A stretch of DNA of 64,000 bases from an uncultured delta proteobacterium (GCA_963729715.1 CAVSPA010000007.1:256001-320000); one strand, 5' to 3'. Positions 1 through 64,000 are shown, counted from the stretch's first letter. Notes: a model not told the origin generated them from the letters alone. Numbers and translations: made by a program.

Positions 1-375
1 GTATCAAAGGACGTCAGGAAGGAAATTTCTCGTGAAAAAACTATACCCATGCCTTCCGTTGCTTCCAGGAAAATGGAGTCTTCACCCGACCAGGCCGGCG
101 GCATTTTGGCGGACCGTCCCACTCAGAAGCCTTCTGCGCCTCCTCTACCTTTCAAGCACGAGGTGAAGCGCAAAGACAGTGCAAAGGAATTTGCCGCTCC
201 GGCTTTAAATGTCCCGCCTTCACAAGGTAAGGCTAAGGTCATCGGAAACAGTGACAGCAAGAGGTATCACCTGCCCGGCATGAAATACTACCATAAGGTA
301 AAGGCATATCATCAGGTGATATTCAATTCCGAGACGGAGGCTATAAAGGCGGGTTATATCAAGGCCCGGGAGTAA
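1..375 (+). CDS. Partial hypothetical protein with C-terminal Ada metal-binding-like small domain
   Basis: Frame open from the window edge; C-terminal IGNSDSKRYHLPG...F.SE.EA.KAGY motif. Confidence 0.6.
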   Translation, partial: VSKDVRKEISREKTIPMPSVASRKMESSPDQAGGILADRPTQKPSAPPLPFKHEVKRKDSAKEFAAPALNVPPSQGKAKVIGNSDSKRYHLPGMKYYHKVKAYHQVIFNSETEAIKAGYIKARE

Positions 376-482
376 ATCATTATCTATTCGAAGAACCAAT
401 AATCTGCTTCCCCAGAGATGCGGATAACCTCTTGGGCGTCCAAGAAACTGTCCCTGCAAGGAGGCGAGGGCATCTCTATCAA

Positions 483-1754
483 TCAGTTAACTTCCATGAA
501 CTTGCCGTCCTTCCACTCGCCGACGTATTTTTCGCCGGTGGGAAGCGTCAACGTCCCCTGTCCGTGATACTCGTCGTTTCTGAACTGACCCACATACTTT
601 GCGCCGTTGGCAAAGTTTATCGTCCCCTGTCCGTTTTTCTTGCCGCTCTTATATTGACCCACATATTGACCGTCCGGCCTGGTCATAGTTCCTTGTCCCT
701 GCAACATGCCACTTTCAAACTGGCCCACATATTCCCCGCCGTCAGGGTAGGTTATGGTCCCTTGCCCGTCAAAGAGACCGTTTTTCCACTGACCGACATA
801 CGTCCTGCCATCGGGAAATGAGGCGGACCCCTGTCCTTCCAGGACACCGTCCTTAAACTGGCCTGTGTATTTTCTTCCATCGGAAAAAGTCAGCACGCCC
901 TGCCCGTTCATTTTGTCATCCTTGAACTGGCCCTCGTAAGTTCTGCCGTCGGAGAATTTTATCATGCCCTTCCCGCTCATCGCGTCGTTCTTCCATTCAC
1001 AGACATACTCGGTGCCGTCGGGCAGCGTCAGAGTCCCGCGTCCATTCTTCTTGCCGTCTTTGAACTGCCCCACATATCTCTTGCCGCTGGGCTCGGTGAG
1101 AACGCCCTCTCCATTGATCTCGTTATCCTTGAATTGCCCTGTGTAGGATCTGCCGTCCTGAAGGGTCAGAACGCCCCTTCCCTCCCTCTTGTTATCTCTC
1201 CACTCACCGACATAGTGCATCCCGTCATCACCGGATATCGTCCCGTGCCCATGAAACAAATCATTCTTGAATTGCCCCACATAAGTCTTGCCGTCAGGAA
1301 AGGTCATAGTTCCTTGGCCGTTGAATTTGCCATTCTTGAACTGCCCGATGTATTTGACATTGTCCGGCAAGGCCATTGAGCCCTGGCCGTTAGGTTCGCC
1401 ATCCCTCCACTCACCAGTGTAATTTTTCCCGTTGGAAAAAATCATCGCCCCCTGCCCGCTGAACTCGCCGTTTCTGAATTGGCCGATATATTGTGCACCG
1501 TCCGGGAATGTCATTGTTCCCTGTCCGTCCATCTTGTTGCTCTTCCATTCACCGGAATAGCGCAAACCGCCGGGATAGCTCAGCGTTCCCTGTCCGTCCC
1601 ATTTTCCGTCTTTCCATTCCCCCACATAATTCATGCCGCCCGGATAGGTCATTGTACCCTGCCCGTCCATCATCATCTTCTTTTCCGGACTCATGCTTTT
1701 GGGAGATTTTTTTCCGGATAGCTTCGAAAAAAATTTGCTTAAAAAATGGGACAT
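483..1754 (-). CDS. MORN-repeat protein
   Basis: Many tandem 23-aa YxGQFKDGxxxGQGTxTFPDG repeats. Confidence 0.95.
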   Translation of the reverse strand: MSHFLSKFFSKLSGKKSPKSMSPEKKMMMDGQGTMTYPGGMNYVGEWKDGKWDGQGTLSYPGGLRYSGEWKSNKMDGQGTMTFPDGAQYIGQFRNGEFSGQGAMIFSNGKNYTGEWRDGEPNGQGSMALPDNVKYIGQFKNGKFNGQGTMTFPDGKTYVGQFKNDLFHGHGTISGDDGMHYVGEWRDNKREGRGVLTLQDGRSYTGQFKDNEINGEGVLTEPSGKRYVGQFKDGKKNGRGTLTLPDGTEYVCEWKNDAMSGKGMIKFSDGRTYEGQFKDDKMNGQGVLTFSDGRKYTGQFKDGVLEGQGSASFPDGRTYVGQWKNGLFDGQGTITYPDGGEYVGQFESGMLQGQGTMTRPDGQYVGQYKSGKKNGQGTINFANGAKYVGQFRNDEYHGQGTLTLPTGEKYVGEWKDGKFMEVN

Positions 1755-1949
1755 CTTTTTATCCTCGCTTTCGCGGATACGAAAAGATATCTTTCAGACA
1801 TTCTCACATCCAAACGAAGCTCAACGATTTATCTCTGACAGGAACTCTTCTTGCGCTTTTAGGAAGTCTACGGAAAAGTAGGTTGTGTGTCAAGGGGAAA
1901 TGACCGCGGCATCGAGTACGCGTCTTGGCTGCCTTAACGGCAATGCTTT

Positions 1950-2435
1950 TTAAGGCTTTCGGCTCTTGGTCTTTTTTTTGTAATACTCGAGAGCCTCTTC
2001 AATCAAAGCGACAAAATGTTTCTGGTCTCTTTTTGCGGCTTTGTACTGACTGACTGTCATCTGCTTCTTGTATTCCATGTAGAATTGGTCTACCAAGTCC
2101 CTGTATTCATCCTCCTTCTCTATGGGCTCGGCATGCCTTTTCAGGCGCTGCTGCATGCACATCAGGACGAACTTGATCCCGGATACGAACTGCAATTTTT
2201 TCATCGCCGGTGAATCCGCATTGACGTATTTGGGACACCAGTTGGCGGGATCGCATGGCAGAAGGAGCTCTTTTCTCGCGGGATGAGAGGGATCGGAATT
2301 CTTCGCACGATCAGGATGCCGGCAATATTCGAGGGGAGAGACGGCTTGCTCTCTATCATCAGTGCGATGGGGACTATGATACCAGCAGTTTATACAATTC
2401 TCTTCTGGTCTTCGGAACGCAAGAATCTTAGCCAT
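1950..2435 (-). CDS. Hypothetical protein with N-terminal Cys-rich (putative Zn-binding) segment
   Basis: GGAGG RBS; CINC...C...C...C pattern; directly follows the ACAD gene. Confidence 0.65.
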   Translation of the reverse strand: MAKILAFRRPEENCINCWYHSPHRTDDREQAVSPLEYCRHPDRAKNSDPSHPARKELLLPCDPANWCPKYVNADSPAMKKLQFVSGIKFVLMCMQQRLKRHAEPIEKEDEYRDLVDQFYMEYKKQMTVSQYKAAKRDQKHFVALIEEALEYYKKKTKSRKP

Positions 2436-2446
2436 GGCCCTCCCGT

Positions 2447-3598
2447 CTATCTCGCACTCAATATCTCTCTTGCTATGATGAGCCGTTGAATCTCGGACGT
2501 CCCTCCGCCGATGGTCTGCAATTTCGCATCGCGCATCATCCGCTCCACGGGAAATTCTTTCATGTACCCATAGCCGCCCAGAATCTGTACCGCTTCCGAT
2601 GTGACCTTCATGGCAACTTCCGATGTGAAGAGCTTCGCATAAGCCGCAATCAGGTTCAGTTCCCGCTGGAGACCCCGATCCGCCATGATGGCCCCCTGGT
2701 ATGTGATCAGCCTGGAGAGTTCAATTCCCATCGACATATCGGCGAGTTTGCCCTGGATCAGCTGAAAAGCGGCGATGGGCTTGCCAAACTGAATTCTTTC
2801 TTTAGCATACTTGAGGGCACATGCGAAAGCCCCCCGGGAAATGCCGAGGGACAGGGCGCCGAGGAGAATCCTTTCCGTGTTGAGTCCGCTCATGAGAACG
2901 TCAACCCCCTTATTCTCCTCTCCCAACAGATTTTCCGCAGGCACCCGGCAATCCGCGAAAACCAGCTCCCCCGTGGGTGACCCCCGCCAGCCCATCTTCT
3001 CAAATTTCTTTCCTCGCGAAAAACCAGGGAATTCCTTCTCAACGATAAATGCCGAGACGCCGTGTGCTCCCTTTTCCGGCGATGTCTTTGCGTAAATCAC
3101 GAAGACATCCCCCACCGGCCCGTTGCTGATGAAAATCTTCGCTCCGTTCAAGATGAAAGAATCGCCCCTTCTCTCCGCCCGCAGCTTCATGGAAAGGACA
3201 TCGGATCCGGAAGACGGCTCCGTCATGGCAAGACCGCCGATCCTGCTCCCGTCACACAGGGGTGGCAGATATCTTTTCTTCTGTGCATGATTGGCGTTAC
3301 GGCGGATATTATCGACGCACAGATCCGAGTGAGCCCCCCAGGTCGCAGAAGTGGAACAGCACACTACACCGAGTTCCTCGCCGACAATGCACATCTCCGT
3401 GTAGCCGGCTCCTGCGCCGCCATATTCGGCGGGAACGGTAACACCCAACAAACCCATCTCGGCCAGCCTCTTGAAGCTTTCGGTGGGGAATCTTTCATCC
3501 CTATCTATTTCATAAGCGAGGGGCGCTACTTCTTTTTCCGCGAATGTCTTAACACTCTCGCGAAGCATTTTTTGCTCTTCCGTAAATTCCAGATACAT
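2447..3598 (-). CDS. Acyl-CoA dehydrogenase, isovaleryl-CoA DH-like
   Basis: AMTEPSSGSD, GLNTER (IVD-type Glu), GGYGY, IGGGTSEIQR; start moved to ATG 3598 with GGAGGA RBS. Confidence 0.93.
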   Translation of the reverse strand: MYLEFTEEQKMLRESVKTFAEKEVAPLAYEIDRDERFPTESFKRLAEMGLLGVTVPAEYGGAGAGYTEMCIVGEELGVVCCSTSATWGAHSDLCVDNIRRNANHAQKKRYLPPLCDGSRIGGLAMTEPSSGSDVLSMKLRAERRGDSFILNGAKIFISNGPVGDVFVIYAKTSPEKGAHGVSAFIVEKEFPGFSRGKKFEKMGWRGSPTGELVFADCRVPAENLLGEENKGVDVLMSGLNTERILLGALSLGISRGAFACALKYAKERIQFGKPIAAFQLIQGKLADMSMGIELSRLITYQGAIMADRGLQRELNLIAAYAKLFTSEVAMKVTSEAVQILGGYGYMKEFPVERMMRDAKLQTIGGGTSEIQRLIIAREILSAR

Positions 3599-3635
3599 AT
3601 TTCCTCCGTGCCCACAGACCTTATGAGGTAGAAGC

Positions 3636-3675
3636 AAAAGAAAGAGGCATCCGCCAGTGGATGCCTCTTTCTTTT
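3636..3675. terminator. Intrinsic terminator-like hairpin (bidirectional)
   Basis: AAAAGAAAGAGGCATCC-N6-GGATGCCTCTTTCTTTT. Confidence 0.7.
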
Positions 3676-3682
3676 TTAAAAA

Positions 3683-5014
3683 CTAAAAAATCTTCTTCTT
3701 TATCAGTCCCCGCTCGCGGCCGGCCTTTTCCAGCTCTTCCCGGAATTTCGGGTGGGCGATCTTGATCAGTTCCACCGCCCGTTCCGGCTCCGACCTACCG
3801 TAGAGATCCGCAGCGCCGTATTCCGTGACCACGTATCCCGTATAATGGCGGGGCACAGTGACTCGCGCACCCTGTGCAATATAGGGAACGATTCTCGATA
3901 CGGTGTCGTTCATGGTCGTGGCAGGCACCAGATTGATCGCGCGGCCGCCCTTGGACCAGAAGGCGCCGATGACGAAGTCGAGCTGGCCGCCGGTCCCCGA
4001 TCTCATGATATTGCCGACGGACTCCGAGACAACCTGACCGGTGAGGTCCACTTCGATGGACCCGTTGATGGCCACGATGTTGTCCTCCTGTGCGATCACG
4101 GGGATGTAATTGGCATAGGAGGTCGGACGGAACTCGCACATGGGGTTGTTCGCTATCCAGTCATAGAGTTCCTTGTCACCCAGGGTAAAGGCCAGAACGA
4201 TCTTGCCGGGATTGACCTTTTTGTACTTGCAGGTGACAACGCCTTTTTCAACAAGCTTGTGGGTCCCGGCTGGCATCATCTCCGTATGTATGCCCATGTC
4301 TTTAAGTCCCGAATTTTCAAGAAGCTTGCTGATCATGGCCGGGACCGCGCCGATCCCTACCTGAATACAGTCCCTGTCCCTCAGGAGAGCCACCACGTTT
4401 TCGGCCATTTTAACCTCAAGGTCGGTGGCCGGGGGCGTGGGAACGGCGATAATGGGGTTGGGATTCTCGACGAAAGCGGTGAATCTCGAGACGTGAAAGT
4501 TCGTCTGGCCGTAGGTTCTCGGCATATTGGGATTTACTTCCCCTATTATCCACTCGCTCTGGTCCATAACGGCTTCTGTATAAAAGGTGTCCAGGCCAAG
4601 ATTGACGTAGCCGTGTTCGTCCGGAGGTGTGACCTGGGTGACGATGCCGGTCCGTCGTTTGTAAACGCGTTTTCTGTGCGCGTATTTTCGCCCGGCGTCG
4701 GAACTCTGGTATGGGATAAAGTTCGCCCATTCCGAGGCGGCCATCTGCTGCATATGCGGGGTGCTGTAAAATCCACTGAGGAATGTGAATGTATCCCTGT
4801 ATTCCGGCTTAAAAAGTTTGTAAGGTCTCAGGGTCAGGCACGTGATCCACTCCACATCTTTGAGTTCATCTTTCCTGTCTGCAATGGCGTCCGGAATAAG
4901 CATGGACGGCTGCCCCATCAGCAGCGGGAACCAGAAACAATCTCCTGACTGAAGGATCTTCGCGGCATCCTGCGCCGACATTACTCGACTCTTATAGTAG
5001 TCCCGCCAACTCAT
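3683..5014 (-). CDS. Acetyl-CoA hydrolase/transferase family (4-hydroxybutyrate CoA-transferase-like)
   Basis: IQVGIG, GIHTEM, SGTGGQLDF, VVTEYG, IAHPKFREEL motifs. Confidence 0.92.
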   Translation of the reverse strand: MSWRDYYKSRVMSAQDAAKILQSGDCFWFPLLMGQPSMLIPDAIADRKDELKDVEWITCLTLRPYKLFKPEYRDTFTFLSGFYSTPHMQQMAASEWANFIPYQSSDAGRKYAHRKRVYKRRTGIVTQVTPPDEHGYVNLGLDTFYTEAVMDQSEWIIGEVNPNMPRTYGQTNFHVSRFTAFVENPNPIIAVPTPPATDLEVKMAENVVALLRDRDCIQVGIGAVPAMISKLLENSGLKDMGIHTEMMPAGTHKLVEKGVVTCKYKKVNPGKIVLAFTLGDKELYDWIANNPMCEFRPTSYANYIPVIAQEDNIVAINGSIEVDLTGQVVSESVGNIMRSGTGGQLDFVIGAFWSKGGRAINLVPATTMNDTVSRIVPYIAQGARVTVPRHYTGYVVTEYGAADLYGRSEPERAVELIKIAHPKFREELEKAGRERGLIKKKIF

Positions 5015-5174
5015 AATATTCCCCCTCTTTTCTCTATTACTATGTTTCGGTAAGGTTTCTTCTTATCCTGTTCTGCCGTCTCGGACCGACCTTTACGCAA
5101 TCACCACCTTTCTTACAATTTTTCTTCATGCACATACATGCTGTCGCCTGAAAAAGTAGGAAAGGCCGTCTTTC

Positions 5175-5639
5175 CTAAAGAGGCCTAAAGTACTTGATGT
5201 CCATTATGTGTCCTTTTCTGTCATCGTTCCAGACTGCCTCCACCTTCATCCCGCTCTTTATTGTTTTTTTGACCTCATCGAAATTGTTGAGATCGAAACC
5301 TCCCATGAGATGGAGGAAATTTACGTCCGTTCCGTTCAGCCTGATGAGCGACCCGATAAAGGGAGGTTCTGTGGGCATCCCGAAGTATTTATAATTTGTG
5401 TAGCACCAGGCAATTAACGTCCCTACCTGGGATACCTCCACCCACTCTTCCGCATCAACAAAGCAGCGCGGGCAAAAACTACGGGCCGGAACGAGGATAC
5501 GTCCACACTTGGTGCACTTCGTTCCATAGATGGTCTTATTCTTGAGACCTTCGAAAAAGCGTGTCCACGTGGCGCCGTATGCGAGTTCATACGGCAGGCG
5601 GATTTCTGTCTTGATCGTCTTGTATTCTTTCGCTTCCAT
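5175..5639 (-). CDS. Zn-ribbon/OB-fold DUF35 thiolase partner protein
   Basis: CxxC...CxxC followed by OB-fold; adjacent to thiolases. Confidence 0.9.
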   Translation of the reverse strand: MEAKEYKTIKTEIRLPYELAYGATWTRFFEGLKNKTIYGTKCTKCGRILVPARSFCPRCFVDAEEWVEVSQVGTLIAWCYTNYKYFGMPTEPPFIGSLIRLNGTDVNFLHLMGGFDLNNFDEVKKTIKSGMKVEAVWNDDRKGHIMDIKYFRPL

Positions 5640-5656
5640 ATCTTCCTCCATATTTC

Positions 5657-6823
5657 CTATAGCTTTGATCCGAGAATCATAATACCGTTGAATTGATCCA
5701 CGCCGCCCATCGCGTGGGAGAGCGCGAGTTTCGCCCTGGGGACCTGATGATCACCGGCCTTGCCCGTCACCTGCAGGGCCGCTTCTGCAACCCGGATGAG
5801 ACCCGTCGCCCCGATAGGGTTCGTGCATAAAGTACCGCCGGAAGGATCGCAGGAGAGCTCCCCTTTCCTTGTAAAGGTTCCTTTCAGCACCATGTCCGGT
5901 GACTCTCCTGGTTCGCAGAACCCGAAGCATTCGTAGAAAAGCATTTCTTGAAAGGTAAATGGATTGTAGACCTCTGCCACGTCCAGTTCCTTGCGCGGGT
6001 TTTTTATTCCTGCCTGGTCATAGGCCTGCTTTGCCGCCTGAATCGCGCTTTCCCAGACCACCTTGTCACTGTCGCCGAAGAAATACTCTTCACCACGGTA
6101 TCCGACACCTTTGATCCACGCCGGCTTTCGCCCGAGTTTCTTCACCATGTCCCTGGAGGCGAAAATGACCGCGCAGGCGCCATCCGAGTTTGGGCACACA
6201 TCAAGGAGACGCACCGGATAGGTGATGATCCGCGCATTTTTCACATCGTCCATGGTGACCTTCATCTTGATGTGGGCATAAGGATTGTCAAAGGCGTCGT
6301 CATGATGTGTAACCGATATGAAGGCGGCGGCGTCTCGTATTTTCTCTTCCGGTATATTATAGCGGTCCATCCACATCTGTGACTGCATGGAAAAGACGCC
6401 CGGCGCGCCCGATATAAAATACCTCTGATAGAATGGCTCGGCCACCGTCGTCATGGTTGCCTGGCTGTTCCCCTCGTTCATCTTTTCATGACCCACGGCG
6501 AGGACAAGATCGGCCATGCCTGATGCGACCCAGTAGTAGGCCGTATGAGCGATGGAGACACCTGTCGATCCGCATGTCTCCGTTTTCATGATCGGCTTTC
6601 CCGCGGCCTGCATCGCATCGGCAAAATAGAAATGGGTCAGGGCAATCCCCTCCATCATGGAAGGCATGGTGCCCGAAACAACTCCATCTATGTCATTTGG
6701 CGTCAGTCCCGTTTCATTGAACACAGCCACGACGGCTTCTCTCACGAGGTCCGGATAACTGACGTCCATTCTTCTTCCGTGTTTCGTCTGTCCTACACCT
6801 ATTATGGCTACTGGTCGTCCCAT
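5657..6823 (-). CDS. SCP2-type thiolase-family protein (Ltp3-like)
   Basis: Thiolase fold; TETCGSTG, DGACA, NPIGATG, SHAMGG. Confidence 0.88.
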   Translation of the reverse strand: MGRPVAIIGVGQTKHGRRMDVSYPDLVREAVVAVFNETGLTPNDIDGVVSGTMPSMMEGIALTHFYFADAMQAAGKPIMKTETCGSTGVSIAHTAYYWVASGMADLVLAVGHEKMNEGNSQATMTTVAEPFYQRYFISGAPGVFSMQSQMWMDRYNIPEEKIRDAAAFISVTHHDDAFDNPYAHIKMKVTMDDVKNARIITYPVRLLDVCPNSDGACAVIFASRDMVKKLGRKPAWIKGVGYRGEEYFFGDSDKVVWESAIQAAKQAYDQAGIKNPRKELDVAEVYNPFTFQEMLFYECFGFCEPGESPDMVLKGTFTRKGELSCDPSGGTLCTNPIGATGLIRVAEAALQVTGKAGDHQVPRAKLALSHAMGGVDQFNGIMILGSKL

Positions 6824-6835
6824 ATGCTCCACCCC

Positions 6836-7978
6836 CTATCTGCCCAAAATGGCCACGGCGTGACACTGGCCGGAATAGCCGTGAGTACCGTGCGCTAAGG
6901 CCGTCTTTACAGTCTTGGGAACCTGCCTCTCTCCGGCCTCGCCTCTGATTTGCAGAACAGCCTCCACGGCGCGCTGGAGCCCTCTCGACACATAGGGATT
7001 ATTGGCCAGGACGCCGCCGGAGGGATTGACGGGAATCTGCCCGTTCATCTCCGTGAAGCCGCTGTCCATCAGACGACCGCCCTCTCCTTCTTTGCAAAAT
7101 CCCAATCCTTCGTACCACAGCAGTTCCTGGAAGGCGTAAGGCTCCGTGATTTCCGCCACGTCGATCTTTTTCTCCGGATCGGTAATCCCGGCCATCCTGT
7201 AGGCCCTGTCTGCGGCATTCTTCAATTGCCCGTTCAAGAGGTCGCGGTCACCGACATAATAATTATCGAGAGAGCTTCCGAAACCCTTAAGCCATACGGG
7301 TTTGTCAGCTATTTCTTTTGCCTTTTTCGCCGAGGCGAGAATGAGCGCTACCATTCCCTCGGATTTCGGCGCTATCTGAAGAGCGGTCAGAGGATCGATC
7401 AGCCTTTCCGATCCCAGAATGTCATCGACCGTATAGCGCCCCTTCTTATGCGCGTATGGGTTTCTCAGGCCGTTTCCGAGATTCTTTACAGCCACCTTGG
7501 CGCACTGCTCTTCTGTGATGCCGTATCGTTCCATGTACAGCCTCATCTGCAAGGCCGCCGCCATCGTCTCCGTCAGTCCGACGCCTCTTTGATAGAAGGG
7601 ATCAGCATACATGAGCGTGCATGTATCGTTGGGAGGGTTTTCGGATCCCTTGCAGAGGCCGATGACCAGGGCCGTATCATAATGCCCGGTCATAATCCGC
7701 ATCGCGCCGTAAAACAGGGCGAAAAGGGATTCTCCGTCTTGACGTGAGGCGTTCTTCAGGAAGGCGCCCGTTGTTTCCCAATAGTAAGAATTGGCGCAGG
7801 AGATGCCCCCGTGGAAGACGTCGGATGACGCACTGACGACAGTGCCGATCTCGTCCCTCGTCATTCCCGCCTTATCCAAGACCTCCTTCGTGACCGCGTA
7901 GGCCTGGTCATAGAAGTTGTCTTTTGATTCGGCTCCGGCATTCTGCGCAACCGCTACAATAGCAACCTGTTTCGCCAT
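6836..7978 (-). CDS. Thiolase-family protein lacking the canonical nucleophile Cys (Ltp4-like)
   Basis: Thiolase fold; RQDGESL at the usual Cys position; PVNPSGG. Confidence 0.85.
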   Translation of the reverse strand: MAKQVAIVAVAQNAGAESKDNFYDQAYAVTKEVLDKAGMTRDEIGTVVSASSDVFHGGISCANSYYWETTGAFLKNASRQDGESLFALFYGAMRIMTGHYDTALVIGLCKGSENPPNDTCTLMYADPFYQRGVGLTETMAAALQMRLYMERYGITEEQCAKVAVKNLGNGLRNPYAHKKGRYTVDDILGSERLIDPLTALQIAPKSEGMVALILASAKKAKEIADKPVWLKGFGSSLDNYYVGDRDLLNGQLKNAADRAYRMAGITDPEKKIDVAEITEPYAFQELLWYEGLGFCKEGEGGRLMDSGFTEMNGQIPVNPSGGVLANNPYVSRGLQRAVEAVLQIRGEAGERQVPKTVKTALAHGTHGYSGQCHAVAILGR

Positions 7979-8002
7979 ACCTTCATGTCCTTTCTCTCTA
8001 TT

Positions 8003-8455
8003 TTATGATTTTCTTCCCACCAAGATCTTGGTGGTGTAAACAATAACATCTTCGTTGCGTTGATTCTTGATGATGTTTTCCGCCTCGACGATCCCCCTCT
8101 CTGCATCTTTCTCCGTGAGACTTTTTATCTTCACTTCGCAATGAATGGTATCGCCGATCTTCACGGGCCCTGTAAAGCGTACGTTCTCCATGCCGTAAAA
8201 TGCAATAAAGCTCTTCGCCAGAACCACATAAGGCCCCAGGCGGAAAGGCAAGGCCATGCCGACAACGAGCCCCAACATACCGTGGGCGATCCTCTCCTTG
8301 AAGGGCGTCTTTGCCGCGTATTCCACATCGGTGTGCAGGGGATGCCAGTCTCCGGTGAAGGCGGAAAACATGACGATGTCCGTTTCCGTGATCGTCCTTC
8401 CCGGTGATACAAATACCTCACCTACTCTGTAGTCCTCAAAATAATTTTTTTCCAC
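8003..8455 (-). CDS. MaoC-family (R)-hydratase/dehydratase
   Basis: FTGDWHPLHTD and IAHGML hot-dog motifs; GTG start with GGAGGT RBS. Confidence 0.92.
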   Translation of the reverse strand: MEKNYFEDYRVGEVFVSPGRTITETDIVMFSAFTGDWHPLHTDVEYAAKTPFKERIAHGMLGLVVGMALPFRLGPYVVLAKSFIAFYGMENVRFTGPVKIGDTIHCEVKIKSLTEKDAERGIVEAENIIKNQRNEDVIVYTTKILVGRKS

Positions 8456-8499
8456 GGACGCACCTCCCTGTTCCCTTCTTGAAACTAAAACAGCCGGTC

Positions 8500-9666
8500 T
8501 CACATGCCTAAAATTTCCCGCGCCACAATCAGCCTTCTGATCTCGGATGTTCCCGCCCCGATGGTCCCGAGCTTTGCATCACGCCAGAACCGCTGCACCG
8601 GATACTCTAGGCAATACCCGTATCCTCCATGAATCTGAACGGCCTCCTCGCAGACCCGGCAGGCCATCTCGGCCGTGTACAAAATAGCGGCAGCGGAAAT
8701 CTGATGGACTTCCGTCCCCTTTCCACCCTTCTTTACCGAATCGGCGAGAATCGCCGCTTTGTAACAGAGCAGGCGCGCGGCCTCGATCCCCGTATACATA
8801 TCCGCGAGCTTCTGCTGTATCATCTGAAACGACGCAATCGGTTTCCCGAACTGCACCCTTTCCTTTGCGTATTTAATCGATTCCGCAAAGGCGGCCTCCG
8901 CAATGCCCAAGGCATAGGTGCCGAAAAATGCCCGCTCCACATCCAATCCCCCCATCATCACTGCAATGCCCTTATTCTCCTGGCCGATGATATTTTCCGC
9001 AGGAATGATGCAATCCTGAAATATTAGCTCGCCTGTGGCCGATCCCCGATTGCCGACCTTGTTCAATTTCTTGGAGACGGAAAATCCGGGAAATTTCGTA
9101 TCCAGGATAAATGCCGTGATCCCCTTGGCGCCGGATCCTTTATCGGTCTTCGTATAGAGCACGATGGTATCAGCGATGGGTCCATTGGTGATAAACATCT
9201 TGGTTCCATTCACTACGTAATGATCCCCGTTTCGTCGCGCCGTCGTCTGAATATTCACCGCATCGGAACCGGCATTGGGCTCCGTCAGTCCCAGAGCGCC
9301 GATGCGCTGACCCGTACAAAGAGGAGGTAGGTACTTTCTCTTTTGTTCGTCGCTGGCATGGTTGTTCAGGTTATTGCAGCACAGGTTCGCATGGGCGCCC
9401 CAGGACAGAGCGACTGCAGCGGAGACCTTCGCCAATTCTTCACAGGCCAAAGCGGCCGATAAGATATCGGCGCCAGCCCCTCCATAGAGAGGGTCTACCG
9501 TAATTCCCATAATCCCCAAATCACCGAGCTTCAGCCATAGCCCTTCCGGCCAGTGGTCATCACGGTCGATCTCTTCGGCAATGGGTTTCAACTCCTTCTC
9601 CGCAAAATTGGCAATGCTGTCCCTCAACATCCGATGCTCATCACTGAGATCAAAATTCATCCTCAT
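8500..9666 (-). CDS. Acyl-CoA dehydrogenase, isovaleryl-CoA DH-like
   Basis: LTEPNAGSD, GLDVER, HGGYGY, IGAGTSEIRR. Confidence 0.93.
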   Translation of the reverse strand: MRMNFDLSDEHRMLRDSIANFAEKELKPIAEEIDRDDHWPEGLWLKLGDLGIMGITVDPLYGGAGADILSAALACEELAKVSAAVALSWGAHANLCCNNLNNHASDEQKRKYLPPLCTGQRIGALGLTEPNAGSDAVNIQTTARRNGDHYVVNGTKMFITNGPIADTIVLYTKTDKGSGAKGITAFILDTKFPGFSVSKKLNKVGNRGSATGELIFQDCIIPAENIIGQENKGIAVMMGGLDVERAFFGTYALGIAEAAFAESIKYAKERVQFGKPIASFQMIQQKLADMYTGIEAARLLCYKAAILADSVKKGGKGTEVHQISAAAILYTAEMACRVCEEAVQIHGGYGYCLEYPVQRFWRDAKLGTIGAGTSEIRRLIVAREILGM

Positions 9667-9969
9667 CCTCCCATTTTTATGATTAAAGATTAAGTACCGG
9701 CAAAAAAATTATCTTCAGGCATTTCACAGAATCGAGGCAAGTAACGCGCTCACAAGCTGCACCGTACCCGGATTGATATCCAACGCTTTGATATTCGCGA
9801 TTTTTATGGCCATAACGAAGGCGACTGGCTTTCTTATTTGGAAGTTCCTGATAATTAGACGCCACGGTTTGACTTTCAAAACAAACTGAAGTATAAGTCT
9901 CAGGCGATGTGTTAAGGGTTGTTAACGAGCAATTATCCCGCATCGAGACGAGATATTAAGAATCGGATG

Positions 9970-9988
9970 GTAAGTAACGTTTACTTAC
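9970..9988. promoter_or_regulatory. Palindromic operator candidate in divergent intergenic region
   Basis: GTAAGTAA-cgt-TTACTTAC immediately before a TTGACG -35-like hexamer. Confidence 0.45.
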
Positions 9989-10610
9989 TTGACGTTTCTT
10001 GATAGTACATACGCGGCAAATTGTCAAGTCGTTTCTGAAATAATTTGCTTCCATTATGCCTTGCTTATCGCAAGATGAGGACGCGGTCGGCACAGGATAC
10101 ACCTCTATTAAAAAGAGGGGCCTTCTCGCCAGAAGTATGAGCGTGCTTATGATCATTGTCGGATGCCTCCCCATGGAGGCGGCCTGTTCAAAGAAGAATG
10201 AGGGCACCGTCGAGATGTCGAGGAAGCTTACATCCCTAGTATTTGCCAAACAGTGATAATGGTTCTCTCGTGAATGCCGGGGAATGTCTCCCGGCGGGTA
10301 AAGCAGTAGCGAACCCGGATAATATCCTTTGGTCCGCCTTAATTGAGGGGAATAATCAGAAAATCGCTTTTACCGTCCGACTTCATGACCGTCCCTTGGA
10401 ATTTATGAAACCTCAAATCATCGGGGAAAAAAATATACCATCCCGCAGGCTGTGTCAAATCCTAATTCCTGCCGTTGCAGGAAAAAATTCAATCCCACCT
10501 CTACATGGCCAATTGTATAGGACACCTGCCCCGGTGCACTCCGCGCACGCAAGCGGGTGTGAAAACGAACTCTTAACAAGTGCATCACATCTGACGAAAG
10601 GAGAAGCCAC

Positions 10611-11876
10611 ATGCTTCAGGACGTATTCTTAACCAAGGAAGAGATGGCCTTGAAACAAGAGGTCAGGGACTTCGTCAAAAATAACGTATCGCCGGATCTT
10701 CTCAAGAAGATGGACCGCGACGAGATTCGCTATCCCCGCGAGTACGTGAAAGATTTGGGCAATAGAAATCTCCTCGGTTTGAGATTTCCCAAGAAGTACG
10801 GTGGCCGAGGTATGTCCTGGACTGGCGAAATAGCTGCCCTCGAGGAAATCGGCGTTCTGGGCACCGCCCTCGGTTGCGCCTTCGCCATGCCCTCGATCGT
10901 GGGCGAAGCCTTGAATGTCTACGGCACGGAGGAACAGAAAGAAAAGTTTCTCAAGCCGATGCTGAAGGGAGATCTGGTATCCGCCGAGGCCCTGACGGAG
11001 CCCCGCGGCGGGTCAGACTTTTTTGGCGCCACGACACGCGCGGAATTGAAGGATGGATATTTTACCATCAAGGGACAGAAGCGTTTCGTTGTTGCCGCGG
11101 ACGGCGCCGACTTTTTTATCGTCTACTGCAACACCAACCCGCAGGGCAAGCCTCATGAGAGGATCAGCCTTATTCTTATTGAAAAAGATCGGGAGGGGGT
11201 GGAGGCGAAATACCTTTATAAGCTCCTGGGTACGAGGGGCGGCGGAACAGGACGCCTCATTTTCAAGGATGTCAACGTCCCCGCTTCCAACCTGATCGGC
11301 GGGCTCAACGAAGGTGCAAACATCTTCAACACGATGATGGTCCCCGAACGAATGACCTCGGCCGGCGCCTCGCTCGGAATGGGACGCGGCGCTCTCGAAG
11401 TTGCCGTGAGATACAGCGACCGCAGGAAGGCCTTCGGCCAGAAGATCAGAAACTTTCAGGGCGTGAGTTTCAAAGTCGCCGATGCCATTACGCAGCTGGA
11501 CGCGGCCCGCGCCCTCACTATCGCGGCGGCGAAGAGTGTCGATGCCGGCATGTCCACCGCTCGGAGGATGGTGAGTGAAGCAAAAAAATGCGCCACCGAT
11601 ACGGCCTGGAATGTTTGCAACCTGGCGATGCAGATCGTCGGGGGGATCAGCTACACGAGCGTATTCCCCATCGAGAAGATGGTGCGTGACGCCCGTCTTA
11701 TCCAGATATGGACGGGAACAAACGACATCATGAACCTTCTCATCCAGCATGAGTTCTATCGGGAGATCCTTAAGGACGCCAATCCCGGCCGTATGATCGA
11801 GATCGACGCAGAAGACGCCGACAAGAACGATGAGAAGGTATACGAAGACGATGAAATGTGGATTAAGGGCTGGTAA
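10611..11876 (+). CDS. Acyl-CoA dehydrogenase family protein
   Basis: ALTEPRGGSD, RKAFGQKI, QIVGGISY, IWTGTNDI. Confidence 0.92.
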   Translation: MLQDVFLTKEEMALKQEVRDFVKNNVSPDLLKKMDRDEIRYPREYVKDLGNRNLLGLRFPKKYGGRGMSWTGEIAALEEIGVLGTALGCAFAMPSIVGEALNVYGTEEQKEKFLKPMLKGDLVSAEALTEPRGGSDFFGATTRAELKDGYFTIKGQKRFVVAADGADFFIVYCNTNPQGKPHERISLILIEKDREGVEAKYLYKLLGTRGGGTGRLIFKDVNVPASNLIGGLNEGANIFNTMMVPERMTSAGASLGMGRGALEVAVRYSDRRKAFGQKIRNFQGVSFKVADAITQLDAARALTIAAAKSVDAGMSTARRMVSEAKKCATDTAWNVCNLAMQIVGGISYTSVFPIEKMVRDARLIQIWTGTNDIMNLLIQHEFYREILKDANPGRMIEIDAEDADKNDEKVYEDDEMWIKGW

Positions 11877-11916
11877 TACATGGACGCCTGTCCGGAGTTT
11901 GGGGAGTTATTAAACG

Positions 11917-13383
11917 ATGATGAATGGGAAAGAGTACCTGAAAACATTAAAAGCGATGAAGACCATCCTCTATATTGACGGCGAGGCGGTTTCCGATTTT
12001 GCCTCGCATCCGGTCATGAAACCGGCGGTGAATGCCCTTAAGGCAACCTATGACCTTGCCAGCGATCCGCAGCTAAATCCGGAACTGCACCGGATGATGG
12101 TAACCGAAAGCGATCTCACAAGCGGAAAGATCAGCCGCTTTCTTACGATCGTCAAGTCGCAGGATAACCTTATGAGCCGGATGAAACTGCAGCGCACCAT
12201 GATGCGCCACACAGGCGGCTGCTTCGGCGGACGCTGCGTAGCCGGCGCCGTCATCAATGCGCTCTGGTCGGTGACGCACGATGTGGATAAAGTAAGCAAA
12301 GGACAGACGAACTATCATGAGCGATTCAAAAAATACATGACCATGTGCCAGGAGAAAGACCTGGCGGTCTCCGGCAACATCACGGACGCCAAGGGGGACC
12401 GATCGCTCCCACCGCACCGTCAGGCGGATCCGGATCTTTATGTCAGGATCGTGGAGCGCACCCCGGACGGCATCGTCGTCAACGGAGCGAAGCTTCAGCA
12501 GTCAGGAGCGCCCATTGCCCATGAACGGCTGGTGGTGCCGACGACGGCCCTTGGCCCTAACGATGAGGCTTACGCCGTAGCCTTTGCGGTACCGGGAGAC
12601 GCTAAAGGCGTCATCCATGTGAACGATTCCGCGTGTTCCAACGCAAAATTCATGGCCATGGAGACTGAAGATATCGGCAATGCGACATTCGGCATGCACC
12701 AGAGCGCCCACATCCTTTTTGATAACGTCTTTGTCCCCTGGGAGCGGGTTTTCCTCTGTGGTGAATGGAAGGCGACTGCGAGCCTTGTTCATCGCTTCTC
12801 CGATTTTCAGCGTTTCGCCTCCTCTGCCTGCCGGTGCGGCTACATCGACCTTTCCATCGGAGCAGGAGCGGCGATAGCCGATTACAACGGCGTTGCCGAC
12901 AAGGCGCATGTCCAAGACAAACTCATCAACATGAGCGTAGATGCGGAAACCCTCTACGGCCTTGTGGCAGGCTCGGCCGCTTTGGGCACGGCTACTGACT
13001 CCGGCGTGATGCTGCCCGAGACCCTCTCCATTAATGCGGCAAAAATATATATGAACGGCGCCATACTGCGGGCCGGACAAACGCTCGCCGATATCGGCGG
13101 CGGCATCCTGATTACGAGACCCAGCAGCCGGGATCTCAAGATACCGAAGGTGGGCGAGCTCCTGGCCAAATACCATAAAGGGAGGGAAGGCGTGGATGTC
13201 CATGACCGTCTGAAGATGGCGCGGCTGTGCGAGTCTTTGTCGGGACTCTCGGCGCCCACGACCATCCTTTCCGTCATTGCGGCCGGGCCTCCGGCAACGC
13301 AGCGATTGAATTTTCGCCTGATGACGGATTTCAAACGCGATAGAAAAGCGGCAGAAAGATTGGCGGGAATCTCGTCCAGTTAA
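11917..13383 (+). CDS. 4-hydroxybutyryl-CoA dehydratase / 4-HPA 3-hydroxylase family protein, divergent
   Basis: TDAKGDRS, DPDLYVRIVE, GIVVNGAK, FDNVFVPWERVF motifs. Confidence 0.88.
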   Translation: MMNGKEYLKTLKAMKTILYIDGEAVSDFASHPVMKPAVNALKATYDLASDPQLNPELHRMMVTESDLTSGKISRFLTIVKSQDNLMSRMKLQRTMMRHTGGCFGGRCVAGAVINALWSVTHDVDKVSKGQTNYHERFKKYMTMCQEKDLAVSGNITDAKGDRSLPPHRQADPDLYVRIVERTPDGIVVNGAKLQQSGAPIAHERLVVPTTALGPNDEAYAVAFAVPGDAKGVIHVNDSACSNAKFMAMETEDIGNATFGMHQSAHILFDNVFVPWERVFLCGEWKATASLVHRFSDFQRFASSACRCGYIDLSIGAGAAIADYNGVADKAHVQDKLINMSVDAETLYGLVAGSAALGTATDSGVMLPETLSINAAKIYMNGAILRAGQTLADIGGGILITRPSSRDLKIPKVGELLAKYHKGREGVDVHDRLKMARLCESLSGLSAPTTILSVIAAGPPATQRLNFRLMTDFKRDRKAAERLAGISSS

Positions 13384-13413
13384 AATTAAAATTTGAAAAA
13401 GGAGCTGATAGAG

Positions 13414-14337
13414 ATGAAAGAGAAAGCTGTTATCACCGCGGCCATTACCGGAAGTATTCACACCCCGACGATGTCGGAATATTTGCCCATCACGCCGCAG
13501 CAGATCGCGGACGAGGCCGTGCGGGCCTATGAGGCAGGCGCTGCCGTGTGCCATGTCCACGCGCGTAACCCGGAGACAGGCATGCCCGTCCCGGATCTCG
13601 AGCTGATGAAACAGATTATCACGAATATAAAGAGCCGGTGCAACATCATCGTCTGCATCACGACAGGCGGAGGAATGGGCATGACTGTCGAACAGCGTGT
13701 AGCGCCCGTTACCTTGTATAAACCTGAACTGGCATCTTTCAATGCAGGGTCCATTAATTTCGCCCTATTCCATGCGATCCCGAGGTTCAAGGAATTTAAA
13801 TTCCCCTGGGAGAAGCAGTATCTGGGCATGTCCGAAGACTTCATCTTTCCGAACACCTTCAAGTCCATGAAGGAATACTGCGCAATTTTCGCCGAGCACG
13901 GAACGAAACCGGAATTCGAGATATACGACTCCGGCATGGTAAACAACGTCGCCTTCATGATCCAGGCGGGATATGTCAAGAAGCCCGTCTACATCCAGTT
14001 CGTCATGGGCGTCCTCGGGGGCATAACGCCGAGTTCGGAAAATCTCATGTTCCTTGTGGATTATGCGAAAAAGCAGATCGGCGATTTTGAATTTTCCGTC
14101 TGCGTGGCCGGCCGCGCGCAATTTCCCATCTGCACCCAGTCCCTGCTTATAGGGGGAAATTGCCGTGTGGGACTGGAAGACAACCTCTACTTGGACCGCG
14201 GCAAGATGGCAAAGAGCAACGCCGAACAGGTTGCGAAGATGGTACGTATGGCGCGAGAGCTTGGCATTGATCCGGCAACACCGGATGAGGCCCGCCAGAT
14301 CCTCGGCCTCAAGGGAATGGACAAGGTCAATTATTAG
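13414..14337 (+). CDS. Beta-keto acid cleavage enzyme (BKACE / DUF849)
   Basis: ITAAITG, AGAAVCHVHAR, RVGLEDN. Confidence 0.93.
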   Translation: MKEKAVITAAITGSIHTPTMSEYLPITPQQIADEAVRAYEAGAAVCHVHARNPETGMPVPDLELMKQIITNIKSRCNIIVCITTGGGMGMTVEQRVAPVTLYKPELASFNAGSINFALFHAIPRFKEFKFPWEKQYLGMSEDFIFPNTFKSMKEYCAIFAEHGTKPEFEIYDSGMVNNVAFMIQAGYVKKPVYIQFVMGVLGGITPSSENLMFLVDYAKKQIGDFEFSVCVAGRAQFPICTQSLLIGGNCRVGLEDNLYLDRGKMAKSNAEQVAKMVRMARELGIDPATPDEARQILGLKGMDKVNY

Positions 14338-14355
14338 GCATTATGTGCCTTCTAA

Positions 14356-14378
14356 GTAGTGCAGGACTTCAGTCCTGC
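14356..14378 (+). repeat. GTAG-type REP-like palindrome
   Basis: GTAG-T-GCAGGAC-TTCA-GTCCTGC, intergenic. Confidence 0.5.
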
Positions 14379-14420
14379 TTGTAATGCGCATCCCATATCT
14401 AAGGAAGAGGATCTTTTGTA

Positions 14421-16358
14421 ATGCAACAGTTTAAGCATCTATTCACCCCTATCGACATAGGCACGATGACAGTAAAAAACAGGATCGTCATGCTGCCGCT
14501 CACTACAGGCTACTGCGAGCTTGATGAGACAATAGGCGACCGTCTCATCAACTTCTTTGCGGCGCGGGCGAAGGGAGGTGTCGGGCTTATCATCGTTCCC
14601 TTTTCACCGGTTCATGCAGGATCGCCCTTAGAGCCCGGCTTATATGATGACCGTTTTCTTCCCGGCCTACGCAAACTCACGGACGCAGTACACGCGCACG
14701 GGGCGAAGATTGCCGCACAGCTCATCACCTCGTATCATGTAATGTTCAAGGGTAGGATAGCCGAAGTGGTGGGCCCGTCGTCTGTGTTAAACCAAATGAC
14801 GCGCACAACAGCAAGGCCCCTTACCGTCCCCGAGATCCACTATATTGTAAAGGAATACGGAAAGGCGGCCGGGAGGGCCCGTCAGGGTGGCTTTGACGCC
14901 GTTGAGGTGCTCGTAGGCGGCGGCTATCTCTTGAACCGCTTCCTCTCTCCCATCACCAATAAACGCGAGGACGAATACGGCGGCAGTCTGGACAACCGGA
15001 TGAGGATCATTCTCGAGGTCATCGCAAGCATGAGAAAGGAAGTGGGCAGGGACTTCCCCATCGGCTGCCGTCTCAACGTCGATGAACAGATGGAGGGAGG
15101 GCACACCATAGAGGATTCGAAGGAAGTGGCGCGCATCCTCGAAAAGGCCGGCATCCAGATGATTAACGTTTACACAGGCTGGCACGAATCACCCGTGCCC
15201 ACCGTCCAGGCAGTGCTCCCGAAAGGGGCCTTCCTGCATCTTGCAGAGAAGATCAAAGGCTGGGTCGGCATCCCCGTCATCGCAGCCAATCGTATAAATG
15301 ACCCCGTCGTTGCCGAGAAAGCGATTGCCGGGGGCCAGGCCGATTTGATCGGCATGGCCCGGGCGCTTCTCGCCGATCCCGAACTTCCCAACAAGGCGCG
15401 GGAAGGAAAAGCAGGGGAGATTGTTCCCTGTCTCGCATGCTCCAACTGCCTCACGGATATTCTGACAACATATAAAGACTGGGGAACGGCGGCATCGACC
15501 AGCTGCTCGGTCAATCCCCTCGCGGGAAAAGAGGCGGAGTATGCAATCGAACCCGCGAAAAAATCCAAGAAGGTATTCGTTATCGGCGGCGGCCCCGGCG
15601 GCATGGAAGCGGCGATGACGGCGGCATTAAGAGGCCACAAGGTCACGCTCTACGATAGAGGAAACGAACTGGGGGGGAAACTTCTCATCGCCTCCATACC
15701 GCCCTACAAAGGTGAACTTCAGGCCCTGGTCAAGAGCCTGGCATCTCGTGCGCGGAAGGCCGGTGTGGAAATAAAACTCAAAAGCGATGCAAGCCAAGCC
15801 ACAATAGAAAAAGAAAAACCCGACGTCTTGATAATGGCTACGGGGTCCTCTTCCCTCATTCCGAATATACCCGGCGTGGTTGGTCCAAATGTGGTGTTGG
15901 CGGAAGACGTATTGACCGGCGCTAAGACTGTAAGCGGTAATGTTCTCATTGTCGGAGGTGGTATGGTCGGCTGTGAGACAGCGGAATTTCTCCTCGAACG
16001 CACAAAAGATGTAACTCGGGTCACCGTTATAGAGATGTTGAGCCGTATGGCGGACAATGTATCTCCCACATACAGGCCTTTCTTTCTCGCGAGATTAAAA
16101 AAAGAGGGCATCAAGATGGAGACGAACACCATCGTGCAGGAGATAACAAAAGATGGTGTAAAGGTCGAACAGAAGGAAGTCGCCGGTTTCATCGAGGGAG
16201 ATGCCGTGGTGCTTGCCGTGGGCTTTAAGTCAAACCCCACCCTCGATGAAGAGAGCAAGGCAAAGGTTGCCGAGGTATATGCAATCGGAGATTGTGCCAA
16301 GCCCCGTATGATAAAAGAGGCTATTGAAGAAGGTTTTGCTATCGGCAGGAAAATTTAG
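14421..16358 (+). CDS. FadH-like NADH:flavin oxidoreductase (OYE + Fe-S + FAD domains)
   Basis: NKREDEYGGS, GWHE, CLACSNC, GGGPGG, GGGMVGCE. Confidence 0.92.
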   Translation: MQQFKHLFTPIDIGTMTVKNRIVMLPLTTGYCELDETIGDRLINFFAARAKGGVGLIIVPFSPVHAGSPLEPGLYDDRFLPGLRKLTDAVHAHGAKIAAQLITSYHVMFKGRIAEVVGPSSVLNQMTRTTARPLTVPEIHYIVKEYGKAAGRARQGGFDAVEVLVGGGYLLNRFLSPITNKREDEYGGSLDNRMRIILEVIASMRKEVGRDFPIGCRLNVDEQMEGGHTIEDSKEVARILEKAGIQMINVYTGWHESPVPTVQAVLPKGAFLHLAEKIKGWVGIPVIAANRINDPVVAEKAIAGGQADLIGMARALLADPELPNKAREGKAGEIVPCLACSNCLTDILTTYKDWGTAASTSCSVNPLAGKEAEYAIEPAKKSKKVFVIGGGPGGMEAAMTAALRGHKVTLYDRGNELGGKLLIASIPPYKGELQALVKSLASRARKAGVEIKLKSDASQATIEKEKPDVLIMATGSSSLIPNIPGVVGPNVVLAEDVLTGAKTVSGNVLIVGGGMVGCETAEFLLERTKDVTRVTVIEMLSRMADNVSPTYRPFFLARLKKEGIKMETNTIVQEITKDGVKVEQKEVAGFIEGDAVVLAVGFKSNPTLDEESKAKVAEVYAIGDCAKPRMIKEAIEEGFAIGRKI

Positions 16359-16402
16359 GTGCAGTTTCTGGACCCTGATGTAAACACTCGGAAGGGCTTT
16401 TC

Positions 16403-17584
16403 ATGAAGACCGTTTATCTTGACCATTGCGCGACCACACCGCTTCATCCCGATGTCCTCAAGGTCATGTTGCCCTTCCTGCGGCATTCTTTCGGCAATCC
16501 CTCGAGCACTCATGCCGCAGGCAGGAAGGCCAGGGAGGCCGTAGAAAAAGCCAGGAGTAAAATAGCAGACCTCATTGGCGCCAAGGCAGCGGAGATCATA
16601 TTTACGAGCGGCGGGACAGAGGCAAACAATCTCGCTATCCAGGGCATCGCACGCGCCCGCAAAGATCGCGGTAATCATATCATCACCTCTGCAATCGAGC
16701 ACCACGCCGTTCTCAAGACCTGTCAGTATCTCGAGAGAAGCGGCTTCACCGTAACCTATCTCCCGGTCGATCGGTACGGCATTGTAAATCCGGAAGACCT
16801 CAGGAAAGCTTTGACGTATAAAACCATCCTAGTAAGCATCATGCACGCGAATAATGAAGCGGGAACGATCGAGCCTATCCCCGAGATAGGAAGGATCATC
16901 ACCGAAAGAGGCATTGCCTTTCACACGGATGCCGTGCAGTCAGCGGGAAAGGTGCGCTTGAACGTCAAAGAAATAGGCGTCGATCTCCTTTCCATTTCCG
17001 CGCACAAATTCCATGGCCCGAAAGGCATCGGGGTCTTGTATATCAGGGATGGGATCGGTATCGATCCTATTCTTCACGGCGGGGGACAGGAGAGGGACAT
17101 CAGGAGCGGCACGGAAAATGTTGCCTCCATCGCGGGATTGGGAAAGGCATGTGAACTCGCAAAAGAAACACTTGCGGTACGTATGGATGAAATCAGAAAA
17201 ATGCGCGATGCACTCCAGGAGCGTATTTCAGCCGCTGTCCCTAGTCTCGTGATAAACGGTCACCCTCTCTCAAGATTGCCCAACTGCCTCAGCGTATCCG
17301 TTCCCGGAATCATGGCTGAGACAATTGTACGCGACCTTGATGCGAGAGGCATCGCCGTATCAGCCGGCTCCGCCTGCACGTCTCACTCAGTTGAAATCTC
17401 GCACGTCCTTGCGGCCATGGGACTGCCCAAGGAGACGGCGCAGGGAACGGTGAGACTGAGCCTCGGAATAATGAATACACCAGATGAAATAGAATGCGCC
17501 GCTGCCTCTTTCATAGAAGTTGTTGAGAAACTCAAGGCCCTTTCCGAAATCGAAGGCTCCCTCGGTTCAAGACGCTGCTACTGA
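16403..17584 (+). CDS. Cysteine desulfurase (IscS/NifS family)
   Basis: YLDHCATTP, SAHKFHGPKG, SAGSAC. Confidence 0.93.
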   Translation: MKTVYLDHCATTPLHPDVLKVMLPFLRHSFGNPSSTHAAGRKAREAVEKARSKIADLIGAKAAEIIFTSGGTEANNLAIQGIARARKDRGNHIITSAIEHHAVLKTCQYLERSGFTVTYLPVDRYGIVNPEDLRKALTYKTILVSIMHANNEAGTIEPIPEIGRIITERGIAFHTDAVQSAGKVRLNVKEIGVDLLSISAHKFHGPKGIGVLYIRDGIGIDPILHGGGQERDIRSGTENVASIAGLGKACELAKETLAVRMDEIRKMRDALQERISAAVPSLVINGHPLSRLPNCLSVSVPGIMAETIVRDLDARGIAVSAGSACTSHSVEISHVLAAMGLPKETAQGTVRLSLGIMNTPDEIECAAASFIEVVEKLKALSEIEGSLGSRRCY

Positions 17585-17835
17585 TTCAGATCGATTAAGC
17601 CGCGACCGCGGTCACGACATCCTTTACTTCCTGTAAGAAATGATCTACACATTAGTATGATTGATGCAGATTTGTTATCGGAATGAATACGCAGGATTTA
17701 ATTAATCTGGAAAGTGCCCCTGATTTCCCCCCCCGATTGTTCCAGTAACGTTTGGTGTATCACAGAGCGCGCCATACCCCGTCCGGAGATCCGTTGGCGC
17801 CGTAGCGGCAACAGCCGTGCGAAAGGAAATTAACT

Positions 17836-18033
17836 GTGAATGGAAATAACCGATCAAACATTAAACCTGGGATGCGTGTGAAGGTCATCCAGAAGCAGGA
17901 TCAGTTCAGTTGCAAACTGTCTGAAGGCATCGTCAAGGATATTCTCACAAAATCAGTCAGTCACCCTCATGGCATCAAGGTGCGCCTGCATAGCGGCATA
18001 ATAGGCCGGGTCAAAGAGATTTTGGATGCTTGA
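17836..18033 (+). CDS. YwbE family protein (DUF2196)
   Basis: ILTKS..HPHGIKVRL..G.IGRV motif. Confidence 0.85.
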   Translation: MNGNNRSNIKPGMRVKVIQKQDQFSCKLSEGIVKDILTKSVSHPHGIKVRLHSGIIGRVKEILDA

Positions 18034-18067
18034 GCTGATCCATTTTTTTTACTGAAAAAGGTTATGA

Positions 18068-18529
18068 ATGCAGATATATGTCGATGCGGACGGATTTCCG
18101 AATGCGGCCAAAGATCTACTGATCAGGACCGCTATGCGCTTGCATGTGCCCGTGGTTTTTGTGGCCAACAAAAGGGTAAGTTATGAGCCCTCAGTTATCA
18201 TTTCAAGCATTATAGTCCCTGACGGACCTGACCTTGCGGATGATCGGATCGTTGAACTGGCACAGAAGGGCAACCTGGTGATTACTGCCGACATCCCGCT
18301 CGCAGACCGGGTGGTTGCCAAGGGTGCCTTTGCGCTCAGCCCTCGAGGTAATCTCTATATGGAGGGCAACATCAAGGATAAACTGGCTATACGTGACCTG
18401 ATGACTGGGCTAAGAGACAGCGGCATGATGACGGGAGGTCCATCGGTATTTGGTAGGAAAGAATGCCAGGCTTTTATTAACCAGCTCAATAGCTTTTTGA
18501 CCAAACATTTAAAAAACAATAACTCTTAA
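18068..18529 (+). CDS. YaiI/YqxD family protein
   Basis: IYVDAD, VITADIPLA, TGGP motifs. Confidence 0.9.
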   Translation: MQIYVDADGFPNAAKDLLIRTAMRLHVPVVFVANKRVSYEPSVIISSIIVPDGPDLADDRIVELAQKGNLVITADIPLADRVVAKGAFALSPRGNLYMEGNIKDKLAIRDLMTGLRDSGMMTGGPSVFGRKECQAFINQLNSFLTKHLKNNNS

Positions 18530-18868
18530 AAGCAGCGGCCAAGAGTGTCATAGGTCAAATCAATATATCAGGAAGGGCAATAGTAATTTCTTTTCGTGGT
18601 ATTAATAGGCTGGCTGATAAAAACATTTATAGCGTGCTTCCTGTTATTCTCAAGTTTTCATTATTGCTTTATATGCAAGATTTCAACTGGTAAAAATCAA
18701 AAAAACACAGAGCTTAATCTTTTAAATGTGATATAAAAATAGTGCTACATCTCAATGGTGTCGCAGCAGAAAATAAATGCCTGTGATATCGTTAGCACGA
18801 ATGCCTCAGACAGAGAGGCAGCGTTGTGTAATGAGCTCAAGAATAATTGCAAAGAAAGGGGATATGCC

Positions 18869-19996
18869 ATGGCACGAGATATTTACAAGAAACTGGCTGA
18901 CCATCTCGACAACCTGCCGGGAGGCTTTCCGCACACCCCAAGCGGCGTGGAGATTCGTATTTTGCGACGGATTTTTACCCCTGAGGAAGCCAAACTCGCG
19001 GTCCACTTGGCCCTCATTTCCGAGGAGCCGCGGGTCATAGCGAGGCGCGCCAAGCTCCCCATCCAGGAGGTTGCCCAAAGTCTAAAAGAGATGGATAAGA
19101 AGGGCCTGGTTATGGGGATTAGGCGAAAAGGCGAGCCGCTCCAGTACATGGCCCAACAATTTATCGTGGGTATCTGGGAGGCGCAGGTGAATAAACTGAG
19201 CCGGGAGCTTGTCGAGGAGTTCGAGGAATACCTGCCCTCATTGTTTGACCCCGGCATCTGGCGCAAAGTGCCGCAGATGCGTACGATCCCCGTAAGGAAG
19301 AGTATCGAGATTCAGCCCGAGGTGATGCCCTATGAGCGGGCAGAGGAGATTGTGCGCAATCACACGACCTTCGCCGTTTCGAATTGCATCTGCCGGCAAG
19401 AGTTTCGCATTTTGGGAAAAGGCTGCGACAAGCCTGAGGAGAGTTGTCTGCAGTTTGGATTAGCGGCCGAGGGCGTCGTGCACATGGGACGTGGCCGGGC
19501 CATCACCCGGGAAGAAGCCCTCGCGATTCTTAGGCGGGCCGAGGAGACGGGACTGGTGCTGCAACCGGCAAACGCCAAGAACCCCCTTTTCATCTGCACC
19601 TGCTGCGGGTGCTGCTGCGGTGTGCTGAGACTTCTCAAACGTGATCCCAAGCCGGCCAGTTTGGTGGCGAGTCCATTTGTGGTGAGCCTCAATACTAACA
19701 CATGCAAGGGCTGCGGCATCTGCACCAAGCGCTGTCAGATGGAAGCCATTCATGTGGACAACAAGAAAGCGATCCTGAATCCGGACCGGTGCATCGGATG
19801 TGGACTGTGTGTCGACACCTGTCGCACAAAATCCCTCACCCTGCTTCGCAAACCGGAAGCCCAACAATCCTACGTGCCTAAGAACATCATTGAGACAAGT
19901 ATCAAGTTGGGAAAAGCTCGCGGCAAGCTGGGCATTGGTAAATTGGTTAGTATGCAGGTCAGGTCAAAGCTAGACAGGCTATTGGCTGAGCGATAA
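18869..19996 (+). CDS. wHTH + Cys-rich + 2x[4Fe-4S] ferredoxin-domain protein
   Basis: CICR, ICTCCGCCC, two CxxCxxCxxxC motifs; start moved to MARDIY. Confidence 0.88.
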   Translation: MARDIYKKLADHLDNLPGGFPHTPSGVEIRILRRIFTPEEAKLAVHLALISEEPRVIARRAKLPIQEVAQSLKEMDKKGLVMGIRRKGEPLQYMAQQFIVGIWEAQVNKLSRELVEEFEEYLPSLFDPGIWRKVPQMRTIPVRKSIEIQPEVMPYERAEEIVRNHTTFAVSNCICRQEFRILGKGCDKPEESCLQFGLAAEGVVHMGRGRAITREEALAILRRAEETGLVLQPANAKNPLFICTCCGCCCGVLRLLKRDPKPASLVASPFVVSLNTNTCKGCGICTKRCQMEAIHVDNKKAILNPDRCIGCGLCVDTCRTKSLTLLRKPEAQQSYVPKNIIETSIKLGKARGKLGIGKLVSMQVRSKLDRLLAER

Positions 19997-20069
19997 TGCA
20001 AGCCTGCGATAATTACGCATATGCAAATCATTTTCGTAAAAAATTCCCGTGGAAAGGGGTGACGAAAAT

Positions 20070-20417
20070 ATGATTAGACGGAGTAGTGAGATGCGCGAAG
20101 AGAGTATTCATGAATTGAAGGGAGGAAAGGGAACATTAAAGTTATTCCATATCCTCGAAAAAGATGAATTGAAGGGAAAGGGACGGCTCTGTACAAGAGA
20201 GATTATACCGCCGGGAAATTCCGTTGGCTTTCACAAACACGAGGGAGATTTTGAGTTATACTATGTCCTCGAAGGAGAAGGTCTTGTAAATGACAATGGT
20301 CTTGAAACCACGATAAGAAAAGGGGACGCGGTTCGTACCGGTCATGGCGAGTCTCATGCCATTAAAAATGTCGGAGATAGAGACCTTGAGCTCATTACTG
20401 TTATATTATTTGAATAG
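20070..20417 (+). CDS. Cupin-domain protein
   Basis: HKHEGDFELYYVLEGEG and GESHAIKN cupin motifs. Confidence 0.88.
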   Translation: MIRRSSEMREESIHELKGGKGTLKLFHILEKDELKGKGRLCTREIIPPGNSVGFHKHEGDFELYYVLEGEGLVNDNGLETTIRKGDAVRTGHGESHAIKNVGDRDLELITVILFE

Positions 20418-20443
20418 CAGCCGAAAAGGAAATACAAGAGAGG

Positions 20444-21532
20444 ATGCTCATGGATACATACGAACAATTAAGGGAGATTCTGGATTCGCATCCCGCGACG
20501 GCGCCCAAGACGAAGTCCATTGACGAAATACTTCGCATGCTCTTTACTCCTGAGGAGGCACAGGTCGCTGTAAACATGAGCTTCAAGCCCAATAAGGCGG
20601 CAAGCATCGCCAAAACAGTGGGCATCTCGGAGGATGAAGCGAAAAAGAGGCTGGAGTCCATGGTCGGCAAGGGGATCATCTTTTCCAAGTCTAAAGAGGG
20701 TGAACAACTGTACGGGTTGGTCGGGCTCATTCCGGGGGTCTTTGAGTACCCTTTCATGAAAGGGGGCGGGACATCCATGCACAAGCGGCTGGCCCGACTA
20801 TGGGAGGAGTACCATCAAGAAGCCCTCGGCGCCTCTTTTGCCGGCAATCCCACACCTCTCATGCGGGTTGTTGCCGTGGAAAAATCCATCATGCACCAAG
20901 ACCGCGTTCACCCCTACGAAGAGGTCAAGCATCTGATCAACAACTCAAACTATATTGCGCTCACGCAATGTGCCTGCAGGGTCAGCGTGGCAAAATGCGA
21001 CAAACCGAAAGAGGTTTGCCTTGCCTTCGAGGGCGTGGGTGAATTTCTCGTAGAGCGGGGTTTTGCCCGCCGGATCAGCAAGGAGGAAGGGGTGAAGGTC
21101 CTGGATCAGGCGGAGGCTGCGGGTCTGGTTCACACGAGCAACAACAGCGCAGACCAGGCCCACGTGATCTGCAACTGCTGCCCATGCTGCTGCACCATTC
21201 TGCGCGGGAAAACCCAATTGCATCATCCCCATGCCTTTGAGCCCAGCCGATTTGTGTCCCACGTCAATAGCGATGAATGCACGGGATGCGGCATATGTGC
21301 CGATGAGCGCTGCCCGATGAAGGCAATTGAGATAAAAAATGATACCGCCAGCGTCGATGCTGCGAATTGCATCGGCTGCGGGCTCTGCGTGACGGGCTGC
21401 CCGGCTGGGGCTGTTGAACTTTTGCAAAGGGAACAGATTCCCCTTGTTCCGGCTACGGCCCAGGAAATGATCGTCAAGACCCTGCAGGAAAAGGGGCGGT
21501 TAGATAAATTCATGAAGATCATGCAGCGTTGA
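20444..21532 (+). CDS. wHTH + Cys-rich + 2x[4Fe-4S] ferredoxin-domain protein
   Basis: CACR, ICNCCPCCC, two ferredoxin motifs; paralog of 18869..19996. Confidence 0.88.
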   Translation: MLMDTYEQLREILDSHPATAPKTKSIDEILRMLFTPEEAQVAVNMSFKPNKAASIAKTVGISEDEAKKRLESMVGKGIIFSKSKEGEQLYGLVGLIPGVFEYPFMKGGGTSMHKRLARLWEEYHQEALGASFAGNPTPLMRVVAVEKSIMHQDRVHPYEEVKHLINNSNYIALTQCACRVSVAKCDKPKEVCLAFEGVGEFLVERGFARRISKEEGVKVLDQAEAAGLVHTSNNSADQAHVICNCCPCCCTILRGKTQLHHPHAFEPSRFVSHVNSDECTGCGICADERCPMKAIEIKNDTASVDAANCIGCGLCVTGCPAGAVELLQREQIPLVPATAQEMIVKTLQEKGRLDKFMKIMQR

Positions 21533-21647
21533 GATGCATGATTAAAGGTGGAATTAATGATAGCGGCCATAACATTTGTGGGGTCGCCTTACCAATTTTT
21601 GATGCGATCAATTTGTCATCGAGCTATTGTTCAATCTGAGTAAAGAA

Positions 21648-21770
21648 CCCCGTGCTTCCGCACGGGGCATTAAAACTCAAAATCTAACTGCTTGGGAGCT
21701 TTTCTTCATGCTTATGATACTCAATTCCTAAAGAACGGAAACCCTTTCCTCCCCGTGCTTCCGCACGGGG
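21648..21770. mobile_element. Non-autonomous IS200/IS605-like palindromic mini-element (putative)
   Basis: Identical 20-bp hairpins CCCCGTGCTTCCGCACGGGG at 21648-21667 and 21751-21770; no ORF between. Confidence 0.55.
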
Positions 21771-22021
21771 TATCCAGGGTTTGATTTTCATGAATTTACA
21801 ATCAGTCCGGTCTGAGGTAAGTTTTATAGGCTGTACCGAAGCGCTGATTCTATTCGATGCTTCATAATTCTTTCCCCCTAAAGCTAAGAGTGAAAATGTT
21901 TTTTAAAGCGCTTCCTTTTCAGATCTTACCTTTTATTCTCAGTATTAATAACACGGCATTTGATGATCGGTTTTCGTCCTTTTGGTCGAAACGTCTTTAA
22001 TTGAAAAAGGAGGTAGGCGAT

Positions 22022-22978
22022 ATGTTGAAAGTAAGGAACGTCGGTGTCGTTGGCACGGGATTGATCGGTGCGAGTTGGGCTGCTTACTATGCAAGCAAGG
22101 ATTTCAAGGTGAAGATGTTTGATAAGATCGGCGCGGCGCAGGAGAGCGGCCTGCAGAGGGCAATCGCCTATCTCGACGGGCTTGTCCAATATGGTCTTAT
22201 CGAAAGGTCGCGGGCCCAAAAAATGAAAGGGAATATCAGTTCCGCCGGTTCCCTGGAGCAGGCTGTTTCCGATGCGGATTATGTTCAGGAATCCGCGTCA
22301 GAAAATTTCGAAATCAAGATACCGCTATTTTCCGAGATGGATGCCATTGCGAAACCGGACGCGGTCCTGGCCAGCAGTTCCTCGTCTCTTCCCATGACGC
22401 GGGTGCAGAAATCCGTGAAGAGGCCCGGGCGCTGTGTCGTTGCTCATCCCTTCAATCCGCCGCACCTGGTACCGCTGGTGGAAATTGTGCCCGGAAATCA
22501 GACAACCCCTCAGACCGTTGAAGACGTGAGGACTTTTTTTAACGGTCTCGGAAAAATGCCTGTCGTTCTGAAGAAGGAAACAACGGGGTTCATCGCCAAT
22601 CGCCTCGCTGCCGCCCTGTGGAGAGAGGCTGTAGATCTTGTGCTGAACGGCGTCGCCAGTGTCCAGGACGTCGACCGGGCTCTTTTCGCCGGTCCGGGCA
22701 TACGCTGGGCATTCATGGGCCAACACCTCATTTATCATTTAGGCGGCGGCGAGGGAGGCTACGACTATTTCATCAAGCATATCGGAAAGGCGTTCGGAGA
22801 CATATGGAAAGATATGGCGACCTGGAATGAGATTTCCGATGATTCCAAGAGTAAACTTGTACAGGGTATGGATGAAGTAATGTCCGGTAAGAAGCTCAAC
22901 GACGTCGCCCAGTGGCGCGACAAGAAGATCGTCGCCTTGCTCAAGACGATATACGGCGAAGAGCCGCCGATCGAATAG
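22022..22978 (+). CDS. 3-hydroxyacyl-CoA dehydrogenase family (carnitine DH-like)
   Basis: GTGLIG, QESASE, HPFNPPHL, GFIANRL, GPGIRWA. Confidence 0.9.
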   Translation: MLKVRNVGVVGTGLIGASWAAYYASKDFKVKMFDKIGAAQESGLQRAIAYLDGLVQYGLIERSRAQKMKGNISSAGSLEQAVSDADYVQESASENFEIKIPLFSEMDAIAKPDAVLASSSSSLPMTRVQKSVKRPGRCVVAHPFNPPHLVPLVEIVPGNQTTPQTVEDVRTFFNGLGKMPVVLKKETTGFIANRLAAALWREAVDLVLNGVASVQDVDRALFAGPGIRWAFMGQHLIYHLGGGEGGYDYFIKHIGKAFGDIWKDMATWNEISDDSKSKLVQGMDEVMSGKKLNDVAQWRDKKIVALLKTIYGEEPPIE

Positions 22979-23085
22979 CCTTGACATAATCCTGCGGCAA
23001 GCCACAATCTCAAAAAGTTGTTGTGTAACAAACATCGGTAAGGTAAAGTAACAGATAGAAGATAAATAAAAAAGGAGGTCATTTT

Positions 23086-23535
23086 ATGTTTGCACCAAAA
23101 AACATTCTCGTTCCGACAGATTTTTCCAAGTATTCAGATGCAGCCTTGAAGAAGGCCATTGACATGGCAAGCCGACATGAAGCCAAAATCTACCTCTTGC
23201 ATGTTATAGATAAGGGGATTCAGGATTGCGCAATTGACTATTGTCTCGACTATAAGCTCATCGAGGCGCTAAAAAGGGACAGTCTCAGAGAAGCCAAGGC
23301 CAAGCTAAAGAAGGAAGCTGATGAAATTGCCAAGAAGAAGAAAATCAAAATTTCTTTTGATATTAAGAGAGGCTTCCCTGCTGAAGTTATACTGAGTGAG
23401 CAGAAGGCGAAGAAGATTGACTTAGTCGTGATATCATCGCATGGAAAAACAGGCATTCTAAAGCAAATGATGGGCAGTGTAGCAGACAAGGTGGTCAAAG
23501 GCGCTTCATGCCCTGTCATGGTAGTTAAACCTTGA
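23086..23535 (+). CDS. Universal stress protein
   Basis: ILVPTDFS, SSHGKTG, GSVADKVV..A.CPV. Confidence 0.93.
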   Translation: MFAPKNILVPTDFSKYSDAALKKAIDMASRHEAKIYLLHVIDKGIQDCAIDYCLDYKLIEALKRDSLREAKAKLKKEADEIAKKKKIKISFDIKRGFPAEVILSEQKAKKIDLVVISSHGKTGILKQMMGSVADKVVKGASCPVMVVKP

Positions 23536-23758
23536 GATATCAGGTTGAAAATATTTAATTACTGAACATTTTATTACAGAGCTAACACTATCTTCTTTTT
23601 GCAGGTCACCACCGAGCCGTCTGTTTCACCAGGCGGCTCTTCCATTTCAGGAACCTTGTCCGGTTCGCGCCCATCGATTGTCAACCATATTCTTCTTGAC
23701 AAGCTAGTGTGAGTTATCTATGTACGCACGCGACTATCATTACCCAGGAGGACTTCAG

Positions 23759-24988
23759 ATGAGCGACAACAAACTGTTTGGAATGGCGGAGGAGTCGGGA
23801 CGATGGCTTTTTGTGGTCTTTGGATTCATCATCAATCTCTGTTTAGGCAGTGTTTATGCGTACAGCGTATTCGCCAAGCCCGTGAGGGGGTTGATGAACG
23901 TCACCGCAACGGAAGCGGGTCTTCCCTTCATGATCTTCCTGGCCTGTTTTGCTGTTCTGGTGTTCATCGGTGGCCAGTTGATAGCAAGATTGGGGCCGAG
24001 GAATCTCGGCATCCTGGGTGGCGTTATCCTCGGGATCGGTTGGATGTTGGCGAGTCAGTCGTCAAATATTTTCATGCTGTCAATCAGCTACGGCGTCATC
24101 GGCGGCGGCGGTGTGGGTTTAGCCTACGGAGTACCCCTGGCCGTCGTCGGCAGATGGTTCCCGGATAGGAGAGGCCTTGCCCTCGGACTAACGCTGGCCG
24201 GTTTCGGCGGGTCACCCTTCATCTCCGCAAACGTCGCAGCTGCCCTTATCAAATCTGTCGGCCCCATGCAGACGTTCCTGTATTTAGGCGCTGTCTTCCT
24301 CGTTTTAGTCTGCATCCTCTTCATTCCCTTCCGTTATCCCCAGGAGGGATGGAAGCCTGCAGGATGGACTCCGCCGGCTGCCGCCCATCTTGGAGGAGCG
24401 GATTTAAATATGAAACAGATGGCCGGTACATCCACATTCTACGGCCTATTTCTCTGCTACACCATCGGCTGTCTTGCCGGTCTTATGGCCATCGGCATCT
24501 CCAGCCCTGTTGCCCAGGAAATCATTAAGATCGACGCCGCAACGGCTGCTACCCTCGTCGGCGTGTTTGCCATCTTCAATGGCGCCGGACGGCCCCTCTT
24601 CGGAGTTCTTACTGACAAATTAACTCCCCGGATTGCAGCTATCATCTCTTACGTCATCATCCTTGTTTGTTCACTGGGTATGTTGATGGCGAACGAGGGA
24701 AGTATTGTCCTTTATGTCGTCTGCTTCATAGGTTTCTGGCTTTGCTTAGGTGGATGGCTGGCCATCGCGCCGACAGCAACGACCTCATTTTTCGGCGTGA
24801 GGAACTACGCGAAGAACTACGGCCTTGTCTATTTTGCCTACGGTGTGGGCGCTATTCTCGGCGGCATCATCTCCGGTCAGGCGAAGGATGCCTTTGGCTC
24901 TTACGCCGTTGCATTCTATCCTACGGCAGCTCTTGCCGTCGTGGGTATGATCATCGCCTTTCTGCTTTTGAAGCCACCCAAAAAATAG
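23759..24988 (+). CDS. OFA-family MFS transporter (oxalate/formate antiporter-like)
   Basis: Multi-TM protein; WFPDRRGLA, FNGAGR, FFG..NY..NYG. Confidence 0.88.
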   Translation: MSDNKLFGMAEESGRWLFVVFGFIINLCLGSVYAYSVFAKPVRGLMNVTATEAGLPFMIFLACFAVLVFIGGQLIARLGPRNLGILGGVILGIGWMLASQSSNIFMLSISYGVIGGGGVGLAYGVPLAVVGRWFPDRRGLALGLTLAGFGGSPFISANVAAALIKSVGPMQTFLYLGAVFLVLVCILFIPFRYPQEGWKPAGWTPPAAAHLGGADLNMKQMAGTSTFYGLFLCYTIGCLAGLMAIGISSPVAQEIIKIDAATAATLVGVFAIFNGAGRPLFGVLTDKLTPRIAAIISYVIILVCSLGMLMANEGSIVLYVVCFIGFWLCLGGWLAIAPTATTSFFGVRNYAKNYGLVYFAYGVGAILGGIISGQAKDAFGSYAVAFYPTAALAVVGMIIAFLLLKPPKK

Positions 24989-25239
24989 GTCTCAATCAGT
25001 CTTGCACTGGATAACGTAGGACTCACAGAAAGCGAAACATTAAAAGCCATGGCTGAAACAGCGATGGACTTTTTCATCAGCCTGCGGGCATGAGAATTAA
25101 TTGCCGGGGATGTCGCCCAATTAAAATATTCTTGACGCCTTCTCAGGCTTTTTGAAGCGGCAAATCAGGTTATTCCTGATTGTGATTCGCTGCTCGACCC
25201 TGTACCTTGAATCCAGATGTCGCTGTGAAAGTTAAAACC

Positions 25240-25749
25240 ATGAAAGCGTCACTTACCCTATCCTTCATCATCGCGGTAATATTGCTGACAGGACAAGCCG
25301 GATTTGCGGATAGCAAGACGGCTCTCGAGCAACTTCAGCAAACAAAGAAGTGTCAGGCCTGCGATCTGTCACTCATGGACTTTTCCGGCGCTAACCTCGC
25401 TGGCGTAGATCTGGCAGGCGCAGATGTATCAGCCACAGACCTTTCCGGCGCTGATCTCACTGGTGCAGATCTGACAAGTGCAACACTCGCCGGAGCAGAC
25501 CTTTCCGGTGCAAACCTGTCCTTCACAAAATTTCGTGATGCAAGCTTGGCCAAGGCAAACCTGTCCAATGCGAATCTGACCTCCGCAGACCTGTCCGGCG
25601 CGGACATGAGAGATGCAAATCTGTCCGGCGCGGACCTGGTCGATGCTACTGTGAACGGTACATACTTAACAGACGCGGACCTATCAGGCGCTGTCTGGAT
25701 TGATGGGACTAAGTGTCAGGACGGCTCCAGCGGCGATTGCTTGAAGTAA
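25240..25749 (+). CDS. Exported pentapeptide-repeat protein
   Basis: Signal peptide, CxxC, repeated A(D/N)LSG units. Confidence 0.9.
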   Translation: MKASLTLSFIIAVILLTGQAGFADSKTALEQLQQTKKCQACDLSLMDFSGANLAGVDLAGADVSATDLSGADLTGADLTSATLAGADLSGANLSFTKFRDASLAKANLSNANLTSADLSGADMRDANLSGADLVDATVNGTYLTDADLSGAVWIDGTKCQDGSSGDCLK

Positions 25750-25804
25750 ATTCCATCCGCTCGATCCTCGTTCAAAATCAGTCTGAGGCAGATCAATATA
25801 TAGT

Positions 25805-26713
25805 TCACTTTTCCGCCCGTCGATTTCTCAAGAAAGCAATGGCGCCCAGGAGTCCTATTCCTGAAAGGATTAAAATGATGCCAAGGCCCTCGCGCAAAGA
25901 CGGGATTTCGCTGAGCTGAATGCGGGCGGAGATAAGGGCAAGCACCGGAGTAACGAGAGTTCCCATCGTCGCCATCCCTGCCTGAAGCTTATCCAGTATA
26001 TAAAACCAGAGCAGGAATGCAATGACGCATACAAGAATGATATTATATAGCAGGGCGACAATGAATACGGGGGTCCACTGGATGGGAGGCGACGGTATCA
26101 AAATGGAAATAATTATAAGAGGCACTGTGCCGTAAATCATCTGCCAGGTCGTAACCGACAGAACGTCAAATTCAGGATCACGCTTCATTATCCTGGTGAT
26201 GATGGCGCTTCCCGCCCATGATATTCCCGCTATCACCGCAAGGATACTCGACCAGAGGTTTACTCCGATGGCATCGACGGCAACAATCAGCGCAAGTCCT
26301 ACGAAAGCTAGAATTACGGCCAGCCATTCAAGGCCCCTTATCCTTTCGCCCAGTATAGGCCAGGCGAGGAGAATAGTCCAGAACGGCATCGTATAAAGGA
26401 GCACTGCCGTCTTCCCCGCAGCGCCGCCTGCGAGAGCCCACAAAGGAACGCCGGAACCCACAGTCGTGGAAAGAAAACCCAGAAGAAGTGTCCATTTCAC
26501 CTGCCGCGGACGCCAATCTTCCTTAGTCCAGACTAGTATAACGAAAAGGCAGATAGCTGCCGGTAATATCCGGATAGCGGCAAACACAAATGGATCGCAG
26601 AAACGGAGGCCCTCCTTCATGACTACCCAGTTATAGCCCCAGATGGCGCTCATGACTGCGAGGGCAAGAACGGGTTTCCCGGTGGTGGTTTCGGAGGTTG
26701 TCTTGGGGCACAT
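25805..26713 (-). CDS. DMT/EamA transporter
   Basis: IWGYNWVVMK, YTMPFW, LGER; multi-TM; start uncertain. Confidence 0.88.
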   Translation of the reverse strand: MCPKTTSETTTGKPVLALAVMSAIWGYNWVVMKEGLRFCDPFVFAAIRILPAAICLFVILVWTKEDWRPRQVKWTLLLGFLSTTVGSGVPLWALAGGAAGKTAVLLYTMPFWTILLAWPILGERIRGLEWLAVILAFVGLALIVAVDAIGVNLWSSILAVIAGISWAGSAIITRIMKRDPEFDVLSVTTWQMIYGTVPLIIISILIPSPPIQWTPVFIVALLYNIILVCVIAFLLWFYILDKLQAGMATMGTLVTPVLALISARIQLSEIPSLREGLGIILILSGIGLLGAIAFLRNRRAEK

Positions 26714-26901
26714 GGTTGGCAAACTTAGGAGATCGCGCCCGTCCTGTCAAGTAATTCTATCACACCAAAGAAGGACGAGCGCCATTTGAACTGGCAGTCA
26801 TGGAGACAACATCTTCAGATGTCCGTCGAACGGACGGCGCCGGTGTACGCGCCGTCCGCGAATCGCGCTAAGACCAGATGTTGCCGTGCGGCATGTTTCT
26901 C

Positions 26902-28239
26902 TCAGCGCGGTAACGGTTTGCCCTTTGTCTCCGGCAGAAAGAAGCACGCTGCAAGACCCAAGAAGTAGATCATGCCCAGGCTCATCGCAGCCGTACTTAT
27001 GCCGCCGAAGCTCTTGATGATCGAGGCCGCCACAATAGGACCCATGAAAGCTATAAGTCGGGTGGCGTTAAAGATGAAGCTCGCGGCGGTGGAGCGTACG
27101 GCCGTAGAGAACAACTCCGGGAGATAGATGGCAAACCATGAATACTGCCCGAGCGTAAAGAATCCATTGATTGCCGCCGCAATGAGCACCGCTTGCAGAT
27201 CATGCGTCCAGACGTATGTAATCGGCGTCAGAATAAGTGAACCGATGAAAAGGAATGCGAGGTATTTCCGGCGTCCCATCCAGTCTGCCAGAAAGCCCGA
27301 TACCAGATAGCCGGCGATGGCGCCGGCGTTGTAGATCATGCCCGCCGTGCTTCCCCAGTACGCCAGGTTCTGATATCCTTCTGACTTGGCAATGGATGCC
27401 ACATACCCGGGGAGAAAGGATGATATTGCATACCAGCCCACCATGGTGGTCAATGACATGGCGAATGTGAGCAGCACGCGGCGGCGGCTCTCGGGCGCCT
27501 GGAAGATCTCAGTCAGCGTGAAGGGTCGCTTTGCCTGCGGCCCCGATACTTCTGAATCCACCTCTGTCGCAGCCCAGCGCTTCTCGCGCACCGTGTCGAT
27601 CCAGCGCTGCGACTCATCAATCTTCCTTCTGATGTAGAATACGAAAAATGCCGGCATAACGCCGACGACAAACAACCATCGCCAGGCCTGCGCCCCCAGC
27701 GGGTGCACGAGGTACCACACGAGCGAAGCGAGGAATGTCCCGAAGCCGAATCCGGACTGCATGAAGCCGGCCCCTTTGGGACGGGCGCGATCGGGCCATG
27801 TTTCAGCAATCAATGTCGCTCCCGTGCTCCATTCGCTTCCCATGGCCAGACCGGTAAGAAACCGCAATGCGATCAGCGATTCCACGCTCCAGCTCAAAGC
27901 GGTCAACCCGGTAAAAAATGCATAGCCGAGAATCGAGTAGATCATCATCCGCTTGCGCCCGATATAATCGGTTATTGTACCGCCGATCACACCGCCCACA
28001 CCCCAGCCGAGCAGGGTGACGCCGATGGTCAGCCCTGCGTAAGCCCCCAACTGAGAGCGAGCCTCAGGCGGAAGCAGAGTGGTCAGGATGGGTCCAATCG
28101 CCACGATGAGTGCGAAGGTTTCGTACCCGTCAAAGATCCATCCGAGAAAACTTGCCCACAGCACGCGCCAATGTTTGGGGGTGAGTCCCTGATACCATGA
28201 GCCTGTCTCGACTGATGTTGCAACTGCACTGCCGGTCAT
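26902..28239 (-). CDS. MFS transporter (aromatic acid / sialate-like)
   Basis: DYIGRKR motif A, ETWP..RPKG, PETKG; AGGAGGT RBS. Confidence 0.9.
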   Translation of the reverse strand: MTGSAVATSVETGSWYQGLTPKHWRVLWASFLGWIFDGYETFALIVAIGPILTTLLPPEARSQLGAYAGLTIGVTLLGWGVGGVIGGTITDYIGRKRMMIYSILGYAFFTGLTALSWSVESLIALRFLTGLAMGSEWSTGATLIAETWPDRARPKGAGFMQSGFGFGTFLASLVWYLVHPLGAQAWRWLFVVGVMPAFFVFYIRRKIDESQRWIDTVREKRWAATEVDSEVSGPQAKRPFTLTEIFQAPESRRRVLLTFAMSLTTMVGWYAISSFLPGYVASIAKSEGYQNLAYWGSTAGMIYNAGAIAGYLVSGFLADWMGRRKYLAFLFIGSLILTPITYVWTHDLQAVLIAAAINGFFTLGQYSWFAIYLPELFSTAVRSTAASFIFNATRLIAFMGPIVAASIIKSFGGISTAAMSLGMIYFLGLAACFFLPETKGKPLPR

Positions 28240-28378
28240 TGCTCGCACCTCCTTTTCTTAGGTAAAGAAAATTATAATAACAATTTAATTTGACAGTAAG
28301 GTTCTGTCAATAAAATGTTTGAAAGACATTCCCGCGAATGCCGCCTATTAATAGGAGAAGGCCGGAAACGAAACCCAG

Positions 28379-30046
28379 CTAAGATTTGCCTTCTCTTTTC
28401 TTCGCCTCCATATCCCGGAGTTCCCTGCGCAGAATTTTCCCTACGACGCTCTTGGGAAGGGCGGCGATGAACTCAACCAGCTTAGGTACTTTGTATCCCG
28501 CAAGCTTTTCTTTGCAGAAGTCAATGACCTCTTCCGCCGTCAGGGTTTGGCCCGGCTTTGTAACAACAAAAACCTTTACGGTCTCTCCGCGATAGGCATC
28601 GGGAACGCCGATGGTGCATACTTCCAGAATCTTCGGATGCGTGATCAGCAACTCGTCGATCTCTTTGGGATATACATTGAAGCCGCTCGCATTGATGACA
28701 TCCTTCTTGCGGTCCACAATGGTGACATATCCGTCCTCGTCGATGAAACCGACGTCGCCTGTCTTGAGCCAGCCGTCTTCCATGACTATCGCCGTTTCTT
28801 CCGGTCTCTTGTAATAGCCCGTCATGACCTGAGGGCCTTTGAAGCATATCTCACCGATCTCGCCAATCTTAAGCTCCTTCTTCCCTGTATCGAGGTCCAC
28901 GATTCTCAGATCCGTGCTCGGCAGGGGGACGCCTACAGTTTCCGGTTTTTCCTTTCCACCCCAGGGGGTGGCTGTCCCCATGGGAGTGATTTCCGTCAAT
29001 CCGTATACATTGATCAAGGGCACGTTCCGGACTTTCTTCAGCTTCTCGATGGTATCTATGGCCATGGGAGCGGCGCCGGTGATATAGACCTTCACAAAGG
29101 AGAGATCCATGTGGACAAATTTTTCATTATTCAACAGGGCGACAAAAATCGTGGAAACGCCCGGCAGCAAGGTCGGCTTGAACTTATCGATGAGGTCGAG
29201 GATCTGGCCGGGCTCCGGCCTGGGAACCAGGATATCCACCCACGCGGCATAGACACAGGTATTGTGCATACCCGTCCAGCCTGCCGCGTGAAAAAATGGA
29301 TAAATGGCGAGCATTCTCTCTTCACCGTCCTTTCCGGCGCTGAACCACGTACGGAATTGTTGCGTGTTGAAAGAAATATTGGCATGGCTCAGCATGGCCG
29401 CCTTGCTGATCCCCGTCGTGCCTCCTGTATAGATGAGGGCGCCCAGATCGTTGAGTGTCGCCATATTACGGACGGGTGTGTCGCTTTCGCTTTGGGCATT
29501 GAGCAAATCCATGAAATGGTATACCCCCTCTTGGGGCGCAACGTCCGCCGGCGGGAACGCGGGTTTGAGCTGCGGCGGAAGATAATCACAGAGAGAACAG
29601 AGGATGACTTTTTTTACCTGCGTCTTTTCCTGCAGTTTCTTGGCTACGGGGAACATCACATCGAGGGTAACGAGGAATGTAGAATTTGAATCATTCAATT
29701 GATAGGAAAGCTCGGTCTCCGTATAAAGGGGATTGTTCATCACCGTAACTGCGCCTATGCGGAATGCGGCAAAATCAGCAATCACGATCTGTGGAATATT
29801 GGGAAGAACCATGGCCACCTTGTCGCCTTTTTTCACGCCCAGTGAAAGAAGCACTTTCGCAAACCTGTTGACGAGGTTTTCGAGTTCCTGATAGGTGATC
29901 TCTGTGCCCATGAAAATGAGGGCCGCATGGTTCGGGAATTTCCTGGCAGTCCGGGTGAGAACTTCAGGCATGGTCATTTTCTCAAACTGGATTTCCGGAG
30001 GTATGCCGGCCGGATAATTCTTGTGCCATATCCTCGTAAAGCTCAT
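28379..30046 (-). CDS. Long-chain fatty acid--CoA ligase
   Basis: YTGGTTG, YGLTE, TGD, DRKKD, PKS.VGK. Confidence 0.93.
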   Translation of the reverse strand: MSFTRIWHKNYPAGIPPEIQFEKMTMPEVLTRTARKFPNHAALIFMGTEITYQELENLVNRFAKVLLSLGVKKGDKVAMVLPNIPQIVIADFAAFRIGAVTVMNNPLYTETELSYQLNDSNSTFLVTLDVMFPVAKKLQEKTQVKKVILCSLCDYLPPQLKPAFPPADVAPQEGVYHFMDLLNAQSESDTPVRNMATLNDLGALIYTGGTTGISKAAMLSHANISFNTQQFRTWFSAGKDGEERMLAIYPFFHAAGWTGMHNTCVYAAWVDILVPRPEPGQILDLIDKFKPTLLPGVSTIFVALLNNEKFVHMDLSFVKVYITGAAPMAIDTIEKLKKVRNVPLINVYGLTEITPMGTATPWGGKEKPETVGVPLPSTDLRIVDLDTGKKELKIGEIGEICFKGPQVMTGYYKRPEETAIVMEDGWLKTGDVGFIDEDGYVTIVDRKKDVINASGFNVYPKEIDELLITHPKILEVCTIGVPDAYRGETVKVFVVTKPGQTLTAEEVIDFCKEKLAGYKVPKLVEFIAALPKSVVGKILRRELRDMEAKKREGKS

Positions 30047-30306
30047 GATAGCCCTCCTTCATATGGACATTCGAACGCTTTTTGACATTGATAAGATATT
30101 TATTTTTTACAGGTGGAGAATAAGGGTCTCGGCGCTTGTATGTCAAGAGAGTTTTTCTAAAAAATGCAGCGAGCGCTACTGTAACACCGGAACATGCGAT
30201 AATTAATCGTATTGATTCCCATATTCTTCATTTGAAAAACCTGGTAATTTATGTAAGAATCCAGATAGAAATTCGCAACAACTTTCAAGAACTGTAAATA
30301 TCAAAT

Positions 30307-30870
30307 ATGTTTTTCATTGACTATCTCGCAAAAAAGCCAACCCCATTCATTTGGACTATCGCCCTTCTGCTAAATTTGATTATCGGCGTCATTGATTATT
30401 TAACGGGTTACGAAATAGGGATGGAAGTATTTTATTTAATGCCTATCTGTCTTTTATCCTGGCTTGTCAATAGAAGAACAGGAATTATTATGTCGGTTAT
30501 CAGCACAGCAACGCTCATGACTGCAAATCTTCTTGCCGGAAAAAATATTGTGAATTATTTTATTTATTATTGGAATATTTTTGTCCATTTCGGTTTCTTC
30601 ATAGTCGTTGTTTGCTTGATATCTGCGGAGAAAATTATTTCGGATAATAACGAGATGCTCATAGACAAACTTCAGAAGTCCATTGAAGAGATAAAAACAC
30701 TGAGCGGATTGTTGCCCATGTGTTCCGCCTGCAAGAAGATTCGTGATGATGATGGCTACTGGAAGCAGATAGAGCATTACATCAGTGAGTATACGGATGC
30801 AAGATTCAGCCACAGCATTTGTCCGGACTGCAAGGAAAAACTATATCCCGGATTCGGAAAGAACAAGTAA
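30307..30870 (+). CDS. Membrane protein with C-terminal CxxC...CxxC signalling-associated domain
   Basis: Hydrophobic TM segments then LPMCSACKKIRDD.GYW...SHSICPDC. Confidence 0.8.
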   Translation: MFFIDYLAKKPTPFIWTIALLLNLIIGVIDYLTGYEIGMEVFYLMPICLLSWLVNRRTGIIMSVISTATLMTANLLAGKNIVNYFIYYWNIFVHFGFFIVVVCLISAEKIISDNNEMLIDKLQKSIEEIKTLSGLLPMCSACKKIRDDDGYWKQIEHYISEYTDARFSHSICPDCKEKLYPGFGKNK

Positions 30871-30960
30871 ACGAGTTTAAGGCCGCACAGAAGAAGTCGT
30901 CAAAAAATAATCTACAGGGAATGGCTTTCCGGAAGCCAATGGAAGGATGGGGAAAAATCA

Positions 30961-30995
30961 GATGCCGATGCCTTTAAGAAAAAGGCATCGGCATC
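30961..30995. terminator. Hairpin between convergent genes
   Basis: GATGCCGATGCCTTT-N5-AAAGGCATCGGCATC. Confidence 0.6.
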
Positions 30996-31042
30996 AAAGA
31001 TTAACTGGTTAGCTGTTTGTTGTCCTGACCGATCCCTTATTA

Positions 31043-31369
31043 CTAAAAGTTCAATATGCCGTCTTCCATTAACTCAACTACTTCTTTGTGGCCTCTTTTC
31101 GCCAGGCTTGAGTCATTATATTCTTTCATATAATAAGAATGCTCTACATCGCTCTTGCCATTCTTATCACACTTATAGACATGTGTTACATATTGCCGTG
31201 GGGAGACGGAATTTCCGTTTATGCTCTTGTATATTGGATCTGACTTATCCTGCCATACACGGCTTGTCGATACACAGTAATATTCCCAGGGCCACCACTT
31301 TGCTACGATTGCACAATCAACCTGTGGGAGTTCCGGCCAGAGAGTATCAAGCACCCAACGCGCTTTCAT
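31043..31369 (-). CDS. Hypothetical protein
   Basis: 108-aa ORF, GAGG upstream; no recognised motif. Confidence 0.5.
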   Translation of the reverse strand: MKARWVLDTLWPELPQVDCAIVAKWWPWEYYCVSTSRVWQDKSDPIYKSINGNSVSPRQYVTHVYKCDKNGKSDVEHSYYMKEYNDSSLAKRGHKEVVELMEDGILNF

Positions 31370-31481
31370 TATAATTTTCAGGACCTCTCATGTTAGATAA
31401 GCAGATACGGTTTTATAAAAGAACGGCACTCCCTCACATGGTAAACCATATAGGAGCGACTCTTTCTTTCCGATCATGAAC

Positions 31482-31682
31482 TTATAGGAGTTTCACGTTT
31501 TCCGCTGCCGGGCCTTTTGCACCCTGCGTAACATCAAAACTGACACGCTGGCCTTCACTCAGCGTCTTAAAACCTTCAACCTGAATAGCGCTGTGATGAA
31601 CAAATACATCACCACCGTCATCCTTTTCAATGAATCCAAAGCCCTTACGTTCATTAAACCATTTTACTTTACCTTCTGGCAT
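31482..31682 (-). CDS. csp: Cold-shock protein
   Basis: GKVKWFN..KGFGFI, DVFVH; start MPEG with AGGAGG RBS. Confidence 0.95.
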
Positions 31683-31918
31683 CGCTTTCATCCTCCTTTC
31701 TCGAAATTTTATTAAGTCGGATTTCCACAATGACAGAAAGAAAAAACCACCAAGACTAAGAAAAGCTTGGTGGCCATCTTTGCGCTTCAAAATGTTATAT
31801 CCAAACTTATGTCCTTTTATTTATATATGATTCCATTTGGCGGAAGTCAAGGATTATTATTTAATTGATCGTGATTTGGATGTAAAGAAAGCAGCGTCCC
31901 TCTGGCAGGCATTATGTC

Positions 31919-32761
31919 TTATCCGAACTCAGGGCCGAGGGAGGCGCAAAGCAACTCTACTTGCCCGGCATACCTGTTTGTTCCGCGGAACATCCTGGTC
32001 AAAGGGCGAGAGAATTCAAAGCCGCGAGCTTTAACCAGCGGAATTGCCCAGGGGTTCAGTAGCGGGCAATCGATAAATATAAGTTCTCTCGACGATCGGA
32101 GCAAAAACGAATTCAACAGCCTCTCCGCCGCGTCTTCATTATGAGCGACCCATGGCCCCATGTGCTCGGCACGCGAACCCAGCCGACCGAAACTGTATCC
32201 GGTGATTTTCCCCTCTTGCTGATCTACCAAAGTGAGGTGCGGAGCTTCTTGAGCGAGAGAGCGGAGGAGTTCGCTCCTATTAGCTCCGAAAACTTCCCTG
32301 TCAATTAGCAGAGCGTCTTCTATTGATATTGGCACATTCTCCAGAACATTCTCTTTTACTGTGCGATTGAGCATCCATCGCTCGATGTCGTACTCGCTTA
32401 TGAAGCCAAATTTTTCGTAAAGGGGTTTGCCCTGCGGTGTGGCATCGAGCTTCATGGTCGGAACTCTTTGCGAATCGAGAAAGCGGATTGCACGTTCGAG
32501 CAGAGCTATTCCGATACCCTGACCTCGATATTGCTTGTCAACTATGACCATGCCAATCCATGCAAACCTGCCCTCATAGATGATTGTTGCTGATGTGCCT
32601 ATGACATCGCCGCGATACTCCGCCACAAAGCACCCCTCGGGACTGGCCGAAAGAAAACGTACCCAGTCAGTGGCTGTCTGGTTCCAACCGGCTGCGTCTT
32701 TCAACTTCATCGCTTGGGGAATGTCCTCAGAGATCATCGACCGCAATTTGAAATTCATCAA
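31919..32761 (-). CDS. GNAT N-acetyltransferase (YitH-like)
   Basis: RGQGIG, LDATPQG.PLY..FGF, C-terminal GPEFG. Confidence 0.9.
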   Translation of the reverse strand: MMNFKLRSMISEDIPQAMKLKDAAGWNQTATDWVRFLSASPEGCFVAEYRGDVIGTSATIIYEGRFAWIGMVIVDKQYRGQGIGIALLERAIRFLDSQRVPTMKLDATPQGKPLYEKFGFISEYDIERWMLNRTVKENVLENVPISIEDALLIDREVFGANRSELLRSLAQEAPHLTLVDQQEGKITGYSFGRLGSRAEHMGPWVAHNEDAAERLLNSFLLRSSRELIFIDCPLLNPWAIPLVKARGFEFSRPLTRMFRGTNRYAGQVELLCASLGPEFG

Positions 32762-32858
32762 TTCAACTCCGAGGGTGTTTTTTTAAAGGCAGTCTATATA
32801 GCGACTGTATTGTGAAAATTACGAGGCAGAGGGGAGGTCCCTTGAGGAACCAGCCGGT

Positions 32859-33602
32859 TCATATTCTTGAGGTTACGGCGATTATCAATTCGCTTGATAT
32901 GCGCCACCGCTTCAAAAAATCTGCATAAGAGTAGGAGATTTCCGCCCCATATCCCGGGTCTGCTATGATCATTCTTCTTGCGGTGTCATCATATCCTATC
33001 ACCACTGCCGCATGACGACCCCACGCCCTCCCGGACCCTGCGGCGTGGAGCCATAGTACGGGGATGTTATTGTCTATATATCTCTTAATCTCTTCAAGTT
33101 CGCCTTTATGGTGGTATTCAAGATCGAGCTTGAGAGACTTCAGAGTTTCGAAATATTTCAGAATCGCCTCCAGGGTCATGCCTCGCTCAAGGGGAATGCC
33201 GGACTCGATCGATACCTGCATCGGATCTATGTGGTAGCCATAATACTGGGCAATCATGGCTATGCTGGTCAGGGCGCACCAGTTAGGATCTTGTTGCATA
33301 ATGGGGAAATTTGTGAGCTTGTGGACAGTGCCGGGCGCTCCCGCAGGCACTCTTTTTGCTACTTTTGTTTTTTGGGGTGAATAGGCTTCCTCTTTGGAAA
33401 CGTCGGTCTTCGTGTCAGGTTCTTCAGCCCTTACTGATTTTGCACCATTTACACCTGCCGGCCGTTCATCTGAAAAGTGGACGACGCCCTCGCTGTCAAT
33501 CCATTTGTACATCTCCGCGGCGTGCGACGGCGCCAACAGCACCACTGTAATGAGCACAATCATCAAAACTTTTAAGCAGGTTGAATTAATCGCTGTGTTC
33601 AT
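32859..33602 (-). CDS. Exported DUF4124 + C39-like cysteine peptidase
   Basis: Signal peptide; YKWID.EGVVHFSD; Q..NWCA...HAAVVIGYD...ADP. Confidence 0.8.
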   Translation of the reverse strand: MNTAINSTCLKVLMIVLITVVLLAPSHAAEMYKWIDSEGVVHFSDERPAGVNGAKSVRAEEPDTKTDVSKEEAYSPQKTKVAKRVPAGAPGTVHKLTNFPIMQQDPNWCALTSIAMIAQYYGYHIDPMQVSIESGIPLERGMTLEAILKYFETLKSLKLDLEYHHKGELEEIKRYIDNNIPVLWLHAAGSGRAWGRHAAVVIGYDDTARRMIIADPGYGAEISYSYADFLKRWRISSELIIAVTSRI

Positions 33603-33878
33603 AAAAGAATATTCGCAGTTAATATCGTTCCGTTACGTTATCTTATCGGCATATTTTTTAAAAATGTTGAGAATGTTGAATCTAAAGATACTTATACATT
33701 ATCTTGTGAAATGTTGCATCAAGAATGGAAATCAAAAAACGACATTACGGGAAGCTAGTGGCAGGGGGGCCTGTTTCGTTCACCGACGAGTCCCCAGTAA
33801 AGATGAAAATGGGCAACTGAAGATTACCAATTGAAAGAAAGCAGGGCTCCGCGTCACCAAAAATTGAATGATTGAATT

Positions 33879-34685
33879 CTATCTGCTGGCTATCTGAATC
33901 TTGTTTTCTACGGATTCAACGCCTTTGACTCCTTTTGCAATCCGCTCCGCGGTCGATTTTTCCCGGGGAACTTGCACGACCCCTGTTAACCGGACTTTTC
34001 CCGGCTCATTAACGTACGCGGAAACATAACTCGATGGAAAACCGGCTTGTGCAAGGGCTGTCGCCACTCTTACTGCAGGTTCCATCATATCCAGGGAGTT
34101 CATCACATCACCGGCGCGTCCTTCGGCTTCATCTGCGCGGGCTGCGCACAAGATCATATCAGCCGCGGTATCCACGGTAAGTTTGTCCATATTGAGGACA
34201 ATATCATACAACTCAGGATTCTCCCACTCCCGATGGAAGGCAAACCTGATAAAATTTTCTCTCTCGTGATCACTCTTCTCCATGACCATAAGGGCGGCCT
34301 CCCTCTTACTTATAACCTCTCTCCACAAGATTGCGGCCACGCTGTTCCTGTGATGCTATTATCCGGACATGAAGCGCATGCGGGAGAGACCGAAAAAGCA
34401 TATTGCCTCCCCGTCCGAGAATTACTGCGCTTCCGAGACGTGCGAGTTCATAAATGACGACATATAGGCGGTCCAGGCAAATCTCAGGCCGGCATGAAAA
34501 AACCCTCTTCAACAGAGGTGGAGTCTTGCTGTCTATTTTTCTGATGTCATCAAGAAATCCCATCTCTTCGGCTTTTTTTCGATATCTTCTGTATCATAGA
34601 AGGCATACTTCAGTTCTTTCGCTACGAGCTTCGCAATTTCTGTTCCTTTTGTGCCCATCTTCCTGGACAAGGTAATAAAATACAT
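33879..34685 (-). pseudogene. Cytidylate-kinase-like + BON domain gene, frameshifted
   Basis: MYFITLSRKMGT start at 34685; frameshifts near the T7 run (~34575) and at a TAAG duplication (~34308); ILGRGG, YDIVLN, BON C-terminus. Confidence 0.8.
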
Positions 34686-35041
34686 GATATCCTCCCTACA
34701 ATCCGACTACTCTGCTGTCAGGCCCTCTTCCTTCGCACCCCATCCGCCACTCATAGATTTGTACAGGTTCACGAGATATCGGGAAAGGCTTGACTGTGTT
34801 CGAGCATTGTACGTCTTCAAATGGTTTTGGATAAATCAGGTCTAAAACTAAGATCCGGTTTCAGTGTACAATAATCCTTTCCTGCCTTTTAGTCAACATT
34901 GAGTACCATTTAAGAGGATGCATGCCCGTCAAAATCTCCGGATGCTAAATTACAGTTAGTGACAGATTTATCTTAACGAAAGTAAATACTAAACAAGAAT
35001 ACTGAAAGGGTATATACTCGTTCTATAGGGGGACCAAAACA

Positions 35042-35281
35042 ATGAAGAACGAAAAGGGTATCTCGAAGATAGTTTTGTTTGTGATGATCGTAATAATCAT
35101 AGCTGCTGCGATTTACTGGGCGAAGTATTTCGCCAAACCTATGGCTACAGTTATGATGGGCGGCGCAGAGCAAGCTCAGCCAGCTATAGAAAAAGCCAAA
35201 CAGGCAAGTGACGCGATGAACAGAGTTACTAAAACCGCCGAAGAAATGGCGAAAAAAGCAACCGATAGTGCGGAGAAATAG
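35042..35281 (+). CDS. Small single-TM hypothetical protein
   Basis: GGGGGA RBS; N-terminal hydrophobic helix (pilin-leader-like KG-IS), helical tail. Confidence 0.6.
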   Translation: MKNEKGISKIVLFVMIVIIIAAAIYWAKYFAKPMATVMMGGAEQAQPAIEKAKQASDAMNRVTKTAEEMAKKATDSAEK

Positions 35282-35421
35282 GGAACGGTTCTTCCCGTGT
35301 GCATTGCAAAGACAAGGGTAAGGAGCATCAGAGGACCGATGTACAAATTGCGTTGAGCATTTCAATCAGCGATCTTTAGCAAATATGAAATCGCAGCGAG
35401 AATGAAGGGGGGGAGCGAGGG

Positions 35422-36939
35422 ATGAATATTGCGTGCTATCTAAGAATGAGCGCCAGGGAATACGGTGACAAGGTCGTGGCCATGGACGGAGACCGCCAGA
35501 TCACATACAACGAACTGGATGACAAATCGAACCGGATTGCCGGCTGGCTGAGGAAATCAGGAGCGCGACCGGGAGAAAGAGGCATCATCTATATGCCAAA
35601 CAACATCGAATATTTCTATCTGCTGTTCGGCATGTTCAAGGCGGGGGTGATTCCCATACCCTTGAATTACCGCTTCCAGAAGGAAGAAATCCGCTATGTT
35701 ATAATGGACTCTGGCGCCTCGCTCATGTTCGTGCTCGAACGAAACGCACCGCTCGCGAACGAGTTACAAAAGGAGGTCTCCACACTGGAGCAGGTTGTCG
35801 TCTCCGACGAGAAGGCATCAGGCTCGAATGCTCTCATCAACGAAGTCCTGAAGCGGTACGATCCGGACCCGGATATTTTTCCCGCCCTCGATGACGACCT
35901 TGCCATGATCATGTATACCAGCGGAACGACGGCAAAACCCAAGGGGGTTAAACAGACCCACCGTAACGCAGTGGCAAACGCGAACATTTTTGCCTTCACC
36001 CAACAGGTGGCATCCAAGGATCGGTTTCTCTGCGCGACGCCCCTCTTTCACGTAGGCGGCATGATCCCCTCCTTCACGACCATTTTCACCGGAGGATCGG
36101 TGGTCTTCTTGCCCATGTGGGATGCCACAAGATTCCTGGAGTTGGTTGACCGGAAAAAAGTGACCTGGACATTCCTGGTGGGCCTCATGGGTGCCCAGCT
36201 TGCCGGCACGCAGGGCATCGATAAATACGATTTGAGTTCATTGAAACGCGTCGTCTTCGGAGGATCATCCATATCCGAGACAATCTACAAAAATTTTCAG
36301 AAGAAATTTAATGCAATGATCTATGAGCTTTATGGTCGAACAGAACACGTGGGTGTCTCCGTCTGTTACGACGTGACCGACACGAGGGTGCCAGGCTCAG
36401 CGGGGAAACTGCTTGGGCAGGTCATCAAGGGTAAGTTCGTCGATCCTCAGACTGGCAAAGCTGTCGGTATCGGGGAGCCGGGTGAACTGATGGTCAAAGG
36501 AGACATCCTGACTCCCGGGTATTGGAACAAGGCCGAAGAAAATATAAAACTCCTCGACGAGGAAGGATGGCAGCATACGGGAGACGTATTCACACAGGAT
36601 GAGCAGGGCTATCTCTTCTTCATGGAAAGAACGGACGATATGATCATAAGCGGCGGTGAGAATATCTATCCACGGGAGGTCGAATCCGTCTTGTACAACC
36701 ATCCGGGCGTGGCGGAGGCGGCTGTCATCGGGCTTCCCCACGAGGAGTGGGGGGCACAGGTCGCTGCCGTCATCGTGAAGAAAGACCCAAAATTAACGGA
36801 AGAGGATATCATCGAGTTCTTGAAAGGGAGGAAGGATCTCAGCGCCTACAAGCGACCACGGATTATCAAATTCCTGGATAAAATCCCGAAAACGGCAAGC
36901 CATAAGGTTGACAAGGCGACTCTGAAAAAACTCAATTGA
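35422..36939 (+). CDS. Acyl-CoA synthetase (AMP-forming)
   Basis: YTSGTT, YGRTE, TGD, ISGGENIYP. Confidence 0.92.
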   Translation: MNIACYLRMSAREYGDKVVAMDGDRQITYNELDDKSNRIAGWLRKSGARPGERGIIYMPNNIEYFYLLFGMFKAGVIPIPLNYRFQKEEIRYVIMDSGASLMFVLERNAPLANELQKEVSTLEQVVVSDEKASGSNALINEVLKRYDPDPDIFPALDDDLAMIMYTSGTTAKPKGVKQTHRNAVANANIFAFTQQVASKDRFLCATPLFHVGGMIPSFTTIFTGGSVVFLPMWDATRFLELVDRKKVTWTFLVGLMGAQLAGTQGIDKYDLSSLKRVVFGGSSISETIYKNFQKKFNAMIYELYGRTEHVGVSVCYDVTDTRVPGSAGKLLGQVIKGKFVDPQTGKAVGIGEPGELMVKGDILTPGYWNKAEENIKLLDEEGWQHTGDVFTQDEQGYLFFMERTDDMIISGGENIYPREVESVLYNHPGVAEAAVIGLPHEEWGAQVAAVIVKKDPKLTEEDIIEFLKGRKDLSAYKRPRIIKFLDKIPKTASHKVDKATLKKLN

Positions 36940-36973
36940 AGCTCTCCGCAGCTTGCTGCGGAGAGCTTCAATT
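36934..36973. terminator. Perfect 19-bp-stem hairpin (REP-like or terminator)
   Basis: AATTGAAGCTCTCCGCAGC-TT-GCTGCGGAGAGCTTCAATT. Confidence 0.65.
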
Positions 36974-36976
36974 TTC

Positions 36977-37022
36977 TGGTGGTCCCACCGGGGTTCGAAC
37001 CCGAGCTTCCGGCGTGAAAGGC
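36977..37022 (-). repeat. 3' fragment of tRNA-Glu (TTC anticodon); att-site-type duplication
   Basis: 41/46 identical by eye to 60721-60766; has CCA, T-arm and anticodon loop but no D-arm or 5' acceptor strand. Confidence 0.85.
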
Positions 37023-37343
37023 AGTCCCATAAAGATATCTAAGTCACCTGTTTTATTATAAGTATTTGCTTTTATTGGAAGCCGTGTGTCGCCTGGCGTA
37101 ACCCTGTGTAGTCATTTTATCCCGATTTCCAAAGAGAGGACACACAGAGGGGCACACATTTCAATGCTGAAAAATGCAGTTTAATTTAGTACCTCCTAAT
37201 TCTCGTTCTGCAAATTCCATCTAATAAAAATCAATGGTTTTTTTTCTTCGTCTTATCCAGAAAAAACCCCTTGACATTTGCCAGTAATTTTGAGTAAATT
37301 TACTCACGATATTGAGTAAATTGTTAACTAATGGATTTGACGT

Positions 37344-38534
37344 ATGTTTAAAAGACCTATTTTGAACACGATAAAGGGACGAATTACTGAGCGCCGTCGA
37401 TTTATGCAGGTTATCGTCGGACCACGGCAAACCGGTAAAACTACCCTGGCTCGACAGTTGATTGATGACCTTGGCCTGCCGAGTCATTATGCCCCGGCGG
37501 ATGAACCCACACTGAAAACCACTACCTGGATCGAGCAACAGTGGGAGACTGCACGGATAAAGGCACGAGCCAGTGAGCACAAAAAGGCGCTCCTCGTATT
37601 GGATGAGGTACAAAAGATAGGAAACTGGTCAGAGATCGTAAAACGTCTCTGGGATGAAGATACAGCAGTGGGTGGAGTTTTGCAGGTCATTCTCCTCGGC
37701 TCATCTCCACTTCTAATACAGACCGGTTTGACGGAAAGCCTTGCAGGACGGTTCGAGCTGATTCCGGTTGTGCATTGGTCCTTTTCTGAGATGCAGGAAG
37801 CCTTCGGTTGGAATGTTGAGCAGTACATCTTTTATGGAGGATATCCGGGCAGTGCGGATCTGATAAGCGATCCGCGGCGATGGGCAAACTACATAAGGGA
37901 TTCTCTCATTGAGACAACGATTTCACGTGACATTCTCCTCATGAGGCGCGTGGATAAGCCTGCCCTTCTGCGACGACTTTTTGAGTTGGGCTGTATCTAC
38001 TCCGGGCAAGTTCTGTCCTTTCAGAAGATGCTGGGCCAACTTCAGGATGCTGGGAATACGACTACCCTTGCTCATTACTTGAATCTGCTAGAAGGGGCAG
38101 GGCTACTAATGGGATTGCCCAAATACGGAGAGCGTATAGTGCGGCAGCGGGCTTCCAGCCCGAAGCTTCAGGTACTCAACACGGCCCTGATAACAGCACA
38201 ATCGGGGTCTGATTTCGATGCCACCTTGAAGGACCGGGAATACTGGGGACATCTTGTAGAATCTGCCATAGGTGCAACACTGGCCAACGGTCTCAAGGGC
38301 ACGGGTGCGGAGCTATTCTACTGGCGGGACAGAAATAGAGAGATAGATTATATCATCAGGAAGGATGATATGTTAGTGGCCATGGAAGTGAAAAGTGGCA
38401 GCAGCAAAACGAATCTGCCAGGAATGGACTCCTTTGCCAAGGCGTTTCCTGTTAAGAGAAAATTGTTGATCGGTTCTCAGGGAATAGCCTTGCGTGATTT
38501 CTTTCTTACCCCGCCGGAGCAGTGGTTAGAATGA
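37344..38534 (+). CDS. AAA_14 ATPase with DUF4143 / PD-(D/E)xK-like C-terminus
   Basis: GPRQTGKT, LDEVQ, GSS, GGYP, EIDY...EVK. Confidence 0.9.
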   Translation: MFKRPILNTIKGRITERRRFMQVIVGPRQTGKTTLARQLIDDLGLPSHYAPADEPTLKTTTWIEQQWETARIKARASEHKKALLVLDEVQKIGNWSEIVKRLWDEDTAVGGVLQVILLGSSPLLIQTGLTESLAGRFELIPVVHWSFSEMQEAFGWNVEQYIFYGGYPGSADLISDPRRWANYIRDSLIETTISRDILLMRRVDKPALLRRLFELGCIYSGQVLSFQKMLGQLQDAGNTTTLAHYLNLLEGAGLLMGLPKYGERIVRQRASSPKLQVLNTALITAQSGSDFDATLKDREYWGHLVESAIGATLANGLKGTGAELFYWRDRNREIDYIIRKDDMLVAMEVKSGSSKTNLPGMDSFAKAFPVKRKLLIGSQGIALRDFFLTPPEQWLE

Positions 38535-38876
38535 CCGAAGCCAGACTGGCTTCATAGGGAGCATTAACCGAAGATTGAAATCCGCCCTATAAGCGATTAG
38601 CAGTGCGAAGGCAGGGTAGACGAAACTTCAAATGCAATCGAGGCATGCGGTCTCCGTACCGGTTTATTGAATGCGGGATATAACATGCAAAAAAATAGAG
38701 CTCGTTTTTCCACCTCACGAGTTTGTGAACTGCTTCCTGAACTCGTTATTTTTGAATTTTACCCAGACATCAAATAGTTCAAATGAAAAGAGATGAATGA
38801 AGAGCAAAAAGAAGGCCGGTTTTACCCGGCCTTTGGGATATCGCTGATTGGTACCGCGACCGTTATCTGCGTAGTC

Positions 38877-39224
38877 TCAGGCCTTGATATCGATGATCGA
38901 CTGCTGCATCTCGTTTTGGGCATTGATCGCGTCTACATTCGCCCCCACACTGTTCTGCGCTACTATCAGGTTGATTAGATTCTCCGCAAGGTTGACGTTT
39001 GATGACTCCTGAGGGTTGCCATTCGCGTCAGGGGGGAGCGTATCGCCAGGTGTATTTACGCTGCTGATAGTAACCTTGACGCCTGAAGGATCAACATCCT
39101 TGAATTCTACGTTGCTCTCCTTGAAACCGTTCGTTTGACTGTTGGCGATATTGTTTGCAGTGACGTCGGTTTGTGTAAAAAAGGCATTAAGGGCGGAAAG
39201 CGATGTATTGAGTGCGTCTGACAT
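38877..39224 (-). CDS. Short flagellar basal-body rod/hook-domain protein
   Basis: ANNIANSQTNGFK and ESSNVNLAE motifs; AGGAGGT RBS. Confidence 0.85.
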   Translation of the reverse strand: MSDALNTSLSALNAFFTQTDVTANNIANSQTNGFKESNVEFKDVDPSGVKVTISSVNTPGDTLPPDANGNPQESSNVNLAENLINLIVAQNSVGANVDAINAQNEMQQSIIDIKA

Positions 39225-39810
39225 AGAACCACCTCCTGTAAGTATTGCTGATTGGTATATCGGCAGTTTCGGGCAGAAACTTTAATTTAATTGTCCTGAC
39301 TTATATTCCTCTTCACAGACACTGTCCAACACATACCACAACAGCCCATTTAAAATTTGTGTGGCGATGCATGCACATTTTCGTGAATAATGATAATAGG
39401 TTGTAATGTAGCACAGAGGTGTTATTTTAGAAAATCAACGTAGGAGAAAGTTATCAAGACGGTAGGTTCTGCCGTTTCGAAAAAATTGTCCTTCCCAAGT
39501 GACTGTTACGGTATCTATAAAGATAGCTATAGGGCCAGCATGCCAGTTTGTTGAATGCGGAATGTAATATACAAAAAAATATACCAAACTTCTTCATTTT
39601 ATGTGTTCGTGAATAGCTTCCTCTTCCGCAAACCACCCTCTTTGATTTTCATTGTAGATTTCAACTGGGAATCGTGATATTCAAAAGTTATATATAAAAG
39701 TCAGAGTTTAAATTTCATAAACCCTTTAACATTGCGTGAGGGTGCTATGGACTGATTGTTGAAACCCCGTTTCTCGAAAGAGGCGGGGTTTTGTGTTTGA
39801 GGAGGTAATT

Positions 39811-40494
39811 ATGAAATGGACCAATAAGATTTTGGGATTTATCTGCCTGTTCCTTCTTATCTTTTGTGCGGCCACGCCTGTTCTTACAGTAAAGAGCGCT
39901 GATATGATGCAAGCGAATCACTCAGCGCTATTAGTGATGGACGTTCAAAACGGAATCGTTCAGCGTTTCGCTGAAAAACCAGAAGTCATGGTTCCATTTC
40001 AACGTGCCGTGAGCGCTGCCCGTCGTGCTGGGATTCCGGTTATTTTTGTTCGTGTCGCGTTCCGTAAAGGCTACCCTGAAGTAAGCGCAAAGAACAAAAT
40101 GTTTTCGGCCATCACAAAATTTGGAAGCATGACCATTTCTGATGCTTCGACGCAAATTCATTATTCGGTAGCGCCGCTTCCGGATGAACCCGTCGTGACG
40201 AAATTACGCGTGAGCGCGTTTGCCGGTAGTGATCTTGAGATTATTCTCCGCGCCCGTAAGATCGACACGCTAATTCTAACTGGTATTGCAACAAGCGGTG
40301 TTGTCCTTTCAACTTTGCGAGAAGCTGCGGATAAGGATTACGGGCTCGTCGTTCTTTCCGATGCGTGTTTACATGCAGATCCAGAAGTCCATCGCGTGCT
40401 GGTTGAAAAGTTGTTTCCCCGTCAGGCGGATGTTTTAACCGTGAGTGAGTGGGCTGACACCTTACTGAATCAAGGAGGATCGCCGAAAAGCTAG
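39811..40494 (+). CDS. Isochorismatase-family (cysteine hydrolase fold) protein with signal-peptide-like N-terminus
   Basis: ALLVMDVQ, K.RVSAF, GIATSGVVLST.REA.D.DY. Confidence 0.85.
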   Translation: MKWTNKILGFICLFLLIFCAATPVLTVKSADMMQANHSALLVMDVQNGIVQRFAEKPEVMVPFQRAVSAARRAGIPVIFVRVAFRKGYPEVSAKNKMFSAITKFGSMTISDASTQIHYSVAPLPDEPVVTKLRVSAFAGSDLEIILRARKIDTLILTGIATSGVVLSTLREAADKDYGLVVLSDACLHADPEVHRVLVEKLFPRQADVLTVSEWADTLLNQGGSPKS

Positions 40495-40523
40495 CTTCAA
40501 GTGAGCCGTATGTTAGAGAGTAA

Positions 40524-41941
40524 GAGATATAACCCAAAGTTGTGGACAGGATAAAAAGAAGGCGTATCCTAAATAAGTGTAGTTTAACTTAAAGCCCCCT
40601 TGGCGAGAGGGGAGAAAGAAGGATACGCCCATGGAGAATAATGAACGAGATTATCTGGAAAAGCAAGTTAAAGAAGAATCAAAAAGCGCATTGGAGTTAA
40701 TTATCCGGGAAGGCGCCTGTCGGATGTTGCAGGCGGCCATAGAGAATGAGATAAGTGAGTACATTGAGAGTTTCAAGGATGCGAGAGATAATGGTGGTCG
40801 GCGCATGGTTGTGAGGAACGGGTCCTTACCGGAAAGAGAGATTGTGACTGGCATTGGGCCATTGCAAGTGAAACAGCCCCGCATTCACGACAAGAGAGAA
40901 GGCGAGGCTTTTACCAGCACTATTTTGCCGAGATATATGAGAAGAGTTCCATCAATAGACGCTTTAATACCGGCACTCTATCTTAAGGGGATCTCCACTG
41001 GGGATTTCAGTGAGGCACTAGAATCCATATTAGGAAAGAACGCAACGGGGCTTTCCGCCACAAATATTGTTCGATTAAAGACTCTCTGGGGACAAGATTA
41101 TGAAAACTGGGCGGGGCGGGATCTTGCCCATAAGCGATACGTTTATTTCTGGGCAGACGGCATTTATTTCAATGTTCGTTTGGGAGATGTGGAGAACAAG
41201 CGGCAATGCATCTTGGTCATTATGGGGACATTGGAAGACGGGAAGAAGGAACTTGTTTCCCTTCTTGACGGATACCGGGAGAGCAAACAGGTTTGGCAGG
41301 AGATGCTGCGCGATCTCAAGCAAAGGGGGCTTAAAGAAGGTCCTAAGTTGGCGGTTGGTGACGGCGGCTTGGGATTCTGGGCAGCCCTTCGGGAGGAGTT
41401 TCCGGAAACAATAGAGCAGCGTTGCTGGGTTCATAAGACTGCCAATATCCTGGATAAGATGCCAAAGAGCGTTCAACCGAGAGCCAAGGTTCATATCTGC
41501 GACATGTATATGGCTCCGACCAGGGATGAAGCCTTTAGAGCCTATGATTATTTCTTATCTCAATATCAGGCAAAATATGAAAAAGCATGCGAGTGTTTAA
41601 GAAAAGACAAAGAAAGTCTTTTTGCTTTTTATGATTTCCCGGCAGAGCACTGGCGTCATATCCGGTCTACAAATCCTATCGAATCAACCTTTGCCACTGT
41701 GAGGCTTCGCACAAAACGGACAAAAGGTTGTGGCTCAAGATTGGCAACACTTACCATGGTTTTCAAATTGGCCATGGAAGCAGAAAAGACTTGGCAGAGA
41801 ATCAGGGGGCATAACCTTATCTGCAAGGTCATTGAAGGAATCAGATTTGTTGATGGTGTAATAATGAAAGAAGCTGCTTGAATTTGAAAAGGGTCAGGAT
41901 ACGTTGAAAAATGTCTCATCCACAACTATTGACAATATCCC
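40524..41941 (+). mobile_element. IS256-family element
   Basis: Imperfect terminal IRs; 9-bp target duplication AGAGAGTAA at 40515-40523 and 41942-41950. Confidence 0.9.
40631..41881 (+). CDS. IS256-family transposase
   Basis: WADG, GDGGLGFW, QRCWVHK, STNPIES. Confidence 0.95.
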   Translation: MENNERDYLEKQVKEESKSALELIIREGACRMLQAAIENEISEYIESFKDARDNGGRRMVVRNGSLPEREIVTGIGPLQVKQPRIHDKREGEAFTSTILPRYMRRVPSIDALIPALYLKGISTGDFSEALESILGKNATGLSATNIVRLKTLWGQDYENWAGRDLAHKRYVYFWADGIYFNVRLGDVENKRQCILVIMGTLEDGKKELVSLLDGYRESKQVWQEMLRDLKQRGLKEGPKLAVGDGGLGFWAALREEFPETIEQRCWVHKTANILDKMPKSVQPRAKVHICDMYMAPTRDEAFRAYDYFLSQYQAKYEKACECLRKDKESLFAFYDFPAEHWRHIRSTNPIESTFATVRLRTKRTKGCGSRLATLTMVFKLAMEAEKTWQRIRGHNLICKVIEGIRFVDGVIMKEAA

Positions 41942-42636
41942 AGAGAGTAAACCGCAAATACAAGTCTGCGCCTTAGTGATCGGCTCATTTTATTGATAAC
42001 TGGTTGTAAGGCGCAGATATTTTAACGTGCATTTCTGGAATGATGGTGGTCTGATGTTCTTCCTTGTAGTCAAGCATCAAGTAATTTTGACATATATTCA
42101 CCCTTTCAAGCGATAATCGGTGATTATTATTGCATTGACATCTCTGACCACCTGTCTTGTCTCCGACCGTCATAAAGCAAAGCCTTATCAATATTTAGCC
42201 AACCATTTCATAAATTTTTGTTTCGCCTCAGGCGAGGGTTTCCCACCATCTCCATGCAGACACTAAAAATTGACAATCTCTCTAAAAGATGTGGTTGACT
42301 TAACTGTAAACCTATGTGGCATCGGGGTCTAATAAAGGAGATGACGAAATGAAAAAGTTACTTTTTGTAACAATCTTTTTAGCTTTGGTAGGTGTCTTTC
42401 CTGTCATGACGATGGCAGCGGTAGATGTAAGTGTAAAATCCGGTTCACCTCGAACGCCCAATCCGGTCAAGATCGAACACTGAATCCGGTGATAATCGAA
42501 CAGTAAATCCGATTATGCTCGAACATTTTTTTGACATTACCGGATTCGCTGTTCGGTGAAGAACGGATCTTCTCTCTGATGATTCTCCTCCTTATCTGAT
42601 GTAATAAGTGTCCTCAAAAACATTTGGAGGGCATGG

Positions 42637-44193
42637 ATGAAGAAGAAAGGGAGGAAGTTACCCATGAGGAAACTCAGAGAAATAGCGCGGCTGTTTTTAG
42701 AACTGAAGCTGGGTGTGCGCCCGATTGCCAGGGCGTGTGACATTTCGCCATCTACAGCCCATACGTATATGGAGAAACTCAGGGAGCTCGGTGCCGGTTA
42801 TGGAGAAATTATGGAGATGGATGATGACTCGCTTTCCGATCTTCTGTTTCCCAAGGGAGAGCAGCCGGCGTCAAGGCCATTGCCTGACTTTGTCTACCTG
42901 ACAGGGGAGATGAAAAAGAAAGGAGTAACGCTTCAACTTCTATATGAAGAGTACAAAAGAGACAATCCCGGAGGATACGAGAGGAGCCAGTTTTATCACC
43001 TTTACGGCGAATGGGCCGGGAAGGCGGACCCGGTGATGAGGTTTACCCACAAGGCGGGAGAGAAGATGTTTGTCGACTTTTCCGGAGACAGTCCCCACTA
43101 TCAGGATCCGGCAACAGGAGAGCGGGTTGATGTTGAACTTTTCGTTTCGGTATTAGGTGCGAGCTCATACATTTTTTCCTGTGCGGCGCCTGATCAGACG
43201 GGGAAAAGCTTTGTGAAATGCAACATCAAAGCCTTTGAATTCTACGGAGGATGTCCCGAGAGTATTATTATCGACAATTTGAAAGCCGGGGTTACACATG
43301 CCTGTTACTATGATCCGGAAATCAATAAGACCTTTGCAGCAATGGCAGAGCATTACCGCATTGCCGTCATTCCCACAAGAGTGGCAAAACCCAGGGACAA
43401 GGCGAAAGTGGAAAATGCAGTCCTTCAAGCCCAGCGAAGGATTGTCGCCGCATTGCGGAACCGGTTGTTCTTTAACATTACGGAACTCAACGAGGCGGTA
43501 ATGGAAGAAGTGAAGAATCTGAATGCCAGACCCATGACGGGGATAAATAAATCCCGCCTTGACCTCTTTCTCGAAATTGAGAAACCCTTACTGAAACCCC
43601 TCCCTGCGGAGAGGTTTGTCATTGCCGCCTGGAAGAAAGCAAAGGTGCACATCGATTACCACATCGAGGTGACAAAGACATACTATAGTGTTCCCTATAC
43701 CCTGATCGGGGAATACGTGGATATCAGGTATACCGGCACTGTTGTCGAAATATATCACAAGAGCAAACGGGTGGCCTCTCATATGCAGGTAGATAAGCCC
43801 GGTGTTTTTGTCACGCAAGACCTCCACATGCCGCATGAGCACCGGCAGTACCTCGAATGGACACCGGCACGGATAAAGTCATGGGGAGAGAAGGTAGGGC
43901 CTTACACCAGGGACTTTATGGAAAAGTTAATGGAGAACCGTGCCCACCCGGAACATGGGTTCCGGAGTTGCCTCGGCATAATAAGGCTCTCCAGGACATA
44001 CTCTTCTCCACGGGTAGAGAAAGCATGTAAAAGAGCATTGGACATAGGGGCATACAATTACCGGAGCGTAAAGTCCATCCTGAAGATGGGACTGGAGGAG
44101 GCGGGCCCTGAGGGGAGTGAGATAAAAAAGATCTTCCCCTTACATCCCAATATAAGAGGAAACAACTATTACCATGAGGCATCCCATGATTGA
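42637..44193 (+). CDS. istA: IS21 transposase
   Basis: FVDFSG, IIDNLK, PRDKAKVE DDE motifs. Confidence 0.95.
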   Translation: MKKKGRKLPMRKLREIARLFLELKLGVRPIARACDISPSTAHTYMEKLRELGAGYGEIMEMDDDSLSDLLFPKGEQPASRPLPDFVYLTGEMKKKGVTLQLLYEEYKRDNPGGYERSQFYHLYGEWAGKADPVMRFTHKAGEKMFVDFSGDSPHYQDPATGERVDVELFVSVLGASSYIFSCAAPDQTGKSFVKCNIKAFEFYGGCPESIIIDNLKAGVTHACYYDPEINKTFAAMAEHYRIAVIPTRVAKPRDKAKVENAVLQAQRRIVAALRNRLFFNITELNEAVMEEVKNLNARPMTGINKSRLDLFLEIEKPLLKPLPAERFVIAAWKKAKVHIDYHIEVTKTYYSVPYTLIGEYVDIRYTGTVVEIYHKSKRVASHMQVDKPGVFVTQDLHMPHEHRQYLEWTPARIKSWGEKVGPYTRDFMEKLMENRAHPEHGFRSCLGIIRLSRTYSSPRVEKACKRALDIGAYNYRSVKSILKMGLEEAGPEGSEIKKIFPLHPNIRGNNYYHEASHD

Positions 44194-44929
44194 GGCGACT
44201 ATTGAAAAGCTTATTGCCATGAAGCTCCATGGGATGTCAGAGGGCTTGAGGGAACAGATGAACAGCGCTGAATATCGTGACCTCGGTTTTGAGGAGAGAT
44301 TCGACCTTCTTGTCGACAAGGAAAAACTTCACAGGGAGAACCGGCGTATAAAGCTCCTCCTCTCCCATGCACATCTCCGGCACCCCACAGCCTGTCCTGA
44401 GAATATCGACTTCAGGACCAGGCGGGGCATAACGAAAGACGCAATACTGAGACTTTCTCAGAATGAGTGGATACGGAATAACCAGAACATCATCATAGTC
44501 GGTCCCACCGGTGCAGGGAAAACGTACCTTGCATGTGCCCTGGGGAACAGCGCTATACGGCAGGGAATAAGTACCTTGTATACGAGGCTGCCACGGTTGG
44601 GCCGTGAACTGAAAATAGCAAAAGCAGACGGGAGCTATGTGAAACTTCTTCAGCGCCTCCAGAGAATAAAGCTCCTCGTCATCGATGACTGGGGGATAAA
44701 TCCTTTTACCGATGAAGAAAGAAGGGACTTACTCGAAATCATGGAAGACAGACATAACGTACGGTCCACTATCATTGCCAGTCAGTTCCCTGTCGATACA
44801 TGGCACGATATCATAGGAGACCCGACTCTTGCAGATGCCATATGTGATCGCGTTGTCCATAATGCGCATAAAATTATATTTACATTAACAGGAGGTTCAA
44901 TGAGAAAAATACATTCAGGCTTGACTTAG
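44186..44929 (+). CDS. istB: IS21 ATPase helper
   Basis: GPTGAGKT, LVIDDWG, ADAICDR. Confidence 0.95.
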   Translation: MIEATIEKLIAMKLHGMSEGLREQMNSAEYRDLGFEERFDLLVDKEKLHRENRRIKLLLSHAHLRHPTACPENIDFRTRRGITKDAILRLSQNEWIRNNQNIIIVGPTGAGKTYLACALGNSAIRQGISTLYTRLPRLGRELKIAKADGSYVKLLQRLQRIKLLVIDDWGINPFTDEERRDLLEIMEDRHNVRSTIIASQFPVDTWHDIIGDPTLADAICDRVVHNAHKIIFTLTGGSMRKIHSGLT

Positions 44930-45644
44930 ATCGAACACTTTTATACTTAAGTGTCGGCTGGAGAAGAATCATCAAAGAGCCGTTCGGACAAATCGGACTC
45001 AGTGTTCGACCACATCGGATTTAGCATGTAAGTGTTGGAATTTCTATACCACTACCGCCACCTGTCACATTCGAAGCACCGCCGACTGTAGTCGTATTAC
45101 CAGATACCAATAGTGTTTACGCTGTTCCCAGTATAGGTGTAGGGTTTCTGGTGGCGTCCGTGGGAAGGTCGGTGGTACCGCTCGTAGTATTATGATCGTG
45201 GGTGGGCTTATTACAATAGTGTTCCAAGATTCTATTTTGACGTAGACCCATATTGGAGAGGAAACTATCAGAACCATAATTGGCATGGTCACATTTGGAA
45301 TTATCAACCGATTCCTCATTCAGAACTTCAACGGAACTGGAAGAGCTGGCAACGTAACCATTATTGGGACAAGAAAAAAACTTGGGGTGTTCAGGGTTAT
45401 ACACGTAAACCACAACAACAGACTCAGGTATTAAGGCAACAAAGACAACCTCAGAGGCAACAGCAACATAAGGGTGAATCACATCAACAGTCTGAAGGAC
45501 ACGGAGGAATGGGCGAAGAACACAGAAAGTAGGAGGACAAAAAGTTAAAAACGTTACCCTCTATAATATCTGTCGGGTAGAACAAAAAAACCGTGATCGT
45601 CAACATTCAGGATTATTTTGGAATAAAGACTGGTAAGGGGTCAT

Positions 45645-45752
45645 ATGAAAGTTTTCAAGATTACACTCGGAATCACAGCAATACTATTTCTTGTTTCATC
45701 CATCGCTGTCGCAGATGATTTAGACTGGATTCCCTATTTTAATCAAGACTGA
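45645..45752 (+). pseudogene. Truncated exported-protein gene remnant
   Basis: 35-aa ORF: signal peptide plus DDLDWI then stop; AGGGG RBS. Confidence 0.4.
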
Positions 45753-46073
45753 GGCGCTTCCATTTGTACGACCTCTTTAATATTTTCATTCATTGCTCTC
45801 GCACAGTACCGGTTGGAAGCTGCTATTCCTTGGCAACTTATTCCCATCACATGTAGCTTACGGCTGCCTTTCTGTAATCCTCTCAACATTCAATATGCAG
45901 TAATTATTGAACATTACGACCGGTAATGTTGTGATCTGGCAGTCAGACACCGGGAGACGATTTTCCTCAAGCGACTGCTATGGCATAGGATTATAGGAGT
46001 ATGTGGAAAGATGCTTGACAATAAGGGCATGTGTTAATATATTACTGTTTAGCAATATATAGGAATGTAATCC

Positions 46074-46415
46074 ATGAAAGATTTTATAAAGGTCATGAAG
46101 GCCCTTTCAGATCCCAACAGGGTGAAGATTTTGAAAATGTTGCAGCACAAGGCCATGTGCGTATGTGAAATGCAGGCGGCACTGGATATTGCCCAGCCAA
46201 CTGTTTCCAAACACTTGAAGTTTCTTGAACATGCCGGTCTTGTCGGCTTTAAGAAGGACGGCCAGTGGGTCAATTATCATCTAACGGACGGAAGCAAGAG
46301 CCCCTATGCTGCGAGTCTTCTGGGAAACTTGAAACATTGGATCCAGGACGACCCGGAGATTCGGCATATCGTAAAAAAACTTCAATCCATCCGCCGTGAA
46401 GATATCTGCAAATAA
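46074..46415 (+). CDS. arsR: ArsR/SmtB regulator
   Basis: KALSDPNR, MCVCE, QPTVSKHL. Confidence 0.92.
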   Translation: MKDFIKVMKALSDPNRVKILKMLQHKAMCVCEMQAALDIAQPTVSKHLKFLEHAGLVGFKKDGQWVNYHLTDGSKSPYAASLLGNLKHWIQDDPEIRHIVKKLQSIRREDICK

Positions 46416-46466
46416 CTGTGATGATATATTGCTCAATAGAAATGTCAGCGATAGTGGGTAATTCAA

Positions 46467-47417
46467 ATGATTAAAGCTTTCGCCGACTGGCTGACTTACA
46501 GCGTATTTGAACTCTCAGCTGATACTCATCTTGCTGATGCCGTCAATTTCTTCATATATGACACCATCAAGATCCTTCTGATGTTGACCGTAATTATCTT
46601 TCTCGTCTCGATCATCAGAAGTTTCTTTCAGCCGGAGAAGGTAAAGAAGATACTCGCCAATAAAGTTGAATTTGTCGGAAACATATTGGCTTCCTTGTTG
46701 GGTATTGTCACGCCATTTTGCTCCTGCTCAGCCGTGCCGGTATTTATCGGTTTTCTGGAGGCGGGTGTTCCCCTCGGAGTGACACTGTCTTTCCTGATCG
46801 CCTCACCGATGATCAACGAAGTGGCATTGGTGCTTCTCTGGGGCCTATTCGGGGCGAAAATTGCCTTGATTTATATCGGAACGGGCTTAACTGTTGCCAT
46901 CATCTCCGGCATCATACTGGGACGCATCCCTGCCGTAGAAAAGATGGTTGAAGATTACGTGTGGGAACTGAGGATGGGTGAGACTAATATTCCGCAGCTT
47001 TCCTGGCGGGACCGTTTTCAACTGGCGTCTTTTCATACCCAGGATATCCTGAAGCGGGTGACGCTCTATGTCATTCTCGGAATCGGAGTCGGCGCGGTTA
47101 TTCACGGATACGTGCCGATAGATTTTGTGGCAACCTACGCTGGTCGGGATAATCCCTTTGCAGTCCCCCTCGCTGTCCTAATCGCAATACCTCTTTACTC
47201 GAACGCTGCGGGTACGATCCCGATTGTACAGGCTTTGATGGGCAAGGGTATGCCGCTCGGAACTGTCTTGGCTTTCATGATGGCTGTTACGGCGATTTCA
47301 TTCCCGGAAATGGTGATCCTGAGAAAGGTTTTAAAAGTAAAGCTCTTGATTATATTTGCTGCCATACTAACAGTTGCCATAATTATCGTCGGCTATCTGT
47401 TTAACGCAATTATGTAA
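46467..47417 (+). CDS. ArsP-like DUF318 permease
   Basis: TPFCSCS, SFLIASPM, PLYSNA; ars context. Confidence 0.88.
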   Translation: MIKAFADWLTYSVFELSADTHLADAVNFFIYDTIKILLMLTVIIFLVSIIRSFFQPEKVKKILANKVEFVGNILASLLGIVTPFCSCSAVPVFIGFLEAGVPLGVTLSFLIASPMINEVALVLLWGLFGAKIALIYIGTGLTVAIISGIILGRIPAVEKMVEDYVWELRMGETNIPQLSWRDRFQLASFHTQDILKRVTLYVILGIGVGAVIHGYVPIDFVATYAGRDNPFAVPLAVLIAIPLYSNAAGTIPIVQALMGKGMPLGTVLAFMMAVTAISFPEMVILRKVLKVKLLIIFAAILTVAIIIVGYLFNAIM

Positions 47418-47431
47418 AAGGAGGTAAATCA

Positions 47432-47671
47432 ATGGAGATTAAGATATTGGGACCAGGTTGCCGCAACTGCGAGAAATTAGCTGCCGATGCCAAACTTGCC
47501 GCGAAAGACGGCGGCTGTGCTGCCGAAGTTGTCAAGGTGACCGATATGAAACAGATAATGAGTTATGGGGTACTCAGTACACCTGGCTTGGTTATAAATG
47601 GCAAGGTCAAGTCATACGGAAGAATTCCGTCAGTCGATGAAATCAAAAAGTGGATTGAAGAAGAAAAATAG
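47432..47671 (+). CDS. Small thioredoxin-like redox-active disulfide protein
   Basis: ILGPGCRNC, TPGLVING. Confidence 0.9.
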   Translation: MEIKILGPGCRNCEKLAADAKLAAKDGGCAAEVVKVTDMKQIMSYGVLSTPGLVINGKVKSYGRIPSVDEIKKWIEEEK

Positions 47672-47690
47672 AGTCGGAGTAAATATCGCA

Positions 47691-48113
47691 GTGCCGGGAA
47701 ATAAGAAACGGGTGCTGTTCATCTGCACCCATAATGCCGCTCGTTCCCAGATGGCCGAAGGTCTGCTGCGCGCCTTGCATGGTGAACTCTATGAAGTCTT
47801 TAGTGCCGGTACTGAGCCTGCAGGTGTGAGCCCTTATGCAGTTAAGGTGATGAGTGAAATTGGCATCGACATGGAAGCCCACCGCTCAAAGGGTATTCAG
47901 GAATTTTTAGGTCAGCAGTTTGACTACGTGGTCACCGTCTGTGATCATGCGAAGGAGGCCTGCCCGTATTTTGACGGCGGTAAAAAAATGCTTCACCAGA
48001 GCTTTACCGATCCGTCAGACTTGATAGGATCGGAAGAAGAAATCATGGCGGGTTTTCGACGGATCCGGGATGAAATCAAATGCTGGATTGAAAGAGAATT
48101 CCTTAGACTGTAA
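47691..48113 (+). CDS. arsC: Arsenate reductase (LMW-PTP type)
   Basis: FICTHNAARSQMAE, TVCD.A.EACP, F.DP; GTG start inferred. Confidence 0.9.
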   Translation: MPGNKKRVLFICTHNAARSQMAEGLLRALHGELYEVFSAGTEPAGVSPYAVKVMSEIGIDMEAHRSKGIQEFLGQQFDYVVTVCDHAKEACPYFDGGKKMLHQSFTDPSDLIGSEEEIMAGFRRIRDEIKCWIEREFLRL

Positions 48114-48140
48114 CCCGCTGTCTAGAGAAAGGATGGGTAT

Positions 48141-49022
48141 ATGTCAGAGAGTATTGTGAAAAGGTTATCATTTCTGGACCGCTTTTTGACTCTATGGATC
48201 TTTCTCGCTATCGGCGTGGGAATCGCGATCGGCTTTTTCCTCCCGGGAGTGTCAAAGTTCATTACGGGGTTACAGGTTGGTACAACATCGATCCCCATTG
48301 CCATCGGGCTGATATTGATGATGTACCCACCCCTTGCCCGCGTCAAATATGAGGAAATGGGCAAAGTTTTTAAGAACAAGAAATTGCTGGCCATATCCCT
48401 TCTGCAGAACTGGGTCATCGGGCCGGTAGTCATGTTTATCTTGGCCGTAGTCTTTCTGCACAATTATCCGGAATATATGATCGGGGTAATTCTGGTGGGG
48501 CTTGCCCGGTGCATCGCCATGGTTATTGTGTGGAACGAGCTTGCGGGCGGAGACAGGGAGTTTGCTGCTGGTCTTGTTGCCCTGAATGCCATTGCCCATG
48601 TCCTCTTTTATGCGGTCTACATCTATGTCTTCGTGACCCTTTTTCTGAACTGGCTTGGACTCGCGAAGTCCCTCAATATCAATGTCTCGATGGTGGAATC
48701 AGCTAAAACTGTATTTACTTATCTCGGTATTCCCTTTCTTGCCGGCTTGATTACACGTTATACCCTCATCAGTGTAAGGGGGAAGGAATGGTTCGATACG
48801 GTTTTTATGCCCAGGCTGAGCTCTGTTACCCTTGTCTTTTTGCTTTTCACCATTGTCGTCATGTTCTCGACCCAGGACAATAAAATCATTGCCTCGCCCT
48901 TTGACGTATTGATAGTGGCAATTCCCCTCACCATTTATTTTTCAAAACCCGACCGCGTGATCCCGGCTCATATTGATCTTCAATTAAGTCAGAGGTGTCA
49001 TACCGACCCGATTTTTTCATAA
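48141..49022 (+). pseudogene. acr3: Acr3 arsenite efflux transporter, C-terminally truncated
   Basis: [28 protein letters not shown]; similarity ends at PLTIYF (~48940), followed by unrelated tail. Confidence 0.85.
48928..49020 (-). pseudogene. N-terminal remnant of a Fic-family gene
   Basis: [38 protein letters not shown] resembles Fic N-termini (Y.PG..VLKN). Confidence 0.6.
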
Positions 49023-49105
49023 TCCTCCGTTATTTCCTTTATTCATAAATTTATGTACTCAATATGTGCTTGAAATTTAAATGAAAATTATACCTGCATA
49101 TGAAA

Positions 49106-49127
49106 TTAGTCAAGTCAATTTGACTAA
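49106..49127. promoter_or_regulatory. Palindromic operator candidate
   Basis: TTAGTCAA-N6-TTGACTAA upstream of the Fic remnant. Confidence 0.4.
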
Positions 49128-49703
49128 ACTATTTCGAAAAAAACATCAATTTCGTCTATCAAGGCAAGTTGACGAATATTTTTAAGATTCCATACATAAG
49201 GGAAACGATTTTCAATCACCCAGCATTTTTAAGAAAATATATTTAATATTTCACCCATTCTACTTATCCTCAATAATCATCCAAAATTATGCCAGAATCA
49301 TAACATAAAAACTGGACCGGTTTAGGTGGCAGGTCAGTCCGTGATTCTGTCTTACGTTGAATGACTTTCGGGAGACAAGGACGACAGCAATACATATGTT
49401 AACCCCCGATATCCAAAACTTTGCATGCGCCCCACCTATCTATTGACCAATTTTCACCTATCCATGAGGCTTGTTAACTGCAAAATATTTTCTTCCTTAG
49501 ATTCTGCCTCACTTTCCGGGAGAATTAACATCTCTAATAAAGATAATCACGCAATTTGCAACCTTACCCTTTTCGTATAGTCATCCAAACTATCTTTTTT
49601 ATGTTTGATTACCTTCAGGCTCGGAGTCTTCATCATTTAAGAGATAAAGGAGTTTCTACCGGACGGGCTGCTCTTCAGTATTACAAACAAAAGGGATGAG
49701 CTT

Positions 49704-50672
49704 ATGGAAAGATTAAAAAAGATCAGGGAAGGAGATGTTCGCACCGCCTCTCGTCTCATAAGGAATATTGAAGATGATATTCCGGAAACGCGGCAAATCA
49801 TCAAGGACATTTTCCTTCATACGGGGAATGCTCATATTATAGGAATTACCGGCTCTCCGGGCGTCGGGAAAAGCACGCTGGTTGACGGCCTCATAGAATG
49901 GAACCGCAGTATCGGAAAAACCGTGGGCGTCCTCGCCGTCGATCCCACCAGCCCCTTTACGGGAGGCGCAATTCTGGGTGACAGAATTCGCATGCAGCGG
50001 CATGCGGAAGATAACGGGGTTTTTGTGAGAAGCATGGCCACACGGGGCTCATTGGGAGGTCTTTCGAAGGCCGTTGGCGAGGCAATCCATGTCCTGGATG
50101 CCATGGGTAAAGAACTAATAATGGTGGAAACGGTAGGCGCGGGTCAGCAGGAAGTGCAGGTCATGAATTATGCCCATACCATCGTGCTCGTCCTCGTTCC
50201 CGGGATGGGAGACGAGATTCAGGTCCTTAAGGCTGGCATCATGGAGATCGCCGACATCTTTGTTATCAACAAGGCACACCGTGATGGAACTCATAAACTT
50301 CAACGCGAGCTAATGGCCATTCTCGACATGTCGCCAAACCGATCAGGCCAATGGCGGCCTCCCATCCTCACCGTTGAAAGTGTCTTCGAACCTGCGAAGT
50401 TCCGAAAGGGAATTGAAGCCCTGGCGACTACGATCCTGGATCATCACAGGTATCTTTTCGAAAACAATGTGATCGGCGATTGCAACCGTCGCCGGTCATT
50501 TCATGCATTAAACGATGCCCTTGTCTTATGTATTCTCAACCCAATCTTAAACCAACTGATTGTGGAAGGCGAGATGGACCGCATGGTTGATAAACTGCTT
50601 CACGGTGAAACGGACCCTGTCACTCTCGCAGAGGAGGTAGCTGGAAGATACCTGCAAATCACTGCCGATTAG
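49704..50672 (+). CDS. meaB: Mutase-associated GTPase
   Basis: GSPGVGKST, AVDPTSP.TGGAILGDRIRM, ETVG.GQ.E, NKA. Confidence 0.93.
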   Translation: MERLKKIREGDVRTASRLIRNIEDDIPETRQIIKDIFLHTGNAHIIGITGSPGVGKSTLVDGLIEWNRSIGKTVGVLAVDPTSPFTGGAILGDRIRMQRHAEDNGVFVRSMATRGSLGGLSKAVGEAIHVLDAMGKELIMVETVGAGQQEVQVMNYAHTIVLVLVPGMGDEIQVLKAGIMEIADIFVINKAHRDGTHKLQRELMAILDMSPNRSGQWRPPILTVESVFEPAKFRKGIEALATTILDHHRYLFENNVIGDCNRRRSFHALNDALVLCILNPILNQLIVEGEMDRMVDKLLHGETDPVTLAEEVAGRYLQITAD

Positions 50673-50699
50673 ATTAACTCTCATGTTTTGGAGGAACTC

Positions 50700-51623
50700 A
50701 TGGAAGCACCGATGACAGAAAGAGTGCGTGTTACCCCTTTGGCGTTAACGGAAAACCTCTGGGTATTGGGAAATTATTTCTTTAACCTCTATCTTGTCCG
50801 GGGCAGGAACGGATCAGCGCTTATTGAGGCGGGCATTTCAGCGATTGCAGATAGGGTCATCCGGCAGATGGAGGCCCTTGATATATCGCCGACGTATTTA
50901 ATCCTAACGCATCCGCATGCTGACCATGTAACGGGACTGGGAGCCTTGCGGGAAAGATACCCGGATGCAGTGGTTATTGCCGGCATGGGAGCAAAAGAGT
51001 TTTTGACCCATCCCAAAGCCCTGCAAACGATGTTGAAAGAAGACCGATTCATGACAGCCCGTCTATACAAGATGGGTACAAAGTACGGCCGTCCTCCGAT
51101 TGAGAAATTTGAATTTCCGGAAAATCATATTGCCGTCAAGGATAAGCGTGACATTGACCTCGGCGGGATTTCCCTGCAGTGCCTCAAGGTCGGAGGGCAC
51201 TCACCGGGTAACATCGTTATACATATACCGGCGATGGGAGCATTGATACTTTCAGATTCTCTCGGCTTTCACTTTCCCGGACAGGAGTTTCTGCCTCTCT
51301 TCCTGACTGATTTTTCAGACTATATAAACACCATCGATTACATGAAATCGCTCAACGCGCATATCCTCGGATTCGGTCATCAGGGGCCATTGATGGGGTC
51401 CTCAGTAGAAGATGCTTTTAGCCAATCGCGGCAAGCAACATTCGATATGTTGTCCCGGGTCATGAATGAAGATAATAAAGGCGACGAATTGGCTGAGGAG
51501 ATATTCAGGGAATATTACAGAGATGAATTCACGGTATATAGCGAAGAAAATATCAGAAGCGTAGGGCAGCTCCTGGTTCGCAGAGGGCGCGAGACCCTCA
51601 TAACCCGGCGCATTACCCAATGA
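50700..51623 (+). CDS. MBL-fold metallo-hydrolase
   Basis: THPHADH, GGHSPG, SD, GH. Confidence 0.9.
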   Translation: MEAPMTERVRVTPLALTENLWVLGNYFFNLYLVRGRNGSALIEAGISAIADRVIRQMEALDISPTYLILTHPHADHVTGLGALRERYPDAVVIAGMGAKEFLTHPKALQTMLKEDRFMTARLYKMGTKYGRPPIEKFEFPENHIAVKDKRDIDLGGISLQCLKVGGHSPGNIVIHIPAMGALILSDSLGFHFPGQEFLPLFLTDFSDYINTIDYMKSLNAHILGFGHQGPLMGSSVEDAFSQSRQATFDMLSRVMNEDNKGDELAEEIFREYYRDEFTVYSEENIRSVGQLLVRRGRETLITRRITQ

Positions 51624-51886
51624 TCCCTCGTTCGTGGAGAAAGCATATATGAATTTCAATTTCGCCAGAGCCAATAGCCTTAAGAAGCAGAGTTTCGGAA
51701 TTTTGTGATAGGGAATGTTTGCCGAAACTGGAAACCATATTGTTATAGTGGTTGTGGATTGTTGCAAACGACATTTCTGTCGGCTGCTATATGCATGGAT
51801 TATAAATACGGTGGTCAAAAAACTAATCGCCTTTTCCCAGCGTGTGAGTTATTGTTCTTTCAACGGGCGATACCATATTAACGGGA

Positions 51887-52684
51887 ATGGCCATTTTTAA
51901 AGACTGTGCCATGATAGAGAACAATTCACCACAGACAAATGTCTACCATATAACCTACTCCCGGGAATATGGTGTGTGTTGCCTTTTCTTCTGGGGATGC
52001 AATTTGAGCTGCCGGCTCTGCCTTCTTAAGAAAGAGGCTTTTGACTGCCATCTTCCCGAAACCCGCTTGCGCATCTACGATCCCGCATATATAAGCGAGC
52101 GGCCCAGTCGTTTTCTGGCTTTACACGAACTCGTACAACTTCTCGATCCGCTGTCATTAAAACAGATCGTCCTTATGGGCGCCGAAGCCGTGTGTGACCC
52201 CCTTCTGCCCCGGATTCTGGATTCTCTGAAGCAGTCGAAGAATTGTTCCTTTGTGCTTCTCACCAACGGCAGGAAATCGCCGCCACTTGCGATGCTGGAT
52301 GAAGTTATCTTCAGCATTAAAGCTGTCACGCCCGCCTTGCACCGTGACTATACGGGAGTCGACAACAGGATTATCTTGCGGAACTTCGCTGAGATTGCAC
52401 CATCCAAGTCTGTCTCGCTTCATGCTGAAACCGTTTTCGTACCAGGCTACGTCGATGAGGAAGAAATTTTGCGGATCGCCGCCTTCATCGCTTCCGTGGA
52501 CCGATCTATCCCCCTCAGAATAGATGCTTATCTGCCCATCCAAGGTCTGCCCTGGCGTGTTCCCACGCCCGAAGAGATGCAGGCATTGGCGGATAGAACA
52601 AAGCAGGTTCTTCCTAATACCGCCTGCTTCTATGGTGACAAAGGAAAGACTGAGTTGGCTTATGAAATCGAAAGAATTTATTGA
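51887..52684 (+). CDS. Radical SAM protein (activase-like)
   Basis: WGCNLSCRLC, TNG, SIKA, VPGYVD. Confidence 0.85.
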   Translation: MAIFKDCAMIENNSPQTNVYHITYSREYGVCCLFFWGCNLSCRLCLLKKEAFDCHLPETRLRIYDPAYISERPSRFLALHELVQLLDPLSLKQIVLMGAEAVCDPLLPRILDSLKQSKNCSFVLLTNGRKSPPLAMLDEVIFSIKAVTPALHRDYTGVDNRIILRNFAEIAPSKSVSLHAETVFVPGYVDEEEILRIAAFIASVDRSIPLRIDAYLPIQGLPWRVPTPEEMQALADRTKQVLPNTACFYGDKGKTELAYEIERIY

Positions 52685-52703
52685 AACAAGAGGCGATTGA
52701 TTC

Positions 52704-54386
52704 GTGTACTTTGCAAAGGAATTGCTGGATCAGTCAAGCAGGCTCAAGAAGAAGTGGGAGGACGAGGTTCGCAGGAGTGTCACCCGGAACCCCGACCAGA
52801 AATCTCAATGGGCCACCAATTCCGGCATCGAGATCAAGCGGCTTTATACGCCTGATGATATTAAGAACTTGGACTTTACCCATGACATAGGTTACCCGGG
52901 GCAGTTTCCGTTCCTCCGTGGGAACCAGGTGACAGGCTACCGTGGGAAATACTGGACTTACAGGATGTTGTCAGGGATGGGCACTGCTGAGGATACCAAC
53001 AGGCGATGGCGCAAATTTCTCAAGGATGGACAAACAGGTCTCAGCATTCCTTTCGATTTTCCAACCCTTATGGGCTATGATACGGACTCGCCGAAAGCCC
53101 GCGGAGAATGCGGAAAATGCGGTGTCGCTATTGATTCCCTGGAAGAATTCTTAGTCCTCCTCGATGGAATTCCCATGGACAGGGTGACTACCTCCATGAC
53201 CATCAATCCGCCGGCAACCGTCATCTGGGCCATGTATTGCGCTGCTGCTGACTTGAAAGGCATCCCGCTTACCAAGTTATCCGGAACCATTCAGAACGAC
53301 CTGCTCAAGGAATTTATTGCGCAGAAGACCTTGATGTGTCCCCTCGAACCTTCGTTGAAACTTGTCTGCGATGCCGTGGAATTTGGTGTTAAGCATGTCC
53401 CCAATTGGAACACTATTTCCATCAGCGGATACCACATCAGAGAGGCTGGATCTACGGCCGTTCAAGAGCTTGCCTTTACTTTGCGCGACGGCATAGAATA
53501 TGTTGATGCCGTAATCCGGAGAAAAGGACTCAACGTTGATTCATTTGCATCGAGACTTTCCTTCTTTTTCAACTCCCACATTGACTTCTTTGAAGAAATT
53601 GCAAAGCTTCGGGCGGCAAGGAGGATGTGGGCAAGGATTATGCGTGACCGCTTCAAAGCGCGGAAACCCCGGTCCTGGTGGATGCGCTTCCATACTCAGA
53701 CAGCGGGCGGCTCTCTCACAGCCCAGCAGCCTTACAACAACCTCGTCCGAACCGCACTGGAAGCCCTTGCGGCTGTCCTGGGAGGAACCCAGTCTCTCCA
53801 TACAAACTCGTTGTATGAGGTTCTCAGCCTTCCCTCCGATCATGACCTGCAGCTCGCCCTCCGGACCCAGCAGATCATCGCAGAGGAAACCGGCGTTGCC
53901 AATACAATCGATCCGCTTGCCGGTTCCTATTTTGTGGAAGCGCTAACGAACGAATTGGAAGAGCAGGCTTGGGCATATATCGAAAGGATCGACAGGATGG
54001 GCGGCATGGCCGTCGCCATCGAAAAGGGTTTCCCGCAACTGGAGATCGCCGACGCTGCGTACAAATTTCAGAGGCAGATAGATTCCTGTGAAAAGATCAT
54101 GGTAGGGGTGAACAAATATATTTCCACCGAAAAGATATCCATCAAGCCCGTTGAGGTGGAAGACGCCCTTGAAATCGAGCAGATAAAACGGCTGCACAAG
54201 GTTCGCAGGAAGCGGAACAACAAGGCCGTAAACAAATGCCTCAAAAATCTCAAGAGCGCCTGCGAGAAGGGTAAAAATGTGATGCCCTACTGCATAGAGG
54301 CAGTGAAAGATTTTGCAACCATCCAGGAGATTTGCGACGTATACCGTGAGGTCTACGGCGAATATCCTGACCCGGGATACTACTGA
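52704..54386 (+). CDS. B12-dependent acyl-CoA mutase, large (substrate-binding) subunit
   Basis: PGQFPF.RG, GTIQND, SISGYH, GGTQSLHTN, DPLAGSY; no DxHxxG B12 domain. Confidence 0.93.
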   Translation: MYFAKELLDQSSRLKKKWEDEVRRSVTRNPDQKSQWATNSGIEIKRLYTPDDIKNLDFTHDIGYPGQFPFLRGNQVTGYRGKYWTYRMLSGMGTAEDTNRRWRKFLKDGQTGLSIPFDFPTLMGYDTDSPKARGECGKCGVAIDSLEEFLVLLDGIPMDRVTTSMTINPPATVIWAMYCAAADLKGIPLTKLSGTIQNDLLKEFIAQKTLMCPLEPSLKLVCDAVEFGVKHVPNWNTISISGYHIREAGSTAVQELAFTLRDGIEYVDAVIRRKGLNVDSFASRLSFFFNSHIDFFEEIAKLRAARRMWARIMRDRFKARKPRSWWMRFHTQTAGGSLTAQQPYNNLVRTALEALAAVLGGTQSLHTNSLYEVLSLPSDHDLQLALRTQQIIAEETGVANTIDPLAGSYFVEALTNELEEQAWAYIERIDRMGGMAVAIEKGFPQLEIADAAYKFQRQIDSCEKIMVGVNKYISTEKISIKPVEVEDALEIEQIKRLHKVRRKRNNKAVNKCLKNLKSACEKGKNVMPYCIEAVKDFATIQEICDVYREVYGEYPDPGYY

Positions 54387-54420
54387 CAGTGCCTTATCGG
54401 CAAGATCTTGCCAGAACACT

Positions 54421-55173
54421 TTAAGAATGTATGTTTTTCCCTTGCAGCTTTTTCCAAGTGCTTGCCGAATACCAGATATCGACGAATTCGAGGATGGCGC
54501 CTCTTTCCCTTTTCATGATCTCTTCTGCGATGGTACCCCTGAGAAGTTTCTTGATGCTTTTGAATGCGGCCGCATCCTTTTCAGCGTATTGACCGGCGAT
54601 TTTTTTCGCTTCCGCCTCCAAATCGACTTCTGATGAGATTTGATCAATCAGTCCCATCCGGTGTGCTTCCTCCGCCGAATACATTGCCCCGGTATATACC
54701 GCCCTTTCCGCATTCCTTTGTCCCAGCAGCAGTTTCATCATTGCAACGCTTCCCCAAAACAGTGACGAGCCGAAGTTGATTTCATTGAGGGAAATCTTTG
54801 CCTTCCCGGAGACCATGATCCTGTAATCGCAGGCGATGGCGAGCATACAGCCCCCGGCGATTGTGTGGCCGTTGAGCGCGGCAACGACCGGTTTAGGATA
54901 CAGGAACAGGTAAGTACATAAATCAGTGAACTTGGTGAGATAACGGATAAACGATTCTTTGGGGTAGCCGAGAAACTCCGGGATGTCAAAACCGAAGGTG
55001 AAAAATTTTCCTGTCCCTGTGAGGATAACAGCCCTTACTCCGGCATCGCCGGCAAGCTCTTTAAAATGGCCTGTCATTTCATCAATCACTGTTTCATTAA
55101 GGGCGTTCACTTTCCCTCTGCTTATGCGGACCGTAACGATTCCCTGATCGTTGTTGCTATTTACATACTGCAT
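54421..55173 (-). CDS. Enoyl-CoA hydratase/isomerase family
   Basis: FTFGFD, NGHTIAGG, SLNE. Confidence 0.9.
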   Translation of the reverse strand: MQYVNSNNDQGIVTVRISRGKVNALNETVIDEMTGHFKELAGDAGVRAVILTGTGKFFTFGFDIPEFLGYPKESFIRYLTKFTDLCTYLFLYPKPVVAALNGHTIAGGCMLAIACDYRIMVSGKAKISLNEINFGSSLFWGSVAMMKLLLGQRNAERAVYTGAMYSAEEAHRMGLIDQISSEVDLEAEAKKIAGQYAEKDAAAFKSIKKLLRGTIAEEIMKRERGAILEFVDIWYSASTWKKLQGKNIHS

Positions 55174-55252
55174 GATTTCACCATCCTTCCCGTATCATTT
55201 TTACTTGTTCATCGTTTCCGCACTCGACGCCGCCAAAAAGAAAATATGTGGT

Positions 55253-56431
55253 TCATGTTATCTCGAAGAGCCGGCGGGGGCTCTTTGTCATGATTTCATT
55301 CCCCCCCTCCTTAATGAGAATCATGTCCTCCAGCTTGACAACCCCAACGGCCTCATTCATCATGTGCATATCCAACGCCACAACATAATTATCGCCCACC
55401 TCGGAATGGTCATACTCTGACGGAACGGGCGGCTCATTCAGCTCCAGGCCGATCCCGTGACCGATAAGCCGGGACTTTTTCCCCTTGCCGAAATTTTGAA
55501 AGTGGTCCGATCTTCCGAGTGCTCTCGCCTTCTCAACTGCAGCGCCGTAGATTTCACTGCATTTTATCCCCGGCTTAATGCTGCTGATGAGGTGGTCCGC
55601 TATGGTTACGAGATCGCCGTGCATGGATTTGATCTCATCAGGGGCCTTTCCTAAACAGTACGTCCTTGTCTGGTCTGCATGATAACCATCAACGAGTACC
55701 GGTATATCGACAATGACGGGCTCTCCTTTTGCTATTTTTCGCAGCGAGGGGCCGGCAGGCACTGAGGAACTCAATCCCACGCCGGTGATGGTATACACGA
55801 CGCCGCTGATCTTGAAGAGGTTCGATCCCGACGAGATGGGTCCCCGGCTCATGAAGAAATCTGGCTGCCGGATGAAGAAAATCCCTTCGTGTCCTGCCAG
55901 CCGATGGGCATTTTCGACGGCGGCGGCAAGTTTAAGCTCGGTAACGCCTTCTTTCATGGTGGAGAGAACCGCTTCATGTCCCCGGTGAATCGCGTCACAG
56001 GCCTTTTTGATTTTCTCGATCTCGGAGAGATCCTTCGTCTTCCTCTGCTCCAGGACGAGGGGAGATACATTCACAAATTCATAACCGGCAAATATCTTCT
56101 CCATATCCTTGAATTGCTCGGCTGTTAAAATATCGAGCTCCGTACCAATCCGTTTACTCCCCGAGTCCCGGCCGGCGACCATTTCTTTGAATACGTTTGC
56201 CAGGCGGCGTTCCTCTCGCACTTTTTCTTTGCCGACAAAGACGTCGTCCAAAGCGAATTCAATACCGCTTCTGACAAACAAAACATAAGCATTGGGTAAG
56301 ACAAGCAGGTATGAAGGCTGTGCCGTACCTGTGTAGTACAATATATCTCGGGAATAGCAGAGCAGGGCGCCGCACAACTCAAGTTCTCCAATTCTATTTT
56401 GCAGGATTTTGATTCGGTCTTCTCGGTTCAT
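55253..56431 (-). CDS. M24 / Xaa-Pro peptidase-family protein
   Basis: GYHADQTRT, GHGIGLELNE, LED; start MNRE with AGGAGGT RBS. Confidence 0.88.
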   Translation of the reverse strand: MNREDRIKILQNRIGELELCGALLCYSRDILYYTGTAQPSYLLVLPNAYVLFVRSGIEFALDDVFVGKEKVREERRLANVFKEMVAGRDSGSKRIGTELDILTAEQFKDMEKIFAGYEFVNVSPLVLEQRKTKDLSEIEKIKKACDAIHRGHEAVLSTMKEGVTELKLAAAVENAHRLAGHEGIFFIRQPDFFMSRGPISSGSNLFKISGVVYTITGVGLSSSVPAGPSLRKIAKGEPVIVDIPVLVDGYHADQTRTYCLGKAPDEIKSMHGDLVTIADHLISSIKPGIKCSEIYGAAVEKARALGRSDHFQNFGKGKKSRLIGHGIGLELNEPPVPSEYDHSEVGDNYVVALDMHMMNEAVGVVKLEDMILIKEGGNEIMTKSPRRLFEIT

Positions 56432-56709
56432 AAACGACACCTCCTTTTCGATAAAAACCCAAGTACGCCTGCCTTTGATTAGGCAATAATTTTTTATGGA
56501 TTGTAACAAACAGCCTGATCCGCTGACCCTGATGATTAGATATAGTTAGCAATGTTAACCTCCCGGGAAAGCACGATTCCTCTTGAGATTCATTCTTTAT
56601 GAAAGTTAACAAACTTACAGAATGGGTTTGATTTGCTCAGGGATTGGGTTGGTTTTCACAAATATGGATAGGGAGTTGGGTCAAAAGCCAATAGTTACAG
56701 CGGAGATTA

Positions 56710-58086
56710 CTATTGCGATTTCCGATGCCAGATATCCAGGATTCTGACGGCCTTATCTTCAGGCAGGGTGTGCAGTCCCCTCTCGTAGTTGGAGAGGGTC
56801 TGCCTCGTCACACCTAATGCTTTGGCCAGTTCCGCCTGGCGCAAGTAGTTATCAGCCCTGAATTGCCTGATAATCGTTTGATCGGCAATCAGATCTTCTG
56901 CAGTTTTTGGAATATCAGAAGCGCGAGACTCCTGCCTGTACTTTCTTCCCCGGACCGGCCTTTTCTGCCGAAATGGCAATTTAGCTCTTCTGGGGGTATC
57001 GGCTACCTGCCAGAGATCTTCCGATAACTTCACCGTGAGCGCCGTATTAAGCCAGTCGTTGAAGTATCCTCTGCTCCTCGCCATCGGCTCTAAGACCGGA
57101 ATACTTTCTATCACGCCTAAGTCTTCGAGACGCTGATGGGCTTCGATAAATGCATCAACCGTCTGTCCCGGGTGCCTCCAGTTTATATCCTCGCCGCAAA
57201 AATTTAGAATAGTCTTCGGTGTAGCGCTGGGGAGCATCCCCTTTTTTTCGGCGACAGTGCCGACAATTATCCAGTATGTTCCCAGCTTTTTTGTCAAGGC
57301 ATCATGATAAGGGCTCAGGTGCAGCAGAGCTTTACTGTAATACCCGATCCAGAACAGTCCCTCAGGGTCGAGGAAATGTGAAAGCGCCTGGCCGCAACGA
57401 AAACGAAAAGAAGTCCATTTCTCCGCTTCACGCTTATACTCTATATCCAATATGTCCAAAAGCCTGTCCGGCCGTTCCTTTCCGAAGGTGACTTCCCCTC
57501 CGGTTTTATAGTCTCTCCAGGACATGGTGAGGCGCATGTCGGCAAGCCGCAATACCTCCTGTTTAAAGTCTTCATAGAGATTCTGCCTGCTGCCATGCCG
57601 GAGGCGAACTCCGCGCGATTGAGCAATGTCATCAAGACTGATACTGGCGATTCCTTTCTTGGGATCCGGCAGTTCCGCAATACGCGACATGAGAATCAAA
57701 AATACATCCGCAGTCTCCACCGATAAATTATGGACTGCTTTTCTCAGGCTTCCGGAATAGATGAAATCAAGGCGCGGTGTGTAGTATAGCGCTATGGAGT
57801 GATGAAAGCGGTTCCCGAAATCGGGTGGAGGCGCAAAGAAGAACGTTACATGCCCAGCCCTTGTTTCGTATTTGTACAATGGGCGGCCGTACAAATCCGA
57901 CGCCCACGCGCTTTTCGGACCGCCTGCATATATGGCGCGCAATGCGGAATGGATCAAGGGGCTGATGGGAACAGGGAATCTTTTCTTTTCACGATCTGAC
58001 TGACCTACAGGCAGCTTATCGATCTTCTGCTGAGTAAGGGAATCATGATGGTGTCTCATAAATGGCCTATTTATTTTAGCAACCAT
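56710..58086 (-). CDS. Hypothetical Rep-like protein with C-terminal XRE HTH
   Basis: C-terminal LRQAELAKALGVTRQTLSNYERG; central region only loosely resembles winged-helix initiators. Confidence 0.7.
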   Translation of the reverse strand: MVAKINRPFMRHHHDSLTQQKIDKLPVGQSDREKKRFPVPISPLIHSALRAIYAGGPKSAWASDLYGRPLYKYETRAGHVTFFFAPPPDFGNRFHHSIALYYTPRLDFIYSGSLRKAVHNLSVETADVFLILMSRIAELPDPKKGIASISLDDIAQSRGVRLRHGSRQNLYEDFKQEVLRLADMRLTMSWRDYKTGGEVTFGKERPDRLLDILDIEYKREAEKWTSFRFRCGQALSHFLDPEGLFWIGYYSKALLHLSPYHDALTKKLGTYWIIVGTVAEKKGMLPSATPKTILNFCGEDINWRHPGQTVDAFIEAHQRLEDLGVIESIPVLEPMARSRGYFNDWLNTALTVKLSEDLWQVADTPRRAKLPFRQKRPVRGRKYRQESRASDIPKTAEDLIADQTIIRQFRADNYLRQAELAKALGVTRQTLSNYERGLHTLPEDKAVRILDIWHRKSQ

Positions 58087-58304
58087 CTCTCACATGCATC
58101 GGGTTAACCCAATTTAAGGAATATAACAAGAGAGCTGTTTCATCCGCCGCCATCAATTACTGACATATACAGGATTCAGATGATTTTAGGAAGTGCAACT
58201 TGCAGGGAGGATTGTTTATTAGCCAGTATGTTTAAGAAAATATATTTAATGCATAAGGATACTTTTCTCTATAATCGATATTAATACGAAAATAAAACTG
58301 TGCA

Positions 58305-59549
58305 TCAAGCCGCTTCAGGCAGTTTTTCTACTTTGACCTCATAGCCTAAGGCAGTGATCCTTGATGTTAAACGTCTGACAAGATGTTGTTCATTTAACTT
58401 GTCGAAATAATCAGCACCAAGTTCATTGTAAGTGCGATGCTCTTTGATAATATGGTAAGCCATAACTAAGATGGTGTGGCCGACAGCAAGGGCTGCCCGT
58501 TTCTTCCCCCTTCTTGCCGCCAGGCGACGGTACCTGGCGCTCAAGTAGGTGTTTTTTGTTTTGGACGCTGCCCATCCAGCTTCCACCAAGGCGCTTTTGA
58601 GCCATTTGTTCCCCTGTGTCACTTTGCCGCTTCTTCGTTTTCCCGCGCTTTCATTGTTGCCCGGACTGGCTCCCGCCCAGGAGGAGAGGTGGGCATCTGA
58701 TGGGAAGCGTGACATATCGATTCCGATCTCGGCGATGATCCGCTCAGCGAACTTTTTTTTTACACCTGGAATGGTCTGGAGACCTTCAGCTTCCTCCTGG
58801 AAAGATTCCATCCTCTTCTCTATTTCATCGTTCAGCTTCTCGATGGCCTCGTCATACGAGGCAATCATCTGAAGCGTCAGTTTCAGGATGATACGATGAT
58901 GATCCGAAAAGTAACCCTCCAAGGATTTTTCCAGATCCTCGATCTTGTTCCTGAGACGCCCTCTGGCGAGATCAGCCATTTCCTGAGTGCTCATATCATC
59001 CTCGATCAGATGATGGATCATGTTCCGGGCAGATACCCCGTTGATGTCCGTTGCCACTGAAGAAAGCTTGATATTGGCATCCTCCAGAAACTTCTGGAGG
59101 CGGTTGATCTCAGAAGAACGCTTCTGGGTAAGTTTCTCACGGTAGCGCGTGAGGTCTCTTAACTCCCGGATCGGCTTGGGAGGAATAAAGCTCGCCTTGA
59201 CCAGGCCGTGACGAAGGAGTTGGGCAAGCCATTCGCAATCCCTTACGTCGGTCTTCCGTCCGGGAACATTTTTCACATCTCTGGCATTGGCCAGAATGAC
59301 CTCCATGCTGTCCTCCAGAATGTTGAATACCGGCTTCCAGTAAACCCCGGTGCTTTCCACAACCGCATGGGTGCAACCTTCTGATACCAGCCAGTCTCGA
59401 CAGGCCAGAAGATCACGGGTCATGGTGGAAAAGGTCTTGATGGTTGTCTTCGGTTTCTCATGGGGTTTGCCCACCGCCAGGCAAACAACGATGTTCTTCT
59501 TGTGGACATCGATACCGCAGCATCTCTCAATAATGGCTCCCATAATCAT
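58305..59549 (-). CDS. IS110-family recombinase/transposase
   Basis: GIDVHK, VESTG, KTDVRD (DEDD) and NESAG serine motif. Confidence 0.95.
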   Translation of the reverse strand: MIMGAIIERCCGIDVHKKNIVVCLAVGKPHEKPKTTIKTFSTMTRDLLACRDWLVSEGCTHAVVESTGVYWKPVFNILEDSMEVILANARDVKNVPGRKTDVRDCEWLAQLLRHGLVKASFIPPKPIRELRDLTRYREKLTQKRSSEINRLQKFLEDANIKLSSVATDINGVSARNMIHHLIEDDMSTQEMADLARGRLRNKIEDLEKSLEGYFSDHHRIILKLTLQMIASYDEAIEKLNDEIEKRMESFQEEAEGLQTIPGVKKKFAERIIAEIGIDMSRFPSDAHLSSWAGASPGNNESAGKRRSGKVTQGNKWLKSALVEAGWAASKTKNTYLSARYRRLAARRGKKRAALAVGHTILVMAYHIIKEHRTYNELGADYFDKLNEQHLVRRLTSRITALGYEVKVEKLPEAA

Positions 59550-59570
59550 GTCTCCTTTCTCTTTAAAAAA

Positions 59571-59697
59571 GGGGGCAGATTATCGATGAAAAATTTAATA
59601 CGCGTACTCCCAAAGGGGTAACAATCCGTGGTTCTTTTAATCTGCCCGGGTCAGATTACTACTCGGGGTATGACCACCAAAATATCGACGACCCTCT
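59571..59697. ncRNA. Candidate IS110 bridge/seek RNA region
   Basis: Two adjacent stems (59573-82/59638-47 and 59648-52/59690-94) enclosing segments that match the element junctions; strand not determined. Confidence 0.55.
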
Positions 59698-59898
59698 TCC
59701 TTTTGAAGAAAGGATATAATGTCAAAGAGCTATAAACAACTTATTTTCATGCCTTCGTGGTGCCCTCGCGGGGCATGTTGATTACTACGAAAATAGAACC
59801 GCCGAAGACTATAACAACTTATTTTCATGCCTTCGTGGTGCCGCCACGGGGCATGGTGATTTTTAAGAAAATATTTTTAGTACTTCATACATTATTAA

Positions 59899-60426
<528 letters not shown>

Positions 60427-60720
60427 CTACGAAAATAGAACCGCCGAAGACTATAACAACTTATTTTCATGCCTTCGTGGTGCCGCCACGGGGCATGGTG
60501 ATTTTTAAGAAAATATTTTTAGTACTTCATACATTATCTAAAAAATACCGGATTCTTGGATACGGCTCCTTGTTACTTTTCTTTTCAATAGGGTATCGAT
60601 AAACTACTCCTCGCAGTGCGGGGTAAATAATACTTGTGGGTTGGAAATATGGTTGGAAATGAGTCCTCTTTTAAAAAAATGGGGCGGTCTGAATGTAGTC
60701 TAACTCTATGATTTAATTAT

Positions 60721-60795
60721 TGGTGGTCCCACCGGGACTTGAACCCGAGTTTCCGGCGTGAGAGGCCAGCGTCCTAACCACTAGACGATGGGACC
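60721..60795 (-). tRNA. tRNA-Glu (CTC)
   Basis: Full cloverleaf GGTCCCA...TGGGACC-A-CCA; anticodon loop CT-CTC-AC; TTCAAGT T-loop. Confidence 0.95.
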
Positions 60796-60856
60796 GCGGA
60801 CGATGTAATTGGAGGGTGATTTTTAGTCAATCACCCCTGAAATGTCAAGGTCAAAA

Positions 60857-62269
60857 TCAACCTCTGCAATTAATGAACGCAATTGCTCTTCGTATGCGTT
60901 TGATGACCCTCTCTTTGCCGATGGTGATCATAATTTCATCAACGCCGGGGCTCACGGTTTTTCCTGTCAGTGCAACGCGGAGGGGCTGGGCAATCACCTT
61001 GAGGCTGACGCCCCTTTCTCCGGCGATGGCGCGGAGAAAATCCTCCATGCCTTTCTTCGTAAAATCCTGGAACGTGGGAAGCCCTTCAGCTATGGCAGTC
61101 AGATGATCCACAATCTTTTTGTCGAGAAATTTATCAGCCGCCTGCGCGTCATAGACAATATCATCCGTGAAGTAAAAGACACTTGCATCGGCAAGCTCTG
61201 CGAGAGTCTTCGATCTCGTCTTCAGGTCATCGGCGATATGTTTCAGAAGATCGCAGTCTGAAGTATCAACACCCAGTTTCTGCCAGAGTGGCATCGTCTC
61301 CTCTACGAGTCTTGCGGATTCACATTCCTTGATGTAGTGTTGATTCAGCCAGAGAAGTTTTTCCGGATTAAATACAGCGGCGGATTTTCCGACGGACTCA
61401 AGCGTAAAAACTCGGATAAGTTCATCCAAAGAAAATATTTCCTGGTCTCCGTAAGACCAGCCGAGCCTGACGAGATAATTCACCACGGCCTCGGGCAGAT
61501 AGCCCATTTCCTTGTAGGCCATGACCGATGTCGCCCCATGACGTTTGCTCAGCCGCGCCTTATCCGAACCCATGATCATGGAAACGTGTGCGAATTCAGG
61601 AACATCATATCCGAGCGCCTGATAGAGGAGGATCTGCCTTGGCGTATTGTTCAGGTGGTCATCCCCCCTAGTCACATGGGTAATTTCCATCTGGGCATCG
61701 TCCACGACGACGGCAAAATTATACGTGGGGTAGCCGTCGCTTCTTTCTATGACGAGATCATCGAGTTCCTCGTTATTAAAGGTAATCATCCCCTTAATCA
61801 GGTCATTTACGACCGTCACGCCCGTGTCAGGACACCGGAAGCGCACGACCGCATTCGCGGACCGGGGAAGGTTCTTATCCCGGCACGTGCCGTCATACTT
61901 AGGCTTCCTCCCTTCGGCAAGGGCCCTCTTCCTTTTGCCCTCCAGCTCTTCGGGAGTGCATACGCAGCAGTAGGCCTTGCCTTCATCGAGGAGCCTTCTT
62001 ACCATTTCTCTATGGATATCTACACGTTGTGCCTGAAAAAAAGGTCCTTCGTCCCAGTTGAGCCCCAGCCATGACAGGGCGTCGAGAATCGCCCTTGTTG
62101 ATTCCTCCGTCGAACGAACCTGATCGGTATCCTCAATCCGGAGAATAAATTTTCCGCCCTCGTGCCTGGCATAAAGCCAGGAAAAAAGAGCCGTTCTCGC
62201 CCCGCCGATGTGCAAGAAGCCCGTCGGAGACGGGGCAAAACGGGTTCTGACATTTTTCTTTTCCGTCAT
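60857..62269 (-). CDS. gltX: Glutamate--tRNA ligase
   Basis: RFAPSPTG.LHIGG, RIEDTD, LSKR; start moved to MTEKK. Confidence 0.97.
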   Translation of the reverse strand: MTEKKNVRTRFAPSPTGFLHIGGARTALFSWLYARHEGGKFILRIEDTDQVRSTEESTRAILDALSWLGLNWDEGPFFQAQRVDIHREMVRRLLDEGKAYCCVCTPEELEGKRKRALAEGRKPKYDGTCRDKNLPRSANAVVRFRCPDTGVTVVNDLIKGMITFNNEELDDLVIERSDGYPTYNFAVVVDDAQMEITHVTRGDDHLNNTPRQILLYQALGYDVPEFAHVSMIMGSDKARLSKRHGATSVMAYKEMGYLPEAVVNYLVRLGWSYGDQEIFSLDELIRVFTLESVGKSAAVFNPEKLLWLNQHYIKECESARLVEETMPLWQKLGVDTSDCDLLKHIADDLKTRSKTLAELADASVFYFTDDIVYDAQAADKFLDKKIVDHLTAIAEGLPTFQDFTKKGMEDFLRAIAGERGVSLKVIAQPLRVALTGKTVSPGVDEIMITIGKERVIKRIRRAIAFINCRG

Positions 62270-62469
62270 TTTATTAACCGTACCCACCGCTTTGATGACC
62301 TTCTTATAGGGCTGCAACTTTCGCTTGTCAAGCCGGATTTCGAAAGGTAAAATTATACTTGACAACCAGGCCAATTTATAATCTACTTCGCACCTTACAG
62401 CAAAAGCTCATCGCATGCCTGGGATACATTTTAAGAATAGAATCCGACGCATATAATTAAAGAAGTACC

Positions 62470-63006
62470 GTGAAAGTAATTATCAACAACATCCCAGATG
62501 AGGGATTGAAAATATCGCTGCAGAAGGATGGCGACTGGTTTCGGTGTCTCCTCCCTGAGAAGGAAAAAGATGATTTCTCCATCCGGGGGATTGATGTTTT
62601 CTGTGAAGCTAAAAGGATCCGTGAGACCGTGTTCATCGATGGGACTCTGGAAACCACCGTTACTGCGAATTGCTGCCGGTGTCTGGAAGCCACCCATCTG
62701 CCTATAAAGACCAGCTTTAGATACACCTTTATCCCGGAGAAGAAAGGGTCGAAGCAGGAAGACGAACTGAGTACGGAGGACCTTGAATACGGATATTATC
62801 AGGATGATGTAATAGACCTCGATAATCTCGTATTTGAACAGGTCATGCTGCAGATTCCGATCAAGGTTCTTTGTACGGACGCCTGCAAAGGTCTATGCGC
62901 ACATTGCGGAAAAAATCTCAACACGGCAAACTGTGGCTGCCATGCCGAATTCATTGATGAAAGGCTGGCAGTTTTAAAAAAACTCAAATTAGTGGAAAAC
63001 AAGTAA
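62470..63006 (+). CDS. yceD: DUF177 / YceD protein
   Basis: CxRCL and C..CKGLC..CG.NLN; directly upstream of rpmF. Confidence 0.9.
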   Translation: MKVIINNIPDEGLKISLQKDGDWFRCLLPEKEKDDFSIRGIDVFCEAKRIRETVFIDGTLETTVTANCCRCLEATHLPIKTSFRYTFIPEKKGSKQEDELSTEDLEYGYYQDDVIDLDNLVFEQVMLQIPIKVLCTDACKGLCAHCGKNLNTANCGCHAEFIDERLAVLKKLKLVENK

Positions 63007-63030
63007 ATTTAATCTTAGAGGAAAAGAACT

Positions 63031-63216
63031 ATGCCAAACCCCGTAAAACGACATTCGAGAACAAGGAGGAACAAGAGGAGGTCGCATGATTTTCTCAAGC
63101 CTCAACTTGCTTCTGCGTGCCCACAGTGCAATGAACCGAAGCTTGCTCATCATGTCTGCCCGAATTGCGGCACATATAAGGGCAGGCAGGTCATTCCGAC
63201 GGAAAAGATGTCTTAA
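63031..63216 (+). CDS. rpmF: 50S ribosomal protein L32
   Basis: MPNP.KRHS..R..KRR.H, CxxC...HHVCxxCG.Y.G. Confidence 0.96.
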   Translation: MPNPVKRHSRTRRNKRRSHDFLKPQLASACPQCNEPKLAHHVCPNCGTYKGRQVIPTEKMS

Positions 63217-63339
63217 AGACTGTTGCGGCAACAAGACATCCACAGCAGATGGATTTTAAAGATTCCGCGTCTACGGCGCGGTCTTTATTTGTGTGATACG
63301 GTTTCATAAATTAGTTTATGCGTGGAGGAGGAAGTATTG

Positions 63340-63576
63340 ATGAAGCTCGAGGATAGAGTCATAGAGATTATAGTGCAGCGTCTGGATGTCACAAAGGAAG
63401 AATGCGTGCCGGAGGCAGCCTTTATAGATGATCTGGGAGCCGATTCCCTTGACTTGGTTGAACTGATCATGGAAATGGAAGAAAATTTTGGAATACAAAT
63501 CTCCGATGAAGAACTGGAAAAAATCCGCACGATAAAAGACGTAATCGAATTCCTCAAGAAAAAAGGGGTTACGTAA
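63340..63576 (+). CDS. acpP: Acyl carrier protein
   Basis: DDLGADSLD phosphopantetheine site. Confidence 0.95.
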   Translation: MKLEDRVIEIIVQRLDVTKEECVPEAAFIDDLGADSLDLVELIMEMEENFGIQISDEELEKIRTIKDVIEFLKKKGVT

Positions 63577-63607
63577 AATAAATACGCAGCGAAGGAAACA
63601 ACCCTCT

Positions 63608-64000
63608 TTGAAAAGAAGAATCGTTATAACCGGAATCGGTGCAGTCACGCCTCTTGGCAACTCTGCTCGCGATTCGTGGAAGGCAATCTGCGCCGGACAA
63701 TCCGGAATCGGGAGAATAACAAGATTCGATGCCTCGGGACATAGGACGCAGATTGCCGGGGAACTGAAGAACTTTGATCCCCTGAATTATGTGAGCAATA
63801 AAGAGCTTCGCAAGCTTGATAACTTCATTGTCTATGCCCTGGCAGCTGCCGGGATGGCTGTGTCGGATGCGAAACTGCGCATTAATGAAACGAATGCCCA
63901 GCGGGTGGGAGTAATCATCGGATCGGCAATCGGCGGCCTTGGGACCATGGAAAGAGAGAAAGATGCTTTACTCGCCGGTGGCCCCAGAAAGATCTCCCCT
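63608..64000 (+). CDS. fabF: Beta-ketoacyl-ACP synthase II (partial, runs off window)
   Basis: TTG start; KRRIVITGIGAVTPLG, SGIG.IT.FD, GVIIGSAIGG. Confidence 0.92.
   Translation, partial: MKRRIVITGIGAVTPLGNSARDSWKAICAGQSGIGRITRFDASGHRTQIAGELKNFDPLNYVSNKELRKLDNFIVYALAAAGMAVSDAKLRINETNAQRVGVIIGSAIGGLGTMEREKDALLAGGPRKISP

Follow-up and report, generated by a model that had tools for sequence, protein, structure and literature searches.

A two-loop bridge RNA predicted in the non-coding left end of an IS110-family insertion sequence, with guide segments that covary with the element's junctions

The stretch of DNA analysed here, 64 kb in length (64,000 nucleotides) and referred to as the window, carries an intact insertion sequence of the IS110 family, copy c1, with its recombinase gene on the minus strand. 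The non-coding left end of c1 very likely encodes a two-loop bridge (seek) RNA on the recombinase-sense strand, in which stem-loop B would bind the target, stem-loop A would bind the donor, and the dinucleotide AA would form the core. The coordinates of the element and of its parts are collected in Table 1.

Table 1. Features of the c1 element and its surroundings. Positions are counted from the first nucleotide of the window; guide, donor and target names denote predicted functions.
Feature	Position	Strand	Basis or remark
IS110-family element copy c1, about 1.5 kb, 2-nt core counted at both junctions	58281..59783	-	Three-copy alignment, paralogous empty site
Recombinase gene, 414 aa	58305..59549	-	Pfam, NCBIfam and PDB matches
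Predicted bridge/seek RNA module, two stem-loops with internal loops	59562..59693	-	Covariance model R1, 110.4 bits, E 5.2e-25
Stem-loop B, predicted target-binding loop	59648..59694	-	3' segment tracks left-end flank; 5' segment tracks right-end flank
Predicted left-target guide, RNA AGUAGUAAUC: left target, core AA, 2 nt of element	59654..59663	-	9/10 against left-end junction
Predicted right-target guide, RNA UCGAUAUU, complementary to core and right target AATATCGA	59681..59688	-	8/8 against 58273-58282, sense
Stem-loop A, predicted donor-binding loop	59573..59647	-	3' segment equals the element's right end; outer stem covaries
Predicted left-donor guide, RNA CGUAUUAA	59595..59602	-	8/8 identical to right-end C-GTATT-AA
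Loop A 5' side, ending in GAUU, the complement of core plus first 2 nt of element	59621..59637	-	Presumed role
Core dinucleotide, right-end junction (plus strand TT, sense AA)	58281..58282	.	Guide positions 7-8 equal in 22/22 types
Core dinucleotide, left-end junction (plus strand TT, sense AA)	59782..59783	.	Guide positions 7-8 equal in 22/22 types; c1/c2 difference begins directly outside
Left donor, sense GTATT	58283..58287	-	ATTTTC + 5 nt + core at right end family-wide
Right-end subterminal inverted repeat, sense ATTTTC	58288..58293	-	Conserved across the family
Left end: TCAA, CATG, hairpin (59762-59774), subterminal segment ACCACGAAGG (59752-59761), inverted repeat ATGAAAAT (59743-59750)	59743..59781	-	Layout of homologues
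Left target (flank), sense GTAGT	59784..59788	-	Sole c1/c2 difference at left end (TTAAA in c2)
Right target (flank), sense TATCGATT	58273..58280	-	Pairs with right-target guide; c2 has TATTCGAC
Miniature gene-less element, about 78 bp: about 50 nt left end, short linker, about 20 nt right end	59784..59861	-	Comparison of copies

The protein encoded by c1 belongs to the IS110 family of RNA-guided transposases. It exceeds the curated cut-offs for an N-terminal DEDD/RuvC-like domain (Pfam DEDD_Tnp_IS110, PF01548; 94.7 bits, E 6.5e-27, cut-off 29) and for a C-terminal Transposase_20 domain (PF02371; 71.9 bits, E 5.9e-20, cut-off 21.3), as well as for the NCBIfam model of the family (NF033542; 272 bits, cut-off 140). 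The closest solved structures, both distant, are those of the IS621 transposase (PDB 8wt6; E 4.5e-10) and of ISCro4 (E 3.3e-06). On the minus strand, the start codon at 59549 is preceded by about 245 nt of non-coding DNA, and only about 20 nt separate the stop codon from the other end of the element. The genome holds three copies, namely c1 in the window, c2 on contig C5, and c3 on contig C4. The sequence of c2 is the same as that of c1 save for three bases near one end, and c3 is 91% identical, with a recombinase gene that is broken across two frames.

The three copies were compared with one another, with one paralogous empty site, and with 80 related loci of 48-94% identity, which are the best 80 of the 298 obtained in a scan of one genome per species. 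The relatives have one module in common that, read in recombinase-sense orientation, consists of two successive stem-loops. The first is composed of GGTCG, a variable segment, a TGGTGG hairpin CCCCG, 10 variable nucleotides, and TGACC; the outer stem of the second varies in sequence, the 5' side of its loop ends in ..CACCACGAATTGT, and a small hairpin, CACG, and a variable segment follow. A covariance model, R1, was built from the sequences of 25 relatives and searched against 64 of the 95 sources, a set free of duplicate copies and of paralogue loci. The model matches the module in 63 of these 64 sources (L047 has no match), and every match is on the recombinase strand. A hand parser resolved 53 of 83 elements, of which 41 have the module upstream of the gene and 12 have it downstream. 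Within one recombinase clade (about 50-55% identity), it has moved between the two ends of the element.

The stems of the module are maintained by compensatory change. In the R1 alignment of 62 distinct sequences, 91.1% of the cells are paired, compared with 74.4% in shuffles, changes on both sides of a pair affect 231 cells (64.7 expected), and 16 of the 20 pairs have changed on both sides. The covariation score is 0.481 versus 0.170, and none of 500 shuffles reaches any of these values; slid controls of the alignment are 21-53% paired. Fitting the alignment to the model biases it towards the structure. An independent stem search in which G-U and A-C pairs were treated alike found the outer stem of loop A in 34 distinct versions with its complementarity kept, amounting to 278 Watson-Crick pairs, 14 G-U pairs, 3 A-C pairs, and a single mismatch. 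This structured module in a long non-coding end, together with loop segments that covary with target flanks and element ends and share a core, as described below, would place c1 among the insertion sequences guided by bridge or seek RNAs. The production of an RNA from this end, its binding by the recombinase, and the choice of transcribed strand are inferences. An Rfam search at E values up to 1 returned nothing within the element and only a tRNA further to the right. Contigs from two soil metatranscriptome runs of one study match parts of the element, the non-coding end among them, at 85-99%; they derive from relatives, have c3-type letters at 59658, 59659, and 59662, and show neither strand nor transcription.

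The ends of the element are defined by the layout of its homologues and by differences between copies. Across the family, the right end is formed by ATTTTC followed by 5 nt and then 2 nt, and the left end by 2-5 nt, CATG, a hairpin, a 10-nt segment, and (C/G)ATGAAAAT. Of the 53 parsed elements, 44 have subterminal motifs at both ends, TGAAA(A/G)T on the left and ATTTTC on the right. From the core inward, c1 and c2 agree at every position, and the 5 nt immediately outside the left-end core are GTAGT in one and TTAAA in the other. Copies in other genomes also vary at left-flank positions, with G/A in Tundrisphaera, C/T in L089-91, and a 3-nt deletion in L050, and the 5 nt before the right-end core show no variation within any set of copies compared. 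Uninterrupted repeats at C2:19455 and C5:148181 join the two flanks of c3, with cttaaaAA followed directly by TATTTTCTTAAAAA, that is, cttaaaAA followed by TATTTTC; these empty sites are paralogous repeats and not the same locus. Positions 7-8 of the two guides on the 3' sides of the loops are equal in all 22 guide types, being either AG or AA, which points to a 2-nt core and identifies the preceding 5-6 nt as left target and left donor, respectively.

Crossover would accordingly be placed at the dinucleotide AA and would occur without duplication. On the plus strand, the corrected ends would imply a circle junction ...CATGTTGA-TT-AATACG..., also written ...GGGGCATGTTGA-TT-AATACGAAAATAAAAC..., and an empty site ...AATCGATA-TT-ACTACG.... 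The initial annotation had arrived at a different empty site and at the circle junction GATTACTACG-AAAATAAAAC, both of which are wrong because the ends had been misplaced. It had noted a 10-nt string common to the two junctions, TACGAAAATA, which is indeed present at both. The string is shared because the target of c1 is the right end of a related miniature element, and it is not the crossover. The right end of that element, ATTTTC-GTAGT-AA, constitutes the left target of c1, which directly adjoins it. Further copies of the miniature element are found past a poly-A run and at C3:39351-39420. In the assembled sequence of 59786-60538, this apparent poly-A run measures 523 nt and is accompanied by an apparent duplication of 111 bp.

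The covariation between the loops and the junction DNA was quantified with 22 distinct guide types, drawn from the 44 elements in which both ends were found. On the 3' side of loop B, 10 nt are the same as the sequence directly before the left-end CATG throughout the family. In 20 of the 22 types, the left-target guide and its own left-end junction agree at no fewer than 8 of 10 positions, compared with 13 of 462 cross-pairings; in three low scorers (L021, L031, and L092) the CATG was mislocated by the script. In loop A, the 10 nt after CACG correspond to "C plus 7 nt after ATTTTC", and the left-donor guide and its own right end agree at no fewer than 7 of 8 positions, again in 20 of the 22 types (cross-pairings, 43 of 462). 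The guides of c1/c2 and of c3/L014 differ here by one base, and the same base differs in the right end (GTATT versus GTAGT). The family-wide matches of the right-target guide are short and moderately enriched, and constitute a weaker signal than those of the left-target guide. At least 6 of 8 positions agree at 15 of 40 sites (76 of 880 cross-pairings) and at least 7 of 8 at 3 of 40 sites (11 of 880 cross-pairings), counts in which sites within one genome are not independent. The initial annotation had placed a two-loop guide RNA in the non-coding end and had proposed that its loop segments be compared with the flanks in homologues; the segments do covary with the junction DNA, and stem-loops A and B fold as it described.

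Judged from the sequence comparison, loop B would come first in the RNA, its 5' side holding the right-target guide and its 3' side the left-target guide. Stem-loop A would come second and bind the donor, its 3' side covering the left donor and the core. Loop B is assigned to the target because TTAATACG, in loop A, is the element's own right end plus core, whereas GATTACTAC, in loop B, is mostly target flank. These are the reverse of the roles first proposed, in which A was the target loop and B the donor loop. The repeat on which the donor role of B had been based, GATTACTAC at 59654-59662 and 59780-59788, is real; its second occurrence is not the element end but covers the core together with 2 nt of the element on one side and 5 nt of flank on the other. 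It occurs only twice in the window, where 0.18 occurrences are expected, and 1 of 100 shuffles reached two. Similarly, TTAATACG at 59595-59602 matches 58281-58288 as had been reported, although what it matches is not the left flank but the core, the left donor, and the first base of the inverted repeat. It is found at these two places and once elsewhere in the window (1.12 expected; 17 of 100 shuffles reached three), and since the count alone is not significant, the match is convincing only through the family-wide covariation.

The RNA is highly likely to correspond to the recombinase-sense (minus) strand, because, with the corrected ends, all three clear guides have their 3' end at the core only in this sense. 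Each guide of IS621 likewise has its 3' end at the core, as stated in the passages of PMC11208160 drawn upon here. The R1 alignment, when read in the sense orientation, contains 165 G-U cells and 39 A-C cells. Of two near-invariant wobble pairs, 61 of the 62 sequences have the one, a U-G, and 50 have the other, a G-U; a further pair has 16 G-U and no A-C. With the two near-invariant columns removed, 54 G-U cells stand against 39 A-C cells, 25 of which are in one doubtful pair.

In the initial annotation, by contrast, the RNA was taken to be the plus strand, antisense to the recombinase, with A as the target loop (through TTAATACG and GTGGTTCT), B as the donor loop (through GATTACTAC), and the crossover within TACGAAAATA. 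This now appears very improbable. The comparison of c1 with c2, the polymorphic copies in other genomes, and the paralogous empty site all contradict the ends that it needs, and with the true ends the guides on the plus strand would have their 5' end at the core, unlike those of IS621. The near-invariant G-U pairs would turn into A-C mismatches on that strand. The two strands fold about equally well, which is compatible with an antisense RNA, and single-strand folding does not tell them apart (-36.5 versus -34.6 kcal/mol; z -1.86 versus -1.53). Promoter sequences lend it some further support, as a perfect TATAAT is present on the plus strand at 59716-59721 and the sense strand scores no better: a promoter scan of 58200-59900 yielded no minus-strand site, and a hexamer scan of 20 homologous regions, from which no conclusion is drawn, scored the antisense strand better in 15 and the sense strand better in 3, with a sense TTG...-17-TAT..T pattern confined to the closest relatives. 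Against the antisense RNA, the relatives with a downstream module carry it, in sense orientation, where seekRNAs bound to IS1111 transposases were sequenced, according to the passages of PMC11187229 used here. The one-mismatch correspondence between GTGGTTCT and AGAACCGC is at chance level, with 50 matches at up to one mismatch in the window and 49.4 expected; moreover, GTGGTTCT, put forward as a second target guide, overlaps the motif ACCAC, which is conserved in homologues that have other flanks. The polarity of the guides fits the sense strand once the ends are corrected, and the unusual geometry, with target matches 5 nt apart, vanishes. The correction removes the suggested antisense bridge RNA with a new geometry and leaves the published IS1111-type order, located upstream of the gene.

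A sense RNA with exchanged loop roles, in which the 3' segment of B reads the element's own left end as right donor and not the flank, is scarcely credible. The positions 5' of the core vary as flanks do in copies that are otherwise identical (c1/c2, Tundrisphaera, L089-91, and L050). In addition, a core at positions 7-8 places the first 6 nt outside the crossover, and the paralogous empty site of c3 agrees with B as target loop. The exchange would account for the conservation of the B 3' match among copies that share a guide and for its extension 2 nt into the element, and c2 fits neither assignment. Equally remote is the idea that there is no RNA and that the internal copies are features of the DNA, such as protein-binding sites or leftovers of duplication, with incidental hairpins: the 5' side of loop A does match a left-end segment in the same sense, unlike a canonical guide, but the stems stay paired through the 231 double changes despite sequence drift, the guide segments change with flanks outside the element, and such RNAs are documented for the protein family in the portions of PMC11208160 and PMC11187229 considered here.

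The sense bridge RNA with B as target loop and A as donor loop shares features with two described systems. In the IS1111-type seekRNAs (ISEc11, ISPa11, ISKpn4, and ISPst6), the guide complementary to the top strand lies on the 5' side of the one that pairs with the bottom strand, according to the passages of Siddiquee et al. 2024 (PMC11187229) on which the comparison is based. By that published description, the guide order of c1 is the same. Both kinds of element insert without duplication and possess subterminal inverted repeats, ATGAAAAT and ATTTTCGT in c1; in the terms used for IS1111, repeats of 7-17 bp are present as ATGAAAATAA on the left and TTATTTTCGT on the right. The differences concern the position of the module and the size of the protein. 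The same passages of PMC11187229 report seekRNAs sequenced while bound to the transposases of several IS1111 elements, encoded downstream of the gene, mention that in a few IS1111 members the non-coding region is upstream, and state a transposase length of 330-350 aa. The module of c1 lies upstream, that of some of its relatives downstream as in IS1111, and the c1 protein has 414 aa.

As far as the consulted sections of Durrant et al. 2024 (PMC11208160) and, on handshake pairing, Hiraizumi et al. 2024 (PMC11208158) describe the bridge RNA of IS621, it resembles the predicted RNA of c1 in having two internal loops with the target loop first, and a 2-nt core that is covered by guides whose 3' ends are at the core. 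In both elements, the RNA maps to the left end upstream of the gene (59562-59693 in c1), and the recombinase combines DEDD and Tnp domains (PDB 8wt6). The left/right order of the guides within each loop is, however, reversed in c1, so that the IS621-type order is not found. The subterminal repeats of IS621 measure 2-3 bp and those of c1 7-8 bp. Furthermore, the right-donor guide of c1 has shrunk to about the complement of the core, and the left end of c1 has an extra hairpin and a covarying 10-nt segment.

A close parallel is provided by ISArsp3, an IS110-like element of Arthrobacter sp. FB24 plasmid 2 (NC_008538.1) with 46.5% identity and the same module (R1, 37.4 bits). By eye, its layout is the same, with TAAGTGAGTT on the 3' side of B versus AAGTGAGTT at the left junction, AG as core, and AATGTCAGAT on the 3' side of A versus the right end ATTTTC-ATGTCAG; the guides and the host differ from those of c1. 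We know of no experimental work on ISArsp3. The guide layout predicted for c1 has already been described, as the IS1111 type, so that its geometry is not new and the element serves well as a natural example. Durrant et al. 2024 (PMC11208160, in the part considered here) report a predicted bridge RNA in 85.7% of IS110 and 93.0% of IS1111 elements and show six structures, and the layout of c1 may therefore be in print there.

Two guide sets occur in this one genome, that of c1/c2 and that of c3 (the c3/L014 type), and their loops and the matching DNA differ together. The genome thereby holds a clean natural example of retargeting. The flank of c2, TTAAA, fits the left-target guide of the c3/L014 type, TTTAAAAATC, and not the guide that c2 itself carries, AGTAGTAATC. 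It is possible that the guide was changed in place after the insertion of c2, and that c1 is its later product. Guidance in trans by an RNA of the c3 type is also possible, as is gene conversion between copies.

The 5' side of loop A has an unusual composition. In most guide types its last bases are complementary to the core, with departures, as judged by eye, in L045, L026, L032, and L033, and beyond the core complement it contributes at most 0-2 bases that are complementary to the element. A canonical right-donor guide, of 4 nt or more and covering the core and the first bases of the element, was considered as a general feature and rejected: c1 alone has 4 of 4 positions (GAUU), the others 2-3 of 4 by eye. 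No family-wide pairing of the loop A 5' side with the right-end subterminal region was seen by eye. The remainder of this side repeats, in the same sense, the 10 nt preceding the left-end inverted repeat. Identity with the element's own subterminal segment reaches at least 8 of 10 positions in 12 of 26 types, compared with 27 of 632 cross-pairings; 3 types were mis-parsed. A canonical right-donor guide would be complementary to the subterminal strand and not identical with it.

We tentatively suggest that the clade of recombinases of about 400-415 aa lacks a canonical right-donor guide, and that the 5' side of loop A instead carries a co-evolving, same-sense copy of the 10-nt subterminal segment, although this reading is doubtful. 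In the same tentative reading, the segment would sit about 25-35 nt from the crossover, with the DNA hairpin on one side and the inverted repeat on the other, and the donor end would be recognised by pairing with the bottom strand beside the inverted repeat, with the hairpin looped out. If true, this would represent a distinct mode of donor-end recognition, of a kind that the sections of the cited papers drawn upon here do not describe for IS621 or for published IS1111 seekRNAs. The covarying segment of loop A is unexplained by the canonical model of four guides and matters for any reprogramming of the recombinases of this clade. Clear same-sense copies are displayed by L017, with CACAACCAAT in both places, by L019, with ACCCGAAAC, and by L064, with ACCCATG.

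In a single recombinase clade, whose members share about 50-55% identity with the window's protein, some elements carry the guide module upstream of the gene and others carry it downstream; the module is oriented in the sense direction, that of the recombinase strand, in every case (related loci L021, L028, L031, L033-L038, L052, L059, L062 and L092 compared with the remaining loci). In the non-coding end of c1, the IS110-family element of the window, a perfect + strand TATAAT overlaps a perfect - strand TTGACA (window 59716-59726, TATAATGTCAA), and no good partner hexamer was found in c1 for either of them. The related locus L013 carries a strong antisense pair that faces outward, TTTACA-17-TATAAT.

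The recombinase of copy c3 is divided into two pieces in different frames, which comprise residues 1-267 and 264-414. Copy c3 is therefore probably dead; the complete guide module is still carried by it. Copies c3 and c2 and a mini-element that lacks a gene have as their target a palindromic repeat unit, tttttaagataat-actg-ataatcttaaaaa and then TATTTTCTTAAAAA, which is also present in the genome as several uninterrupted copies. In many targets of the IS family, the left half resembles a right end (ATTTTC, 5 nt, core).

The mini-element is built from an IS-family left end of about 50 nt, a short linker and a right end of about 20 nt. The right end is of the c1 type (GTATT) in the copy on contig C3, and of the c3 type (GTAGT) in the window copies. 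To the right of c1, an A homopolymer of 523 nt (window 59901-60423) is the only homopolymer of at least 40 nt genome-wide. It is flanked on either side by a direct duplication of 111 bp (window 59786-59896 and about 60428-60538), and the duplicated segment includes the mini-element and its flank. The poly-A run with its flanking duplication appears to be an artefact of the assembly, arising at a repeat.

Locations of the elements, repeats and neighbouring genes (C, contigs of the genome holding the window, G000)
Feature	Location	Strand	Remark
458-aa protein	window 56710-58086	-	left side; C-terminal helix-turn-helix domain (HTH_3, E 1.7e-09)
tRNA-Glu (CTC)	window 60721-60795	-	right of repeat region
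Copy c3	C4:660843-662359		recombinase ORF split
Mini-element, ~78 bp	window 59784-59861		further copy past poly-A run
Mini-element	C3:39351-39420		
Palindromic unit	C2:19455; C5:148181; C5:139753; C7:305239 (window about 49239); C5:15611		
More distant IS110-family elements	C7:411687-412844; C4:20804-21961; C9:39233-40228		23-24% protein identity to c1

A second IS110-family element, with a protein identity of 30% to c1, is present in the same genome as seven copies at seven places on C3, C4 and C5.
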